Made by a program: the position numbers and the translations under genes
Shown here: positions 1-64,000 of the stretch, piece by piece
How the letters are laid out: each line of letters opens with the position of its first letter
Position numbering within the stretch: position 1 is the first letter of the stretch
Assembly: GCA_047495785.1 (NCBI GenBank)
Contig: JBLDXI010000042.1
Coordinates: forward strand, 3,596,001 to 3,660,000
Direction of reading: 5' to 3'
DNA: 64,000 nucleotides
Source: Lepidodermella squamata
Taxonomy: Eukaryota; Animalia; Gastrotricha
Notes under the pieces: generated by a model
Databases searched by the model: none
What the model was told of the DNA's origin: nothing
What the model saw: the letters and a program-made list of their open reading frames with translations, nothing else

Positions 1-286
1 CCGTCCGGACATGATGACCGATTGATGAGATTGTTGAAAAACGGATGTTCAAATTAGCTACTAACAAAAATTGCGGTGCTTTTTTGTGCATTTTCTGGTT
101 TTATTTAGCACTGGACCTCTTGACAGTCAAAATGTCGTACGGCCCATACGACACTGCATCAGAATTATCATCAATATTTCCAGAAAAACTACGCTATTAT
201 CAGAATCACGGAGGAGAGAAATTATTTGAATCACCGGATAAAATAGAGAAATAAAATATATATATTTGATTGATTTTTCAGCTTTT

Positions 287-3217
287 TTAGCGCAGAATGA
301 CGGATAGCGGGCCGTTTTTCGACGGCCACACAGCGTGCTGACCAGCCAGGTGCTTGATCACCTTCAAGTTCTTCGTTGCTCGTGCCAGGTAGCGCCGGCA
401 GCGAAGGACGACGTGTCGGCAGAAGAGCCTCACACCGGCAAGCTGATGTAGCTCGCTAATGCGAGTATCGCGAGGCAGATGAAGCGCCGTCCGAAGAGCG
501 GCGTTCTGGACAACTTGTAGATTCGCGACGCGGGACGGCTTGTTGAGACGGCCAACCCACGCCGGTGCGCCATATTCCATCACAGATCGGATCAGCTGCT
601 TGTAGACTAGCAGTGCCGACCTGACGCTGAAGCCAAGACGTTTGCCAGCAACGAGGCGCAGGCCATTAAGGCGGCGCTTGCACTTGTCGGCAACCGTGCG
701 GAAGTGCTCGCGGAACGAGAGCCGCGAGTCGAAAGTCACGCCTAGGTACTTCGTGCTGTCGACGACTTCGAGTTTGACGCCATCGACAAACAGCTCGACA
801 TCTTTCGGCGAGTGCTTCTTGTTGTTACGTCGAAACAACATCGCCACACACTTCGTCGGGTTCAGAGGCAGCCGCCACATCCGGCTCCAGCGAGAGACCC
901 GGTCGAGAGCGGCTTGCACCACCTTGGCCGCGGTTTTAACATCGCGGGCCGAGGCAGCCGTCATCGCATCGTCGGCAAACGACGCGTTCGTCGGGTTGTC
1001 AGTGTCGGCCAACAGGTTGGCCGTGAAAATGATGAATAAGACCGGTGAAAGCGAGCTGCCTTGCGGCACGCCAGCCTTAATTGCGAACAGTCGGCTGATT
1101 GCCTCGCCGACCCGTACGCAGAACTGCCGATCGCGGAGAAACGACGACAGCCAACGGACGAGGCCGACCGGAACCTTCTTTGGCGCCAGCTCGACTAGCT
1201 TCAGACGCAGCCCATCGTGCCACACGGCGTTGAATGCGCCCTTGAAATCGATGAAGGCCGCCACCGTTGCTCTTCGCCGTGTAAAACCGCGAGCGACCAA
1301 CTCCGACAGCCGAAACAGTGCGTCGTCGGTCGAGCGCAGCAAACGGAATCCGCTCTGGTGTTCGGGTAGAATTCCGGCTCGTTCTGCCATCTCGAGTAGC
1401 CGCCGTGCGAGAATCAACTCCAGCAGCTTTGCGATTGTAGGCAAGAGCGAGACCGGTCGATAACCGTCCGGTGTAGACAAATCCTTGCCCGCCCGAGGCA
1501 GCGGCACGATTACGGCGATTTTCCACCGCCGCGGGACGTAGCCAGTTGCCAAGGACAGGTTGAACAAGCAGCGCAGATGCCGGTGAAGCGTCGCGCCGCC
1601 CCGCTTGATTAGCAGATTGCTGATGTCGTCCAGACCCGGTGCTTTGAGTCGCAGCCCTCGAACGGCCCGTCGAAATTCGGACCGGCTGATGAGAAGCGAC
1701 CTATCGGCGTTGCGTCTCGCGTCGCCCACCGGGAGAGGGTTTAAAACATCACTACATTTTTCTGGAAAAGCGACACTGACCTGGTTATGAAGCGCGGCCC
1801 CCTCGGCACACTGGGGTGGCCGCGCATCGCCTTCGAATGAGCTGCACAGGTGCTGCCCAATTACGTCGGCTCGCTGTTCGTCGGTCGTCGCCATAGAACC
1901 ATCGGGCGCCTTGATCGGCTTGAACCGGGCCCTCGGGGTGTAGCCCTCGCCCGAGCTGACCTGCTGGTACTGCCGCCAGAAAGACCGCATGTTGATGTGG
2001 CGGTGCCGCTCGATCGCCTTGATCTTGGCCGCCAGAGCTTTCGCCTTGGCATCCTTGACCAGCCGCTTGACTTCGCGGCATTTCGACTGCCACAACCGCT
2101 TGTAATAAAACGATTTGGTCGACCGCCACAGCCGCTGATAACGGTGTCGACTTCGTATCGCCGCCTTGATTTTCGGTGTCAGGCGCCACCCTCGGATCTT
2201 CTTCGCCGGTACGAGCGGGATCGCCGCGTCCGCCGCGTCGGTCATCGCCTTGACCACTGTCGCGTCGTAGTCGTCGAGTTGCTGCTCGGTCGCCGTCATC
2301 GGGTCCGGCGGTACGACCTCCTCGAGCCGCCGGTCGATTTCAGCCACAAACTTCGGCCAGTCCGCTTCAGCGTAGTTGCGCCGCATTTGCTGCGTCGCGT
2401 TGTCGCCGTTGCCACCAGCCGGGCCCAACTGGAACCGGGTGCAGATCGCCGCGTGGTTGCTGCCAAACGTCTCCGACACCTCCACCTGCTCGCACCGCGC
2501 CGCCACGTCCGGCGACACCAGCCACAGGTCGTTCGTCGAGCCGTTGCCCAAGTGCGACCAGAACGTCGGGTCGTTCGCCTTGTTCAGACACACACCATCG
2601 CCATCCACCACAATCTCGTCGATCAGCCTTCCGGGCCGGTCGTAGCCATCGTAGCCGAGCCAGCCGATCGTAGCGTTGAAGTCGCCGTAGACCATGCAGC
2701 GGCCGCGCTTCAGAACGGTCCTAAGAGCCTCCGCGTCCAGCTCGACATCGGGCGCACGGTAGAACGCCGCCACGGTCAGCTCCTCGTTGCTACCGGGCAG
2801 TCGAAACGTGACCGCGAGCCACTCCGTCGCTGACTTCGGGTCGTCCTCAGCGTAAACATATTCGGTAATAGATATTAATTCTAGGTCTGAGCGAAGGAGA
2901 ACGGCTACACCGCCACCCATTTTGTCCTTTTTTCTCGCGGAAGGGTAGGCAGTGTAGCCGAGCAAATCGTAATTATCAAAATCACTATTTAGCAACCAAG
3001 TTTCAGATAAACATATCACATGTGGCCTAATCTCGTCTACTAAATGAGCATAATCTGCTGGGTGACGTGCGTTGAACCGGTTGCAGTTCCATCCTACGAC
3101 AGACAACCATCTCTCCATACCGGCTTGCCCGTCGGTCCACTTGGCCATACTCAGCGGCGACCCGTTCGACCGTTGTTGCCTGAACTGGGCGGTTGACGCG
3201 GTGCCTTGGCGAACCAT
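287..3217 (-). CDS. LINE ORF2: apurinic-like endonuclease plus reverse transcriptase
   Basis: APE motifs WNCN, LSETW, GGGVA, GDFNA and GSNH. RT motifs KAPGLD, YRPVSLL, QSGFR, GVPQGSSLSP, FADD and YLGV. The real start may be the ATG at 3148, 2 nt after the ORF1 stop. Confidence 0.96.
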   Translation of the reverse strand: MVRQGTASTAQFRQQRSNGSPLSMAKWTDGQAGMERWLSVVGWNCNRFNARHPADYAHLVDEIRPHVICLSETWLLNSDFDNYDLLGYTAYPSARKKDKMGGGVAVLLRSDLELISITEYVYAEDDPKSATEWLAVTFRLPGSNEELTVAAFYRAPDVELDAEALRTVLKRGRCMVYGDFNATIGWLGYDGYDRPGRLIDEIVVDGDGVCLNKANDPTFWSHLGNGSTNDLWLVSPDVAARCEQVEVSETFGSNHAAICTRFQLGPAGGNGDNATQQMRRNYAEADWPKFVAEIDRRLEEVVPPDPMTATEQQLDDYDATVVKAMTDAADAAIPLVPAKKIRGWRLTPKIKAAIRSRHRYQRLWRSTKSFYYKRLWQSKCREVKRLVKDAKAKALAAKIKAIERHRHINMRSFWRQYQQVSSGEGYTPRARFKPIKAPDGSMATTDEQRADVIGQHLCSSFEGDARPPQCAEGAALHNQVSVAFPEKCSDVLNPLPVGDARRNADRSLLISRSEFRRAVRGLRLKAPGLDDISNLLIKRGGATLHRHLRCLFNLSLATGYVPRRWKIAVIVPLPRAGKDLSTPDGYRPVSLLPTIAKLLELILARRLLEMAERAGILPEHQSGFRLLRSTDDALFRLSELVARGFTRRRATVAAFIDFKGAFNAVWHDGLRLKLVELAPKKVPVGLVRWLSSFLRDRQFCVRVGEAISRLFAIKAGVPQGSSLSPVLFIIFTANLLADTDNPTNASFADDAMTAASARDVKTAAKVVQAALDRVSRWSRMWRLPLNPTKCVAMLFRRNNKKHSPKDVELFVDGVKLEVVDSTKYLGVTFDSRLSFREHFRTVADKCKRRLNGLRLVAGKRLGFSVRSALLVYKQLIRSVMEYGAPAWVGRLNKPSRVANLQVVQNAALRTALHLPRDTRISELHQLAGVRLFCRHVVLRCRRYLARATKNLKVIKHLAGQHAVWPSKNGPLSVILR

Positions 3218-4668
3218 GATCGTACCGTGTCGGGCTTGACCAGCGCGGCGAGACTATCCGCGATGACAGCAACAACAGCATCAGCAGGTGACTTGCCTTT
3301 GCCGACATTGTTCGCCGCTGTGAAAGCCGCCACCATCGCCGTCGCCATCGTCTTCAGGATGTCCAGAATGTCCTCCTTGCGGATGACACCGTCGTCGCTA
3401 CCAGTACTCTCTGCCGTCTTCTTCGCCTGCTCGGCCGGCGGGGTCGACTTCTGCTCGGGCTTCTGCTCGGGCTTGCGATCGGCCTTGCCGGCGACGACTT
3501 GACTCCACTTCCTCTTCTCTTCGCAGCCGCCGTAGCTCGCCGAGTGGTCTTTGCCGCAGTTGGCGCAGACCAGGTGCAGAGGCTCCGGGACCACGATCTC
3601 GTCGGTCATCTGCTCAAGGTGGCGTTGCCGCTCCGCCTCGCGCTTCTTCTTCTCAGCTTCGATCGGGCAGGCGCCTAGGACTCGCCGGTCGTGAGGACCA
3701 CTGCAGTTGGCGCACTTCGGCTGCTTCTCAGGACACGCGAGCTCGACGTGGCCGAAACCCTGACACCGGTAGCACTGCCTGGGCTGCAGCTTCTCGACGT
3801 ACGGAACGACCTTCAGAAGCATCGAGCACCAGACAAGGCCAGTATCGAACGCTTTCTTCCGGGCATCTTCACTATTAAATTCAATGACAACTGGGCCATT
3901 GCGGCCGATTTTAGATGGAATTCTAATTAATTTAGAAATACCGTCACCTTTAAGGTCGGTTTCGACTTCGTCTAGCTCGGCCCAGTCGGGAAGGCCGTAC
4001 GTCTTCGCTTTCCAGAGCAAAGGTCGAACCGGTTGTCGCTCGGGTCGTTGGACGGGCCGCTTGGCGTAGTCGCCTGGCTGATGAGACCACGCCTTGCCAC
4101 CAAATGCGTCCGCCGGCCATTTGCCACAGTCGAGGACCTTCGCTTGTCCAGCTGCCGACGTCATCTTCAGGAATAGGCCGCCGTTCTGCATGACTTGCGG
4201 TCTGCCGTAGAGAGCGAACTCGGTGCCGCAGACGCGCCGAAGCTCCTCGAGGATCGCACGATCGCCAGTGATGCCAGACACCCCGTCAATGATGACAGGG
4301 AATTCGGCCATTCGCTTGTTTTTCGGTGCCGGTTTCGGGTTCGGTTTCGGGTTTTGTTTCGGGTTTTGTTTCGGGTTTTGTTTCGGTGCGGCAACCTTTT
4401 GAGCCGCCGCTTCTTCTAGCTTTTTCTTTTTTCTTTCATCTTTCTTGGCCTGCTTCGACTGAGCCGTCCTGAACTCGGTCGGTTCGCCTTCTTCGCCATC
4501 GCCGTTCCTGCTTTTCTTCGCAAGAAAATCGGTTGCGGTTATCGCGTTGTCGTCGTCATCGTTGCGCGCGTCATCATCGGCGCCACGCTTCACGCCACTC
4601 GTCGCCGTTGCGGGGAAACAACAGCAGCTGTTCTCGTCCGGGCAGTTACACGACCGGATAAGGCTCAT
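3151..4668 (-). CDS. LINE ORF1 (gag-like nucleic-acid-binding protein)
   Basis: Three zinc knuckles: CYRCQGFGHVELAC, CANCSGPH..C and CANCGKDH..C. Basic N-terminal region with PKQN/PKPN repeats. Confidence 0.92.
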   Translation of the reverse strand: MSLIRSCNCPDENSCCCFPATATSGVKRGADDDARNDDDDNAITATDFLAKKSRNGDGEEGEPTEFRTAQSKQAKKDERKKKKLEEAAAQKVAAPKQNPKQNPKQNPKPNPKPAPKNKRMAEFPVIIDGVSGITGDRAILEELRRVCGTEFALYGRPQVMQNGGLFLKMTSAAGQAKVLDCGKWPADAFGGKAWSHQPGDYAKRPVQRPERQPVRPLLWKAKTYGLPDWAELDEVETDLKGDGISKLIRIPSKIGRNGPVVIEFNSEDARKKAFDTGLVWCSMLLKVVPYVEKLQPRQCYRCQGFGHVELACPEKQPKCANCSGPHDRRVLGACPIEAEKKKREAERQRHLEQMTDEIVVPEPLHLVCANCGKDHSASYGGCEEKRKWSQVVAGKADRKPEQKPEQKSTPPAEQAKKTAESTGSDDGVIRKEDILDILKTMATAMVAAFTAANNVGKGKSPADAVVAVIADSLAALVKPDTVRSWFAKAPRQPPSSGNNGRTGRR

Positions 4669-4754
4669 CCAACTTCGAACTTGTATCGAGCTTTGAAATT
4701 AGCTTTTACGAACTTTACGAACTTTCACGTAAACTTTCAATTGCGGTGCGAAAT

Positions 4755-5350
<596 letters not shown>

Positions 5351-5381
5351 GCGACTGGCTCTCCGAATACCAACACCGACC

Positions 5382-5418
5382 GGCCCTTTTCAGGGCCACA
5401 AGTTGTTGCAACAGTGTT
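5382..5418 (+). promoter_or_regulatory. Histone mRNA 3' stem-loop (SLBP site) plus downstream element
   Basis: GGCCCT-TTTC-AGGGCC at 5382-5397 followed by ACAA. TTGCAACAGTGTT at 5406-5418. AATAAA at 5449. Confidence 0.95.
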
Positions 5419-5622
5419 ATTGCTTCTTGTTAAAAGTTCCTCGCTAGCAATAAATCTAAAAATGATTATTATTTATCGACATTTCAAGTTTAGATTTTGT
5501 TGCAGACTTGCAGATGCCGTTGAAACGCTCAAAATTACCTTCGTTAAACATGATATTTCCAGATTAACTCTCGGGCAGAGGAATGTTGTACAGCGTGTCC
5601 CGTAAGTAACGCAAAGAAATAT

Positions 5623-6982
5623 CGTTAGCGACGCGCCAAAACAACCGCTTTACTATTTTTAGATCATTATATGAAATTACGATCGGCCCCATCGGCGGCG
5701 GAACGTAAATGGCATATTACGATTTTTGGTGAACGTAATGGTTTTTAACGACGTAGCCGTGGTTCACTTGTACGATCTGAACGTATAATTACTGAACGTA
5801 CAAATTATTACGACCGGCGCGTAAAGTTTAATAACGATTTTGGCGTAAAAGCAAACAGCGATTCGAATGTAAGATTTGGTACAATTCGATAGTAACAATA
5901 GAATAAGTTGGTCAGAACCGAAAAAACATCGAGTGTGGCGGTGCCTTGGAGCGAAGGCCGCTTGTTCTGGTTCAGCAAGCTGAGGCCAGATAAGTTTTTC
6001 GTTCGAGAAGGCTACGAACCCCATTGCCCGTGGAAGGTGTATGTCGCTAGAACGTCTGCTAAACCGAAAGGTCCTCCAACAAAAGCATACCCAAAGCCAC
6101 GAGGAGTCACAGCCGCCCTTAAGAATGACCTACTGGAAATGCTGGACATGGGCATTATCCCACAAACTTACGAGGATCATATTAGATCATTACCTTTTGT
6201 TGACGGAGATGAGGCCACTACTGCTGGGAAGAAACGTAAAACTGTCTTGCCTTCGGGAAAGCCGAGAAAGCGCGCAAGAAAGGCATTTGATAGCGAAGAC
6301 TCCGATGATGACTGAAATCTGTCTAGTTTTCATTTTGAATTTTTCATAACAAATAAAAAATGGGCGAGATCTTACGTGCTCTTGTTAACATTGAAATTAT
6401 TTAAAAAGAAGCAGCAGATAAAAACACGGTCGATTAAGAATCAGGTATTACGATTTCCCTTTGACGGAGATTGACGGAGAACAACGAATGGCATTGCGGT
6501 TTAATTGGACGTGAAGTTTGAGCGTGTTTTTTTAATGTTTCAAACGTAATTCTATTTTACGATTTGAAGGTATCAGGTATCTACGTCTAGAAGGTACAGA
6601 TCTGTTACGCTCAAATCGTATCAGTTGAGTACCGCCCGATGGTACCTAACCAACACGTTCCTATCGTATTAGATATTTACCGCGCGATGGTGATTTCATT
6701 TTACGGGTGCAACGTACTTTCAAAGTACGATGTGAACGTACCTAATGTTACAGCTTAGTTGTGGTTTTAGCTTACGATACTAACGTAGTTGATATTTACA
6801 TTTCTAACGTATTTGCATCGTACTTCCGATTACGCTTTTGTAGTAAAAAAGGGTACGTTACGAACGTAAAAACGGTTTACATTGAACCCCCAGAAAAGCC
6901 TAACGTACTTCATCATTACATCAGGCTCCTAAAATACGATCGAATGAGTCATCTAAGTGGTTGTTTTGGCGCGTCGCTAACG
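5623..6982 (+). mobile_element. Non-autonomous TIR DNA transposon, Sola1-like
   Basis: Perfect 24-bp TIR CGTTAGCGACGCGCCAAAACAACC at 5623-5646 and 6959-6982, flanked on both sides by ATAT (AWWT-type 4-bp TSD). Internal transposase C-terminal remnant. Confidence 0.8.
5908..6315 (+). pseudogene. C-terminal fragment of a DNA transposase
   Basis: Pattern W..GRLFWF..RP..FF.R.GY....W...Y...KNDLLEML..IIP..Y..HI.SLP followed by an NLS-like basic stretch and acidic tail. It lies inside the TIR element and has no ATG-started N-terminus. Confidence 0.55.
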
Positions 6983-7466
6983 ATATGCGGAAAAGGGTTC
7001 AGAAACTAAAATGAGAGGAGAAGTCACATTTCATGACCAGGAAAATTACGAAAATCAATCATGTCACTTGTTAATGGGATTGAGAAAGTCTGCAGAAATT
7101 TGGTCCAACCGGGTAAAATACCGAAAATTACCGAACCAGTTACCATCAGGGTTTTCTCCGGTAAATTCTTTATTTCTTCGGTTAAATCGCGGATAAAAGA
7201 TGGAATTTTCTCTCGGTAGGTTTAATTTAAAAAATTAGTTGAATTCCCTAAAAAAGTTGCCGAATTAATTAATAGTTGACTGGGACAATTAATTAATACT
7301 TCTGGAACACGCTGCGTATAACAAAGGAATATTGATCAATAGAAAAGCAAGACGTGACCACGGTCATACTTCAGGTTATTTTATTGGAGAATCGTGGATC
7401 TAATCATAAATTTATTTAAGAACAAGCAAGCAGCCATTGTCATGAAATTGTCATCATTTTAAGAGT

Positions 7467-8584
7467 TTATTTGAACCAAACGAAATGGGAGCCGTCAACA
7501 GGCTTCTCCGGCTTCGACCAGTCCGGACCGTTGTAGGCCGGGATAAGTTGCGATGGGTTGACATCTTTATGAGACATGTAATAAGCTCTTTTTATTACGT
7601 CCTGCCTAACCGTCTCAGCAACACCGGGTAGTTGATACATCACCTTAGTCCAGTTGAAAATATTCGGATAATCCAAATCGCTTCGCAGCGACTTCAGGTT
7701 ACACTTGAAATGACATTCGTAAACAGTCGGGAAGCGAAGAATAGTGACCAAGAGACGAATATCAGACTCGGTGATGACATTGCCAGCTAAATACGGTTGC
7801 TTCGACAAAATTTGCTCAATTCGATCGAGCGCATCGAAAAGCGCCTTCGAATTCACGTCGTAGTCATTTTGAGATTTGCAGAAAAAGCCGAACATTCCAG
7901 TCTTGTAGACACCCCGGTTGATGTCTGAGTACAGCCATTCGTTCAACTCGTCGATTTTACCACGCAAAGCTTCCGGGTACAAATCAATCGTCGGCTTGGG
8001 CAGGACATCGTTGAAACCGGTGTTAAAAATTCGGATGATTTCAGCCGATTCGTTATTGACTATTGTTTTTGTTTTCACGTCGAATAGGACCGGGACTGAA
8101 ATGCGACCGGCGTAGTTAGGGCAGGCAGCGAAATATATATCTTTAAGGAGTCTGGCGTTATTAATCGGATCAGGATTTTCAGTTGTGAATTGCCACGTGT
8201 TGAACTCGGGATGAAAAATTGGATCGACGGAAACTATGCGGATGTAATCGTCGAGTTTCTTCAATTTTCTGGTGATCAAAGTTCGGTGAGCCTAGAAAAA
8301 AGATTTTTCTTATAAATATATAACAAAAGCAATTTTTAATTTGTAACATATAAATTAATAAATAGTGTGCTAAAAATAAAAAAGTATATTTCCTATTTTT
8401 TATTTTTTTTGATAATAAAAAATATATTCGAAAACGTCTTCAAATTTATACTCACCCAAGGACAGGCATAGGAAAAGTATATGACATATCGGTCTTTTTC
8501 TGGCTTGTAGATAGGATGACTGCTTGAGATCGTTTCATGGAAAGCCGTCGGTCCATTTTGATCGGCCGGAGTTGAATTTGCCAT
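7467..8584 (-). CDS. Glutathionyl-hydroquinone reductase (Xi-class / ECM4 / YqjG-like GST), copy 1, 2 exons
   Basis: Exons 8584-8456 and 8291-7467 (GT-AG, phase 0) join the catalytic motif YACPW|AHRT. Also SVPVLFD, IVNNESAEI and HFKCN. Confidence 0.93.
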
Positions 8585-9267
8585 TTAAATTTTTTTCAAA
8601 TATTAGGTTCAGACTACAAATAATTAAACTCTTCGATGAGGAGATGAGGAGATGAATTAAAAAGCGTGTCAAATTTTTCTCGCCAAAAATGCACGTCGAA
8701 CCTTGTCAGTAATCAGCTGCCTATATACTTCTAAAGTCGGGTAAATTTTGATATGTTTTGGACCCTTTCGCCATACACAAACGACGTGTGTTGTGCGCAA
8801 TTTTTTGCTGGCAAATATACACGCATTGAGTGCCGGCGTTATTCGATATATAGATCTATAACACGCAAGTACATTTATGTGTGTAAAGATGATTCATCAC
8901 AATTTTTTGCTTTTTGCGGTCGCGCGATGGAGAAAATCACTTGATTAGACATTACTATACTGTGTACTGGCAAAGAGTGAGCATAATCAGTCAAAAATGG
9001 GTGACTATTTTAACTGACTTTGAATTTAAAGATTTTCATGGAAAATCAATGCTTTAGGTTATGCAGGACCTCACATTATTTGCGTCTATAAAAGTCAATG
9101 TTTATTTCCCTCGAACTTGGCTTCAGTGAGAAAGGATCAACGATTTGTTGTAAAGAATGACGAAATTAAATTCATTCAATCAATATAAATAACAGAGCAT
9201 ACATTTACGAAGTACAATATTATTCAGGCGGCAAGAAAAAATCGTCATTTCTCGGTAATGTGGCGGC

Positions 9268-10681
9268 CTAAATCCGGCAGCTCGGGTAACACTTCTGGCC
9301 GCGCATGATGTCCATTTTACATTGACACTAGAGAAATGCAAAAAAATCAGAAAAAATGATAAATCGATTCTGCAGATTGAAAAGCTCAACTTCGTAACAG
9401 TTTGATCGATGGAGAATTTTTGGATTTTTTTAATTTTATTTCCCATTGAGGTTTAAGATCGAAATTTGACCTAATTCGACATTATACCATAATTTCTAGT
9501 AAAAATAATTCCTATAACTCAGAAAAATAGCTATGAAGGCAGAATAAAGTGCTAAAAATAAGCTCCCTTCAGCCCGAAATAAGAGCTCAAAAATTTGAAT
9601 AATTTCAATTTTTACCTCTCCATTCGCTGGACATTTTACGCCGCTAGGCCAAGCTTGAGGAACTTGCCATGTCGAAGTTTTGCTGACTTTGAATGTCGTG
9701 CAAAATATCGGATCACAGTAGCAAGAATACTTGGGTTCTTCCTGCTAAAAAATTAGAAAAATAGGTAATTAAAATATAAAATGGATACTTTTAAATCGTT
9801 TATTTCAACCTGGTTAACTTTCACTTCTGCGACTTTTCTGGAATTATCCGGTCCTTTCACTTGGTCCACTAAATTTTTGACCGCTTTTGCGATAGAATCA
9901 GCCTGATCATCGCCGGTATTGTCACCACCATCGTCGTCCTCCTCCTCCTCTTCTTCTTCTTCTTCTTCCTCGCCATTTTCTTCGTTATTTCCAGTTTCGG
10001 CATTTTCTTCCTCCTCTTTTTCCTCATTTTCCCGCAGAATTTTCTTGATTTTCGCAATTGTTTCCGGCCTCAACGCGGGTGCTGCACTTTCACTGCTTGA
10101 CCAAGGCTTGCGGGCTAATTTCTTCATGCTCCGATGAACAGTCGTTACAGTCTGCTGCTTCGTGTGTTCATGCAACCTCGGCCGAACTTCAGCAGCATCG
10201 TCTCGATCTCGCTTCTCCTTTTCATGCTGTGATTTCGATGGGTGATCGCGCCGATGTTCCGAACGGACCTCGTCGTGGCGGTGCTTGCCCCAATTCTTCG
10301 TAAAAACCTCCATTTCCCGCTCGATTTTATCGAAATATCGATGGTCGGGAAATTTCGAGTCTGGTTTGTGGTGATTTTTCGACTTTTTCCACGCCTTATT
10401 TTCGTGGCTGTGCCCGCTGTAATCAGGTCGGTCTTCAAAGGCCATAATCGCTTTCAAAAGGTCATCGTCATTATTGGCTCGATAGGCCATGCCCTCCCGC
10501 ATGCTGACATCTCGCCGTTGTCTTATCGGGATAAATTCTATACGTAAATTGCAGTGATGAATTTAATACAAAATCAATACCTATCGCCCTTTGGTGGGCA
10601 TTTACCTGGAATCCCAAGCGCCAACTCGCCGAACCATAATAAAATACCGCAAAATACAAGAATTGACAGAGACTTAGCCAT
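9268..10681 (-). CDS. Orphan secreted precursor protein, about 4 exons
   Basis: Signal peptide MAKSLSILVFCGILLWFGELALG, furin-like RQRR, His/basic region, poly-Glu tract. C-terminal Cys domain YSCYCDPIFC..KCPANGE|CQCK..KCYPSCRI*. Splice sites were inferred by eye. Confidence 0.7.
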
Positions 10682-10971
10682 TTTTATCAAACAAATGGCA
10701 TGACGATTGATTTGAGAAAGAAAAAACTAATTTTTAAGACGAACTCGAGGCTGCCCAATTAATTTTTGATCCCGCCAATTTTTCATTTTATTTTAAAATT
10801 TTAAAATCTCGAAAAATTTGCAAAAATTCAAGAAAATAATGTTGCGCAATGGGACTAAATTTAATCTCACGGTTACGCTCAATAGCCAAGTAACAATCGC
10901 CTTAGGGGTTGATATAAGGATCCAATCTGAGCTAATTTTAATCATTCAGTAATTTTATACCTTTTCAAGAA

Positions 10972-12044
10972 ATGCAGCTCACTTTGCTTCTCGCTTCGAT
11001 TTTTCTGGTCAGCCTCGTAGCCTGCGAGGAAAAATGGCAAGAGCGCGAGAAATCGACCGAAGATTGGCAACTCGGCGATCAAAAGCTGTCCGAAGTCATC
11101 AAGGAGCGGAAGAAGTTTGACAAACTCGACGTTGAAGACAAGCAGAAAAAGCTGAACGAAAAATCGGAGACCTTACTCGCCCAGGTGATGGTTGATTTCT
11201 ACGAGAAGAACCCGGAGACGAAATTTCAACGCCAGTGCTTCGACGAGAAAATCGTAGCCGGCCGCGATTCGATTGATTTCGTCATCGATCTAGCGCCGAG
11301 TCCGTCGTCGGATAAACTCGACAAATCGCTGGCTGAATCGCCGCTGAGTTACTTCCTCGAAGAGGTCGCCCGCCGGCCGTCTCGGGCCTATTTCGGCGCT
11401 GTTGAGGTGTTCATCGAAGCAGTCACGCTGGACATGAAACCGGCGACTACGCACTCTGTTATTTGGGACAACAATCGCAAATTGTTCATCTGCGGCCGGT
11501 CACGTGACGAGCCGATTCAAAAGCACAAATTCGACGATGAAGACCGCCATTTGCAAACGCTGTGGCCGGCTAAGACCAAAACAATTTCCATGTCGTGCTT
11601 CAGGAATATTGTCAAGAATAACCTGGGTCACGTGACGAAAATGGCTCTCTGGAACCGCGACAACGGCATCCCAACAGGTAATTGAAATTTCAAGTTTGAA
11701 CATTTTTTAAGTTTGATTTAAAAAAGTTCAATTTTAATTTTTTAATTGATTTTAATTTTTTCATTTCAGTTTTGAAATCGACGAGACATTCCAAGCCTTT
11801 TTACACCATTGTTATTACTGATGGCGCTTCCGGGGCGAAAATTACCGATTTGACGGATGATTTGTCGCGAACAACAGTTATCGATATTGGCAATCGGCGA
11901 TTTTTGAAGAACATGGACTGGAGCGAGTTGAAGCAACTCGGCGGTCACTTTTTCACCTTTGCATCGCCCATCAAACTGCCGTCACTCATTGACACGTGCC
12001 GCGTCATTGCTTGCCGCTTCGCTTCACACCGAAATGAAAAATAA
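10972..12044 (+). CDS. Secreted protein with a degenerate von Willebrand A-like domain, 2 exons
   Basis: Signal peptide. Intron 11678-11769 keeps the frame. VWA-like strands IDFVIDLAPS, TIVITDG and VIDIG..ELKQL..FFTF. Confidence 0.7.
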
Positions 12045-12652
12045 TAATCGACTGCGAACGAACGATTTTTTTTTAACGAATTTGTTGCTTCTTTATAGTG
12101 TAACTCATAGGTAATATCGGTGATAAAATGCGACTAATAAACATTTTTTTGACAATTTGGAATCACTAAAGCGTTTTTATTGAGACATTTTTGAAAGCGT
12201 GCACAAAATTACGAAAAACTTCCAAATTTTTAAAATTGAATCGAATTTTACGAATTTTTCGGCCTTGAGTTTAATATCGAAAAATTCCTATCAACTTTTT
12301 CAAAAAATTTAGTTGTAATTTTTTGTGATTTTTTTCCGGCATTTACAGGTATAAAACTCAGTCGTGACTTATATCACGTTATAAATATTTCCTTCAAATT
12401 TGCCTCTATTATATAGGAATTCGATATAGGCACTTCGATATTAAATTGAAGACCAACAAATTCGTAAAATTCGATTTATATGTATTAGGATTTGAGCAAT
12501 TTCACAGCTGAGACAGTACGTTTCATTAGTCCATTTACGACGACCTGGAGCTTTATATCTTATCAGGTTGATAATTATAGATAATGGTACAAACTGAAGA
12601 CAATTTGTGAAGTTATCTATAAGTCCCTTGCTTTCAGGAAAACCATCCCAAA

Positions 12653-13921
12653 ATGCGTATAAAACTCTTTAATTTTTTGATAATTTTGAGCAGCTCCCTA
12701 AAATTAGGTGATTCATCACCGGTAATAAATTGGTGGACAGCTTATGGAGGCGGCAATGACCACACTGGTTTTATCAACGAGACATTCGGCCCTTCAGCCA
12801 CAAACCTGGTCGAAACTTGGCGAGTCAATACAACAACCGGAGAGCCTTTATCCAGCTATTCAAGCCCGGTTATATACCAAGGGTTGGTCTATACCACGTT
12901 AGGAATCGTTAACGGGAATCCTTATATACCCGCGATTTTGTACGCCTATGATGAAATAACTGGCCGATTGATGAATTCAATAATGCTGGAGGATTTAGCC
13001 TCAGACATCGGACCTCCGACAATCGACGCGAATGGCAGTTTGATCTACGTAATGGTAACCGGGGAAGATCAAGGAATCACCCTATTCACCATTGATAGAC
13101 TCAGCTTTTCGATTAGATGGAACACAACTGTTGAATCGGCCTGGCCTAGGTACCCATTCGGGGTCGCTAGTTCGAAATCACTCGGCCTAGTTTATTTACC
13201 CGGCGGTTATTATTCCGGCGATCTATTCGGGCTGAATTCAACAAATGGTTCGATCAATTTTAAAATTCATTTATCCGACAACGACTACTGGGCCCCGGCT
13301 GTTTACCAGGATAAACGCGTGTTTTGGAGCACCAACACCGGGGTTCAGCAGCAAGGCGCGATCGGGGAGGTAAATTCGACGAATGGCACGATTTTATGGT
13401 CGGTTAAACTGGCTTCGGCCTGGTTCGGCTACGACGCTTATTGGGTTCCAGTTGTTTCTCGAGACATCGCATTAGCCGTAACTTTCCTATCCTACAACGT
13501 CCAAACTACGGGCTTAGTCGCTGTTAATATCACGAAAAATCCTCCCGAAGTCATTTGGACGACCCCTGAAACTTGCCAATGGGGTTGGAATGACGCTTCC
13601 CCAGCAACTGATGGCATCAGGGTCTACCAATCCTGCGCGGATGGAGTTCGGGTTTTCGATCTATTCTCAGGTGAACCGCTACCCTCGCTAGTTCCCTGTG
13701 ATGGCTGCTACGCGCAACCTGTGATTACAGCTGATTTTATTTTTGTGAGATCTAACACCGGAATCAGGGTGTTTGATAAAGCTACCAGGGCTGGTGTTGC
13801 ATGGTACTGGACGAATATGCCGATTTATTATTTAGCTTACAGGAACAGTACGCTTTTTGCATCTTCTGGAACAACCATGCTTGCTTTTCGTGGCTATCCA
13901 AAAAATAATTTGATAATATAA
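12653..13921 (+). CDS. Secreted PQQ-like / BamB-like beta-propeller protein, intronless
   Basis: Signal peptide, W.AYGGG..HTG start motif, repeated blades (SSPVIYQGLVY, LYAYDEITG, LFGLNSTNG, VNSTNGTILW, VFDLFSG) and ten N-X-S/T sequons. Confidence 0.8.
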   Translation: MRIKLFNFLIILSSSLKLGDSSPVINWWTAYGGGNDHTGFINETFGPSATNLVETWRVNTTTGEPLSSYSSPVIYQGLVYTTLGIVNGNPYIPAILYAYDEITGRLMNSIMLEDLASDIGPPTIDANGSLIYVMVTGEDQGITLFTIDRLSFSIRWNTTVESAWPRYPFGVASSKSLGLVYLPGGYYSGDLFGLNSTNGSINFKIHLSDNDYWAPAVYQDKRVFWSTNTGVQQQGAIGEVNSTNGTILWSVKLASAWFGYDAYWVPVVSRDIALAVTFLSYNVQTTGLVAVNITKNPPEVIWTTPETCQWGWNDASPATDGIRVYQSCADGVRVFDLFSGEPLPSLVPCDGCYAQPVITADFIFVRSNTGIRVFDKATRAGVAWYWTNMPIYYLAYRNSTLFASSGTTMLAFRGYPKNNLII

Positions 13922-14793
13922 AATGTGAAAAATGAGGTATATTCATATCGGAAAATATCTAATTCCATTGGTCATGAAATCGGCAAATGAGCCCCTTAAA
14001 CTTCCACGGTTACCCAGTCACGTCTTAATTTGCCAAAAATCAGGCAAAAATCAGAAAAATTCGCTGAATTTACAGAACAATTTTCAATAAACTGTACGAC
14101 CTTAGGTTTTAATTTCAGAATTTTTTGAGCGAAAGCTGATTTTTTACCGTGGAAAATGAAGTCATTATCCAAAATTGCGGTGTGTTTTGACCTTTAATCT
14201 AGGATTATTTCCAACTCAGATTTCCAACTGGTTCCAATATACAATGAAAACGGCAAAATAATTCTCGCAGCTAGTCAAGACCCGACTTTTATAATTTTGG
14301 GAAAACGCCGAATCTTCCCGTGGTCTCAGATTATTTGACACCTTTTATACCTTTAGCCCAAAGAAAAGAATGCAAAATAATGTTTCACACTTTGAGATGG
14401 CTCCCGAGTTTGTTTGCCTTGAGAAAACAGTGCCGAAAATTCAAGCACGTGTCCTATTATACTACTACAAGCCGGCGACGGCACGCGTCTATAGAAATAC
14501 AGAGTGCGTAAAGAAGGAAAATAACCGGCAAATAATCGTTCGCGCACACACACTGTGTATTGATCCATGTCCTTAAATCGGTCAAAAAAAACCGCACACT
14601 CTCCTATACACAGCCCTTTTCTACACACTTTACAATGCGAGCCTTTGCTTATATATTACACAACACAGCAGTTAACCTCATAATACTGATAACATTTAAA
14701 TAACGCACGGCCTATAATGGGTCAAAATAAATGAAATTTACCCGTTTTGAGACGTATAAAAGCATCTTATATTTGCCTGACCTGTTTATTAGT

Positions 14794-16044
14794 ATGCATT
14801 TTTTGGTCAGAAGCATTTTACAAGCTCCTAGATTGACTCATTTCAGTCGATTACTGTCTACTACCTCTTCGCAAGCTTCATCAAAGTGTCAAATTTTAGT
14901 GAAAAAGCCTGTTTTTACTTTGCTGATTCAACGTGCTAAAATGGCTACTGCAACTCCAACTGGTCCGACAAATTTTACCGACACGATCTCGAGCAGCCAT
15001 CCGACTTACAAGCCGGAGAAGGACCGATATGTCCTGTATTTCTCCTATGCTTGTCCATGGGTAAATTATAAAAAAAAATTATCACAATTTTCTGAAATAT
15101 TCTCGTTGGCAAAATTAATTAAATTAATTGATTTAAAATTATTCAAATTTTACCAATTTTGTATAAATTAATTTATATTTATGAATAATTTTACTAATTT
15201 TTTATTAATTTTTTTGCAGGCTCACCGAACTTTGATCACGCGGAAATTGAAGAAGCTCGATGACTACATTCGCCTGATCCCAGTTGATCCGGTTTTCCAT
15301 GCTGAACAACCTCTTTGGCAATTCAGCTCAGCTTATCCAGACCCACTTTTCAACTCAAAGTTCTTGAAAGACATCTACCTCTTAGCTAGCCCGAACTACG
15401 CCGGCCGCTTTTCAGTGCCGGTTCTGTTCGACTTGAAAACTAAAACAATTGTCAACAACGAATCGGCTGATATCATCCGAGTTTTCAACACGGGCTTCAA
15501 CGATGTCCTGCCCAAGCCGACGATTGATTTGTACCCGGAGGCTTTGCGTGGCAAAATCGACGAGTTGAACGAATGGATTTTCTCCGACATCAACCGGGGT
15601 GTCTACAAGGCTGGAATGTTCGGCCACTTTTGCAAGTCTCAAAATGACTACGACGTGAACTCGAAGGCGGTTTTCGATGGGCTCGATCGAATTGAACAAA
15701 TTTTGTCGAAGCAGCCGTATTTAGCCGGCAATGTTATCACCGAAGCTGATATTCGTCTTTTGACAACAATTCTACGATTTTCGACCGTGTACGAATGCCA
15801 TTTCAAGTGTAACCTGAAGTCGCTGCGGAGCGATTTGGACTATCCGCATATTTTCAACTGGACTAAGGTGATGTATCAACTGCCGGGTGTTGCTGAGACG
15901 GTTAAGCAGGATCACATCAAGCCGCATTACTACATGTCGCAGAGGGTGGTCAACCCTTCGCAATTGGTTCCGGCTTACAACGGCCCGGATTGGTCCAAGC
16001 CGGAGAAGCACGTCGACGACTCGCATTTCGCCTGGTTCAAGTGA
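14794..16044 (+). CDS. Glutathionyl-hydroquinone reductase copy 2, 2 exons, with a possible N-terminal mitochondrial presequence (second ATG at 14941)
   Basis: Intron 15061-15219 is at the same YACPW|AHRT position as in copy 1. TATAAAAG at about 14755. High identity to copy 1. Confidence 0.93.
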
Positions 16045-16939
16045 GAGAATGTTGGAAAATTACAGCGAAGTTCGGCAATCTTCTGATAAAACTTTCTGAG
16101 ATGTCGTTTGATAATGCTGTCCTTTAATTGGTTTTCATCTAAATCACTTCGTTAAATTGAATGACAAAATTTCTGTAATAAATAATGGCGTTATTACTTC
16201 CAGATTTTCTCTTCACGAACGCTCAAGGAATTTCTCGGAATTTTACTGGTGAATATAGTTAGGGTCAGAAATATCGGAAATTCAGAGACACACTGAAGTA
16301 AAATTTTCTAGTTTTTCTGAAATATTTCTGAAAGCTCCTGACTCGAAAATCATTGTTTTTTCCATTATGTCTGATTTTTGGGAAATCAGAAAAAATATGC
16401 CGGTTTCTGATGGCTGTGAATTCGCAATTTCCACAGATTATGCTTAATTGCAGGAGTATCGGTATTAAAAAAATTCTGAAGTGACGATTCTATGCCGAGA
16501 CTGTGCAGGCTTACTAGGACCAATGAGATGCACATCCAGACAAATTATCAAGCCAGGAGACCCTACAGGTAACGAGAACGAACCCCTTGACGACCGTTGC
16601 TATGATTTGGCGTGGGTTTTATTTTTGGAATTTTGCCGCCTCACGCGCCATCATTACGTCTCTGAAAAATTGCCGAAAAGTAGCTTTGGGACATTGAAAA
16701 AATGGGTTTGGCTGTCGTCGGCGAATTTAGACACGGAATGACCCTTGTTAAAGTTTAAAATGTTTTTATTAACTCGTTAATTAAAGGTAAAAACGCATTA
16801 TTGTTTACACTAGTGATAAACATCTGGGTTTTCGCCAAGGTGCCCCGCAAAATAACATGCTTATTCAATGGAGATTGCTTCATGGCAAAATAAATTTATT
16901 TTTAACATTTTGCATCTCTACTATAAAGGATAAATAAAA

Positions 16940-18594
16940 ATGGAATTAGGGATTTTATCGATCATTTTTATATTAAATTGCGCAATCACTCGTGCGTGTC
17001 CTGTGTCATCGACGACGACGACGACGCCTACCGCCCTCAAAGTCACGGCCTGCCCGAGCGTAGCCACGTGCCAATCCGGGCAGATTGTACATCCACTTGT
17101 ACATCCACTTTTTCGAAGGTATTTATCGTCGAGTAGTTGTGTAAAAAAGGAGATTCCAACTAAGCATCCATTGACAGAGTTACCTAAAATGTCGCTTTCA
17201 AAAATCGGGAACTAATGGCTTGAAGAGCGATGTTACCTTGTGCAGTTCTGATGGCGATTGCACCCATTTCAGAGATACTGTAAGGAATTGCGTAAAGAAT
17301 ATCGCGTTAATTTTCGAAAGTGTTCCAGGTCAGCGCATCTCCGACCTAATCGAGCATGGCAGAGTGCTGCGCTTCCTTGGCGCCCGGTTTCTACTTCGAC
17401 ACTTTCATCCAGAAAAGCACCGGCAAGCAGATAAGCGTTAACATTCAAAATGACTTGAAGTAAAAACGATCGGCGGCTGCGGCGCCGTTCTACTGCATCA
17501 GTATGCCATACACAAAAGATCTGTCCTCTGATGGAACAGATCTATCTCTAGCAGATGCTAGGCAGGTAATTATTCAGAAAATGTAGAATTGAAAAGTCAC
17601 GCAAGCATAACAGAGCAACTGTCCTATGCTGTCCCATTTTCTAGAATTAACAAAAAATCAATATAATTCAGACTTCACGTTTCTAAATTCTAAGCTTTTT
17701 AGCTGCGAAGCGTTTTTCGACAAGGGCTTCCAGTAATATCAAGTTGCAAAAGATTCAATGTTGCCCATGCAGGTTGACCTAGTTGAACCCAGCGAACTGA
17801 GTAGATTTGTCCCTTTTTATTATATAGAAATATTATAGCACTATAATAATAATTTATTTCCAACTTCCAAACGCAACAGTTTTCTCATTTCAAGGACCTT
17901 TTTGATAAGCCTTATATCATTGGGTAGCTCTGAGTTTCGGAGTTGTCTTGCAGGTGAATTTTTGGGTCGCCCACTTCTGAAGCTCATCTGGAAATGAAAA
18001 TTTGGAGCTGTGTAGAAGACTTCATTGCCCGCAAACCTATGGTGTTTATATCGAAAAATCTGTCATCCGATGCCTGAGCTTCCCGAAATTCCGAGGTGAA
18101 CAAAAAAAACACACCAAAGAAAATAGCGATTTTTTGAAAACATGTTTTCAGGACCCACTTCAGAACGCAATAACTTTCTTGTTTTACGTAAAATCTGAAC
18201 AAACTTTATATCAAAATGTAGCTCATAGAAGTGTAAAAATAAGAATCGAATGCTCCTATGAAACGCGCGCATAAAAAAATTAGTCACATGAAAGTTTCCT
18301 GAAGGTTGCTGGTTTTCGATTCAGCATGTTGAAATTTCACAGCTGACTTGGAAAATTCATTGCAATAATTTTATAATTTTCCCACCTGTGCGGTGCTTAT
18401 TACATGTTTAATTTTTTAGCGTGTATTATGGAATTTATATTCTATTGAGATGGTCAAATTAAAATTAAACATATATTTTTTCAGGAATTTACGTCGTTTG
18501 CCGCTTGCTGCGGCGCAAAACGGCCGGAACAACCAACAGTTATCGTTCGGTATCAGACCGAGATTTGCTAACTGTCAAATGTAGTACACCATGA
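16940..18594 (+). pseudogene. Cys-rich secreted protein family, copy A (disrupted)
   Basis: Paralog of 20413-21842. Exon 1 diverges at a 12-bp tandem duplication near 17086. In-frame TAA at 17461, where copy B has TAC. Confidence 0.7.
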
Positions 18595-19277
18595 TTACGA
18601 TGATACGGAAATACATTAAGAGTTAATAATCTGAAATTTAATTTATGCGAATTTTAGATACTAAAGTATAAGTTTGAATTATAAGATTTAACTTTCGGAA
18701 GACGCTGCTGTCAGAAAACAGGACGGTAAATTTTCATTGTTTCCTTCCACCATCGCAACATCAATAATTCGACTTCTGTGACATTTTCAGACCCGCAGTG
18801 ATGGCCTTGTTCCGGAATACAAACAGGGTCAATTTTTAATTTCGCATTCTGGATCCTCGCTTAGCACGCGGATCAGGTTCTTCACAAAAAAAGCTGGGCG
18901 CCTGCAGGCTTTCTTGTCCAGCTATGATCGTGGTTTGGCATAGGCAGCTTAATATTCAACTCTTCTTCATCTCCTCTGAAACCACCCCAGACAGGCTCCT
19001 AGGATGATTGTAGATTGCGCTCTGGTTGTAGCCTTGTTTTCAGCTAGTCGAGTTGGTTAGCAGGTTGCCGACTTCCAGTGTGTGATTGGTCTTCTTACTT
19101 GGTTTGCCGTAGATAACAGGATACTTTTAAGCCAAAAAATTTCCGTTAGCCCTGTTACAGTCTGGGGGTGATATATAGATTTGTATAGATATAGATTGCA
19201 AGCGAATCGAAAACTTCGCGAAAAATTGTAGCGTGAAAAGTTTTGGAAGCTGATGGGGATTCAGCCGAAAGTTAATA

Positions 19278-20205
19278 CCGTCAGTTGGGGCTATCCGGAC
19301 GGCGAAAAAAAATTACCCCCTGATTTTTTTGCATTTTTACACGTTTCAGAAGGTCCTGATTCCAATGGAACCAGGATTCCGAATAGCCCCACGGATCGGG
19401 CTATTCGGACAGGTGTGGGGCTATTAATGATACATAAATACTCAATTCAAATATTACTGATATGTTGTGCTCGGTGGTCGAGTGGCTTTGGATGAGCTCC
19501 TAGAAAGCATAGCAAAGTACGAAAGCAGGGTTCGAGCCCACGCCGCGAAACAATTTTTTGTCCGCAAAAACTTTCGATTATTTTTATGCACAACGATTTA
19601 AGCAATATAGTGCACTGATTTCTAGTTGAATTATTTAATTAATTAATCAATTGACTTGTCGTATTGCACGTAAAATTAGTCTTTTGCAGCCCTTCCAGTT
19701 TATTCAAAAGTTTAAAAAGCTAATGAATTCAAAGACCACTTTAATCAGAGAGGAACTTTTGAACAACGCAGCTCATTAGCATATTCAAAATGATACACCG
19801 AATAGCCCCACAACATCATTTTTTCGTGGGGCTAAAAGGACGCAATTAATTAGACAAAAGTATTAGTCGGATCGGGGCGTTTTCAATTTTCATGGGTGCC
19901 CTAGCGTCTGTAGATTCAGGAAAAATTGGGCGCAGGCCCAGCAAAATTCTCTTCGGGACCAGGTAATTCAACGCAGAACAGTGCCTAAACTGAGTTAAAC
20001 TTACACCTGAAAGGTAAGCTCATTTCTTCACAACCACTTACTCTCAGGTCATGAAATTTTTACGGTATGTGGGTCGTCTTTCCACCTAACTCCGTGCAAA
20101 ATTTCATTGCCAACGGCCGGGTAGTTTTTGAGCCATGCCCATTCTCCTGTTTGCATGAACATTTGTCCGAATAGCCCCAATGACCCAGATTACCCCAAAT
20201 GACGG
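19278..20205. mobile_element. pogo/Tc1-type MITE with an internal Pol III A/B-box unit
   Basis: TIR CCGTCA(G/T)TTGGGG at both ends with flanking TA. Internal CCGAATAGCCCC repeats. A box at 19475, B box at 19529, T6 at 19554. Confidence 0.7.
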
Positions 20206-20412
20206 TACGGTTAAAAACAGTAAAATGCTTTTTATTTACTATTTATTTACAAGTTGCATGTTACCAATTGTTTACCAATGATAACCATCGGCGTTTTTTT
20301 GACGAAGCAAAGCACAAAATAACATGCTTATGCAATGGAGATTACAGCATGACAAAATAGTTTATTTTTTTAATTTGGGCATCTAAATTTGCTTAGAAAT
20401 ATATAATATCAA

Positions 20413-21842
20413 ATGAATTTTGGAATTTTATCGATTATCGCTATTTTAAATTTCGCTATCACTCATGCGTGTCCAAGCGTGACGACATCGACCCCGACGC
20501 CTGCCGCCCTTCGAGTAACAGGCTGTCCAAGCGTGGCCACGTGTTCATCCGGGCAGAGCTGCTACCCATCGACGGCAACTTGCGGCTACGGTTTCGCGTG
20601 CCAATCGAATAGCACAGAGCTATGCCGCAATTCGGCGCAATTTTGCACGCCGACATTTCCAAAGGTGACCTATACCTGACATCAAACAACTGATTTATCC
20701 GTTGTACCTTGAATTTTTTACAGACGTATAAGCAATGCACCATTGCAAAAACGGCTGGCATGATGGCAGATATTACCATCTGCACTTCCGATGGGGATTG
20801 CAGCAATTTCGCGGACGTAATTGATTTTGAAATTTCCCTCTCGTCTCTGACCTAACTAACAAAATTACAAAAATACCGAAGTATTTTTGAAAGCAGTTTC
20901 ACATCCTTCCGTTATGATTTTAGCACCGTTTTAGCAAGGCAAGCGATTTATCTTTCTTTGAAAACACCGAAATATTAAATTGAGGGATTCGAAAACGTCT
21001 GATGAATCGGTAACAAAGTGTCCGTACGAATTGGGGAACATTTTTCAATAGATTTCCTTTCAAAACCTATCCACCGTAGTTAAATAAAGGAAACTTCGCC
21101 ATCTGGGGGTTTCAAAGGTGATGCTGAACAAGAATCTTTCACAAAAAACATTGCGTCAAAATGTTTGATGGGCAGAGTGCCATGATTCATCAGAAGTTTT
21201 CAAGTAAAGACCTTATTACAGCTATTTTCTTTCATTTCAAGGGGGTAACTACAGGAAGTGACTTCTATTCAAGCATGGCGGATTGTTGCAATTCGTTGAC
21301 GCCTGGTTTCTACTACGACACCTTCATTTCATCGAAACCAGGCTCAGTCGGGAAGCAGATGGGTGTTTGCATCAAAAATGACGTCAAATACAAACGATCA
21401 GCCGACCCTCCAGCGGCGTTCTACTGCAGTAGTATCCCGAAAAAGAAAGACGATGGATCAGCAGATTTAGCTGGAACAGCGGTGAGTATTTTTATAGTTT
21501 ATATATTATATTTAGGAAAGGTTTGTTAGCATTCGGGAGAAACTAGGGATTATTTTCTCCCAGATTGGAATTAGCTCACAGCAATTCAATTAAATAATCT
21601 AAAAGGGATGATCGAACCATTGACAGACAGAATTTCTTATAGGAATCGAGTGAACGAAAATGTTGTTAGCTTCGAAAATCTTGATCCGTGCCATGGCGAA
21701 GAAACTGCATAGCAAGTTAATTTTTCAGGAATATACGTCATTCGCTGCGTGCTGTGGCGCAACGGCTACGACAACTTACTCGTATTCAACTATTGCAGAA
21801 CGAAATTTAGTCTACGTGAAATGCTCCACGCCGGCAGCTTGA
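20413..21842 (+). CDS. Cys-rich secreted protein family, copy B, 4 exons
   Basis: Exons 20413-20664, 20724-20816, 21242-21481 and 21729-21842, all phase 0. Signal peptide, CPSVATC module and two Y.S...CC modules. Confidence 0.8.
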
Positions 21843-21936
21843 ATAACTGACATCCAAATAAGAATTGATAGTTCGCGAGAAAAAAGCTATTATCTCAAAT
21901 GTGTTTTGGTCAATTTTTAGACATTTGCAAACAATT

Positions 21937-23315
21937 ATGCCTCATTTGGAGATTACTTTGACGCTATTCATTGCAAGTGCTTCGCTCTTGCTTGCAGTAG
22001 TCGATTCGTGCCCGGCTTCTCTGACGTATTCAGTGTCAAAAATCACGTGCCCGTCAGTATCAGCGTGCCCCTCCGATCAAAAATGCGCCGCTTCGGCGTC
22101 ATCGTGCCCTACTGGGCAAGTCTGCCGGTCGACTACGGCCGATTTGTGCTCAATAGACCAGCCAACTAGATCCTGCCAAAGCACCGGAACGGTAATAACT
22201 GATGTTCCACAATTTAACTTGATTTATTTCGACTCAAATTTGCAGTTCAAGCCTTGTACAATTGCGGCCAAAGGTCAAGTAAAAGCTGCCATCAAGTTAT
22301 GTGTCGCAACTGGAACTTGCGCTGGAATAGGAGCTGTCGATGCGGTAGGGTAACTTTTCTCGCGCTCGAGTCTCGAATAACATTTTCAAATATCCGCGCT
22401 CAACAAATTCAAAATTTACCATTTACTATTTTATTAGTTATTAGTTATTAATAATTTCAACTTTAAAACTTTAAATTTTGAATAGTTGATCATCGATTAT
22501 CGATTATCGATTTTGAGCCGATCGGTTGATGATTGAAGTGATTTTTGAAACCAGCATACCCTGATTGCATTTACTGGAACTCTGCCGTGAAAAAGCATGG
22601 TTATCGATTATCGATTATAGGTGAAAATCAATCACCTCCTAGGCTATGGGAAACCGGTCGGTCTGATAACGCCCGTCTGATCATGAATAACTGAGAAAAT
22701 ATCACCGTTCATGAGAAAATAGGTTTGGAATTTCAGGCCTAAATGGGACATTGACTCGGACGAGCCCATATTCTAGTATTAAAGGAGGCGGTCTAAATAT
22801 TTGGTTAAAAATGACTATATAATATCATGTGTGTTGGGCTTTAGGATTAATACTCGTAACCAATCGAATCTCCTTCAAATCTCTGAAAAATTCAACCCTT
22901 TCCACTTTTTTCCAGTCAGACTCGCCGTCATACAATTCATTTATATCATGTTGCGCTTCGATCAGCAGTTTAAGCGCAACTTATGACATCCTGTGGCTGA
23001 GTGGCACCGACAAAACGGCGATTAATTATTGCTTCCCAAGTACCCTGAAATACCGCCGGGCATCGCCAACAACGTCTGGATGCGTTCGATTTCCGGAAGC
23101 AACTTCCGCTGATTCAGATACCATCCCAGCAGCGGTGAATAGTTGACATCAAATTTTCGTAATATTTTTTCAAGATATTTTTTTTCAAGACTGGTTACGA
23201 TAATTACTACACATGCTGCAACGCTCCGACTTTGACGGCTTATTCTAAAGGAGCAACTGCGACAATAACAGCGTCATCAGTTACTTTCACCGTTGACAAA
23301 TGCACGGCTCCTTGA
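21937..23315 (+). CDS. Cys-rich secreted protein family, copy C, 4 exons
   Basis: MPHLEITLTLFIASASLLLAVVDSCP signal. Same exon architecture and Cys spacing as copy B (CPSVSAC, YNSFISCC, YYTCC, KCTAP*). Confidence 0.75.
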
Positions 23316-23397
23316 AATTTATCATCAATAAATAGTATTTTATTTAGCGGAAATAATCATTCGATTTTTTAGGTCAAGCTGTGAATGAAAATGAGAG

Positions 23398-25080
23398 TCA
23401 CAATTTTTTACCCGGCAACGCAAACGGCTGAACAGTGGTGAATGCGCCATATTCCGTTGAAAGGGTCGGCATTGCAAGCGCAGGTCTAATATTTTGTGGA
23501 AAATATGAGAAAAAATATTGAGATAGAGGTGGCGATAAACTAACCGGAGTTGCCTGGTTGCATTGAACAGCTTGGGCCTGTGTGCCGCATCCGGTCGATC
23601 CGCAGTCGCAGGGCATGCATTTCCAGTGGAAAAGTCCGCAACAGCACTGAGTATACAAAATTAGAACGAAAAAGGAAAAATGAAAATTTGCATAGTTCCA
23701 CGTGGCTTGTGGCTATAGTCACGTGGCTATAGTCAATTTTGGTGTACATTTTTCGGATTTTTTTCGCGATTTAGATTTTTTCTCGATGCGCTCTATAGTA
23801 TTTAGTATTTATGACCCTTGGAATTCTGAATGTTAGCTGCCCTGGACCCTTATAAATGTAGAGTCATTTTCAATGTTGGTTTTCAAGCCTTGTGATATAA
23901 GAAAAGTCAGTGATTTTGAAAATCGATAATCGATACTTGAAATCGATATCGGATCTTCAGCTGAAATTTGAGTTGTAGGAATTCGTAGTGAGACTTATCG
24001 CTTAGGTCTGTTAACAGGAAAATTTGGTTTCAAAGACAGAATCTGGGAAGCTAAGTGTTGAAGCTTCAAATTAAGCTCTGGAACCCAATAAATCTTCAAA
24101 TTTGTTGTGCTCGCACCTTCATTGAATTATGTGGATAAATTTATGGTGCCGGAATACTGAGAATGAAGTTGATAATTGAGTTCCCCTGTTAGCAAAATAA
24201 ACTGAAAAATTCCAACAAATTCACGGAACCGCGTAAATAACTTGGAAAATAATCAATCTCAAATTGATTACCAATTTCAGATGCCAAGGTTCTCCGTTTG
24301 ATTTTTTTTAATTTATTTTGAAAGGCATCGAAAATTTAGCATTCTCGGTAATCTCTAGAATTTTCGCGTAATTTTTAAAAATTGTTAAAAAAAAATTATA
24401 AAAATTAATTGATGTTGGGAGTAAATGTTTTGGATATTTTTTTCACTCACCGAAGTGGTTGTTACTCCAGCTGTTTGATTGAGATTGTTAGCCTGAACAT
24501 CGTTGAAGTTGTTGTTAACATTGCGCATTCGAATTCGAATGGGCTGATCCTGAGCCGACGATGACCTCGAACGATACCGGCGCCTGTTATACCGACGCCT
24601 ACGGTCGCCTCGAACAATAACAACAGGCCGCTGGCGGTGGTGATGGCGCCGTTTGTGCTCATGATGGCGTCGATTGTCATTCAAATTCAGGTCAATCGGC
24701 AAATTTTTAACAATGTTCTGCAGAGGGTTCAACGCATTCGCGCCTTCTTGGCTGAAACTGAAGCTGAACGAGCGTTGCCGGGTGCCGCGTTTCGCCTTCT
24801 TGCCGCCGTGATGCCGGCCTGAAGTCAGCAGGCGCGGCTTGTTGTCGTCGAAAGCGAACGGCTCGCGGCGGTTCGGGCCATTGTTGTTGTTGTTGTTGTT
24901 GCCGTTTTTCGGTTCTTGTTCGGCGAATTCGTCGTCGTCAATCAAATTTCCGGCATAATTCGATGAAACTATGAATCAGTGAGAAATAATTTAAAACAAA
25001 TCCTGAATTTTACCCAGCTTACCTAGCGCCAAAATCACTCCGATTATCGCGAGGCAAATCAGATTGGAAATTCTCTTCAT
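23398..25080 (-). CDS. Secreted Arg/His/Asn-rich protein with a CCC Cys module, paralog 1
   Basis: Signal MKRISNLICLAIIGVILALG. RQRSFSFSFS, RRHHEHKRRHHHR and IRIRMRNVN motifs. Exon YTQCCCGLFHWKCMPCDCGSTGC. Confidence 0.75.
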
Positions 25081-26101
25081 TTTTCAGTGAAATAATTTGA
25101 AAAATTGAAATAGAAAATTTGCCATTGCGTTATGATTTTGCGCATCGATTATCGTTGCTACGACGCATTTGCTAATTGAGTATCGCTTTATTGATTGGAA
25201 ATGTACGTCCAATCAAATAACGTCTGGAGATGAACTTTTTTTGATTGGACGTAAATTTCCAAGCAATAAAAATACATCTAAAGATGAGCGTGATGCTTAT
25301 GAGTGTGATCTTATATGAGTGAGATCTTCGACGCAAGAATTGAGCTGAATTTAAGGTTTCAAAGCTCTTAAAAGTTCAAAAGATGAGCACGAAAGCATTC
25401 TTTAAAATACCTTTTCCTGATTGAATTTCAACTTTATAATGCCGTGGCGTGGGACAAGTATAAAACCGATTGATTTCATCGGTTTTCATCGGTGTTTTTC
25501 CTTGTGATATAAAAGCTGAACAGCTACCGGCTAGCTTCGATTTTCCCCACCAGTTACCCCAATTCATGGTAATTAGTGGAATCCTCATAGAGGAACCCCA
25601 TTTCCATGCACAATCCCTCCTAATTTCCTATTATTTAATTCGTGAAAAATTCTCTTTCATTTCGTGAAGCCTCATTGAGCATTGAGTTCCCTGCAAACGG
25701 CAGTGTATTTTCTGTCAGTGTTTTATATTAAACTGGATTCGAAACACAGGACTCATCTGATTGGAAAATCCGCAGCATTTGGTTCCACTAAAACATTATT
25801 TCCGTTATTGATCAATTTTGCCGATTTGTCTTTTGCCCAACTGTCGCCTGGGGTTAATGTCGTGAGCGGGAATATTAAAATTTATTTCGCTGTAATTTAT
25901 AACATTTTTGGTAAAATTATAGAATTGCTGTCAGGTCTCAAAGCCTAAAAACACGTAAATTTCCGAAAAATCACTCATCAATCCCATTTTTCTTTATCGA
26001 TAGTTTACTCTTGCTTCAATAATCGAATCAAAGTCTCATATCAAATAATATTTTAAATAATCAGGATGAATAGCCTCAGAAATGTTGTCCGATTCATAAT
26101 T

Positions 26102-27462
26102 TCAGCCACACCGGGCAGCACAGCCACCCATGCCTTGCCAGGAAGGAACGCAAAAGCATTGTCCACCCTTCAGAAAAAACATGCAAATAATATCAAATTT
26201 CAGGAAAAAATCCAGGAAATCTTACCCGGTTCGCCTGGAAATTGTTGTTCCGCTGTTCGCTCGAGCTGTAGCGTTTGCGCTTGTGGCGTCGACCGCCGCC
26301 GCCGTTGTTGCCAAAGTTGTTGCCGAAGAACATGCCTTGCGGCCAAACTTGGGCAGGGCACGTCTGCGAGCCGGCGTCGCGGATGCTAGGGCACCCATTC
26401 TGGCCACAGGTGCACTGCGTGCAATGACCCATCATGCCACTGCAGCAGCATTCAGTACCAGCCTTCATAAATGAAAAAATGAAAGAAATCGATCATTAGA
26501 CTTGATTGATACTGATTTTCTTATGCTACTTGGTACCCTATGTATGTAGAAAGGTTTTCAATTTTCTTTAAAGATTGGTAATATCGGAAAATCACTGATT
26601 CGTAAAATCGATAATAGGAATCGATAATTAATTAATTAAATTATAATTTTATAATTAATCAAATTAATCAAATTAAATTCTACAATTTCGCAGAAATTTA
26701 TTAAAATTTTGAAAATTAATAATCAATATTTTTAAATTATAAAACATCGGACTCACCCCGTTACCATTACGGACAGAATTAATGTTTCGGTTGATGTTAT
26801 TTGTCCTGATGCGAATCGCACTCTGATCATCTCGATCCCGGCTGGAAAAGTAAATTCAAATTAAATCCATCGATTATTTTTCAATCCCATGAATTAAACT
26901 TACAATCGGCGATTAAATCGGCGATTATGGCGGCGATGGCGCCTTCGACGAGGACGGCTAGACACGAACTTTGAAATTTTCCGAAAATCCTGTCTCGTAA
27001 TTTTACTCACCTTACTGAAAAGCTGGAAAGAAATTCGAAATTATAAACTAAAATTAAAATTTTGAGATAATTTATACCTGATTGATCGGCTTCCGAATCT
27101 GCCACTGAAGCTTCGGCTGAAACTGAAACTGCGGCTACGGCTGCGGGAGAAACTGGACCGAGACCGGCGGCGTCGATGGCGCCGTCGGCCTGAAATGTGC
27201 CGCCGATTGCGCTTTTTCTTGCCAGGCCCTGGGTGACTTTTTTGAAGCAGATTACCACCACCCATCGGTTTTGCCGGTCTTAGGACACCCTGCTGGCCGC
27301 GCGAAGCCAGCCCGGTGACTGGATAGCTATCCCCGCCATCAGCACTCACTGTTGAAGAGAAGGGAAACTAATTTAGAAGTTTAATTAATATGGTCTCGAA
27401 CCCAAGGTACTGCAAACTGCTGCCAAAGCTGCTGCAAAAATTAAAAACTTGAAAGATACCAT
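26102..27462 (-). CDS. Secreted Arg/Ser-rich protein with a CCC Cys module, paralog 2
   Basis: Signal MVSFKFLIFAAALAAVCSTL. RSRSRSFSFS and IRIRTNNIN motifs. Exon TECCCSGMMGHCTQCTCGQNGC. Last exon ends CAARCG*. Confidence 0.75.
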
Positions 27463-28371
27463 TTTTCGATAAGAAAAAATCGGGAATATTAGAGATTATC
27501 TTATCTCTTGATAATTGCCATCGGAAGGTCAATGTGAGTCACGTGATTTGAGACCAATTATAATGATGATCGATTCGCAATTTAAAATCGAACCATCATT
27601 ATTATAATTCCTAAATCGCGCTCAAAATAATTTAATAATTGGAGTCTAATTTAAATTAGTATTTACGACTGTTGAAATTTTAGAAGCTCATCCAGATGAT
27701 GTTACTAGACACCTAGATGTGCAACAAATTTTTGAACCGACAACGGCGCGCTTTGGATATAAAATTTCGCTATCAAGCAGAACGGCTCATCATTGTTAGA
27801 GGAAATAAAGGAGAATTAATGCATCTCAAAAAAAAATAGGTGCTGGCTTAGTATAATGAAAATAATTGATATTTAAGCGCGAATATAATCCAGGTGGATC
27901 ATTTTAGAGGGTCAACATTCAACCAGTTTCAATCGGTTTCCATCAGTTCGAGAGATCCAGACAAAAATCCCTTAAGGTACCTCCTAGTTCGAGGATCCAA
28001 CTTTTACACTGTTCGTTTTTGCTTGCCAATGAATTTTCGGAATTTGAGAATTCGAGCGTCTGAATGAAATACAAAAATGTCGGAATAAATTCGTGATATT
28101 GAGGGTAATTGAGGGCTAAATTGGCTTGAATTATCATCGATAACCACCGATCTTGAATGAAGCTGCCAGAATTTTCTCAAAAGAGATGCTGCATATAGGG
28201 TCAATTTCTCAAAAAATGTAGAATGTTTCATTTTTAATCTCATTTAATCTCATGTTTCATTTTTAATCGAATTTTTTTCATCGGCAAATATATCTCAGGC
28301 AAACTGTGTTTTTATTTAACCGAAAACTAAATAATATTGAAAAATATTTCAAGAGTCCGTTCTTTTCATTT

Positions 28372-28778
28372 TTATTCCCAAGGATGGCCATTGTCTAGGC
28401 TGTAATAAGCGGCGCCGTACATCGAAGCGCCGGCGGTGTTTTTCAGAATTTCCGCCGTTTTCTCGAGAATGTCCTCCGCCGGAAATGCCTTCTTCTTCGA
28501 CTGATTCATCTCAGATGACGACGATGAAGTCGAATTTGATGGCGACAAATAGCTGGTGGATTGATCATTGAAAAAGCCACTCGAATTGCCCGTCGAAGAT
28601 GGCGTGAACGGCGACGATGTCGAACGTGGCAAGTGATTTGTTATTCCTGGCGTCGTGAAAACGCCCGAGTGATTCACGATCGGGCTGGTATCTGAACCTG
28701 TCAGGAAAATAAAACCATTTTCATACAGATTTTTTGAAAATTTGTTCACTTACTGTTTAACCATCGCTGCTCCGACAT
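28372..28778 (-). CDS. Small Ser-rich orphan protein, 2 exons
   Basis: ATG at 28778 (MSEQRWLN), GTAAGT donor near 28753, frame-preserving acceptor near 28698, coding-like composition. Confidence 0.5.
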
Positions 28779-31700
28779 TTTTTGTCCGAAATTAAGATTT
28801 TAGGAAAATAAATAAAAAATTGACGACGAGTGGTTTGAAATTTTTGTTTTAAAATCGCGTGTCACTCATTTTCCCGCTTTTTTGCCATAATAATTAAGGC
28901 GCCATCGCTATCTATTTTGAGCAATTTAAAACAACGCCGAAACTATTATCGCTATAATAATTCTGGTCAACCTCATAAAAAAAAGTATCGCCTGAATCCA
29001 GGTCAAAATATAATAAGCACACTTTCTTTATCATTAGTTTCAAATCTATTTTTGACCTAAAACTTGGACGGAGGACGATGTATTATAGACAAAAACGTTA
29101 CAATCCCACACATTTGAAAAAAATTTAAGCAGAGAATCAAGCAAAGCAGCGGAATTCCCCGCCATAACATGATTAATTATTTAATGTCAGAAATAATTCT
29201 GATCCGATCGAAGTAATCGCGAGTTTCGTCCATGGAGCACGCGATCGCCACCTTTTTGTCGGCACCGAAAATAAAAGTTTCGTAGGAACACGTGTCGTAA
29301 TTATTAATTAAATGTGCGGTATTTAAACATTTTTCCAAAACTTATTAAAATTTAATTTCAATTCTCACTTTCACTGCAATCGCTTACAACACGACGCAAA
29401 TTATGTAGTATCACCAGGATTATTTATTCTTTGATCAAATCATGGAACCTTTTAGCCTGTCTTATAACATCAATCTCTAGTCCCAGCATGGTAATGGGGT
29501 CGTTCCGTCGGCTAAAATTGACCGTAATTATTTGATTTGAGTCTATATTCAATTACGATTTCGATTGCCGGATTGCCGACTGCCGACCATACGTCTCATG
29601 AATAGCGAGGGAGATGAACGATTCCGACGCATGAACCTTGCTTCGAAAGCTGCGGGGAACGTTTTCCTGCCTCTGGCGTAACTACATCGATTGCATCAAT
29701 TATATGCCGAGGAAAATTCTGGCAAGAAAATCGATTGACGAAGGCTCCCTCTTGGTCAGCCTGCTCGATAAAATCTATCCATCTTGCGGAATGGCTACTC
29801 AAATACTAGAGACATGGTTTTCCGAGAGAGCGAAGAACTGCTAAGGATGGTATGAATGGTTCCTATCAGTTCAATCAGTCCAAACGGTCAATTCCCTTTC
29901 ATGTCGATTATCCTTATCCATTCCGGTCCTACTTCGCTCTCTGGATTTTCCGTTCTGTCTGAACGGCACAGCTATTACTATTGGCACATATTATTAAAAC
30001 TTGCAAAAATGTACATAAATCACTCGAAGGCCACCTGGATCAATTCGACGTGTTGAAATAAAAAAAAACGAATAGGGAACCGACTTTTTGATGAAAGCCA
30101 AACATATTAGGTATTATATGTTCATCTGGTTTCAAGCTCTACAAAACTGTCTTCAATATTGAACGATAAAGGCATGATTCAAATCATTTGCGATAGCTAT
30201 ATAATGGATCAACTTTCCGGACTACAAAAAAACAAAAATTCGACTATAGCATTAATAAGCAAATCCGGTTCTTTAGTTTCGGTTCCGAGATCAAAAATAT
30301 TAATAAAGTTCGATAAAACCGCTCTTCGCTGGACGCCTATAGATGCCTATATTTTCGATATTTTATGGAAATGTAGCTGGGATGATGAAATATCTAATCT
30401 CATCCTTTTAAACCAAATCCAACCATTTCCAGGAAAACTTGCAAAAATTCAAATTCGAATTCAAATCTGTACTTTTTAACCATAAAAAATGGCAAAAATG
30501 GTCCGAATTAAGACAATTTCATAGAGTAATTCGGCAAAATTTGCAAATTTAGCAATAATATTTTAAAATGGGAAGCCCACATTCCATCACGGGCCACCCG
30601 AAATCTTCCAGATCCGAACTATACAAAAATCCTGTATTGATGTTAAATTTATCAAATTCAAATTTCGTTACTTCATCATATACAATTTACAAAGTTAACT
30701 GCTTGTATTATACAGGAGGCCAGTAATTTTCTTTTAATTTTCCTTGAATTTTATCAGCAAAAGAATAACGTCAGATTGGACGGTATTGCAATCTTTTCTC
30801 TCTCGTGTTATCGAGACTGTAATGTAATTCGCTTTTTCGGAAACTCTGCCTTCATCATGCCCGTCGATTCCAGCTGGACAGGGTTCCAGGTACGTGAATT
30901 TTCGAGATTTCGCAACTTATTGGTTATGAGGCATCCAACGAATTTTTCTATTCAGCATCTGACACAACTGGGCTTGGCCATGATTTTCCAAAATATTTAT
31001 TTAAATAATGCCAGTTTTCCGTATTTTTACTTTGGCTTCACAACAGGCAGCTATTATTAGTTCAGCCTGTGAAGAATTTCATAATTATTTCTCCAAGCTA
31101 ATTACTGCATTTTTCTCATTTTCGAAGTGTAAAACTGGAATTTCAAACTTGGACTGCTGTGTTGTAGTTCAGTTTATAGTTTAACCTGAATATCAAGCAA
31201 AACTCGACATTTAGGGAAACGTGAAACCAACGAATTTAGACCAAGTCCGCAACGTACAAATCTTGTAAGATTTACCTCAATCATTACTCAACCGAAATGC
31301 AATTGAATTCACCTTGGTGCGCGTTATTTTATTTATCCGAAATAAAATGAATGAAAAAAGTGAATGAAAAAATGAAAAAAGTCAGGGGAAAAAATGTAGT
31401 TTAACCTTCGGCATCAACCTGGAAAAAATATAAAATGTTTCGATCAAGAATTTTTTATTTCTTTGTAAGTTCCCAGAGCTTGAGCGCATCCAAAAGTGAA
31501 AAAGAAACAAAATATTACGGCGCACGTGACGCGCCTGTAACGAACGCGTGGAAGGAAGCGCTTTCCATTGATGAATTCTCTATATGGAACAATTCTTCAA
31601 ATCGCGTGCTCATAGCACCGGAATCAAGGCCACGCTTTTCCCGATTGAACTTGGAATCGAGCCATAAAAGATGAGCTCTGTCTCTCAATTCCTGAAATCG

Positions 31701-32283
31701 AATCCTCTCTCATTCTTCAATAGCTCGGAAGCTGACGAGGAAAGTTTAGAAATATTGAAATATTTAGAGTTGTAAACGAATTTTTCAAAGAAGCTAAAAC
31801 TTTAAATGTTGGGTTTAAATGTATCCAGGTTCGCAGATGAATTCGATTAAAATAAAGATTTTCCGTGATAAAAATTGTTCGTTAAAATTCATCTCTACAA
31901 CTTTTCTAATTTCGCTAAAATTTCGTCTCCATAATTAGAATAAATTAATCAAGAATCAGAAGCTGTAAGTAAATAAGCTAAAAAATCATGTCTCCCATCC
32001 TGATGTCGGCTGGTAACCCGCAGTCAGAACGCGTGTGCCTAATTGCGCAACGCAAACAAATCGAAATGTGTTGTTTTTCAAACTTTTTCTAAATTGAAAC
32101 AATAGAAAATCGGCACGCGCCGAGCGCAGCGCGCGAAATGATGCACCTGCTCGTGAACTGTAAAAACAACGGAAAAAAACACGCGTATATAAACCCCGCC
32201 ATCTAGCACATTCAATTTATCAACTGTTCAGTTTTATTTTAGTTTCCTTGTAACAATCGAAAACTCTCGATTAGTGGTGAAAT

Positions 32284-35200
32284 ATGAGTCGAATTATTTT
32301 CGCTCTTCTGGCCATGCTGGCCTCATCTGCCTATGCCGAGGTGGACCTGGCCGTACTCATTACGCAGGAATACTACCAAGCGATAAATTCCGACGATATT
32401 CCGACGCTTCAGTCTTTCGGCAACGCGGCGAACCTGCCGTACTATCTCGACCCCGCGCTTTGTTAGTTCACCTGCTATCAATGAAATGTATCTCTGAGTT
32501 ACAATTTTACAGCCCCCGCCGAACAAATTATGGTTGTCGCGGCCTACGACCAGTGGAAAGGCTCCTGCTTGCTGGTATCCAAGGTGAACGACGTATCTGG
32601 CCTGCTGCCAAGTCAATACATCCGAATCGTGCCTGGAGCGTGAGTTGATTTCATCGGTGTTAATTTATTTTATGTAAATTTGGCGTAATTTTAGAGCGAA
32701 CGCTAACGGTCTCGACGAGCGCGATGAAAACGACGTAAGGATCGGTATCAAGTTCAACGGAAACGGAAATGTAAGAAGCTTTTCAACTGTCTGAAGCACT
32801 ATTTTACCGAATTTTGTCATGTCTAGATCGGAGCGTTTCTCTATGCCATTGCGCTGAAACATTTCAACCTACCGATTCAGTTCAAGCGATCTGACCGCGG
32901 AACCTACATTTCCGTCAACCCAACTATCGCCAACATTGCACCGTAAAAATCTAATATTATATGCTGCGTTATTCAATCATTTTCTCGTATGACTGCACAA
33001 ATAGGTACCTCATCGATGCCGCTACTCCGACCGACCAGCCGTGGGAATACGATTCGCTCATGATGCTTAGCACTGCCTGGGCTGCTGGCCCTACCCCCTA
33101 CGCCGGCTACGCGTACTCAACCCTTGACCCCATGCAAATGTTCACTGTTGGCCAGACCAACTACGTGACCTTCCTCGACAAGAAAAAGGCGCAAATTATC
33201 TTCGGTTGCACAGGTGAGTTTTCCCCAGCAAAAATTCGATTATTTTCACCCAAAAACACTCAAACAATTGTACAAGAAACTAATTCGTAAAATTTGTAAA
33301 AAATATGTAATATTGATTAGAATTATTAGAGATTTACAAAATATGAAATCAAGTTTTTTATTCGCAATTTGACATTTGAAAAATTGAAATTTGAATCTTT
33401 TTATGCAAAATTAAATTTTTTTTTCCACCGACTAATTGCCCGAAAAGCATTAGTTTTTTCAACTTTTCGTGACCTTTATTAGTATCATTCGTGTGCGTAG
33501 ATACAGTAAAAAATAAAAAAAAACGATGCAAAAAACGATTTAAAAATGCGGAAAAATAATTAAAAAAGTTCAATGTCAGTTTTCATCATTTTCATCAGAG
33601 TCCAATAATAGGTGATTCATCTACCCTAGTGATTTAAAAACATGAAATTAATTTTTTCGTAATTCGAAATTCTAAGTTAAAATTTTTCAATTTTAAAGAG
33701 AAAAATTAACATTTGTAGCGCACTTTTCGAAATTTTATGCTTTTCCTTTTTTGAAAATAAAATAAAATGATTATTTTTTCTCTTCATAGTTTGCCCGAGC
33801 CACACGTGCGTGAACGGTGGTTACGCGTGGATCACTTCATGCGGCATCTGCATCTGCCCGCCTGGCCTCACCGGCACCAACTGCGAAACTCGACTTGACA
33901 CCACCCCTACATGCGGCGGTGACATTGTCGTTAACGGTTGCGGAAAGCAAACCATCAGCCTGCCGTCTTACGCTGCGAATGCCGAATGCGTGTGGAAGGT
34001 CTCGACTGGCGTGAGTTGTGACCTTTTTTTTATTCCTTGACGTGTTTTTAACTTCGTTTTGCTACTTCAAAGGTCAACGGCACCGGATTGATTTTCGGCT
34101 TCGAAAAACGCCCTGGAATGCCGGTTAGCACCTGGCGTAAGTCTCGAAGTGATCAGTTGATTAAATGAAGGTGCATTTTTCAAATGTGCAGGCGAAACTT
34201 GTGCCGATTTCGTTATGATCCGCCGATTCGGAGCTGCCAACTACCCTGATTCCGTTCGGAAGTAAGCTCATCGATCAATTGATTGATTTTTAAAAATCGA
34301 TATTTTTTCCTCATTGATTGATTTTTTTAATTCGACAATTTTCGATATAGGTTCTGCATGGGAGGCGTCACCACCGGCCGAATTTTCGAGACTTCTGACA
34401 GCCAGGCGCTTGTTTACTTCAAATCCGTACTCGGTACCGCCCAGGCCTATGGCTTCGATCTTGTCGTCTACGCCACGTGCGGCGCTGATACGCCGGCAAC
34501 TTACACCAAGGAGTGCGTCTTCACGAACTCTGGCTACGACTACGTCGGAACGCTCAACAAGGCTGCTGACAACTCGGCGTGCCAGAACTACGCCACGACC
34601 AGCCCAGCTTACAAGTTCCCGTACAACTTCCCCGGCGGAGTTACCTCGGGCAACCTGGACAAGTGCCGCAACATCAACGGAGCGTCTTCGTGGCTCGAGT
34701 GCCCGACGGCCAGTGGAACCAAGAACTGCTCTGACGCCCCGCGATGTAAGTAGATGATCTCATCGATTTCCCGCCAACCACGCCCATCTATTTGTTCTAG
34801 GCATCCCCCAGTCGCCACCAGAAAAGTGGATCCGCTGTGTGAATAACGATAATTTGCAGTACCAAGGCTGCGTTAAAGAATCCCTGGGTTGCCCTCAGCC
34901 CGACCAGTTCCAGCTCGGTACCAGGACGTTCCCCAGCTACATGCGCTGCGAGAAAGGAGTAAGCGGTCTAAACCATTGATTTTCTCTTAGTTCAATTTGT
35001 TTCAAGGTCGCCATTCGATGCTTCGACCCTGCTACGAACGGCACTCGCTGCATCAACGACAACATGCGATGCTCCCCGAACGAGATTCAGGTAACTCTAC
35101 TACCACCTGTTATTCACCTCTATAATCCATTCATCTTAATTCTAGTTCAAGAAAACCTTCAGAAACTACATTTACTTCGGCCGTAACTACGTCGATTGCC

Positions 35201-35484
35201 ACAACTACGCCCCAGTTGAGGTATTTTAAGAGGATGACTACAAATCGGAGAGTTAATTGTGACCTTTAATATAGGACCATGTCCGCTGCGTAAAGACTAG
35301 CACCCCTGAAGTTCGCGATTGCCGCAAGATTTCGTTCGGTTGCCACCCTGGAGAGGTAAAATTCGATTGATTGATTTTCCCATTACTTATTCGTGTCTCC
35401 GTACAGACCATGGTCTCGCCCGCTTACACCAGCATCAACCGTTGCTACGCGCGCCTTCGCGGTCCTCTCAACATTCCGTTTTAA
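32284..35484 (+). CDS. Secreted inactive astacin-like + EGF + CUB + kringle-like + Cys-rich protein, copy 1 (multi-exon)
   Basis: Signal peptide. Astacin remnants KRSDR.YI.V, WEYDSLMM and VGQ...TFLD. EGF CVNGG..CICPPGLTGTNCE. CUB CGG..ECVWKV..FC. Kringle GYDYVG..CQNY..CRN. Ends GPLNIPF*. Confidence 0.88.
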
Positions 35485-35729
35485 AACGGGGACCAGTTTC
35501 AGCAAAGTTTACCTGATTTCAAGGACATTATAATTTATATACTAAACGAATTTCAATCAGTGATTCTGTATATTCAAACTGTTCACGTTACAAGATGAAG
35601 TTTCAAAAAGGTTTATGAATTTGCTCATCGTTATCAATTTACGAAAATATATTAATCAATAAACACAAAGAGCATATTATTGAAACATTTGACTTTTGTT
35701 TTCTACCGCATTTTGTTGGAAAATAGTCA

Positions 35730-36043
35730 TAAACAAATATCCAAATTTCATCATGATGAAAAATAGTCATATTTGAGAGCTTCGAATTGAGGCGGATAAT
35801 TTTTCCAATCGCAAAGCTGACTGGGAGGTAATTTTCCCAGTTGTAATTTAAAGCAAGAAACTCTTAATTTCAAGCAATTATTCTGGACTGAAACAATTAC
35901 TTGATTGCTAGGGTTCTTGCTTCACATTACAACTGGGAAAATTACCTCCCAGTCAGCTTTGCGATTGGAAAAATTATCCGCCTCAATTCGAAGCTCTCAA
36001 ATATGACTATTTTTCATCAGGATGAAATTTGGATATTTGTTTA
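35730..36043. repeat. Foldback element / hairpin MITE
   Basis: 118-bp inverted arms (35730-35847 and 35926-36043) with one visible mismatch. The spacer is also partly self-complementary. TA at both ends. Confidence 0.92.
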
Positions 36044-38942
36044 GTTAAAATTTCACCGAGGAAGAGTTTCTTCGATTTTGGCGCTAAAAACCGCAGACCT
36101 CTAGTTGAAGCAAATCACCAATTGCGTGCAACTGGTAATAGCTCAATAAAATCCGCCTTAAAAAATATACAATTGACCTTTTCTAGGCCTGATATTGTAC
36201 ATCGAGAAATCGATTAGCTTGCCGAAATTGTATGACGCGATGGAAATTATACGGGGATAAAAAATGTTGGACTGATGTTTTCGAATTATAGGATGGACAT
36301 TTCAAAAGTAAAATTCGAATTTTCGAAAATTTGGCAAAAATTCTGAGCCGATCAGTCAAAATCAAAAGTTCAAACTTTGCCTGAGCGCATGGAGAACGAT
36401 GTTGAGCAGAATCGTCGCCGCAAAACAGCCAAAGCCATCTCGATTTCGCCGGAAATCTCCACCATAAAAGACTTTTGATGGCCAAACTCAGTGGAAGGAA
36501 AGGAAAAAATTTCTCAAAATTTCTCATCAAGCGCCCAACAAAAATTACCTCCAAAGGTTTTACGATCATCAAAATTACGGCCCCATCTGGCAATTTCAGT
36601 CGAATAGAACGAGACCTGCCTATATGTTGTCGAAAGTTGAAGCTTGTAATTTTCAGCAAACGCGAGACAGGTAATTTTTAAAGGAATACCCCGAAGCAAT
36701 TTGAAACTGAAGATAGGAATATCGATAAACTGATGGCGAAACCAGAACCTTTGCCTCGCCTCGCCAAAACGTAGGAGAGCCTACACAAAAATTTGAAAAA
36801 ATCTTGTTTTAATCGGAAAATAGCATACAAATGATCTATCATATCCTATAAAATCCTGAATTTTAAAATTTTCTGACTCGGAAAATGGGCTAAAAATTAT
36901 CCATCAATTTTTAATTAACCGCTCGATTATCGTATGCCGTAGTGCTAGCTCGAAAAAATCTGCCCCTCATTACCTATGAACTGGTAATTAATTATACACG
37001 CCAGGTCAACTGATGATTTTCCTCTTCTCAACGTTCACAAGCCAGCATGTCTCCACCAATTGTGGAAAACAATATCTCAAACTTCATTCACTGGCAACAA
37101 CCAGCCAACAAGCTGCTGATCTATCGAATCGCCAACTTTTATTCCGGCTGAACACATAAACCATTCTTCTCAACTTCGAATCTAGCTTCTAAAATCTGAA
37201 AACTCTCGATTAGTGGTGAAATATGCTTCGAACTTGAATGTGACCTCATATTATAAGGCTTTGCAAGAGACAAACATTTAAATTATTATTACTGTGCTTC
37301 CATCGGGTGAAATTCTCACCACTGCCTTCAATCGCTCTAATCATGAAGCCAGAAAGCGACGCAAAATGTACACCGAGAGAAAATGATCCCCGCTTTGTTG
37401 GCTCGATCGGTTTTTTATATTGACAACTACTTCGATCCAAGCTCCCAGCCCATTTGTCGAACCTATCCCGCTTAAAGAATGATATCCTCATCTTGAAACA
37501 CTGGATTTATAGGCTATGCCGTTTCTGCTATAATTGGCGGGAAATGCTTCGGAAAAAAATAACAAGGAGGCATTCCATATTGGTTACCTTGCCGAAGCGT
37601 GAGAGTTCGTGAGAGCTTCTGAGTTTTTCCGGCTTCAACTTGGCTACTTTTCTCGTTTCAGAAGTTACAGAATAATAAAATGACTACGATCATGAATCAA
37701 TGCGGCAAATAATATAAGCCGTCTCTTATTCAATCGATCGCGCTCTACGGCCAATGAGATAACTGAATTAATTTCTACAAATCATTGATCTGAACACAAT
37801 CGTCATTCCCGAATACGAACCCCCGTTAAAGCTGAATGTAAACATTTTCTCATTTTTTTCACGAACGGAAGTCGAAAGACAAAATCCTCCGTGACTTTTT
37901 CGCCAAGTTTGAAATTCTTTCGTTAAAAATTTTTAAAGTTATTGAAAATTCGGAAAATTTGTTTTTCGGGTTATACTATGAAATATTTGAAAGTTGGCTT
38001 CTCTTCGGCAGAAAACCCGAAATACTGATATGGGAATCTTTCACGGAAAAAAAATTACCTGTTGCGGAACCAAAATTTTAAATTTAAATTTTCTACAAAT
38101 TTTTCTCTTATAGTTTCAGGCCTAATTGATATTTTAGAAATAAAATTTAAATTTATTAGTAGAATTCTAAAAAATTAAGTAAGATGCTGGGGGTCCTCGC
38201 CTATAGCCTATAGCGGTCGGCCTCGTTTCTAAATTTCCATGATTTGAAAAGCAATTAACTTAAGTAAGTTTCGAATAAAAAAGGATAAAAAGCGTTACCT
38301 ACTTGACGACTCAGCTGGATATATTATGTGAAAATCCGCACCGCCTCTAAAATAAAAATGTCAAACCCGATAAGAGTTTCATATTTTCATTTACCAATGA
38401 CGAACTCGACCAATCATATTGTCGCCTGCGATATCAATTGCCGATTCGCCAACGATTTCAACTGTCCTTCGTTGTTTGAGCTGCCTAACTTAATCATACA
38501 TAGAATAGGTCTTCTAATCGCGGGAAAAGGGCGCCAGATTGTTGCGCGACCGCTGTGAGCTGAAAGCCTTGTTTACCTAGAAGTCAGCTCTCAGCTACCG
38601 TAATCGAAACCTGTTTGTTTTGAATGATTGCAAATCGGGTATTGCTCAAAAAAGTTTCCGAAAATTCAACCAAAAGAATGCAAAGTGATTCCTTATGTCC
38701 ACGCAAATTCCCCGAGATATTTCCCGATTTCAACTGATTTTCGCAATTTAAAACTTGAGGCTAACCTTGATGGACAATTAGCGGTTAATTATGAACGCTC
38801 ATGATGGGTCAAATTTTGTGACTCAATAATTATTCAGCTGAGTTCAACGGACCATGTCTTGGCGGACGACACTAATCCCCCCTTATATCCTAACCATCGA
38901 AGTGTGCCGCTTGATTGCCAAGTGTAACAAGGGGAAGCTAAT

Positions 38943-40783
38943 GGGGCGTATGTTGGAACCTTCCTTATGTTGGATTAAGGTTTAAGGTTCAAGTTTTCCT
39001 CTCATTTCCAAAGCAACCATTGTTGCGTATTGGGACTCACCATTGTTCGCGTATATAAAATGGAGCAATAGAAGAAAATTCCTATGTTCGATTAAAAAAC
39101 CTATGTACCAATGAGAGAAAATTTGCAGGTTTTAGAGGTTTTATCCGCTAAACCTGGTTTAAACTCAGAATTTTTCAAACCATGTACGAGGAGGTTTACA
39201 AAAAAACGGGTATTACGGCCCAATCGGCGGATGGCGCGTCTTATAGCGCCATTGCTCGATGGCGCGGAATTCAAAATTTCGAAAAGTTGAAAGTGCATAT
39301 AATATTTTTATTTCCAATATTCAGTAAAATATCTGAATTTTCGGCAGCTAAATTACTCGCAAAACTTCTCGACCGTCCCGACTATTTCGTTTGCGATCGG
39401 TCAATGATAAACGTTTTCTGCGTTGAATTTATCGCAAGATAATTATTATTCAAAATTATAATATCGCAAATTTCATTTATAATTGGCGAATGCTCAGGTA
39501 GGCTTAAATATAATTTCAGGCATTGAACTATTATATATTATTGTCCCCAATCCGCCCCGTTCGCCAATTTATAAATCGAATTAATTTGCCCAAGTTTATT
39601 TTGTTACGCTCAGGTCATTCGAGCTGAAGTAAGAAATTAGGTCATACTCGTGTTCAGAATTTTAGAGACATTAACAAAATTTCATAATCATAATGGAAGG
39701 TATCAGGTGAGTTTTCATTGGGTTTTCAGCCCAGTTGACCGAATTCCTGAAGCGCTGGATTTCGCCATGATGCACCGGTATTCACTAATATCTAACCGAT
39801 TACGATTATACTGATTAACTATGTACATCTTCGTGGCACAAAAATAGACTAGCTTCAGATCAGCTGCAGATTTCATGAATTTTAGGCCATTTTGGAAATG
39901 CCCAACTACATTTTTTGAGAAGAATAATGCAAAAAAATTCAAAATTCAACAGAAGCTTAATTCACCTGAACAATAATAGCTAGGTGGCCATGAATTCTCC
40001 CCAGCTCAATGGCAAATTCAGAGAGAACTTTTGCCAATTCGCATGATAGTTCAAAAATACTTCTCGCGAGAACTAGAAATGGCGAACTGAATTGGCATGG
40101 TGCAGCAACGCGGCCGCGTTGTCTCACTGTTTCGTAACTATGGGTTGTCCTTTTTTCCAGGGCATATTTTTTCAAATTCAAATGATTTTAAAATTATTTC
40201 AAATTCAGACATGGGGATTCGCCCAAGTTCTTATAATCAATGATGGTTGGTTGCCTCCTTGACATGGCTCCTCGGCGGTGTTTGTGAGAAGCCATTATAA
40301 TTCAGTCGGTTCATAGTTGGCGGAAATTTTTTTCATCAAAATTCAAGGCTAGCTAATTTACAAAGAAAATAGTCTTCGGTCCTGATCGTCCAGCTTTGCC
40401 TCCGGTAGGCCGTCGAGATTCTAAACGTGTATAATTCCTGAATCATTTAATAACAATAATAATAATAAATAGCCAACTGGTTACTGGTTAGCCGTGAAAT
40501 CCTATCAAATTCTTTCTACCTAGTTATTTTTTCATATTGACACCGCGGGAAAAAGCTGAAAAACTCAATCGTTCCATAATATTCTATAATCTCACTTGCT
40601 TCTTGCAGATGACACATTGAAAATTAAAAAGGGACGATTTAACAATTGGTTTTAGAAATTATATAGGACAACACTAGAAAAGTGTCCCGGAGTAATTGGA
40701 TTTTTAGAAAGATCTCGGCTCAAGTTTTAGCCTAACTTAGGAAAAGATACGGAAAGTTTAAGCTAGATTCCAACATAACCCCC
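38943..40783 (+). mobile_element. 1.8 kb non-autonomous PIF/Harbinger-type element, copy 1
   Basis: TIR GGGGCGTATGTTGGAA / TTCCAACATAACCCCC with 3-bp TSD AAT. Near-identical to the two other copies. Confidence 0.92.
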
Positions 40784-41200
40784 AATGAGACTAACTATGA
40801 CCCAGAATTGAGCGGTCAAGTTGTGGTACTTGAATGTTTGTAACTGCCTGAGCTATTAAGCTAAAGAGCTCAAGTGTGTATAGTAGGTCATTAGATGGCT
40901 CTTTTCAGTAGGAATCACCTATGACATACCTTCAATCTAGTTCGAAACGCTGGTTCGCTAAACTTTGGTCTGCTGGCTTAGCAACTACGGATGTTAACTT
41001 ACTCTAAAGACTATTAAAAAAATCGACAACTTCAGGCAAAGAAAAACACAGGTAAAAAAGCATGATATAAAAAGAATTTGTCAAAAATTACTAACGGCTT
41101 CCTGTAAAAGCGAGTTGTAGAGAGGCAAAATTGTCGCCCTATATGGGAAAAAATTATGAGCGAAATTCGGGATGAGCACTTGATCCTTTGTTGAGATTAT

Positions 41201-41595
41201 TAGAGCAGGAATCCCTAATTTCGGCTGCTTCCTAAATTCGGTCGCTGCGACCTAACTTCGGCCACTGGCCACAATTTGGACATCAAGTGCTGTGTGCAGA
41301 AGTTTTTTTGCCCGCAACTTGCATTGTTGAGCCAATCTGTTTCATGATTTTTCAAGGACATAATCGCAAAAAAATAATTCTAAATGCGGGCGAGGGGCCT
41401 CATGTCGCTTATCGAGTGCTTTATATAACCATAAACATAAACACCTGAGTTACAGGAATGACGGAAAAGCCCCCTGGTAAAGCAATAAAGGCCATTTCCA
41501 CGCTAAGCTTGCCGATACGAATTTAACGGTATCAAACTTAAGGTATATTAACGTAACTGGATGAGGTGGCCGAAATTAGGGCATCCGGTTCTCTA
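41201..41595. mobile_element. MITE of about 395 bp; a related partial copy lies at about 55675-55865
   Basis: Imperfect TIR TAGAG..CCCTAATTTCGGC / GCCGAAATTAGGG..CTCTA. Subterminal CCTAA.TTCGG repeats. Confidence 0.7.
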
Positions 41596-42511
41596 ATTCC
41601 GGCCTGGAGTCTAGGTGTCTTTAAAATTAGCCATAAATCAAGGTAAACTCGTCCAGACTTGCGGAAACCGGCATTCGATAGCCTTAGAACTCCCCCACAA
41701 TTATGTATTCGCCGAATATTTTATAAAAATTCACCTGGCTGGCAAAGTAGGAAAAACCCGAAAAGTGGCGAATTTAGGCCGGGATGCTCCATATTGAACA
41801 TTGTTCCTGTGGAATTCGGGTGTTTCTATGCAAAAATTGAGCTTGAAGTTGTAAAAGTTTGTTGATTTTAAACCGTTTCATCCCCGGCTTATATCCCCAT
41901 GAGCGGAAAAAATAAGAAACCGGAGGTTCTGATTATTTAAGGTGGGTGATGAGAGTAAAGAAAAGCATCCAATAATTGAATGACTATTACCGAGCTGGGT
42001 TCAGATTAATTGCGTTCATTGAGCGTTTTTTGCTATTGATATTATTCTTTTAATTGATTAATTACATAAATTTTAAACAATTCACCTTGGCGCGTGCCGG
42101 GCGAAATAGAGGTCAGTTCAAACTGGCCAAGCGCCACCTCTCAGCTTGATTTCCGTGTTGCGTAACGCGATTTTTTATTATTAATTAATTAAGTATTGAA
42201 GTTAAATCTCGTGCCGAAATAGCAGCGCGCGAAAAGGAACCTGTTTCGGACTTATGGATCAGAGCGGTCAGGCGCCACCTCAGCCTGGTTACCCTGTTGC
42301 GTAACGAAAATAATGGAATATAATTAAATATTAATTAAAATAATCGCCCATGCGCGTGCAGAGGGCTGCGCGCGAAAAAATAACCTCGTTACTTCCAAAA
42401 CAAAGCTTGCGTATTTAAACCCCGCCATGTCGAGCTATCGTTTCATCACTTTTTCATTAGTCTTTTATTTTACGTTATATAGTATCTATCGCGATTTTAG
42501 TTTAGTAAAAT

Positions 42512-45348
42512 ATGCGGCGTATAATATTCGCTTTACTGATAGCGTCAGGCGCCTTTGCCGAGCTGGATTATCGCGCTGCCATCGTGGAAACATATTACCG
42601 AGCGCTGAGTGAAGCGAATACCGAAGATCTGCCGACGCTTCAGGCCGGACCCGTTCGACCCATGACGTACTTCCTCGACAATTCCCTTGGTAAGATTACC
42701 TGCCTCTAAAATTCCTCAGTTCAATTGACAATTGTTAAATTTGTTACAGACCCGACAGAAAAAGATATGGTTGACGCTGCCTACGACCAGTGGCGTGGCC
42801 CCTGCTTAAATGTGACTAAGCTATTGAACGACTCAGGAGCGACTGGCTACGTCAGAATTAAGCACGTTGCAAAGTGAGCTTACCGTTGATCTTGATATGC
42901 AAATATTGATAAATGTCAACCTTTTTATAGTGCCTCTCTAATTGGCGAACCATCGTACAACCCTCAGCCATTCGTATTGACAGGCTTCTCTTTCAACAAA
43001 GACGGAAGTGTAAGGCTTGATCAGACATTAGCTTTTTGATACATCCTGTTATCATTCAGTATGGTACGTTCCTGTTTGCCATTGGTATCGCCCAATTCGG
43101 TATGCCGGTTGAGCTGACAAGGTCTGATAGGGGTACTCACATCTCCGTCATCACAAATGATTTAGGGTAAGATCGGATATGTTATACTGAGTCGCTCTGA
43201 ATAACTTCTCCTTTATTTTAGATACGGTATCGATGGTTCTGCTCCAATCGACCAGCCGTGGGAATATGATTCAATCATGATGTATAGCACAGCATACAAA
43301 GAAGGCGCAGGCTACAAGTACACAACCTTCGACCCCTACCAAATGTTCACCGTTGGGCAAAACAAATACGTCACCTTCCTCGACTACAAAAAGGCGCAAC
43401 TGTATTACGGATGCACACGTGAGTTACGCAAGCTTATTTTTTTTTATTAAATTATTCGAAACAGCAAAAATTAAGGCATTTGAGTCTTTTGAGGTAGATG
43501 GGAGCCTTCTAGAGGTCTTTGTTCAAAATCCTTAAGAAAAACTGAGTAAGAACATCTAGGAATCCAATAATTATCACTCTTCAAGACAGTACACTTTATG
43601 CCATGCTGGAAAATGCAGCAAATAGGCCAAATCCCACTTTTCACTTGTGAAGGATCAGCATGCTCTATTGTTTGTTTGCCATCCTAGTTTGCCCAACCAG
43701 CACCTGCTTAAATGGTGGTTATTCGTGGAGTAATTCATGCGGCACTTGCATCTGCCCGCCTGGCCTCACCGGCACCAACTGCGAAACTCGACTTGATACC
43801 ACCCCTACATGCGGCGGTGACATTATCGTCAACGGTTGTGGAAAGCAAACCATCAGCCTGCCGTCTTACGCTGCGAATACCGAATGCGTATGGAAGGTCT
43901 CGACAGATGTGAGTTTTGGCATTTGATTCCCTTTTTCGATGTCACATTTTGCTACTTCAAAGGTCAACGGTACCGGATTGATTTTCGGTTTCGAAAAACG
44001 ACCTGGTCTACCAGTGAGCCCGTTTGGTAAGTTTATAGTTCTAAAAAGTCATGGAAATTCATTTTTTTTTATTTAAGGTGAAACTTGCGGGGATTTTGTT
44101 ACCATCCGCCGATTTGGGGCAGCCAACTATCCCAGCTCTGTTAGAAAGTAAGCTGTGTTGCGATAATGAACGATGGGACACCTTTATTTTTCGATATAGA
44201 TTCTGTGCTGGAGGCATTACCACTGGCCGAATTTACGAGACTAATGACAAGGAGGCGCTTGTTCACTTCAAATCCGTACTCGGTTCTGCCCAGGCCTATG
44301 GCTTCGATCTTGTCGTCTACGCCACATGCGGCAACAACACGCCGGCAACTTACACCAAGGATTGCGTGTTCACAAACTCTGGCTACGACTACGTCGGATC
44401 GCTAACCGAGGCAGCTGACAAAACCCCGTGCCAGAACTATGCCACGACCGAACCAGCTCACCTGTTCCAGTACGACTTCCCGGGAGGCGTTACCACGGGC
44501 AACCTAAATAAGTGCCGCAACCCGAGCGGAGAGGCTTCATGGCTCCAGTGCCCCGTCAATGGTAATATAATGAAGAACTGCTCTAATGCTCCTAAGTGTA
44601 AGTAGAAATTGTCGATTCACCCCAAAAGTGACGCCAATGCTTTCTGCTTTTTTAAGGCATACCTCAGACGCCACCAGAAAAGTGGATCCGCTGTGTTAAT
44701 ACCGATAATCTGCAGTACCAAGGCTGCGTTAAAGCAAATCTAGGCTGCCCTCAACCTGAACAGTTCCAACTTGGTACCAGAAAGTTCCCAAGCTACATGC
44801 GCTGCGAGAAAGGAGTAAGCGGTCTAAACCATTGATTTTCTCTTAGTTCAAGTTGTTTCAAGGTCGCCATCCGATGCTTCGACCCTGCTACCAACCTTAC
44901 CCGTTGCATCAACGACAACATGCGATGCTTTCCTAATGAGATTGAGGTACTCTACTGCCAGGTGTTCTCCAACTAACTCGATTATTTATTTTACGAAATT
45001 TCAGTTCAAGAAAAGATTCCGCAGGTTCGAATACTTTGGCCGCAACTACGTCGATTGCCACAACTACGCGCCGAAAGAGGTATTTTACGACTAGGGTGAC
45101 TACAAATCACAGACTTTATTGTGGCCTTTACTATAGGACCATGTTCGCTGCGTCAAGACGGGCACTCCTGAAGTTCGCGACTGCCGCAAAATCTCTCTCG
45201 GTTGCCACCCTGGCGAGGTAAGTCGATTATAATGCTCTACTATTCGGTTACATTTGCTTGTCCCGAACAGACCATGGTCTCACCTGCTTACACCACCATC
45301 AACCGTTGCTACGCTCGCCTTCGCGGTCCTCTCAACATTCCGTTTTAA
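42512..45348 (+). CDS. Inactive astacin-like + EGF + CUB + kringle-like protein, copy 2
   Basis: Same exon structure as copy 1. The zinc-site region reads FLFAIGIAQFGMPVELTRSDR. The C-terminus RLRGPLNIPF* is identical to copy 1. Confidence 0.88.
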
Positions 45349-45844
45349 AACGGGGACCAGTTTCAGCAAAGTTTATCCGATTTCAAGATCATTCTAATTT
45401 ATTCTAAATGACATTTGCCTAGTGATTTTCGAGTCACCATGTTCTTTGATTTATGAAAAGTTTATGATAGTTCGGATTTTTGAACATGTTTATAAATTTG
45501 GTCAGTACAATCTGTAACATATTATATTATCTTATTATGGCCAATAAATTCTACGATACCTATGATGATATGATAAACTTCGGGATTTTTCTTCATACGA
45601 TGAGTAAACGGGTTTTAAAGGCTCTTGAAAGTAGTTCTTCGGTTGGATTCTTCGATATATGTTGGGTCGTCATTCAACTTTTAGCCATTTTCCCATTCAA
45701 ATAGCTTCATTAGATTATATAGTATGTGTGAAATAATCATCATTAAATTATTATTTAGAAGATTTCAATTTTCAGGAGCGAAAAATTTAAACAAATCCTG
45801 GTTTTACTGCTTCTATAATAAATCAGTGTTTTAAAATGTTGTTG

Positions 45845-48800
45845 TTATTGGTAACGATATTCGTCCTCCAGGTGAAGAGAATCCGGCGTCATAACTGCCG
45901 GCGCGACTATGAACAAAATAACAGGAACGCAAAGTATCACCAGGGTGCACACTAAAAACGTCAACGAATCCAAGTGCTTCGCCGTTTTTCGATATAGACT
46001 CGACGCTTTAACCATTTCTGGGAAATAAAATTCAAGAGGATTCAAGTCCACAGTTGAGAAAATGGGATCTTACCTCTGGATCTTTCAGATTTCGTGTCGC
46101 AAGATTCTGGCGGTGGTATGTCATCCTGAGTAGCCAAAAGCAGCCTATGTTGATGTCGAGCTATCAAACTCCGATTCATCTGATCTCTGCCATTGACGCC
46201 GTTCATCATCCCAGGCACAGGATGAGTCAATCCAGCAGCGAATTGAACGCCAATTATTCCTTCAGGCCGGCCGTTGCGGCTTGGAACTGGGGGTTTGACA
46301 TCTTTGACGACTTTCAGGTCGAAAATTCGAATTAGGACAGAAGGCACTTGGATTGTTTCGTCCTTTTTGCTTTTTTTGTCGGCTAGAGCCATTAGGTAGG
46401 AAACAGCGACACAGCTTGCGATGGCTAGGACTGATACGATTGATAGCGCCATCAAATAACGGGCTAACAGAGGCATCGATGATGCCGTCTAGGTTAGGAA
46501 TAACGTTAATGTGCAATAATACCGAACCGGTAGAAGAATATACTCACCTTGGGAAGCTCACTGAAAATGATGGTCTGATAAAGAAAAGTATTTAAAATTA
46601 AAATTAAAATTAGTATTAAATTTCAAGATTTAATTTGGTCTAAATGTATGCTTTAATTGCGGTTCCAGCACCAAAGTTGTCCTATTATATGGAAAAATTT
46701 TCTTTCTCTATCGATATGATGCATCGATATCACTCGATTTTTTATAATTTTACCTTCGTATAGTACCTTCAGAAATTTCCTAAGCTTTCTTAGAGGGCTG
46801 TGATCGAAAGAGTAATAAATTTGTTATAAATTTATTTTTTGCTTATAACGCTAATATAAATCGCTCGCGCTAAGTTTTATGTGCAGCAAAAAATACTGTG
46901 ATTTTTTGCTGCTATTTGCGTTCTAATATTCTCTTACGTTATTCACGTCATTTGGGTCATTTCCTTCATTCATAAATTTTGACATTGCGCGCAAAGGTGA
47001 AACAATGCCCTCGCGGTCTGCATAACCAATGGCCTCAAGACGATGTTCCAACTCTTTTGTTGAAACTGGAAAGCTAGTTTATACCATTTTTCTCAAGAAA
47101 ATAATCGTGATACAAAAACTAACAAAAGCTAACTCCATTTTCAATCCGCCAATAGCCGCATTTTTTGTGCCACAAACTACCTGTATAGGCTGATGCATTT
47201 CTTCTGTGATTTAGATCACAAACTAGACTTCCCCAAATTGACAAATGTACCGTCTCACGCCTTATTTGGCATGATATTGAAGTGCCTCGTAAAAGCTGCC
47301 ATTCCCAAAGATGCAATAGCTAGATTTCAAGCCATTTCAAGTCATCGAATGATTTGTAATTTTTCAAAGGAGAACAATATTTCTCAGGGGTTATGCTAGC
47401 TTCTTATTCTACTGAAAAAGCTGTTTGATATCAGTTAAAAGGTAGCAGGTGTGCGATAAAATTGGATAATAACACGCTATCTATCATCCATCTTGAAACT
47501 CGTGATCCGATTGACCCGTTTATCGGAAACGATATGCTGAAGCTAATGATAATGACTGTAGTAAAGGATGCAATTGAAGCAGCAGAATAAGCAATAATAT
47601 AGCACCATCAATAAAAAGTGTACGATAGATTTTCTTTCTGTGTCGCACTATAACGTCGTTATAATGTTGTTATAAATCTTATTTATGTACGATCACAGCC
47701 CTCTAATAATCGGAAAAAATCACTGATTCATAAAATCGATATCGGAAATCGAAATCGATTTGCAGGTCAACATGTTTCATTGCTAAACTGACCGCTAAAT
47801 TGTAAAATTCGCGCTATACGTTCGGTTTGATAATAAAAATTGAAATTTTGAGGAATAAAACTTGAAACTTGAAAAACCATTCTGACTCAAGTTTAGTGCT
47901 GGAACCCTAATAGAATTCTGAAATATAATAATAAATATCCGTTGAGCATTTTTGCTCAATTGCCAAACCTGTGCTCAATTTGCTCAACGCGTGCTAAAGC
48001 AGTGCACAATATGCGCTCAATTCGTGAACAACTAAAGCCTAACCAGAGGATGAATCATCAAAAAGTGCTCAAAATGTGCTTAACACGTCGTATGACACGC
48101 GTTGAGCACACCAATAATTATTGAAAATATGCCACGTCATTGATCAGTCAATTTCTGGTTCCGATATTAACCCGATACCAGTGGCGCAATCGATTCGATT
48201 GCAGGCGTTGATGGTCAAAGTCACTGGTTCGATTCCCGGTCACGACTGATTTTTTTATTGGTTTTTGGTTTTTTTTTTACTTTCCTTAAATTTTACTGGC
48301 ACATGGCAATACTGCCGAAACCCGAAACTGGCTGTCTGTAGAAAAACGGCCAATGACGGCAGTGATGCCATGTTCCAGTAAAAAAATCAGTCGTGACCGG
48401 GAATCGAACCAGTGACTTGACGGCAAAATAATAAAAATCCACTCTAAATTGGTTTTTTGGGATTGATTTTCACAGCGAACCAGTGGCGCAATCGATTCGA
48501 TTGCAGGCGTTGATGGTCAAAGTCACTGGTTCGATTCCAGGCTCTGACAGATTTTTCTGAATTTCTTTCTAATTTTTAAAAATCGACTGCTCAACGAGTG
48601 CTCGAAGCGAAAATTGGGGGCGTATGTTGGAACCTTCCTTATGTTGGATTAAGGTTTAAGGTTTAAGTTTTCCTCTCATTTCCAAAGCAACCATTGTTGC
48701 GTATTGGGACTCACCATTGTTCGCGTATATAAAATGGAGCAATAGAAGAAAATTCCTATGTTCGATTAAAAAACCTATGTACCAATGAGAGAAAATTTGC

Positions 48801-51800
48801 AGGTTTTAGAGGTTTTATCCGCTAAACCTGGTTTAAACTCAGAATTTTTCAAACCATGTACGAGGAGGTTTACAAAAAAACGGGTATTACGGCCCAACCG
48901 GCGGATGGCGCGTCTTATAGCGCCATTGCTCGATGGCGCGGAATTCAAAATTTCGAAAAGTTGAAAGTGCATATAATATTTTTATTTCCAATATTCAGTA
49001 AAATATCTGAATTTTCGGCAGCTAAATTACTCGCAAAACTTCTCGACCGTCACGACTATTTCGTTTGCGATCGGTCAATGATAAACGTTTTCTGCGTTGA
49101 ATTTATCGCAAAATAATTATTATTCAAAATTATAATATCGCCAATTTCATTTATAATTGGCGAATGCTCAGGTAGGCTTAAATATTATTTCAGGCATTGA
49201 ACTATTATATATTATTGTCCCCAATCCGCCCCGTTCGCCAATTTATAAATCGAATTAATTTGCCCAAGTTTATTTTGTTACGCTCAGGTCATTCGAGCTG
49301 AAGTAAGAAATTAGGTCATACTCGTGTTCAGAATTTTAGAGACATACACAAAATTTCGTAATCATAATGGAAGGTATCAGGTGAGTTTTCATTGGGTTTT
49401 CAGCCCAGTTGGCCGAATTCCTGAAGCGCTGGAATTCGCCATGATGCACCGGTATTCACTAATATCTAACCGATTACGATTATACTGATTAACTATGTAC
49501 ATCTTCGTGGCACAAAAATAGACTAGCTTCAGATCAGCTGCAGATTTCATGAATTTTAGGCCATTTTGGAAATGCCCAACATTTTTTGAGAAGAATAATG
49601 CAAAAAAATTCAAAATTCAACAGAAGCTTCACCCGAACAATAATAGCTAGGTGGCCATGAATTCTCCCCAGCTCAATGGCAAATTCAGAGAGAACTTTTG
49701 CCAATTCGCATTTCAAAAATACTTCGCGTGAGAACTAGAAATGACGAACTGAATTGGCATGGTGTAGCAACGCGGCCGCGTTGTCTCACTGTTTCGTAAC
49801 TATGGGTTGTCCTTTTTTCCAGGGCATATTATTTCAAATTCAAATGATTTTAAAATTATTTCAAATTCAAGCATGGGGATTCGCCCAAGTTCTTATAATT
49901 AATGATGGTTGGTTGCCTCGTTGACATGGCTCCTCGGCGGCGTTTGTGAGAAGCCATTATAATTCAGTCGGTTCATAGTTGGCGGAAATTTTTTTCATCA
50001 AAATTCAAGGCTAGCTAATTTACAAAGAAAATAGTCCTCGGTCCTGATCGTCCAGCTTTGCCTCTGGTAGGCCGTCGAGATTCTAAGCGTGTATAATTCC
50101 TGAATCATTTAATAACAATAATAATAATAAATAGCCAACTGGTTACTGGTTAGCCGTGAAATCCTATCAAATTCTTTCTACCTAGTTATTTTTTCATATT
50201 GACACCGCGGGAAAAAGCTGAAAAACTCAATCGTTCCATAATATTCTATAATCTCACTTGCTTCTTGCAGATGACACATTGAAAATTAAAAAGGGACGAT
50301 TTAACAATTGGTTTTAGAAATTATATAGGACAACACTAGAAAAGTGTCCCGGAGTAATTGGATTTTTAGAAAGATCTCGGCTCAAGTTTTAGCCTAACTT
50401 AGGAAAAGATACGGAAAGTTTAAGCTAGATTCCAACATAACCCCCTTGATGATTGCACAATGGGTGCGTAAACACTGCTCAAAGTGCTCAACGTTCGCTA
50501 CTCGAATGCTTAATGAGTGATCAATGACTGCTCAATGACTGCACAATCGCTTAAAGGTTGCACAAAGAAATGCTTAACAGTGCAAAATTATATTGAGCAC
50601 GGGAAATGATTCTGCTCAACGAATGCTCAACGGATAAATAATTATTGTAAATTTAAAAAAAAAATCCGATTAAGAGATTTCCTGAATTTTCGAATAAGCC
50701 AACTTATAATGATCCAGCCACCAACTTTCTCTATGTTTTTGGATTTCCCCGTTTCCCGTCCTTATTATTACATCTAAGTATTCATCGAGAATTGTTAGGA
50801 ATTGGGAATTAGAGAAGCCGAAAATACGGAAATTTTGAAGAAATTTTAAAGCTAAATATTTAATCACCTGGAAGACAATCAGCGATAGCAGAACTGACGT
50901 TGCATGAGTTAGACGCTCCGGATTTTTCAAAGGAATCAGAAAGGTCAGGACCTAATTTCGACGGTAACTTGGCTATTCAAATATAGGATTTAAGTAATTT
51001 ATTTACCTGTAGGCAGCTCAACAGGAAGCATGGTATAATGTAGTTGTTGGTATAGTAACTGCTCCGCCTTAAAAAAACATCGAAAATGTGATCAAAATTA
51101 GATGGAATAAGTTCCAGCCAATTCCTTGTTACCTTTGCATATGCAGGATGAATTCGACTCTCGAAAAGGCGGTACTACTCGTCGCCCAATCTAACATGGC
51201 TACGCCGAAGCCATCGATAACGTCCCAGAGTCCGTTTTCACGGTACATCGAGAATGATATGGTTTTATTTTGTCGGAAAGTTAGATTCAACTGGTCGTGG
51301 GTGTAGATGACAGATTCAAGAATAACCTTACACTTTTGATGATCAAACTAGGTAAGAAAAAACAAAATTCGCGAAAATTCAAAGATTAGTCGGGGATATT
51401 TTCCTAACCGGGAAAAGCTCGAGGTTCAGCTCGCATCGTAATTTCATAGAACCAGTAGGGTGCCACCAAACCTCACCATTGTAATGAACCTGTCATCGAT
51501 AAAAAAAATCAATATATATTTGTAAAAATTCCTAAATTATTTTCTAAAATTTCAAAAATTATGAACCCACCTTAACTGCGAACTGCCTTGACCCAAGTAA
51601 TGCGTACATGTCATCAGCCGAATTTATGAATTGCAAGTCCGGAATCCTAATATAATTGGAAAAATCCTTCGAAAGCTTGAAATTAGACCCAAATTACCAA
51701 ACAGCATGGCCAGGTAGGATGATAGATTGCAAGCCGGAAAAGTTGGCCGGATTCCATCGTAAACGTCTATCCAGCCAGCCGAATTGAAGCCGCATCGCCA

Positions 51801-52215
51801 GATGAAGAATTTCGTCCTTCTCAATTAATTCCTGAACTTTCATCGGGAAAATTCTGGTTACCACTACAACTGTATCATTCACGTGCTTCGCCGGTCGAAC
51901 CAGGTCGCGATAGCCTCGAAGAATAAATTCCTGAAGCATAGTTTCGTCTTGATCTAAAACAAATTTAGTCAATTTTCTAACTAGAAAAAAATTGAATTTT
52001 TTACTGTATTTTATTGAACTAGTTTCGCCGTAGGAAGATGGGTCGTAGGCTTGTTGCGAGCCTTGCGAATGACTTTGAGATGGCATTGCTGACCCTTTGT
52101 TTTGGCCAGCCGAAGCCCGTATCGATCCGGCTTGCTGCATTTTCGGCATCTTTTTCTGAGCCTGCGACAAGATGATCAGTTGCAGCGCAAAAATAAGCCA
52201 CAAAAGTTGAGCCAT
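45845..52215 (-). CDS. Cys-loop ligand-gated ion channel subunit (nAChR-like, non-alpha), multi-exon
   Basis: Signal peptide, Y..LVRP, WLDRRLRWNP and W|IPD. Cys-loop CELNLELFP|FDHQKC. M1 YIIPCFLL, M2 PERLTHATSVLLSLIVF, M3 PLLARYLM, M4 LDSLTFLV. A 4.3 kb intron spans 46575-50867. Confidence 0.92.
48174..48556. repeat. tRNA-derived Pol III-type units: two direct copies and one inverted partial copy
   Basis: A box TGGCGCAATCG, B box GGTTCGATTCC and a T-run at 48174-48256 and 48479-48556. The inverted 3' half is at 48380-48418. No proper cloverleaf. Confidence 0.75.
48617..50445 (+). mobile_element. 1.8 kb PIF/Harbinger-type element, copy 2
   Basis: Same TIRs as copy 1; TSD TTG. Confidence 0.92.
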
Positions 52216-52891
52216 TTTTTCGAGAACTTGATGCTTTTTTAAATGTAAACCAGGCTATACTGGCGAACTTGACAGTTGGCTGATCAATCGGCGGCATGTG
52301 ATGAATATCATTTCGCCCGGAAGAAGTTGCTCGAGCAGGGAAAAATTACCATATCAAAAGCATCGGGGCAGACTTTTATTGCCTCAATAATTAACTATTG
52401 TTGCTCTCATATATAACCAATAATAAGTGATCTGGCGCCGATGCTTGTCGAATTTTAAACAAATTTGCTCAGGGAAATCCGGCATGTGATATATGGCAAA
52501 CAAATCGCACTGGTGAATGCCTCGGAAAAAAATACTCCGGATGCAATGGGAAGGCATGCATTTTTGACGGATCGCGTTGGTTGATGCGGTATAACAAAAT
52601 TTGAAAATGCTTGATATCAGTTAAAATAAAGGTACACTGATGGTTATCATTTTGCAATTCATAAAAATGTTTGGCAGTTGGCATTAATGCTGAAAAAACT
52701 CACGGAAAATCTTTCTTAGTCGAAAATCATTATTTGAAGAGAGTTATTTTGTGTCTCTCCTTGAAACCACCGATCAGGAACCATCATTAAAAATGAGTTA
52801 TAAATTTTTTGCTATTTTTTCAATTTTTTTCTAAGTTTTTACCGCTGTTTGGCGTGTCAAATTATTCGCTCAAAGATTATCTATTTTTCGA

Positions 52892-55186
52892 AGCACATTT
52901 TCAGTCCCGCCTACGTTACGGCTCAGCGCGCGCTACTATTGGTCAGCTCATTTTGAACTGAAATCAAAGGGCAATCTATGAATTTCACATCGGCTTTTAC
53001 ATCAAAATGAAGTAAATTGAATTCTCTATCGATTAAATATAGATATGTTACGATTGATATTTGAGACTTTAACATTTTACGTGCACAATTTTTACTTGGT
53101 GGTGCGCTCTCGTAAGGTCAGCCGCCCTAATTTTTCAGTGCGCGTAAAACTTTTTCCTTTTCAATTTTTCGAACGAGAACCCTATATTCAATCGATAGAG
53201 GATTAAATTCTCTTCATTTTGGCATAAAAACCGACTCAAAGGGGGTTATGTTGGAATCTAGCTTAAACTTTCCGTATCTTTTCCTAAGTTAGGCTAAAAC
53301 TTGAGCCGAGATCTTTCTAAAAATCCAATTACTCCGGGACACTTTTCTAGTGTTGTCCTATATAATTTCTAAAACCAATTGTTAAATCGTCCCTTTTTAA
53401 TTATCAATGTGTCATCTGCAAGAAGCAAGTGGGTTTTTCAGCTTTTTCCCGCGGTGTTAATATGAAAAAATGACTAGGTAGAAAGAATTTGATAGGATTT
53501 CACGGCTAACCAGTTGGCTATTTATTATTATTATTGTTATTAAATGATTCAGGAATTATACACGTTTAGAATCTCGACGGCCTACCGGAGGCAATGCTGG
53601 ACGATCAGGACCGAGGACTATTTCTTTGTAAATTAGCTAGCCTTGAATTTTGATGAAAAAATTTTCCGCCAACTATGAACCGACTGAATTATAATGGCTT
53701 CTCACAAACACCGCCGAGGAGCCATGTCAACGAGGCAACCAACCATCATTAATTATAGAACTTGGGCGAATCCCCATGCTTGAATTTGAAATAATATGCC
53801 CTGGAAAAAAGGACAACCCATAGTTACGAAACAGTGAGACAACGCGGCCGCGTTGCTGCACCATGCCAATTCAGTTCGTCATTTCTAGTTCTCACGCGAA
53901 GTATTTTTGAACTATCATGCGAATTGGCAAAAGTTCTCTCTGAATTTGCCATTGAGCTGGGGAGAATTCATGGCCACCTAGCTATTATTGTTTGGGTGAA
54001 GCTTCTGTTGAATTTTGAATTTTTTCGCATTATTCTTCTCAAAAAATGTAGTTGGGCATTTCCAAAGTGGCCTAAAATTCATGAAATCTGCAGCTGATCT
54101 GAAGCTAGTCTATTTTAGTGCCACGAAGATGTAAATAGTTAATCAGTATAAACGTAATCGGTTAGATATTAGTGAATACCGGTGCATCCTGGCGAAATCC
54201 AGTGCATCGAGAAATTCAGGAATTCGGTCAACTGGGCTGAAAACCCAATGAAAACTCACCTGATACCTTCCATTATGATTACAAAATTTTGTTTATGTCT
54301 CTAAAATTCTGAACACGAGTATGACCTAATTTCTTACTTCAGCTCGAATGACCTGAGCGTAACAAAATAAACTTGGGCAAATTAATTCGATTTATAAATT
54401 GGCGAACGGGGCGGATTGGTGACAATAATATATAATACTTCAATGCCTGAAATAATATTTGAGCCTACCTGAGCATTCGCCAATTAAAAATGAAATTGGC
54501 GATATTATAATTTTGAATAGTAATTATTTTGCGATAAATTCAACGCAGAAAACGTTTATCATTGACCGATCGCAAACGAAATAGTCGGGACGGTCGAGAA
54601 GTTTTGCGAGTAATTTAGCTGCCGAAAATTCAGATATTTTACTGAATATTGGAAATAAAAATATTATATGCACTTTAAACTTTTCGAAATTTTGAATTCC
54701 GCGCCATCGAGCAATGGCGCGATAAGACGCGCGATCCGCCGGTTGGGCCGTAATACCCGTTTTTTTGTAAACCTCCTCGTACATGGTTTGCAAAATTCTG
54801 AGTTTAAACCAGGTTTAGCGGATAAAACCTCTAAAACCTGCAAATTTTCTCTCATTTGTACATAGGTTTTTTAATCGAACATAGGAATTTTCTTCTATTG
54901 CTCCATTTTATATACGCGAACAATGGTGAGTCCCAATACGCAACAATGGTTGCTTTGGAAATGAGAGGAAAACTTAAAACTTAAACCTTAATCCAACATA
55001 AGGAAGGTTCCAACATACGCCCCAAAAAGTTCAAGTTACTTTTTGACAACTGCGCGCGCGGTAAAATCAGCGATAAATAACCGTGCGCACTTACGGCGCG
55101 CGTGTTTTTCGTAACGGTGTGCGCGAAATGGCCGGCCAATAGGAGCGCGCGTAGAGCCGTAACGTAGGCGGGCCTGATAATGTGCT
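52892..55186. mobile_element. TIR element with imperfect TIRs of about 55 bp, interrupted by Harbinger-type copy 3
   Basis: AGCACATTTTCAGTCCCGCCTACGTTACGGCTC... and its reverse complement at about 55130-55186. Candidate 8-bp TSD TTTTTCGA / TTTTTCCA. Confidence 0.72.
53241..55023 (-). mobile_element. 1.8 kb PIF/Harbinger-type element, copy 3 (inverted)
   Basis: Same TIRs; TSD AAA; small deletions relative to copies 1 and 2. Confidence 0.92.
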
Positions 55187-56178
55187 TTTTTCCAATTATT
55201 TCTGAGAAATGTGACTATTTTTGAAACTTAGCCTACTGCGAGAATCTCCCGTCGTTAAAAATTTAAAATTAACCGGAGAAAATCCGGAAAACCGAAATGA
55301 AAACTGGGACTACTCTAAAACAGCGAATGCAAATTCGATTGTTCTCGTTGCGCAACAATCGAAAAGTTTGGCCGTTGCGGTATTTTAGTGTCATTTGTTT
55401 TGGAGTAGCCCCATGCAAACTGGTTCGGTAATTTTCGGTATTTTACACCCGTCTTGACCGAATTTCTCCTGTTTTTCAAATTCCATTAAAAAAAAGACAT
55501 ATAACCTTGAATAACCTTTGAATTTGTGCGAGATTTTTTGGCGATGAGATGTGACTTTGCCTCTCATTTCAGCCTCATGCCTACTGCCTACCGTATTTTA
55601 CTGCATATTTTCTTTTCCTTTGTTTTTTGCGTTACATTTGGGACTCGATACAGTTACTTTTTCTCCATTGGCGATAGAGCAGGATTCCCTAATTCGCCCA
55701 CTGCCTAAATTCAGCCGCTGCGACCTAACCTCGGCCACTGGCCGAAATTTGGACACTAAATGCTGTGCAGCAGTTTTGTTTGCCCGCAACTCAAGACATT
55801 ATTTGCATTTTTGATTCAATCTGTTTCATGATTTTTCAAGCGCACGATCGCAAAGAAAATAATCTTTCTGATGTGATCCACTTGGAAAGCCAATCATCTT
55901 GTTTAAAAACGACGATACTTTCCGCGTTATCGACTTTGTCAAGTTTGGTGACAGTCCCATAAATATAGAGCTACTCTATGTGTGACACACTGGTTGTTTT
56001 GGCATTTTTTCACTAGATGCTAATACTATATTCCAAAACATTTTGGACACACCGGGATTGTAGCCACCCAATCGGAATAAAAAAAATAAGGCTGTATCAA
56101 AATTATCGAAGAATTATCACATAATCGTTGCTTTTATTGCTCTTTTTCTTTATAAAAAGCTTCATAAAAAAGTCGGAC

Positions 56179-57645
56179 TCAGGTGTCAAATTTGTCCGGC
56201 ATTTTGATTCTAGCTCTAATCTCAGACGGAGGTTTAGTATCAACATTATCCGACGTCCTTAAATAATAATCAGGATCGAACCGGCAATCTTCGAAGTAAC
56301 CAAGCGGCAACCGTTGCGTTGTAGCCGATCGGTTGTTGAACAGCGAGCCGAAAGTCGACGCCATTTCACTGTAGCCAGACCGCGTTATCACATAACGCGT
56401 CGGCTTCGTCGCCAGCACGTACCAGTCAAGCAGTGTCTCCAGCATCGCCCGGCGTCTAACCGTAGCATTCGCCTCGCCGAAATCGTTATCAATATGCCGC
56501 GGCTGGAAATCTAGGGCAAAAGCCGGAATTTTGACCTCGTTCTTCAACCGCTCGACAAACCAATTTTTCACCTCGAGCGAGTCGGACGCCACGTAGACGA
56601 CGCCTTTGCAGTTCTGACCAACTGTCATTTCGACGATTCGAGGCAAAAAGCACATCTCGATTTGCTCCCTAGTCGCCCGCGGCCATTCGTTAGATCGTTG
56701 AAAGAAATTTTTCGAAGAAACTCGAATTTGAACACCGATTCGACACTTCGGGCTGAGATCTGCCTCCAATTCGTGCCAAGTCCTATCGACTAGATGTAAC
56801 TCATTTAACAGCAACTTTTTCGGACGTTGAAGAATTGTCCGAAGGGCGAAAAATGCTAGCAGTTCATAGGTGAGCGGCATTTGAACGATTTCAACCATTT
56901 GAGCAGCGAGGAGTAGCATTCGATCATGAATGGATGTCTGATTCGAGTTAAACGTTAAATCAACCATGTCCAGCATGTTGACCGTGTAACTTATCAAAGG
57001 CGATTTCGATAGTAAAAGGGACATGTCGTTTAGGTCGTAGTAAAAGTGGTGCTTCTCCGAAATTCGATGCTTATTAACCCGTAACAGAGCCGTTAATAAC
57101 GAAGAAGAATTCGTTTTAATCCTGTAAAATTCTTCGTTAATCGCAAAAAATTCGCCGAAATCCCACGGTTCGGTCCAATTGATTAGGAAGACGCGATTGG
57201 AGGCGTAGGCGGCATAGAATAACGAAATCAACCCCCGGAACCGGTCGCCCAGCCCGCCGCAACTCTGCGTTTTCGCATCGATGCATTCGTAGACTAGGAG
57301 TCGAACTGGGCACCGGCCTTCGAGCTGGCAAATCGCATCTTGACGCATTTTTTCAACATAATACCGGCCAACATGGTCGAGAAGTTGTAAAATTCGAGAA
57401 TTCGCAACGTTCGAGTAACGAATTTTGGGCTCGGGTAGCGTTGTTGAAATCCTTAGCACATCGGCGTAGAGGCTGTTGTTTATCGGCGCTTTAAGGTGGC
57501 TGACAACGACGCAAGTTGTGATGATGAAAAGCACGACTCCGACCCAATTTTTGCGTAAATTAAAGCAGAAATCGTGTTGGAAGGCCCGGCAAAACGCGTC
57601 GATGGCTGAGTACAGGTAATTTTCGCGAGATGTATTAGCTTCCAT
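56179..57645 (-). CDS. Type II membrane GT-B glycosyltransferase, fucosyltransferase (NodZ/FUT8/GT23-like), intronless
   Basis: N-terminal TM segment WVGVVLFIITTCVVV. Motifs CGGLGDRFRGL, IGVQIR, VYVASDS, DWYVL and SGYS. Confidence 0.85.
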   Translation of the reverse strand: MEANTSRENYLYSAIDAFCRAFQHDFCFNLRKNWVGVVLFIITTCVVVSHLKAPINNSLYADVLRISTTLPEPKIRYSNVANSRILQLLDHVGRYYVEKMRQDAICQLEGRCPVRLLVYECIDAKTQSCGGLGDRFRGLISLFYAAYASNRVFLINWTEPWDFGEFFAINEEFYRIKTNSSSLLTALLRVNKHRISEKHHFYYDLNDMSLLLSKSPLISYTVNMLDMVDLTFNSNQTSIHDRMLLLAAQMVEIVQMPLTYELLAFFALRTILQRPKKLLLNELHLVDRTWHELEADLSPKCRIGVQIRVSSKNFFQRSNEWPRATREQIEMCFLPRIVEMTVGQNCKGVVYVASDSLEVKNWFVERLKNEVKIPAFALDFQPRHIDNDFGEANATVRRRAMLETLLDWYVLATKPTRYVITRSGYSEMASTFGSLFNNRSATTQRLPLGYFEDCRFDPDYYLRTSDNVDTKPPSEIRARIKMPDKFDT

Positions 57646-57734
57646 TTTTATTTACCCCGGTGGACGTTTCCTGTATTACTGATAGGGGTTTTACATGCCA
57701 GGAATAAGAAAGCTGGCCGTATCGTTACCGTTAC

Positions 57735-57906
57735 CGTCGTTGAATAACTCGGATTTAGGCTTGTTTTCATCCAATTTAAGGTGATGGGTGACAAGTAAAA
57801 GTAGTTTGTTTTTGCCTCTTCATTCATGTAAAAAAGCCGCTTTTACTTGTCACCCGTGACCTTGAAACGGATGTAACCAAGCCTAAATCCGAGTTATTCA
57901 ATGACG
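57735..57906. repeat. Hairpin / MITE-like inverted repeat
   Basis: CGTCGTTGAATAACTCGGATTTAGGCTTG... pairs with ...CAAGCCTAAATCCGAGTTATTCAATGACG. Inner arms GGGTGACAAGTAAAAG / CTTTTACTTGTCACCC. Confidence 0.85.
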
Positions 57907-59739
57907 CGAACGTACGAGGATGGGTCATAGGCTTGTTGCGAGCTGTGAGAATAACTTTGCGGGAGTGCGTCATTTTGACCCAAGACACATTGACCTAACG
58001 TAACATTTCGACCCATTGACCTACGACACGCTGCCCCAATCGTCAACTTGACCCAACTATTTCCATAATAATTTATCTATTTCAAAAACAGGTGACGACA
58101 TTTTGACCCAAGATATTTAGACCCAGATTAAGGTATCAGGATCGAAGAATAGTTAAAATTCATTTTTATCTTTATTTTTATTTTTGATCATGCTACAGAC
58201 CAGTTGTGATCAAAATAGTAGAGCATACTTTGAGTCTTGAATCTTGAAATCATTTGAATGGGTTACTTTGGCGGGCCCTTTTTCTGCCACAGGCAGCTCT
58301 CAGGTATGGCTAACGTCAGGTAAACTTTGGTTCATCGATGCGTAACGAAAATGTGAAACTTTCTTCGATCGCAACCCTGAGAGAAAGCGAGATATCCTAG
58401 GCCAATTTTTCATTTTATTAGGGATTTTGGAAAAATTACGGATTCGACAGCTCGATTTAGAACACCACCGCTTATTTTTCTGTATATTTCGAGATATCAT
58501 TGGTTCATCTTAACGCTGGCCGTCTAGAAGGGCAATTCTCCCTTTGTTATCTGTTTTTTCGACGTTCAAACACCTAAGAGATAATTGAAGCATAAGCTAG
58601 CTTTCCAAATCTGCAGCGTTTCCGAATTCCTACTAATAAAAATGTCGGCCCAATATAAACCTACTAATAAACCCAATCATCTCCTTTGTGTTACTCACAA
58701 GTGTTACCCTCCGCTGTTAGGCGAGCTACTCAGCGGCGTGTTCAGCGCGCGCGGCGAAAAATTAATCCGAGACACTTAAAGCACCTGACTCTCTCGCCGA
58801 TATATGGACGCGCGCGCGCGGTTGTGTTACGCTCGTCAACCCGCGGCGAAAAGTAAACAATTTTGGGTCGAAATAATGTTGATGTAAGCTCCATCCTTTA
58901 AATAAAAAGCAGTGATCCATCCTTGGGTTAGTAGTATATCCCTTCCACTTCCTCCAAGAACACATCATCAATCCCCACCAACCGCGCATTAACGGTGACC
59001 GCATCGTTTACGGAATAACTGCGGTGAAAATGTCAGCTGGCAACACTGTCTAGGACGAGAGCCCCATTATTAGAAGGGCTTTCAAAATCGGCGCTACGAC
59101 CTTTCCGGGCTAGGTAAATGAAAGGAAAAAATACATTTGTTGCGCCACTTTTCATTAATTCAATCGAAAAAGCGGATGGGATGGGAATATAGAAGCGCGG
59201 AGAAGCGCCCTCTTCTGTTCCTAATGCGCAGCAGCCGCTGAGGCTAACAGACAGTCGATCAATCCTCCCATCTCCCATGGTCAACCTTGGTGAAGTATTC
59301 GATAATGCGGGCCCGCTGGACGGTTTAATCAACTCATCTTCGCCCACTACTACAACTTGTCTCCAGTCTTTCGAATTACGGTTTGAAAAAGTGGCGGTTA
59401 TTTTGCCTTGCAGTAGTGAAGGGTGATGAATGTGACGCTAAGTGATTGAGGTTGATGCAGACAGGTGATCGTAATCAGGAATAAAAAGATCTCAATTTAT
59501 CATGATTGCAAGTGAGAATTTAAAGCTACGGCGCATGTGCCGTTTGATGCCATTTTATGATCGCAAGTGATATCTCACTTCCAGCGCGCAAGCGCGGTCA
59601 CGATAAAATGTTATATTGCTACGTGCGTTCGCATGATTTTATGGTAGCTCAAATCCCCATGCGCGCGCGCATCTCCAGTGAGAATTTCAAATATATCAGT
59701 GAGAATCATGAAAAATTTCTATCCGGGTATGCCTCTCCG

Positions 59740-60310
59740 TCATGTGAATCTCGGAGCGGCCTTTTGTGGCGCAGCTCTTTTCACATTGAGCACATTTGAA
59801 CTTCTTGTCCTCCTGCTCACCCGAGAGTGATATTTTTTGTAATGCCGGGTGATCTCCTTCTTTTCAGCCGTTGAGGCCGAGCATAAGGTGCAGAAGAATT
59901 TCCTTTCGCGTGCGCTCGTAAGCCTCGGTGCCGAAGCTACCGCAACGATTTTTGGACCGGCAGACGCTGATCCTTTCAGACGCGTTCGAATCTCGCAGTA
60001 CATTAGGTGACAGAAGTTGACACCATTATAGCCATCAATTTGAGGGTTTTTCAATCAAGGAATTTAGCCACAAATTTTAGAGCAAAGAGATCACCCCTGA
60101 TTTTGTTACCCACATGTTTGAGCTGCTCAGTGTGAAATACAATAAATGTAGTTTGTTGTCAACAATATAGCCCAGAATTTTGAGCGATGTGGTGATTTCG
60201 ACACTCGTGTTTTCGACTTTGATGGAGATGTCTGGGGGAGGTGCATCGGGATCAGTGGCTATGATTATCATCTGTGACTTTTTTCCATTGACTAGTAAGC
60301 TATTTGCTGT
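59740..60310 (-). pseudogene. Decayed 3' remnant of a LINE ORF2
   Basis: NSLLVNGKKSQMIII...SLKILGYIVDNKL (RT thumb-like) followed by a C2H2-like FFCTLC...HYKKYH. Confidence 0.55.
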
Positions 60311-60564
60311 CGGTTGATATCGGATTGGAGGCGTGCTACGTTTTTATCTGACAATTACATAGTGGTGTCATGTGCGAATTGAGCTATTTTCGAATGTATT
60401 CAAAGAGCTAGTTTTAAGATGGAGATCCTACTCCTGAATCATGAATAAGGCTGTAAACGCCACAGGCACCAGATTTTGTGATAAATCAGCATCGTGTGGT
60501 TGGAAAAGTAAACAAATCAGGTTATTTTCGATCGCTCGTTATTCTTGAACGATGAACATTATTC

Positions 60565-62748
60565 TTGGAAATTGAACTTCGAAATTCGAAATCGGTCATT
60601 CAAGATCTCGAATCTAAGCTGACGTCATCTTCCGCTGAAATCGGAGCCTTGAAGGAAAAAGTCTCATTTCTCGAGAGAGAAAATTCAGATTTTCGCAAAA
60701 AAGTCGACGCCCTTGATAAGAATTTCGCCGAATATCGCGCACGTCATGAAGAAGAGCGGCGACGAACTGCGAAGAAAGTCAAGAATTTGCAAAAGCTGGT
60801 CTCAAAACATCGAGGCAAGATTGCTAAAAGTTTTCTACCACCGCCGCCGCCTCCTGTCGAGCCTAAACTCGATAAGCCGGCCAAGATCATCCACCCGAAG
60901 CCGAGCGAGTTCATGTCCGACGCTGGTCGCAACAATTTCACGACGAACAAGAGGAGCTTCGAAAAACTGATCCGAATCATTACAAGTTCAGCGATGGCCC
61001 TTCATCTACGCAGTCCGTCGGCTTATTACTTCTTATAATATGCCTCGAAAATGATCATTTTGCCATCCGAACGGTACGTACAACGGCTTGTGCCTGTTGA
61101 ATACTGGGGCGGGCAGTCTGATGTCGCGTTCAAATTACTTCAAGAAGAGGCGGAAACGAACGGCGATTTTAACAACAAAAAGGGCCTCGTGATTTTATCT
61201 TGCGACGAAGTGAGCGTTTCCAATAAGCGTTGAAATCGACTCCAACCCGAGACGGCCGTACAGTTGGCATGACGCTGGACAGCCCGAACCAGCGAGCCGA
61301 GAACATGCTCAGCTTCATGGCTGGCGACCTATGTTTGCTGGTTTGCTGCACTGGTTTGCAGGTAAATATCGCAAACTGGTCTTGGATAAACAGCGTGGTT
61401 GGCAGTTCGTTCAAGCACCCGTGCAACCCGGACTGGGAGGTGTACATCTTAATCGATGTCCCTCATTTGCTGAAATGCGCTCGCAACAACGTGCTGCACA
61501 AGCGATTCATAATGTCGAATGGCGGCTGCGTTAGCTGAGACCTAATTCGAGCCCTGTTCGATTGGGACAAACAGCAACAGTGGCGCATGATACCTCGGAT
61601 AACTCGGCATCACGTCCAAACCGTCTTCCTTAACTCGACTGCTCCTCAAAAATGCGAGTTGCCTATGCGGCCCAGGTTCGTTCGCGGTCAATGGTACGCG
61701 CGATCATGGCCATGTTCGGAAATAGCCAGCGAAAGTTGGTTGCCGAATTTTGTTAGCTATTCAACGACTGGCTCGACTGCCTCAACAAGTCAACTTACGA
61801 GCGAGCGAAAGAAAGCCGTAATCCCGCCCTCGTGCCGTATACATCGAGCAACGAACCTCGTCTCGCTTGGTTTGAAACCGAATTTGCCACAAAATTGACG
61901 GCATTTCAAGTCCGCAATGGAGAGAACAAGCGGCAAGTGACGTTGAAGGATGGCACCCAGCGCAATTACACCACCGCTTTTAACGAAGCTACGTTCAAGG
62001 GTCTAATTCTAACTTCGACGAATTTCCCCAATGTCGCCCGCCTTAGCCTTGACCTACAAGTGCCCTTCATCATGGCGAACCGTTTCAATCAGGACGGACT
62101 GGAGCAGCTGTTCTGCCAGTTTCGGCAATGTGGCGGCGGCAAAACTAACCCGTCCGTGTTCGACATTTTCGTATATGCGGCAAAGCGGTTGATTGCCAGC
62201 CCAGTTTTCGGCATTCCCGGCGGATCGAATGTTCGCGTGAAAAAACACATCGGTGGAATTCGGTTTAATACTACGATGCGCAAGTTGAAGAAAGAGATGA
62301 TTGGCAAAATTAACGCCGCGAAAGTGTTGAAAGTGGGTCTACCAGCCGATCTTGGTCGCAACCCGTTATCTCTGTCCTACATGCTGGTTTTATCACTCGC
62401 CGCCTCGGTCTAAGCAGCGACTCTGCAAATATCGAGTGGGCCGAGTGGGTCGCGCAGTGTAGCCGCGGCGGTCTTGTTCACACTCACTACCGCGTCAAGA
62501 CTATTTTGACGGCGATTTGCCATCCCGACAATGCGGGTCATCTACTCGACGACGATTTGCTGCTCTTTGACGGATCGCGCGTTCGAGGCGTATCGCAATA
62601 CGCCCGTGTGTTGTTTTCGTCGCGAGCAGTTCGATACAATCGCGATCACGAGGCGCTGCCGTTGCGAATGCGGCTCTACAACGCGACCTGTAGTTCGCCA
62701 GGTTCTTCGACTACAGCCACTGGCAAGAGGCGTGGCAAGAAGCAGTAG
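60565..62748 (+). pseudogene. P-element/THAP9-type transposase with frameshifts and stops
   Basis: Across frames: LRSPSAY, LSCDEV, DVPHLLKCARN, KMRVAYAAQV, FNDWLDCLN, RFNQDGLEQLF..R..GG..NPS and W....SRGGL, ending in the basic tail KRRGKKQ*. Confidence 0.88.
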
Positions 62749-62791
62749 GTGGCTAGGTGTCTGTTTCGCGCAAAAATCGCGTGAAGAGACC

Positions 62792-62828
62792 TGCTCTTTT
62801 CAAGGCCACAACGAATTGCAACAGTGTT
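62792..62828 (+). promoter_or_regulatory. Degenerate histone-type 3' stem-loop plus downstream 13-mer after the transposase stop
   Basis: 62788-62828 aligns ungapped with 5378-5418 at 34 of 41 nt. Confidence 0.7.
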
Positions 62829-63344
62829 GTTTCGTCCCGTGTTCCGTGTTGTCTTTTCAAAATAGAAATTCAACAATTTTTTGGCAACATTTTTCGATAA
62901 AATTAGTCTCGGTCAATAGATCACATCCTGAATTTTACGGTTATGCAAAAATAATTTTGATGCCCACTTACAAATCACACGTTTTCTAGGGTAAATTCAC
63001 AGCAAAAGGAGAGTGTGCGCGCGCCACTGTTCGCCTCGTTTCCTTTGATGCGTAATCGCGTGTCGAGTCCATAGTGCATTAGTCTCAAGACGAGATGAAC
63101 CTAGAAATGCATTCATCTCGTTAACGAAAATGATGAGACATTAAAGTTTCGTGACAGTCCCATTAAACACGGCTAGCTCATAATGAATCGGATTAGATTT
63201 TCCCTTTTGGACACCCTGGGATCGTAGTCACCCTATTGAAATTTAAAAACATTAGGCTATAACAAGATTTATGAAGAATTATCACATCATCGTCGTTTTT
63301 ATTGCTCTTTTTCTTTATAAAAAGCTTCATAAAAAAAGTTCGCC

Positions 63345-64000
63345 TCAGGTGTCAAATTTGTCCGGCATTTTGATTCTAGCTCTAATCTCAGACGGAGGTT
63401 TAGTATCAACATTATCCGACGTCCTTAAATAATAATCAGGATCAAACCGGCAATCTTCGAAATAGCCAAGCGGCAACCGTTGCGTTGTAGCCGATCGGTT
63501 GTTGAACAGCGAGCCGAAAGTCGACGCCATTTCACTGTAGCCAGACCGCGTTATCACATAACGCGTCGGCTTCGTCGCCAGCACGTACCAGTCAAGCAGC
63601 GTCTCCAGCATCGCCCGGCGCCTAACCGTAGCGTTCGCATCGCCAAAGTCGTTATCAATATGCCGCGGCTGGAAATCTAGGGCAAAAGCCGGAATTTTGA
63701 CCTCGTTCTTCAACCGCTCGACAAACCAATTTTTCACCTCGAGCGAGTCGGACGCCACATAGACGACGCCTTTGCAGTTTTGACCAACTGTCATCTCGAC
63801 GATTCGAGGCAGAAAGCACATCTCGATTTGCTCCCTAGTCGCCCGCGGCCATTCGTTAGATCTCTGAAAGAAATGTTTCGATGAAACTCGAATTTGAACA
63901 CCGATTCGGCATTTCGGATTGAGATCTGCCTCCAATTCGTGCCAAGTCCTATCGACTAGATGTAACTCATTTAACAGCAATTTTTTCGGTCGCTGAAGAA
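63345..64000 (-). CDS. Fucosyltransferase-like gene copy 2 (3' part only, cut by the window edge)
   Basis: Three amino-acid differences from copy 1 over 211 aa. Flanking similarity extends to 63144, matching 55941. Confidence 0.85.
   Translation of the reverse strand, partial: LQRPKKLLLNELHLVDRTWHELEADLNPKCRIGVQIRVSSKHFFQRSNEWPRATREQIEMCFLPRIVEMTVGQNCKGVVYVASDSLEVKNWFVERLKNEVKIPAFALDFQPRHIDNDFGDANATVRRRAMLETLLDWYVLATKPTRYVITRSGYSEMASTFGSLFNNRSATTQRLPLGYFEDCRFDPDYYLRTSDNVDTKPPSEIRARIKMPDKFDT

Follow-up and report, generated by a model that had tools for sequence, protein, structure and literature searches.

The 64,000-nucleotide stretch of the Lepidodermella squamata genome analysed here (hereafter the window) contains a decayed P-type transposase gene followed by a sequence that resembles the 3′ end of a histone message, which raises the question of how such an ending came to stand behind a transposase and whether it ever served one. 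To our knowledge, histone-type 3′ ends in animals are treated by textbooks as exclusive to replication-dependent histone messages. Based on a comparison of transposon copies with host histone and non-histone genes, we propose that the transposon family probably borrowed a histone-style ending for its own message.

The window itself supplies a host reference, a histone H3 gene on the forward strand (4941–5351) whose 3′ cassette (5378–5418, same strand) consists of GACC, GGCCCT-TTTC-AGGGCC, ACAAGTTG and TTGCAACAGTGTT. This cassette scores 30.1 bits (E 1.4e-4) against the Rfam histone stem-loop model RF00032 and folds at −11.4 kcal/mol. Perfect stems of the form GGCYCT-TTTN-AGRGCC number 95 genome-wide compared with 2 for the reversed control, with the loop TTTC in 94 of the 95, and the 13-mer TTGCAACAGTGTT occurs at 89 sites compared with 4 for the reversed control, nearly always 8 nt past a histone-type stem. 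Host cassettes sampled downstream of H3, H4 and H2A-like ORFs share the order RACC, stem-loop, ACAAGTTA/G and 13-mer, and the distance from stop codon to stem in host genes is ~23–64 nt. The genome is rich in such endings, with numerous histone genes and ~90 histone-type cassettes. Judged by its near-constant position, the 13-mer plays the part of the histone downstream element in this species, although it is not purine-rich. A search for U7 snRNA produced only a partial match to Rfam RF00066 (E 0.39), and eight non-histone occurrences of the 13-mer, read antisense in a search for a U7-like RNA, are not accompanied by an Sm site and hairpin. Host histone stem-loops score 26–33 bits on RF00032, under its 34-bit gathering cut-off; the zero matches that Rfam returns for the window at gathering thresholds, the host H3 stem-loop included, therefore reflect a threshold that is too strict for this species and say little about the candidate.

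The transposase cassette occupies positions 62788–62828 of the forward strand and reads GACC-TGCTCT-TTTC-AAGGCC-ACAACGAA-TTGCAACAGTGTT. Aligned without gaps to the H3 cassette, it is identical at 34 of 41 positions with the same spacing, and the seven mismatches fall in the stem (three) and in the spacer (four), which reproduces in full the match given in the preliminary description. The 5′ flank GACC (62788–62791) is identical to the host flank (RACC), the 8-nt spacer ACAACGAA (62808–62815; host ACAAGTTA/G) has kept its length and the motif ACAA with the remainder diverged, and the 13-mer (62816–62828) is an exact copy of the invariant host element, placed 8 nt past the stem like that of host H3, H4 and H2A. 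The histone-type stem-loop between them, TGCTCT-TTTC-AAGGCC (62792–62807), is degenerate: the two arms pair at four of six positions, one of these a G·U wobble, with the loop and the second G-C pair retained and two pairs lost. It does not fold into a hairpin (−1.6 kcal/mol, z +0.34, compared with z −3.3 for H3), and has no match to RF00032 at E≤10. The complete histone hairpin, a 6-bp stem with G-C as its second pair and a 4-nt loop whose first and third bases are U, is thus not preserved here, whereas it is present in a copy of a second subfamily described below (C59). On the strength of the ungapped match and identical spacing, the window cassette is genuinely related to the host histone 3′ module, though degenerate, and the module in this particular copy is dead. 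The preliminary description had noted a weakened stem and general decay; the stem has no fold, and the reading frame of the window copy is shattered.

The gene that precedes the cassette is a remnant of a P-superfamily transposase on the forward strand (60565–62748), identified from its ORFs, Pfam domains and homologous copies. Frameshifts have broken it into at least six ORF fragments, at 60565–61038 (a coiled coil), 61051–61233, 61230–61538, 61587–61898, 61832–62413 and 62506–62748, and upstream of ~60565 the copy is 5′-truncated or overrun by other repeats. Pfam TNP-like_RNaseH_C is detected at 61832–62413 with 28.4 bits (cut-off 24), the sister copy C40 encodes GBD (67.3 bits) and TNP-like RNaseH_N (30.9 bits), and the C59 copy encodes GBD and RNaseH_C, in agreement with the original assignment of the gene to the P-element type. 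The window transposase shares 64–87% amino-acid or 67–80% DNA identity with the copies on C40, C30, C29 and C38. A HMMER search against 1.8 billion representative proteins recovered 2490 relatives, none of them more than 38% identical; the closest public relatives are 30–38% identical, and the better matches have the full THAP / HTH / RNaseH / GBD architecture. The 5′ 1.3 kb of C40, the only 5′-complete copy and itself decayed, contains no Cys-rich or THAP-like ORF by ORF listing alone, and has no significant similarity to the histone loci with which it was compared for a histone-like promoter.

At its 3′ end, the transposase terminates with a TAG stop codon (62746–62748, forward strand) within a 22-nt block (62731–62752) that is identical in five of the seven copies retaining this region. 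A faint histone H4 tail had been suspected at 62720–62757, where we instead find the conserved basic C-terminus of the transposase itself, present in all copies. The stem begins at 62792, leaving 43 nt between the stop and the stem. Beyond the cassette, the remaining 3′ untranslated and subterminal region (62829–63056, forward strand) has no AATAAA or ATTAAA hexamer, and neither hexamer is conserved between the transposase stop and the terminal repeat in the 3′ regions of the copies. The element closes with a 33-bp 3′ terminal inverted repeat (63057–63089, reverse strand), which reads CTTGAGACTAATGCACTATGGACTCGACACGCG inward and was recognised by its inverted match to the 5′ terminus of C40; the family termini have the sequence CTTGWGACTAAT. 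This places the end of the element at 63089, with the cassette ~250 nt further in. Five other copies share the 33-bp terminus, which is found on C17, C30, C58 and C13 with differing sequence outside.

Immediately past the window terminus, positions 63090–63097 (ACGAGATG) are a candidate half of an 8-bp target-site duplication, the 5′ end of this copy being missing. Related short elements of ~775 bp with termini CTTGGGACTAAT are flanked by perfect 8-bp duplications in six of seven cases examined (L040, L042, L049, L054, L056 and L062; none at L058), and L088, likewise short but with the ends of subfamily B, is flanked on either side by CGCTTAAT. Duplications of 8 bp are a hallmark of the P superfamily. 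Judged by its domains, terminus and relatives, ~60565–63089 is a dead, 5′-truncated copy of a P-superfamily cut-and-paste transposon.

We compared the element copies as natural sequences. The transposase C-terminus and stop codon are retained in exactly seven genomic copies, and all four copies with an uninterrupted 3′ region, which make up the window's own subfamily (A) in the comparison of stems below, namely the window copy (C42), C30, C17 and C58, carry the cassette at the same place. The stem follows the stop after 43 nt in C42 and C30, 42 nt in C17, and 22 nt in C58, where a local deletion has occurred. The outside flanks of C42, C30 and C17 are unrelated, indicating separate insertions, whereas C17 and C58 share their flank and so represent a single insertion that was later duplicated, C58 being the old duplicate. 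C38 lacks ~100 nt spanning the cassette, as a result of a deletion between GAGTTG microhomologies, and since this copy groups with C17, C29 and C40b, its loss of the cassette is derived. C29 and C40b are 96–100% identical to each other in the 3′ region, and both are broken by unrelated sequence right after the stop. Among the findings that would refute its reading, the preliminary description had named a cassette missing from other copies or lying beyond the element end. Neither refutes it: the cassette is found inside the terminal repeat, and three insertions whose flanks differ share it with a second subfamily.

None of the four subfamily-A stems is intact, and the subfamily has a private variant, T at stem position 4. 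Within subfamily A, conservation of the cassette is just modestly above that of other blocks of the 3′ region. The terminal repeat is near-invariant among copies that differ by ~30% elsewhere, so that much of the divergence must have built up before the lineages lost their mobility, with selection still acting on them, and the conservation profile is informative for this reason. The ~775-bp short derivatives are abundant and have no cassette. Together with the loss in C38, this indicates that the cassette is not needed for mobilisation in trans.

The second subfamily (B; C59 and C32) has 43–52% amino-acid identity to the window family. In C59, the cassette consists of GGCC, GGCCCT-TTTT-AGGGCC, ACAAGTAT and TTGCAACAGTGTT, and lies between the ORF and a related 3′ terminus. 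Its stem is perfect, folding at −12.2 kcal/mol and scoring 24.8 bits (E 0.004) on RF00032, compared with 26–33 bits for host genes. C59 is the sole perfect histone-type stem with a TTTT loop genome-wide, all 94 host loops being different, and the C32 fragment (88% identical to C59) has the same variant with two substitutions. Contigs of an independent DNA-like run, X1, the only run recovered when sequencing runs were searched for expression of the element, reproduce the C59 sequence exactly and contain a further subfamily-B variant; the second organism of the study to which X1 belongs yielded nothing related. The C59 frame has lost ~120 codons from its end and continues across the stem with no stop codon, which marks this copy as a deletion derivative. 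The expectation that better-preserved copies would have a perfect stem is borne out by C59, which combines such a stem with the 13-mer. No intact or demonstrably active autonomous copy was found, and none of the copies found unites an intact frame, a stop codon and an intact cassette.

When the ~490-nt 3′ regions of subfamilies A and B are compared, only two blocks can be aligned: one is the cassette, identical at 44/52 positions (E 2e-11), and the other the terminal repeat, at 25/29 (E 2e-4). The likeness of element and host cassettes extends from 2–4 nt before the stem to the end of the 13-mer, and the element–host comparison revealed no histone coding or other UTR sequence in common, so that the functional module alone is shared. 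As each subfamily has its private variant (the stem T4 in A, the TTTT loop in B), the pattern argues for inheritance and against recent copying from the host. The cassette is absent from more distant P-type relatives, both within this genome and outside it. By their coordinates, ten further distant P-type ORF loci are not close to any of the exact 13-mers or perfect stem-loops listed genome-wide, and two distant relatives from other species (L100 and L101), which are uninformative at their distance (≤38% identity), have no histone-type stem-loop. In the family described here, the module belongs integrally to the transposase 3′ untranslated region and has long been retained there, in sense orientation and, at 42–43 nt past the stop, within the range of distances seen in host genes.

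The preliminary description had relied on the stem-loop being essentially confined to histone genes. This does not hold here, since a conserved cassette is also present in two families of non-histone host genes. A gene for a single-pass membrane protein (C1) and its diverged paralogue (C29) carry it 27–32 nt past their stops, with AACC, a perfect stem-loop, ACAAGT and the 13-mer all invariant, while changes between their coding sequences fall mostly at third positions and the UTR surrounding the cassette is unalignable. A gene for a proline-rich membrane protein on C30 also has the cassette. None of these genes on C1, C29 and C30 encodes a histone or a convincing Pfam domain. By the predicted products of the genes that carry it, the cassette thus extends beyond histone genes in this animal, and its retention by non-histone families while the UTR around it diverged makes a working, portable module more plausible.

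In our favoured explanation, which we consider reasonably probable on the sequence comparisons above, a transposon-borne histone module ended the transposase message by the histone pathway. The lineage would carry, in the transposase 3′ untranslated region and in the sense orientation, a host histone-type 3′-end module composed of a stem-loop such as SLBP (stem-loop binding protein) recognises and, 8 nt on, the invariant 13-mer. In once-active elements, the transposase transcript would have been cleaved a few nucleotides past the stem and left without a poly(A) tail, which would place the transposase message under the same control as histone messages and could result in replication-coupled or oocyte-type expression of the transposase. 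We infer both this histone-style processing and the S-phase or oocyte timing of the message from the structure and placement of the module.

Alternatively, a ~45-nt piece of a host histone 3′ end may have been captured once or twice, through transduplication or repair-templated capture, and carried along as a passenger with no role in expression, its likeness to the host being kept by descent and chance. Cut-and-paste elements are known to capture host fragments, every subfamily-A stem is broken, and both the short derivatives and C38 manage without the cassette, all of which would suit a passenger. Against this, exactly the functional module is present, free of flanking histone sequence, and it sits in sense orientation at a histone-like distance past the stop. 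Moreover, besides the terminal repeat the cassette is the sole 3′ block that survives between subfamilies whose transposases are ~50% identical, a divergence over which a neutral 41-mer should have been erased. The footprint shared by A and B weakens the neutral passenger, which we regard as unlikely. It is possible that the two subfamilies made independent captures instead of inheriting one cassette under selection; that both should have done so at equivalent positions would in turn point to selection. A cassette that is functional in another capacity, such as a strong terminator or insulator against read-through into or out of the element, a way to escape silencing or surveillance that depends on poly(A), or an anchor to the histone locus body at the level of DNA or RNA, would draw on the same structural evidence as ending the message by the histone pathway, since this evidence does not discriminate between consequences of processing. 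Nevertheless, the histone-like placement in sense, ~43 nt past the stop with ~250 nt of subterminal sequence still to come, is the one that a signal for ending a message requires, and no specific evidence points to any of the alternative roles, so we consider them improbable.

The remaining two explanations can be given hardly any weight. The presence of the H3 gene in the same window and the abundance of histone genes in this genome would make it conceivable that the transposon landed in or beside a decayed histone gene, the cassette being part of the flank. This is refuted by the position of the cassette inside the terminal repeat and by its recurrence, equally placed within the element, in the second subfamily and in insertions whose flanks are unrelated, and there is no histone coding remnant upstream. 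Chance resemblance has nothing in its favour other than the failure of the window stem to fold, and is likewise refuted: when the window was simulated 200 times with a first-order Markov model, no site agreed with the H3 41-mer at more than 27/41 positions, compared with the 34/41 observed, and the exact 13-mer, otherwise nearly confined to histone 3′ ends, occurs at two sites in the window (the H3 end and the transposon cassette) where 0.15 would be expected.

With regard to known systems, the element resembles the Drosophila P element and its wider superfamily (with THAP9-like transposases, e.g. zebrafish Pdre2) in its RNase H-like domain split by a GTP-binding insertion domain, terminal inverted repeats of ~31–33 bp, 8-bp target-site duplications, and internally deleted and short non-autonomous derivatives. 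It is unlike them in its low identity to public relatives (30–38%), in having no THAP domain recognisable from ORF listings in its one, decayed copy with a 5′ end, and in a 3′ untranslated region that holds a histone-type stem-loop and downstream element. The cassette likewise shares with histone mRNA 3′ ends (RF00032, SLBP/U7) the 4-nt flank, 6-bp stem, 4-nt U-rich loop, ACAA, 8-nt spacer and 13-mer, the sense orientation ~43 nt past the stop and, in C59, recognition by the Rfam model, whereas it follows a transposase gene and its window stem is broken and has no Rfam match. As in transduplication and Pack-MULEs, a short piece of a host gene is found inside an element bounded by terminal inverted repeats; unlike Pack-MULE-type captures, the piece is a precise cis-regulatory RNA module, placed to serve the element's own gene and kept across diverged subfamilies. 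The novelty lies in the combination of a known type of transposon with a known histone 3′ module. No precedent for a transposon or transposase gene with a histone-type 3′ end was found in the full-text literature searched, which is not proof of absence, and a 2026 survey of histone 3′-end evolution, read for this question, likewise gave no transposon with such an end.

Taken more broadly, the transposase message may have been placed on the histone 3′ pathway and thereby tied to replication or to the oocyte and early embryo, with the same pathway also having spread to non-histone host genes as a portable cassette, a combined proposal that we regard as plausible and put forward tentatively. Poly(A)-selected RNA-seq would miss transcripts that end in this way, which is a warning to annotators. 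If our interpretation is correct, this would be the first transposon that plugs into the histone 3′-end pathway, and the arrangement would provide a simple route for timing the transposase to S phase, or to the germline or early embryo. Cut-and-paste transposition followed by sister-templated repair in S phase gains copies. Together with the non-histone host genes, the transposon suggests that the histone 3′ pathway may have a wider clientele in this lineage.

A 22-nt block, CGTGGCAAGAAGCAGTAGGTGG, lies across the transposase stop of the window's P-type transposon (window 62731-62752) and is identical in five of seven transposon copies that differ elsewhere by 12-37%; a genome-wide search recovered it at no further site beyond these copies. 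In the second transposon subfamily, represented by the C59 copy, the cassette is directly followed by a region (L084:2404-2681) of which the DNA contigs of sequencing run X1 contain a further variant with ~91% identity. This variant was absent from the matches listed in genome searches; it may represent either allelic variation or a copy missing from the assembly.

The ends of the window's transposon are related to the termini (CTTGGGACTAAT...) of short non-coding elements that form a family with a length of ~775 bp (e.g., G000:C2:1074022-1074798, L040) and do not carry the histone cassette. At least 12 pairs of such termini were detected genome-wide, and perfect 8-bp target duplications in six of the seven examined pairs imply fairly recent mobilisation of these elements by a P-type transposase.

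The transposon remnant is contained in a 5.7-kb repeat-rich stretch flanked on both sides by members of a tandem pair of paralogous genes (window 56179-57645 and 63345-64000, both on the minus strand); the gene, of ~488 aa, is uncharacterised and has no Pfam match. A short palindromic element (window 57729-57912), whose two 83-nt arms are 83% complementary, has more than 30 genomic copies at 86-91% identity, and its matches to microRNA models (mir-548 and others) were weak and far under threshold. Directly upstream of the H3 gene, a LINE-type retroelement on the minus strand (window 287-4668) comprises two ORFs, of which one (3151-4668) is gag-like with a CCHC motif and the other (287-3217) encodes an endonuclease/reverse transcriptase.

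Genome-wide, the element downstream of nearly every histone stem-loop lacks purine-rich character, and no convincing U7 snRNA was found in the genome by Rfam (best E 0.39). A perfect stem-loop and 13-mer also occur 23 nt downstream of a proline-rich membrane protein ORF (G000:C30:219125-219937, L080) ending in the AT-hook-like motif RPRRGRPKK, and its paralogue (G000:C15:2740928-2741740, L075) has retained the 13-mer and lost the stem. In a non-histone family of single-pass membrane protein genes (G000:C1:870100-870850, L102; G000:C29:2081850-2082600, L103; G000:C31:362350-363100, L104, and 370500-371250, L105), a perfect histone stem-loop with the 13-mer is located 27-32 nt past the stop. When the C1 and C29 paralogues are compared, the cassette shows no change, whereas the UTR around it can no longer be aligned, and this pattern of conservation suggests that the histone 3′-end pathway is used by non-histone host genes.
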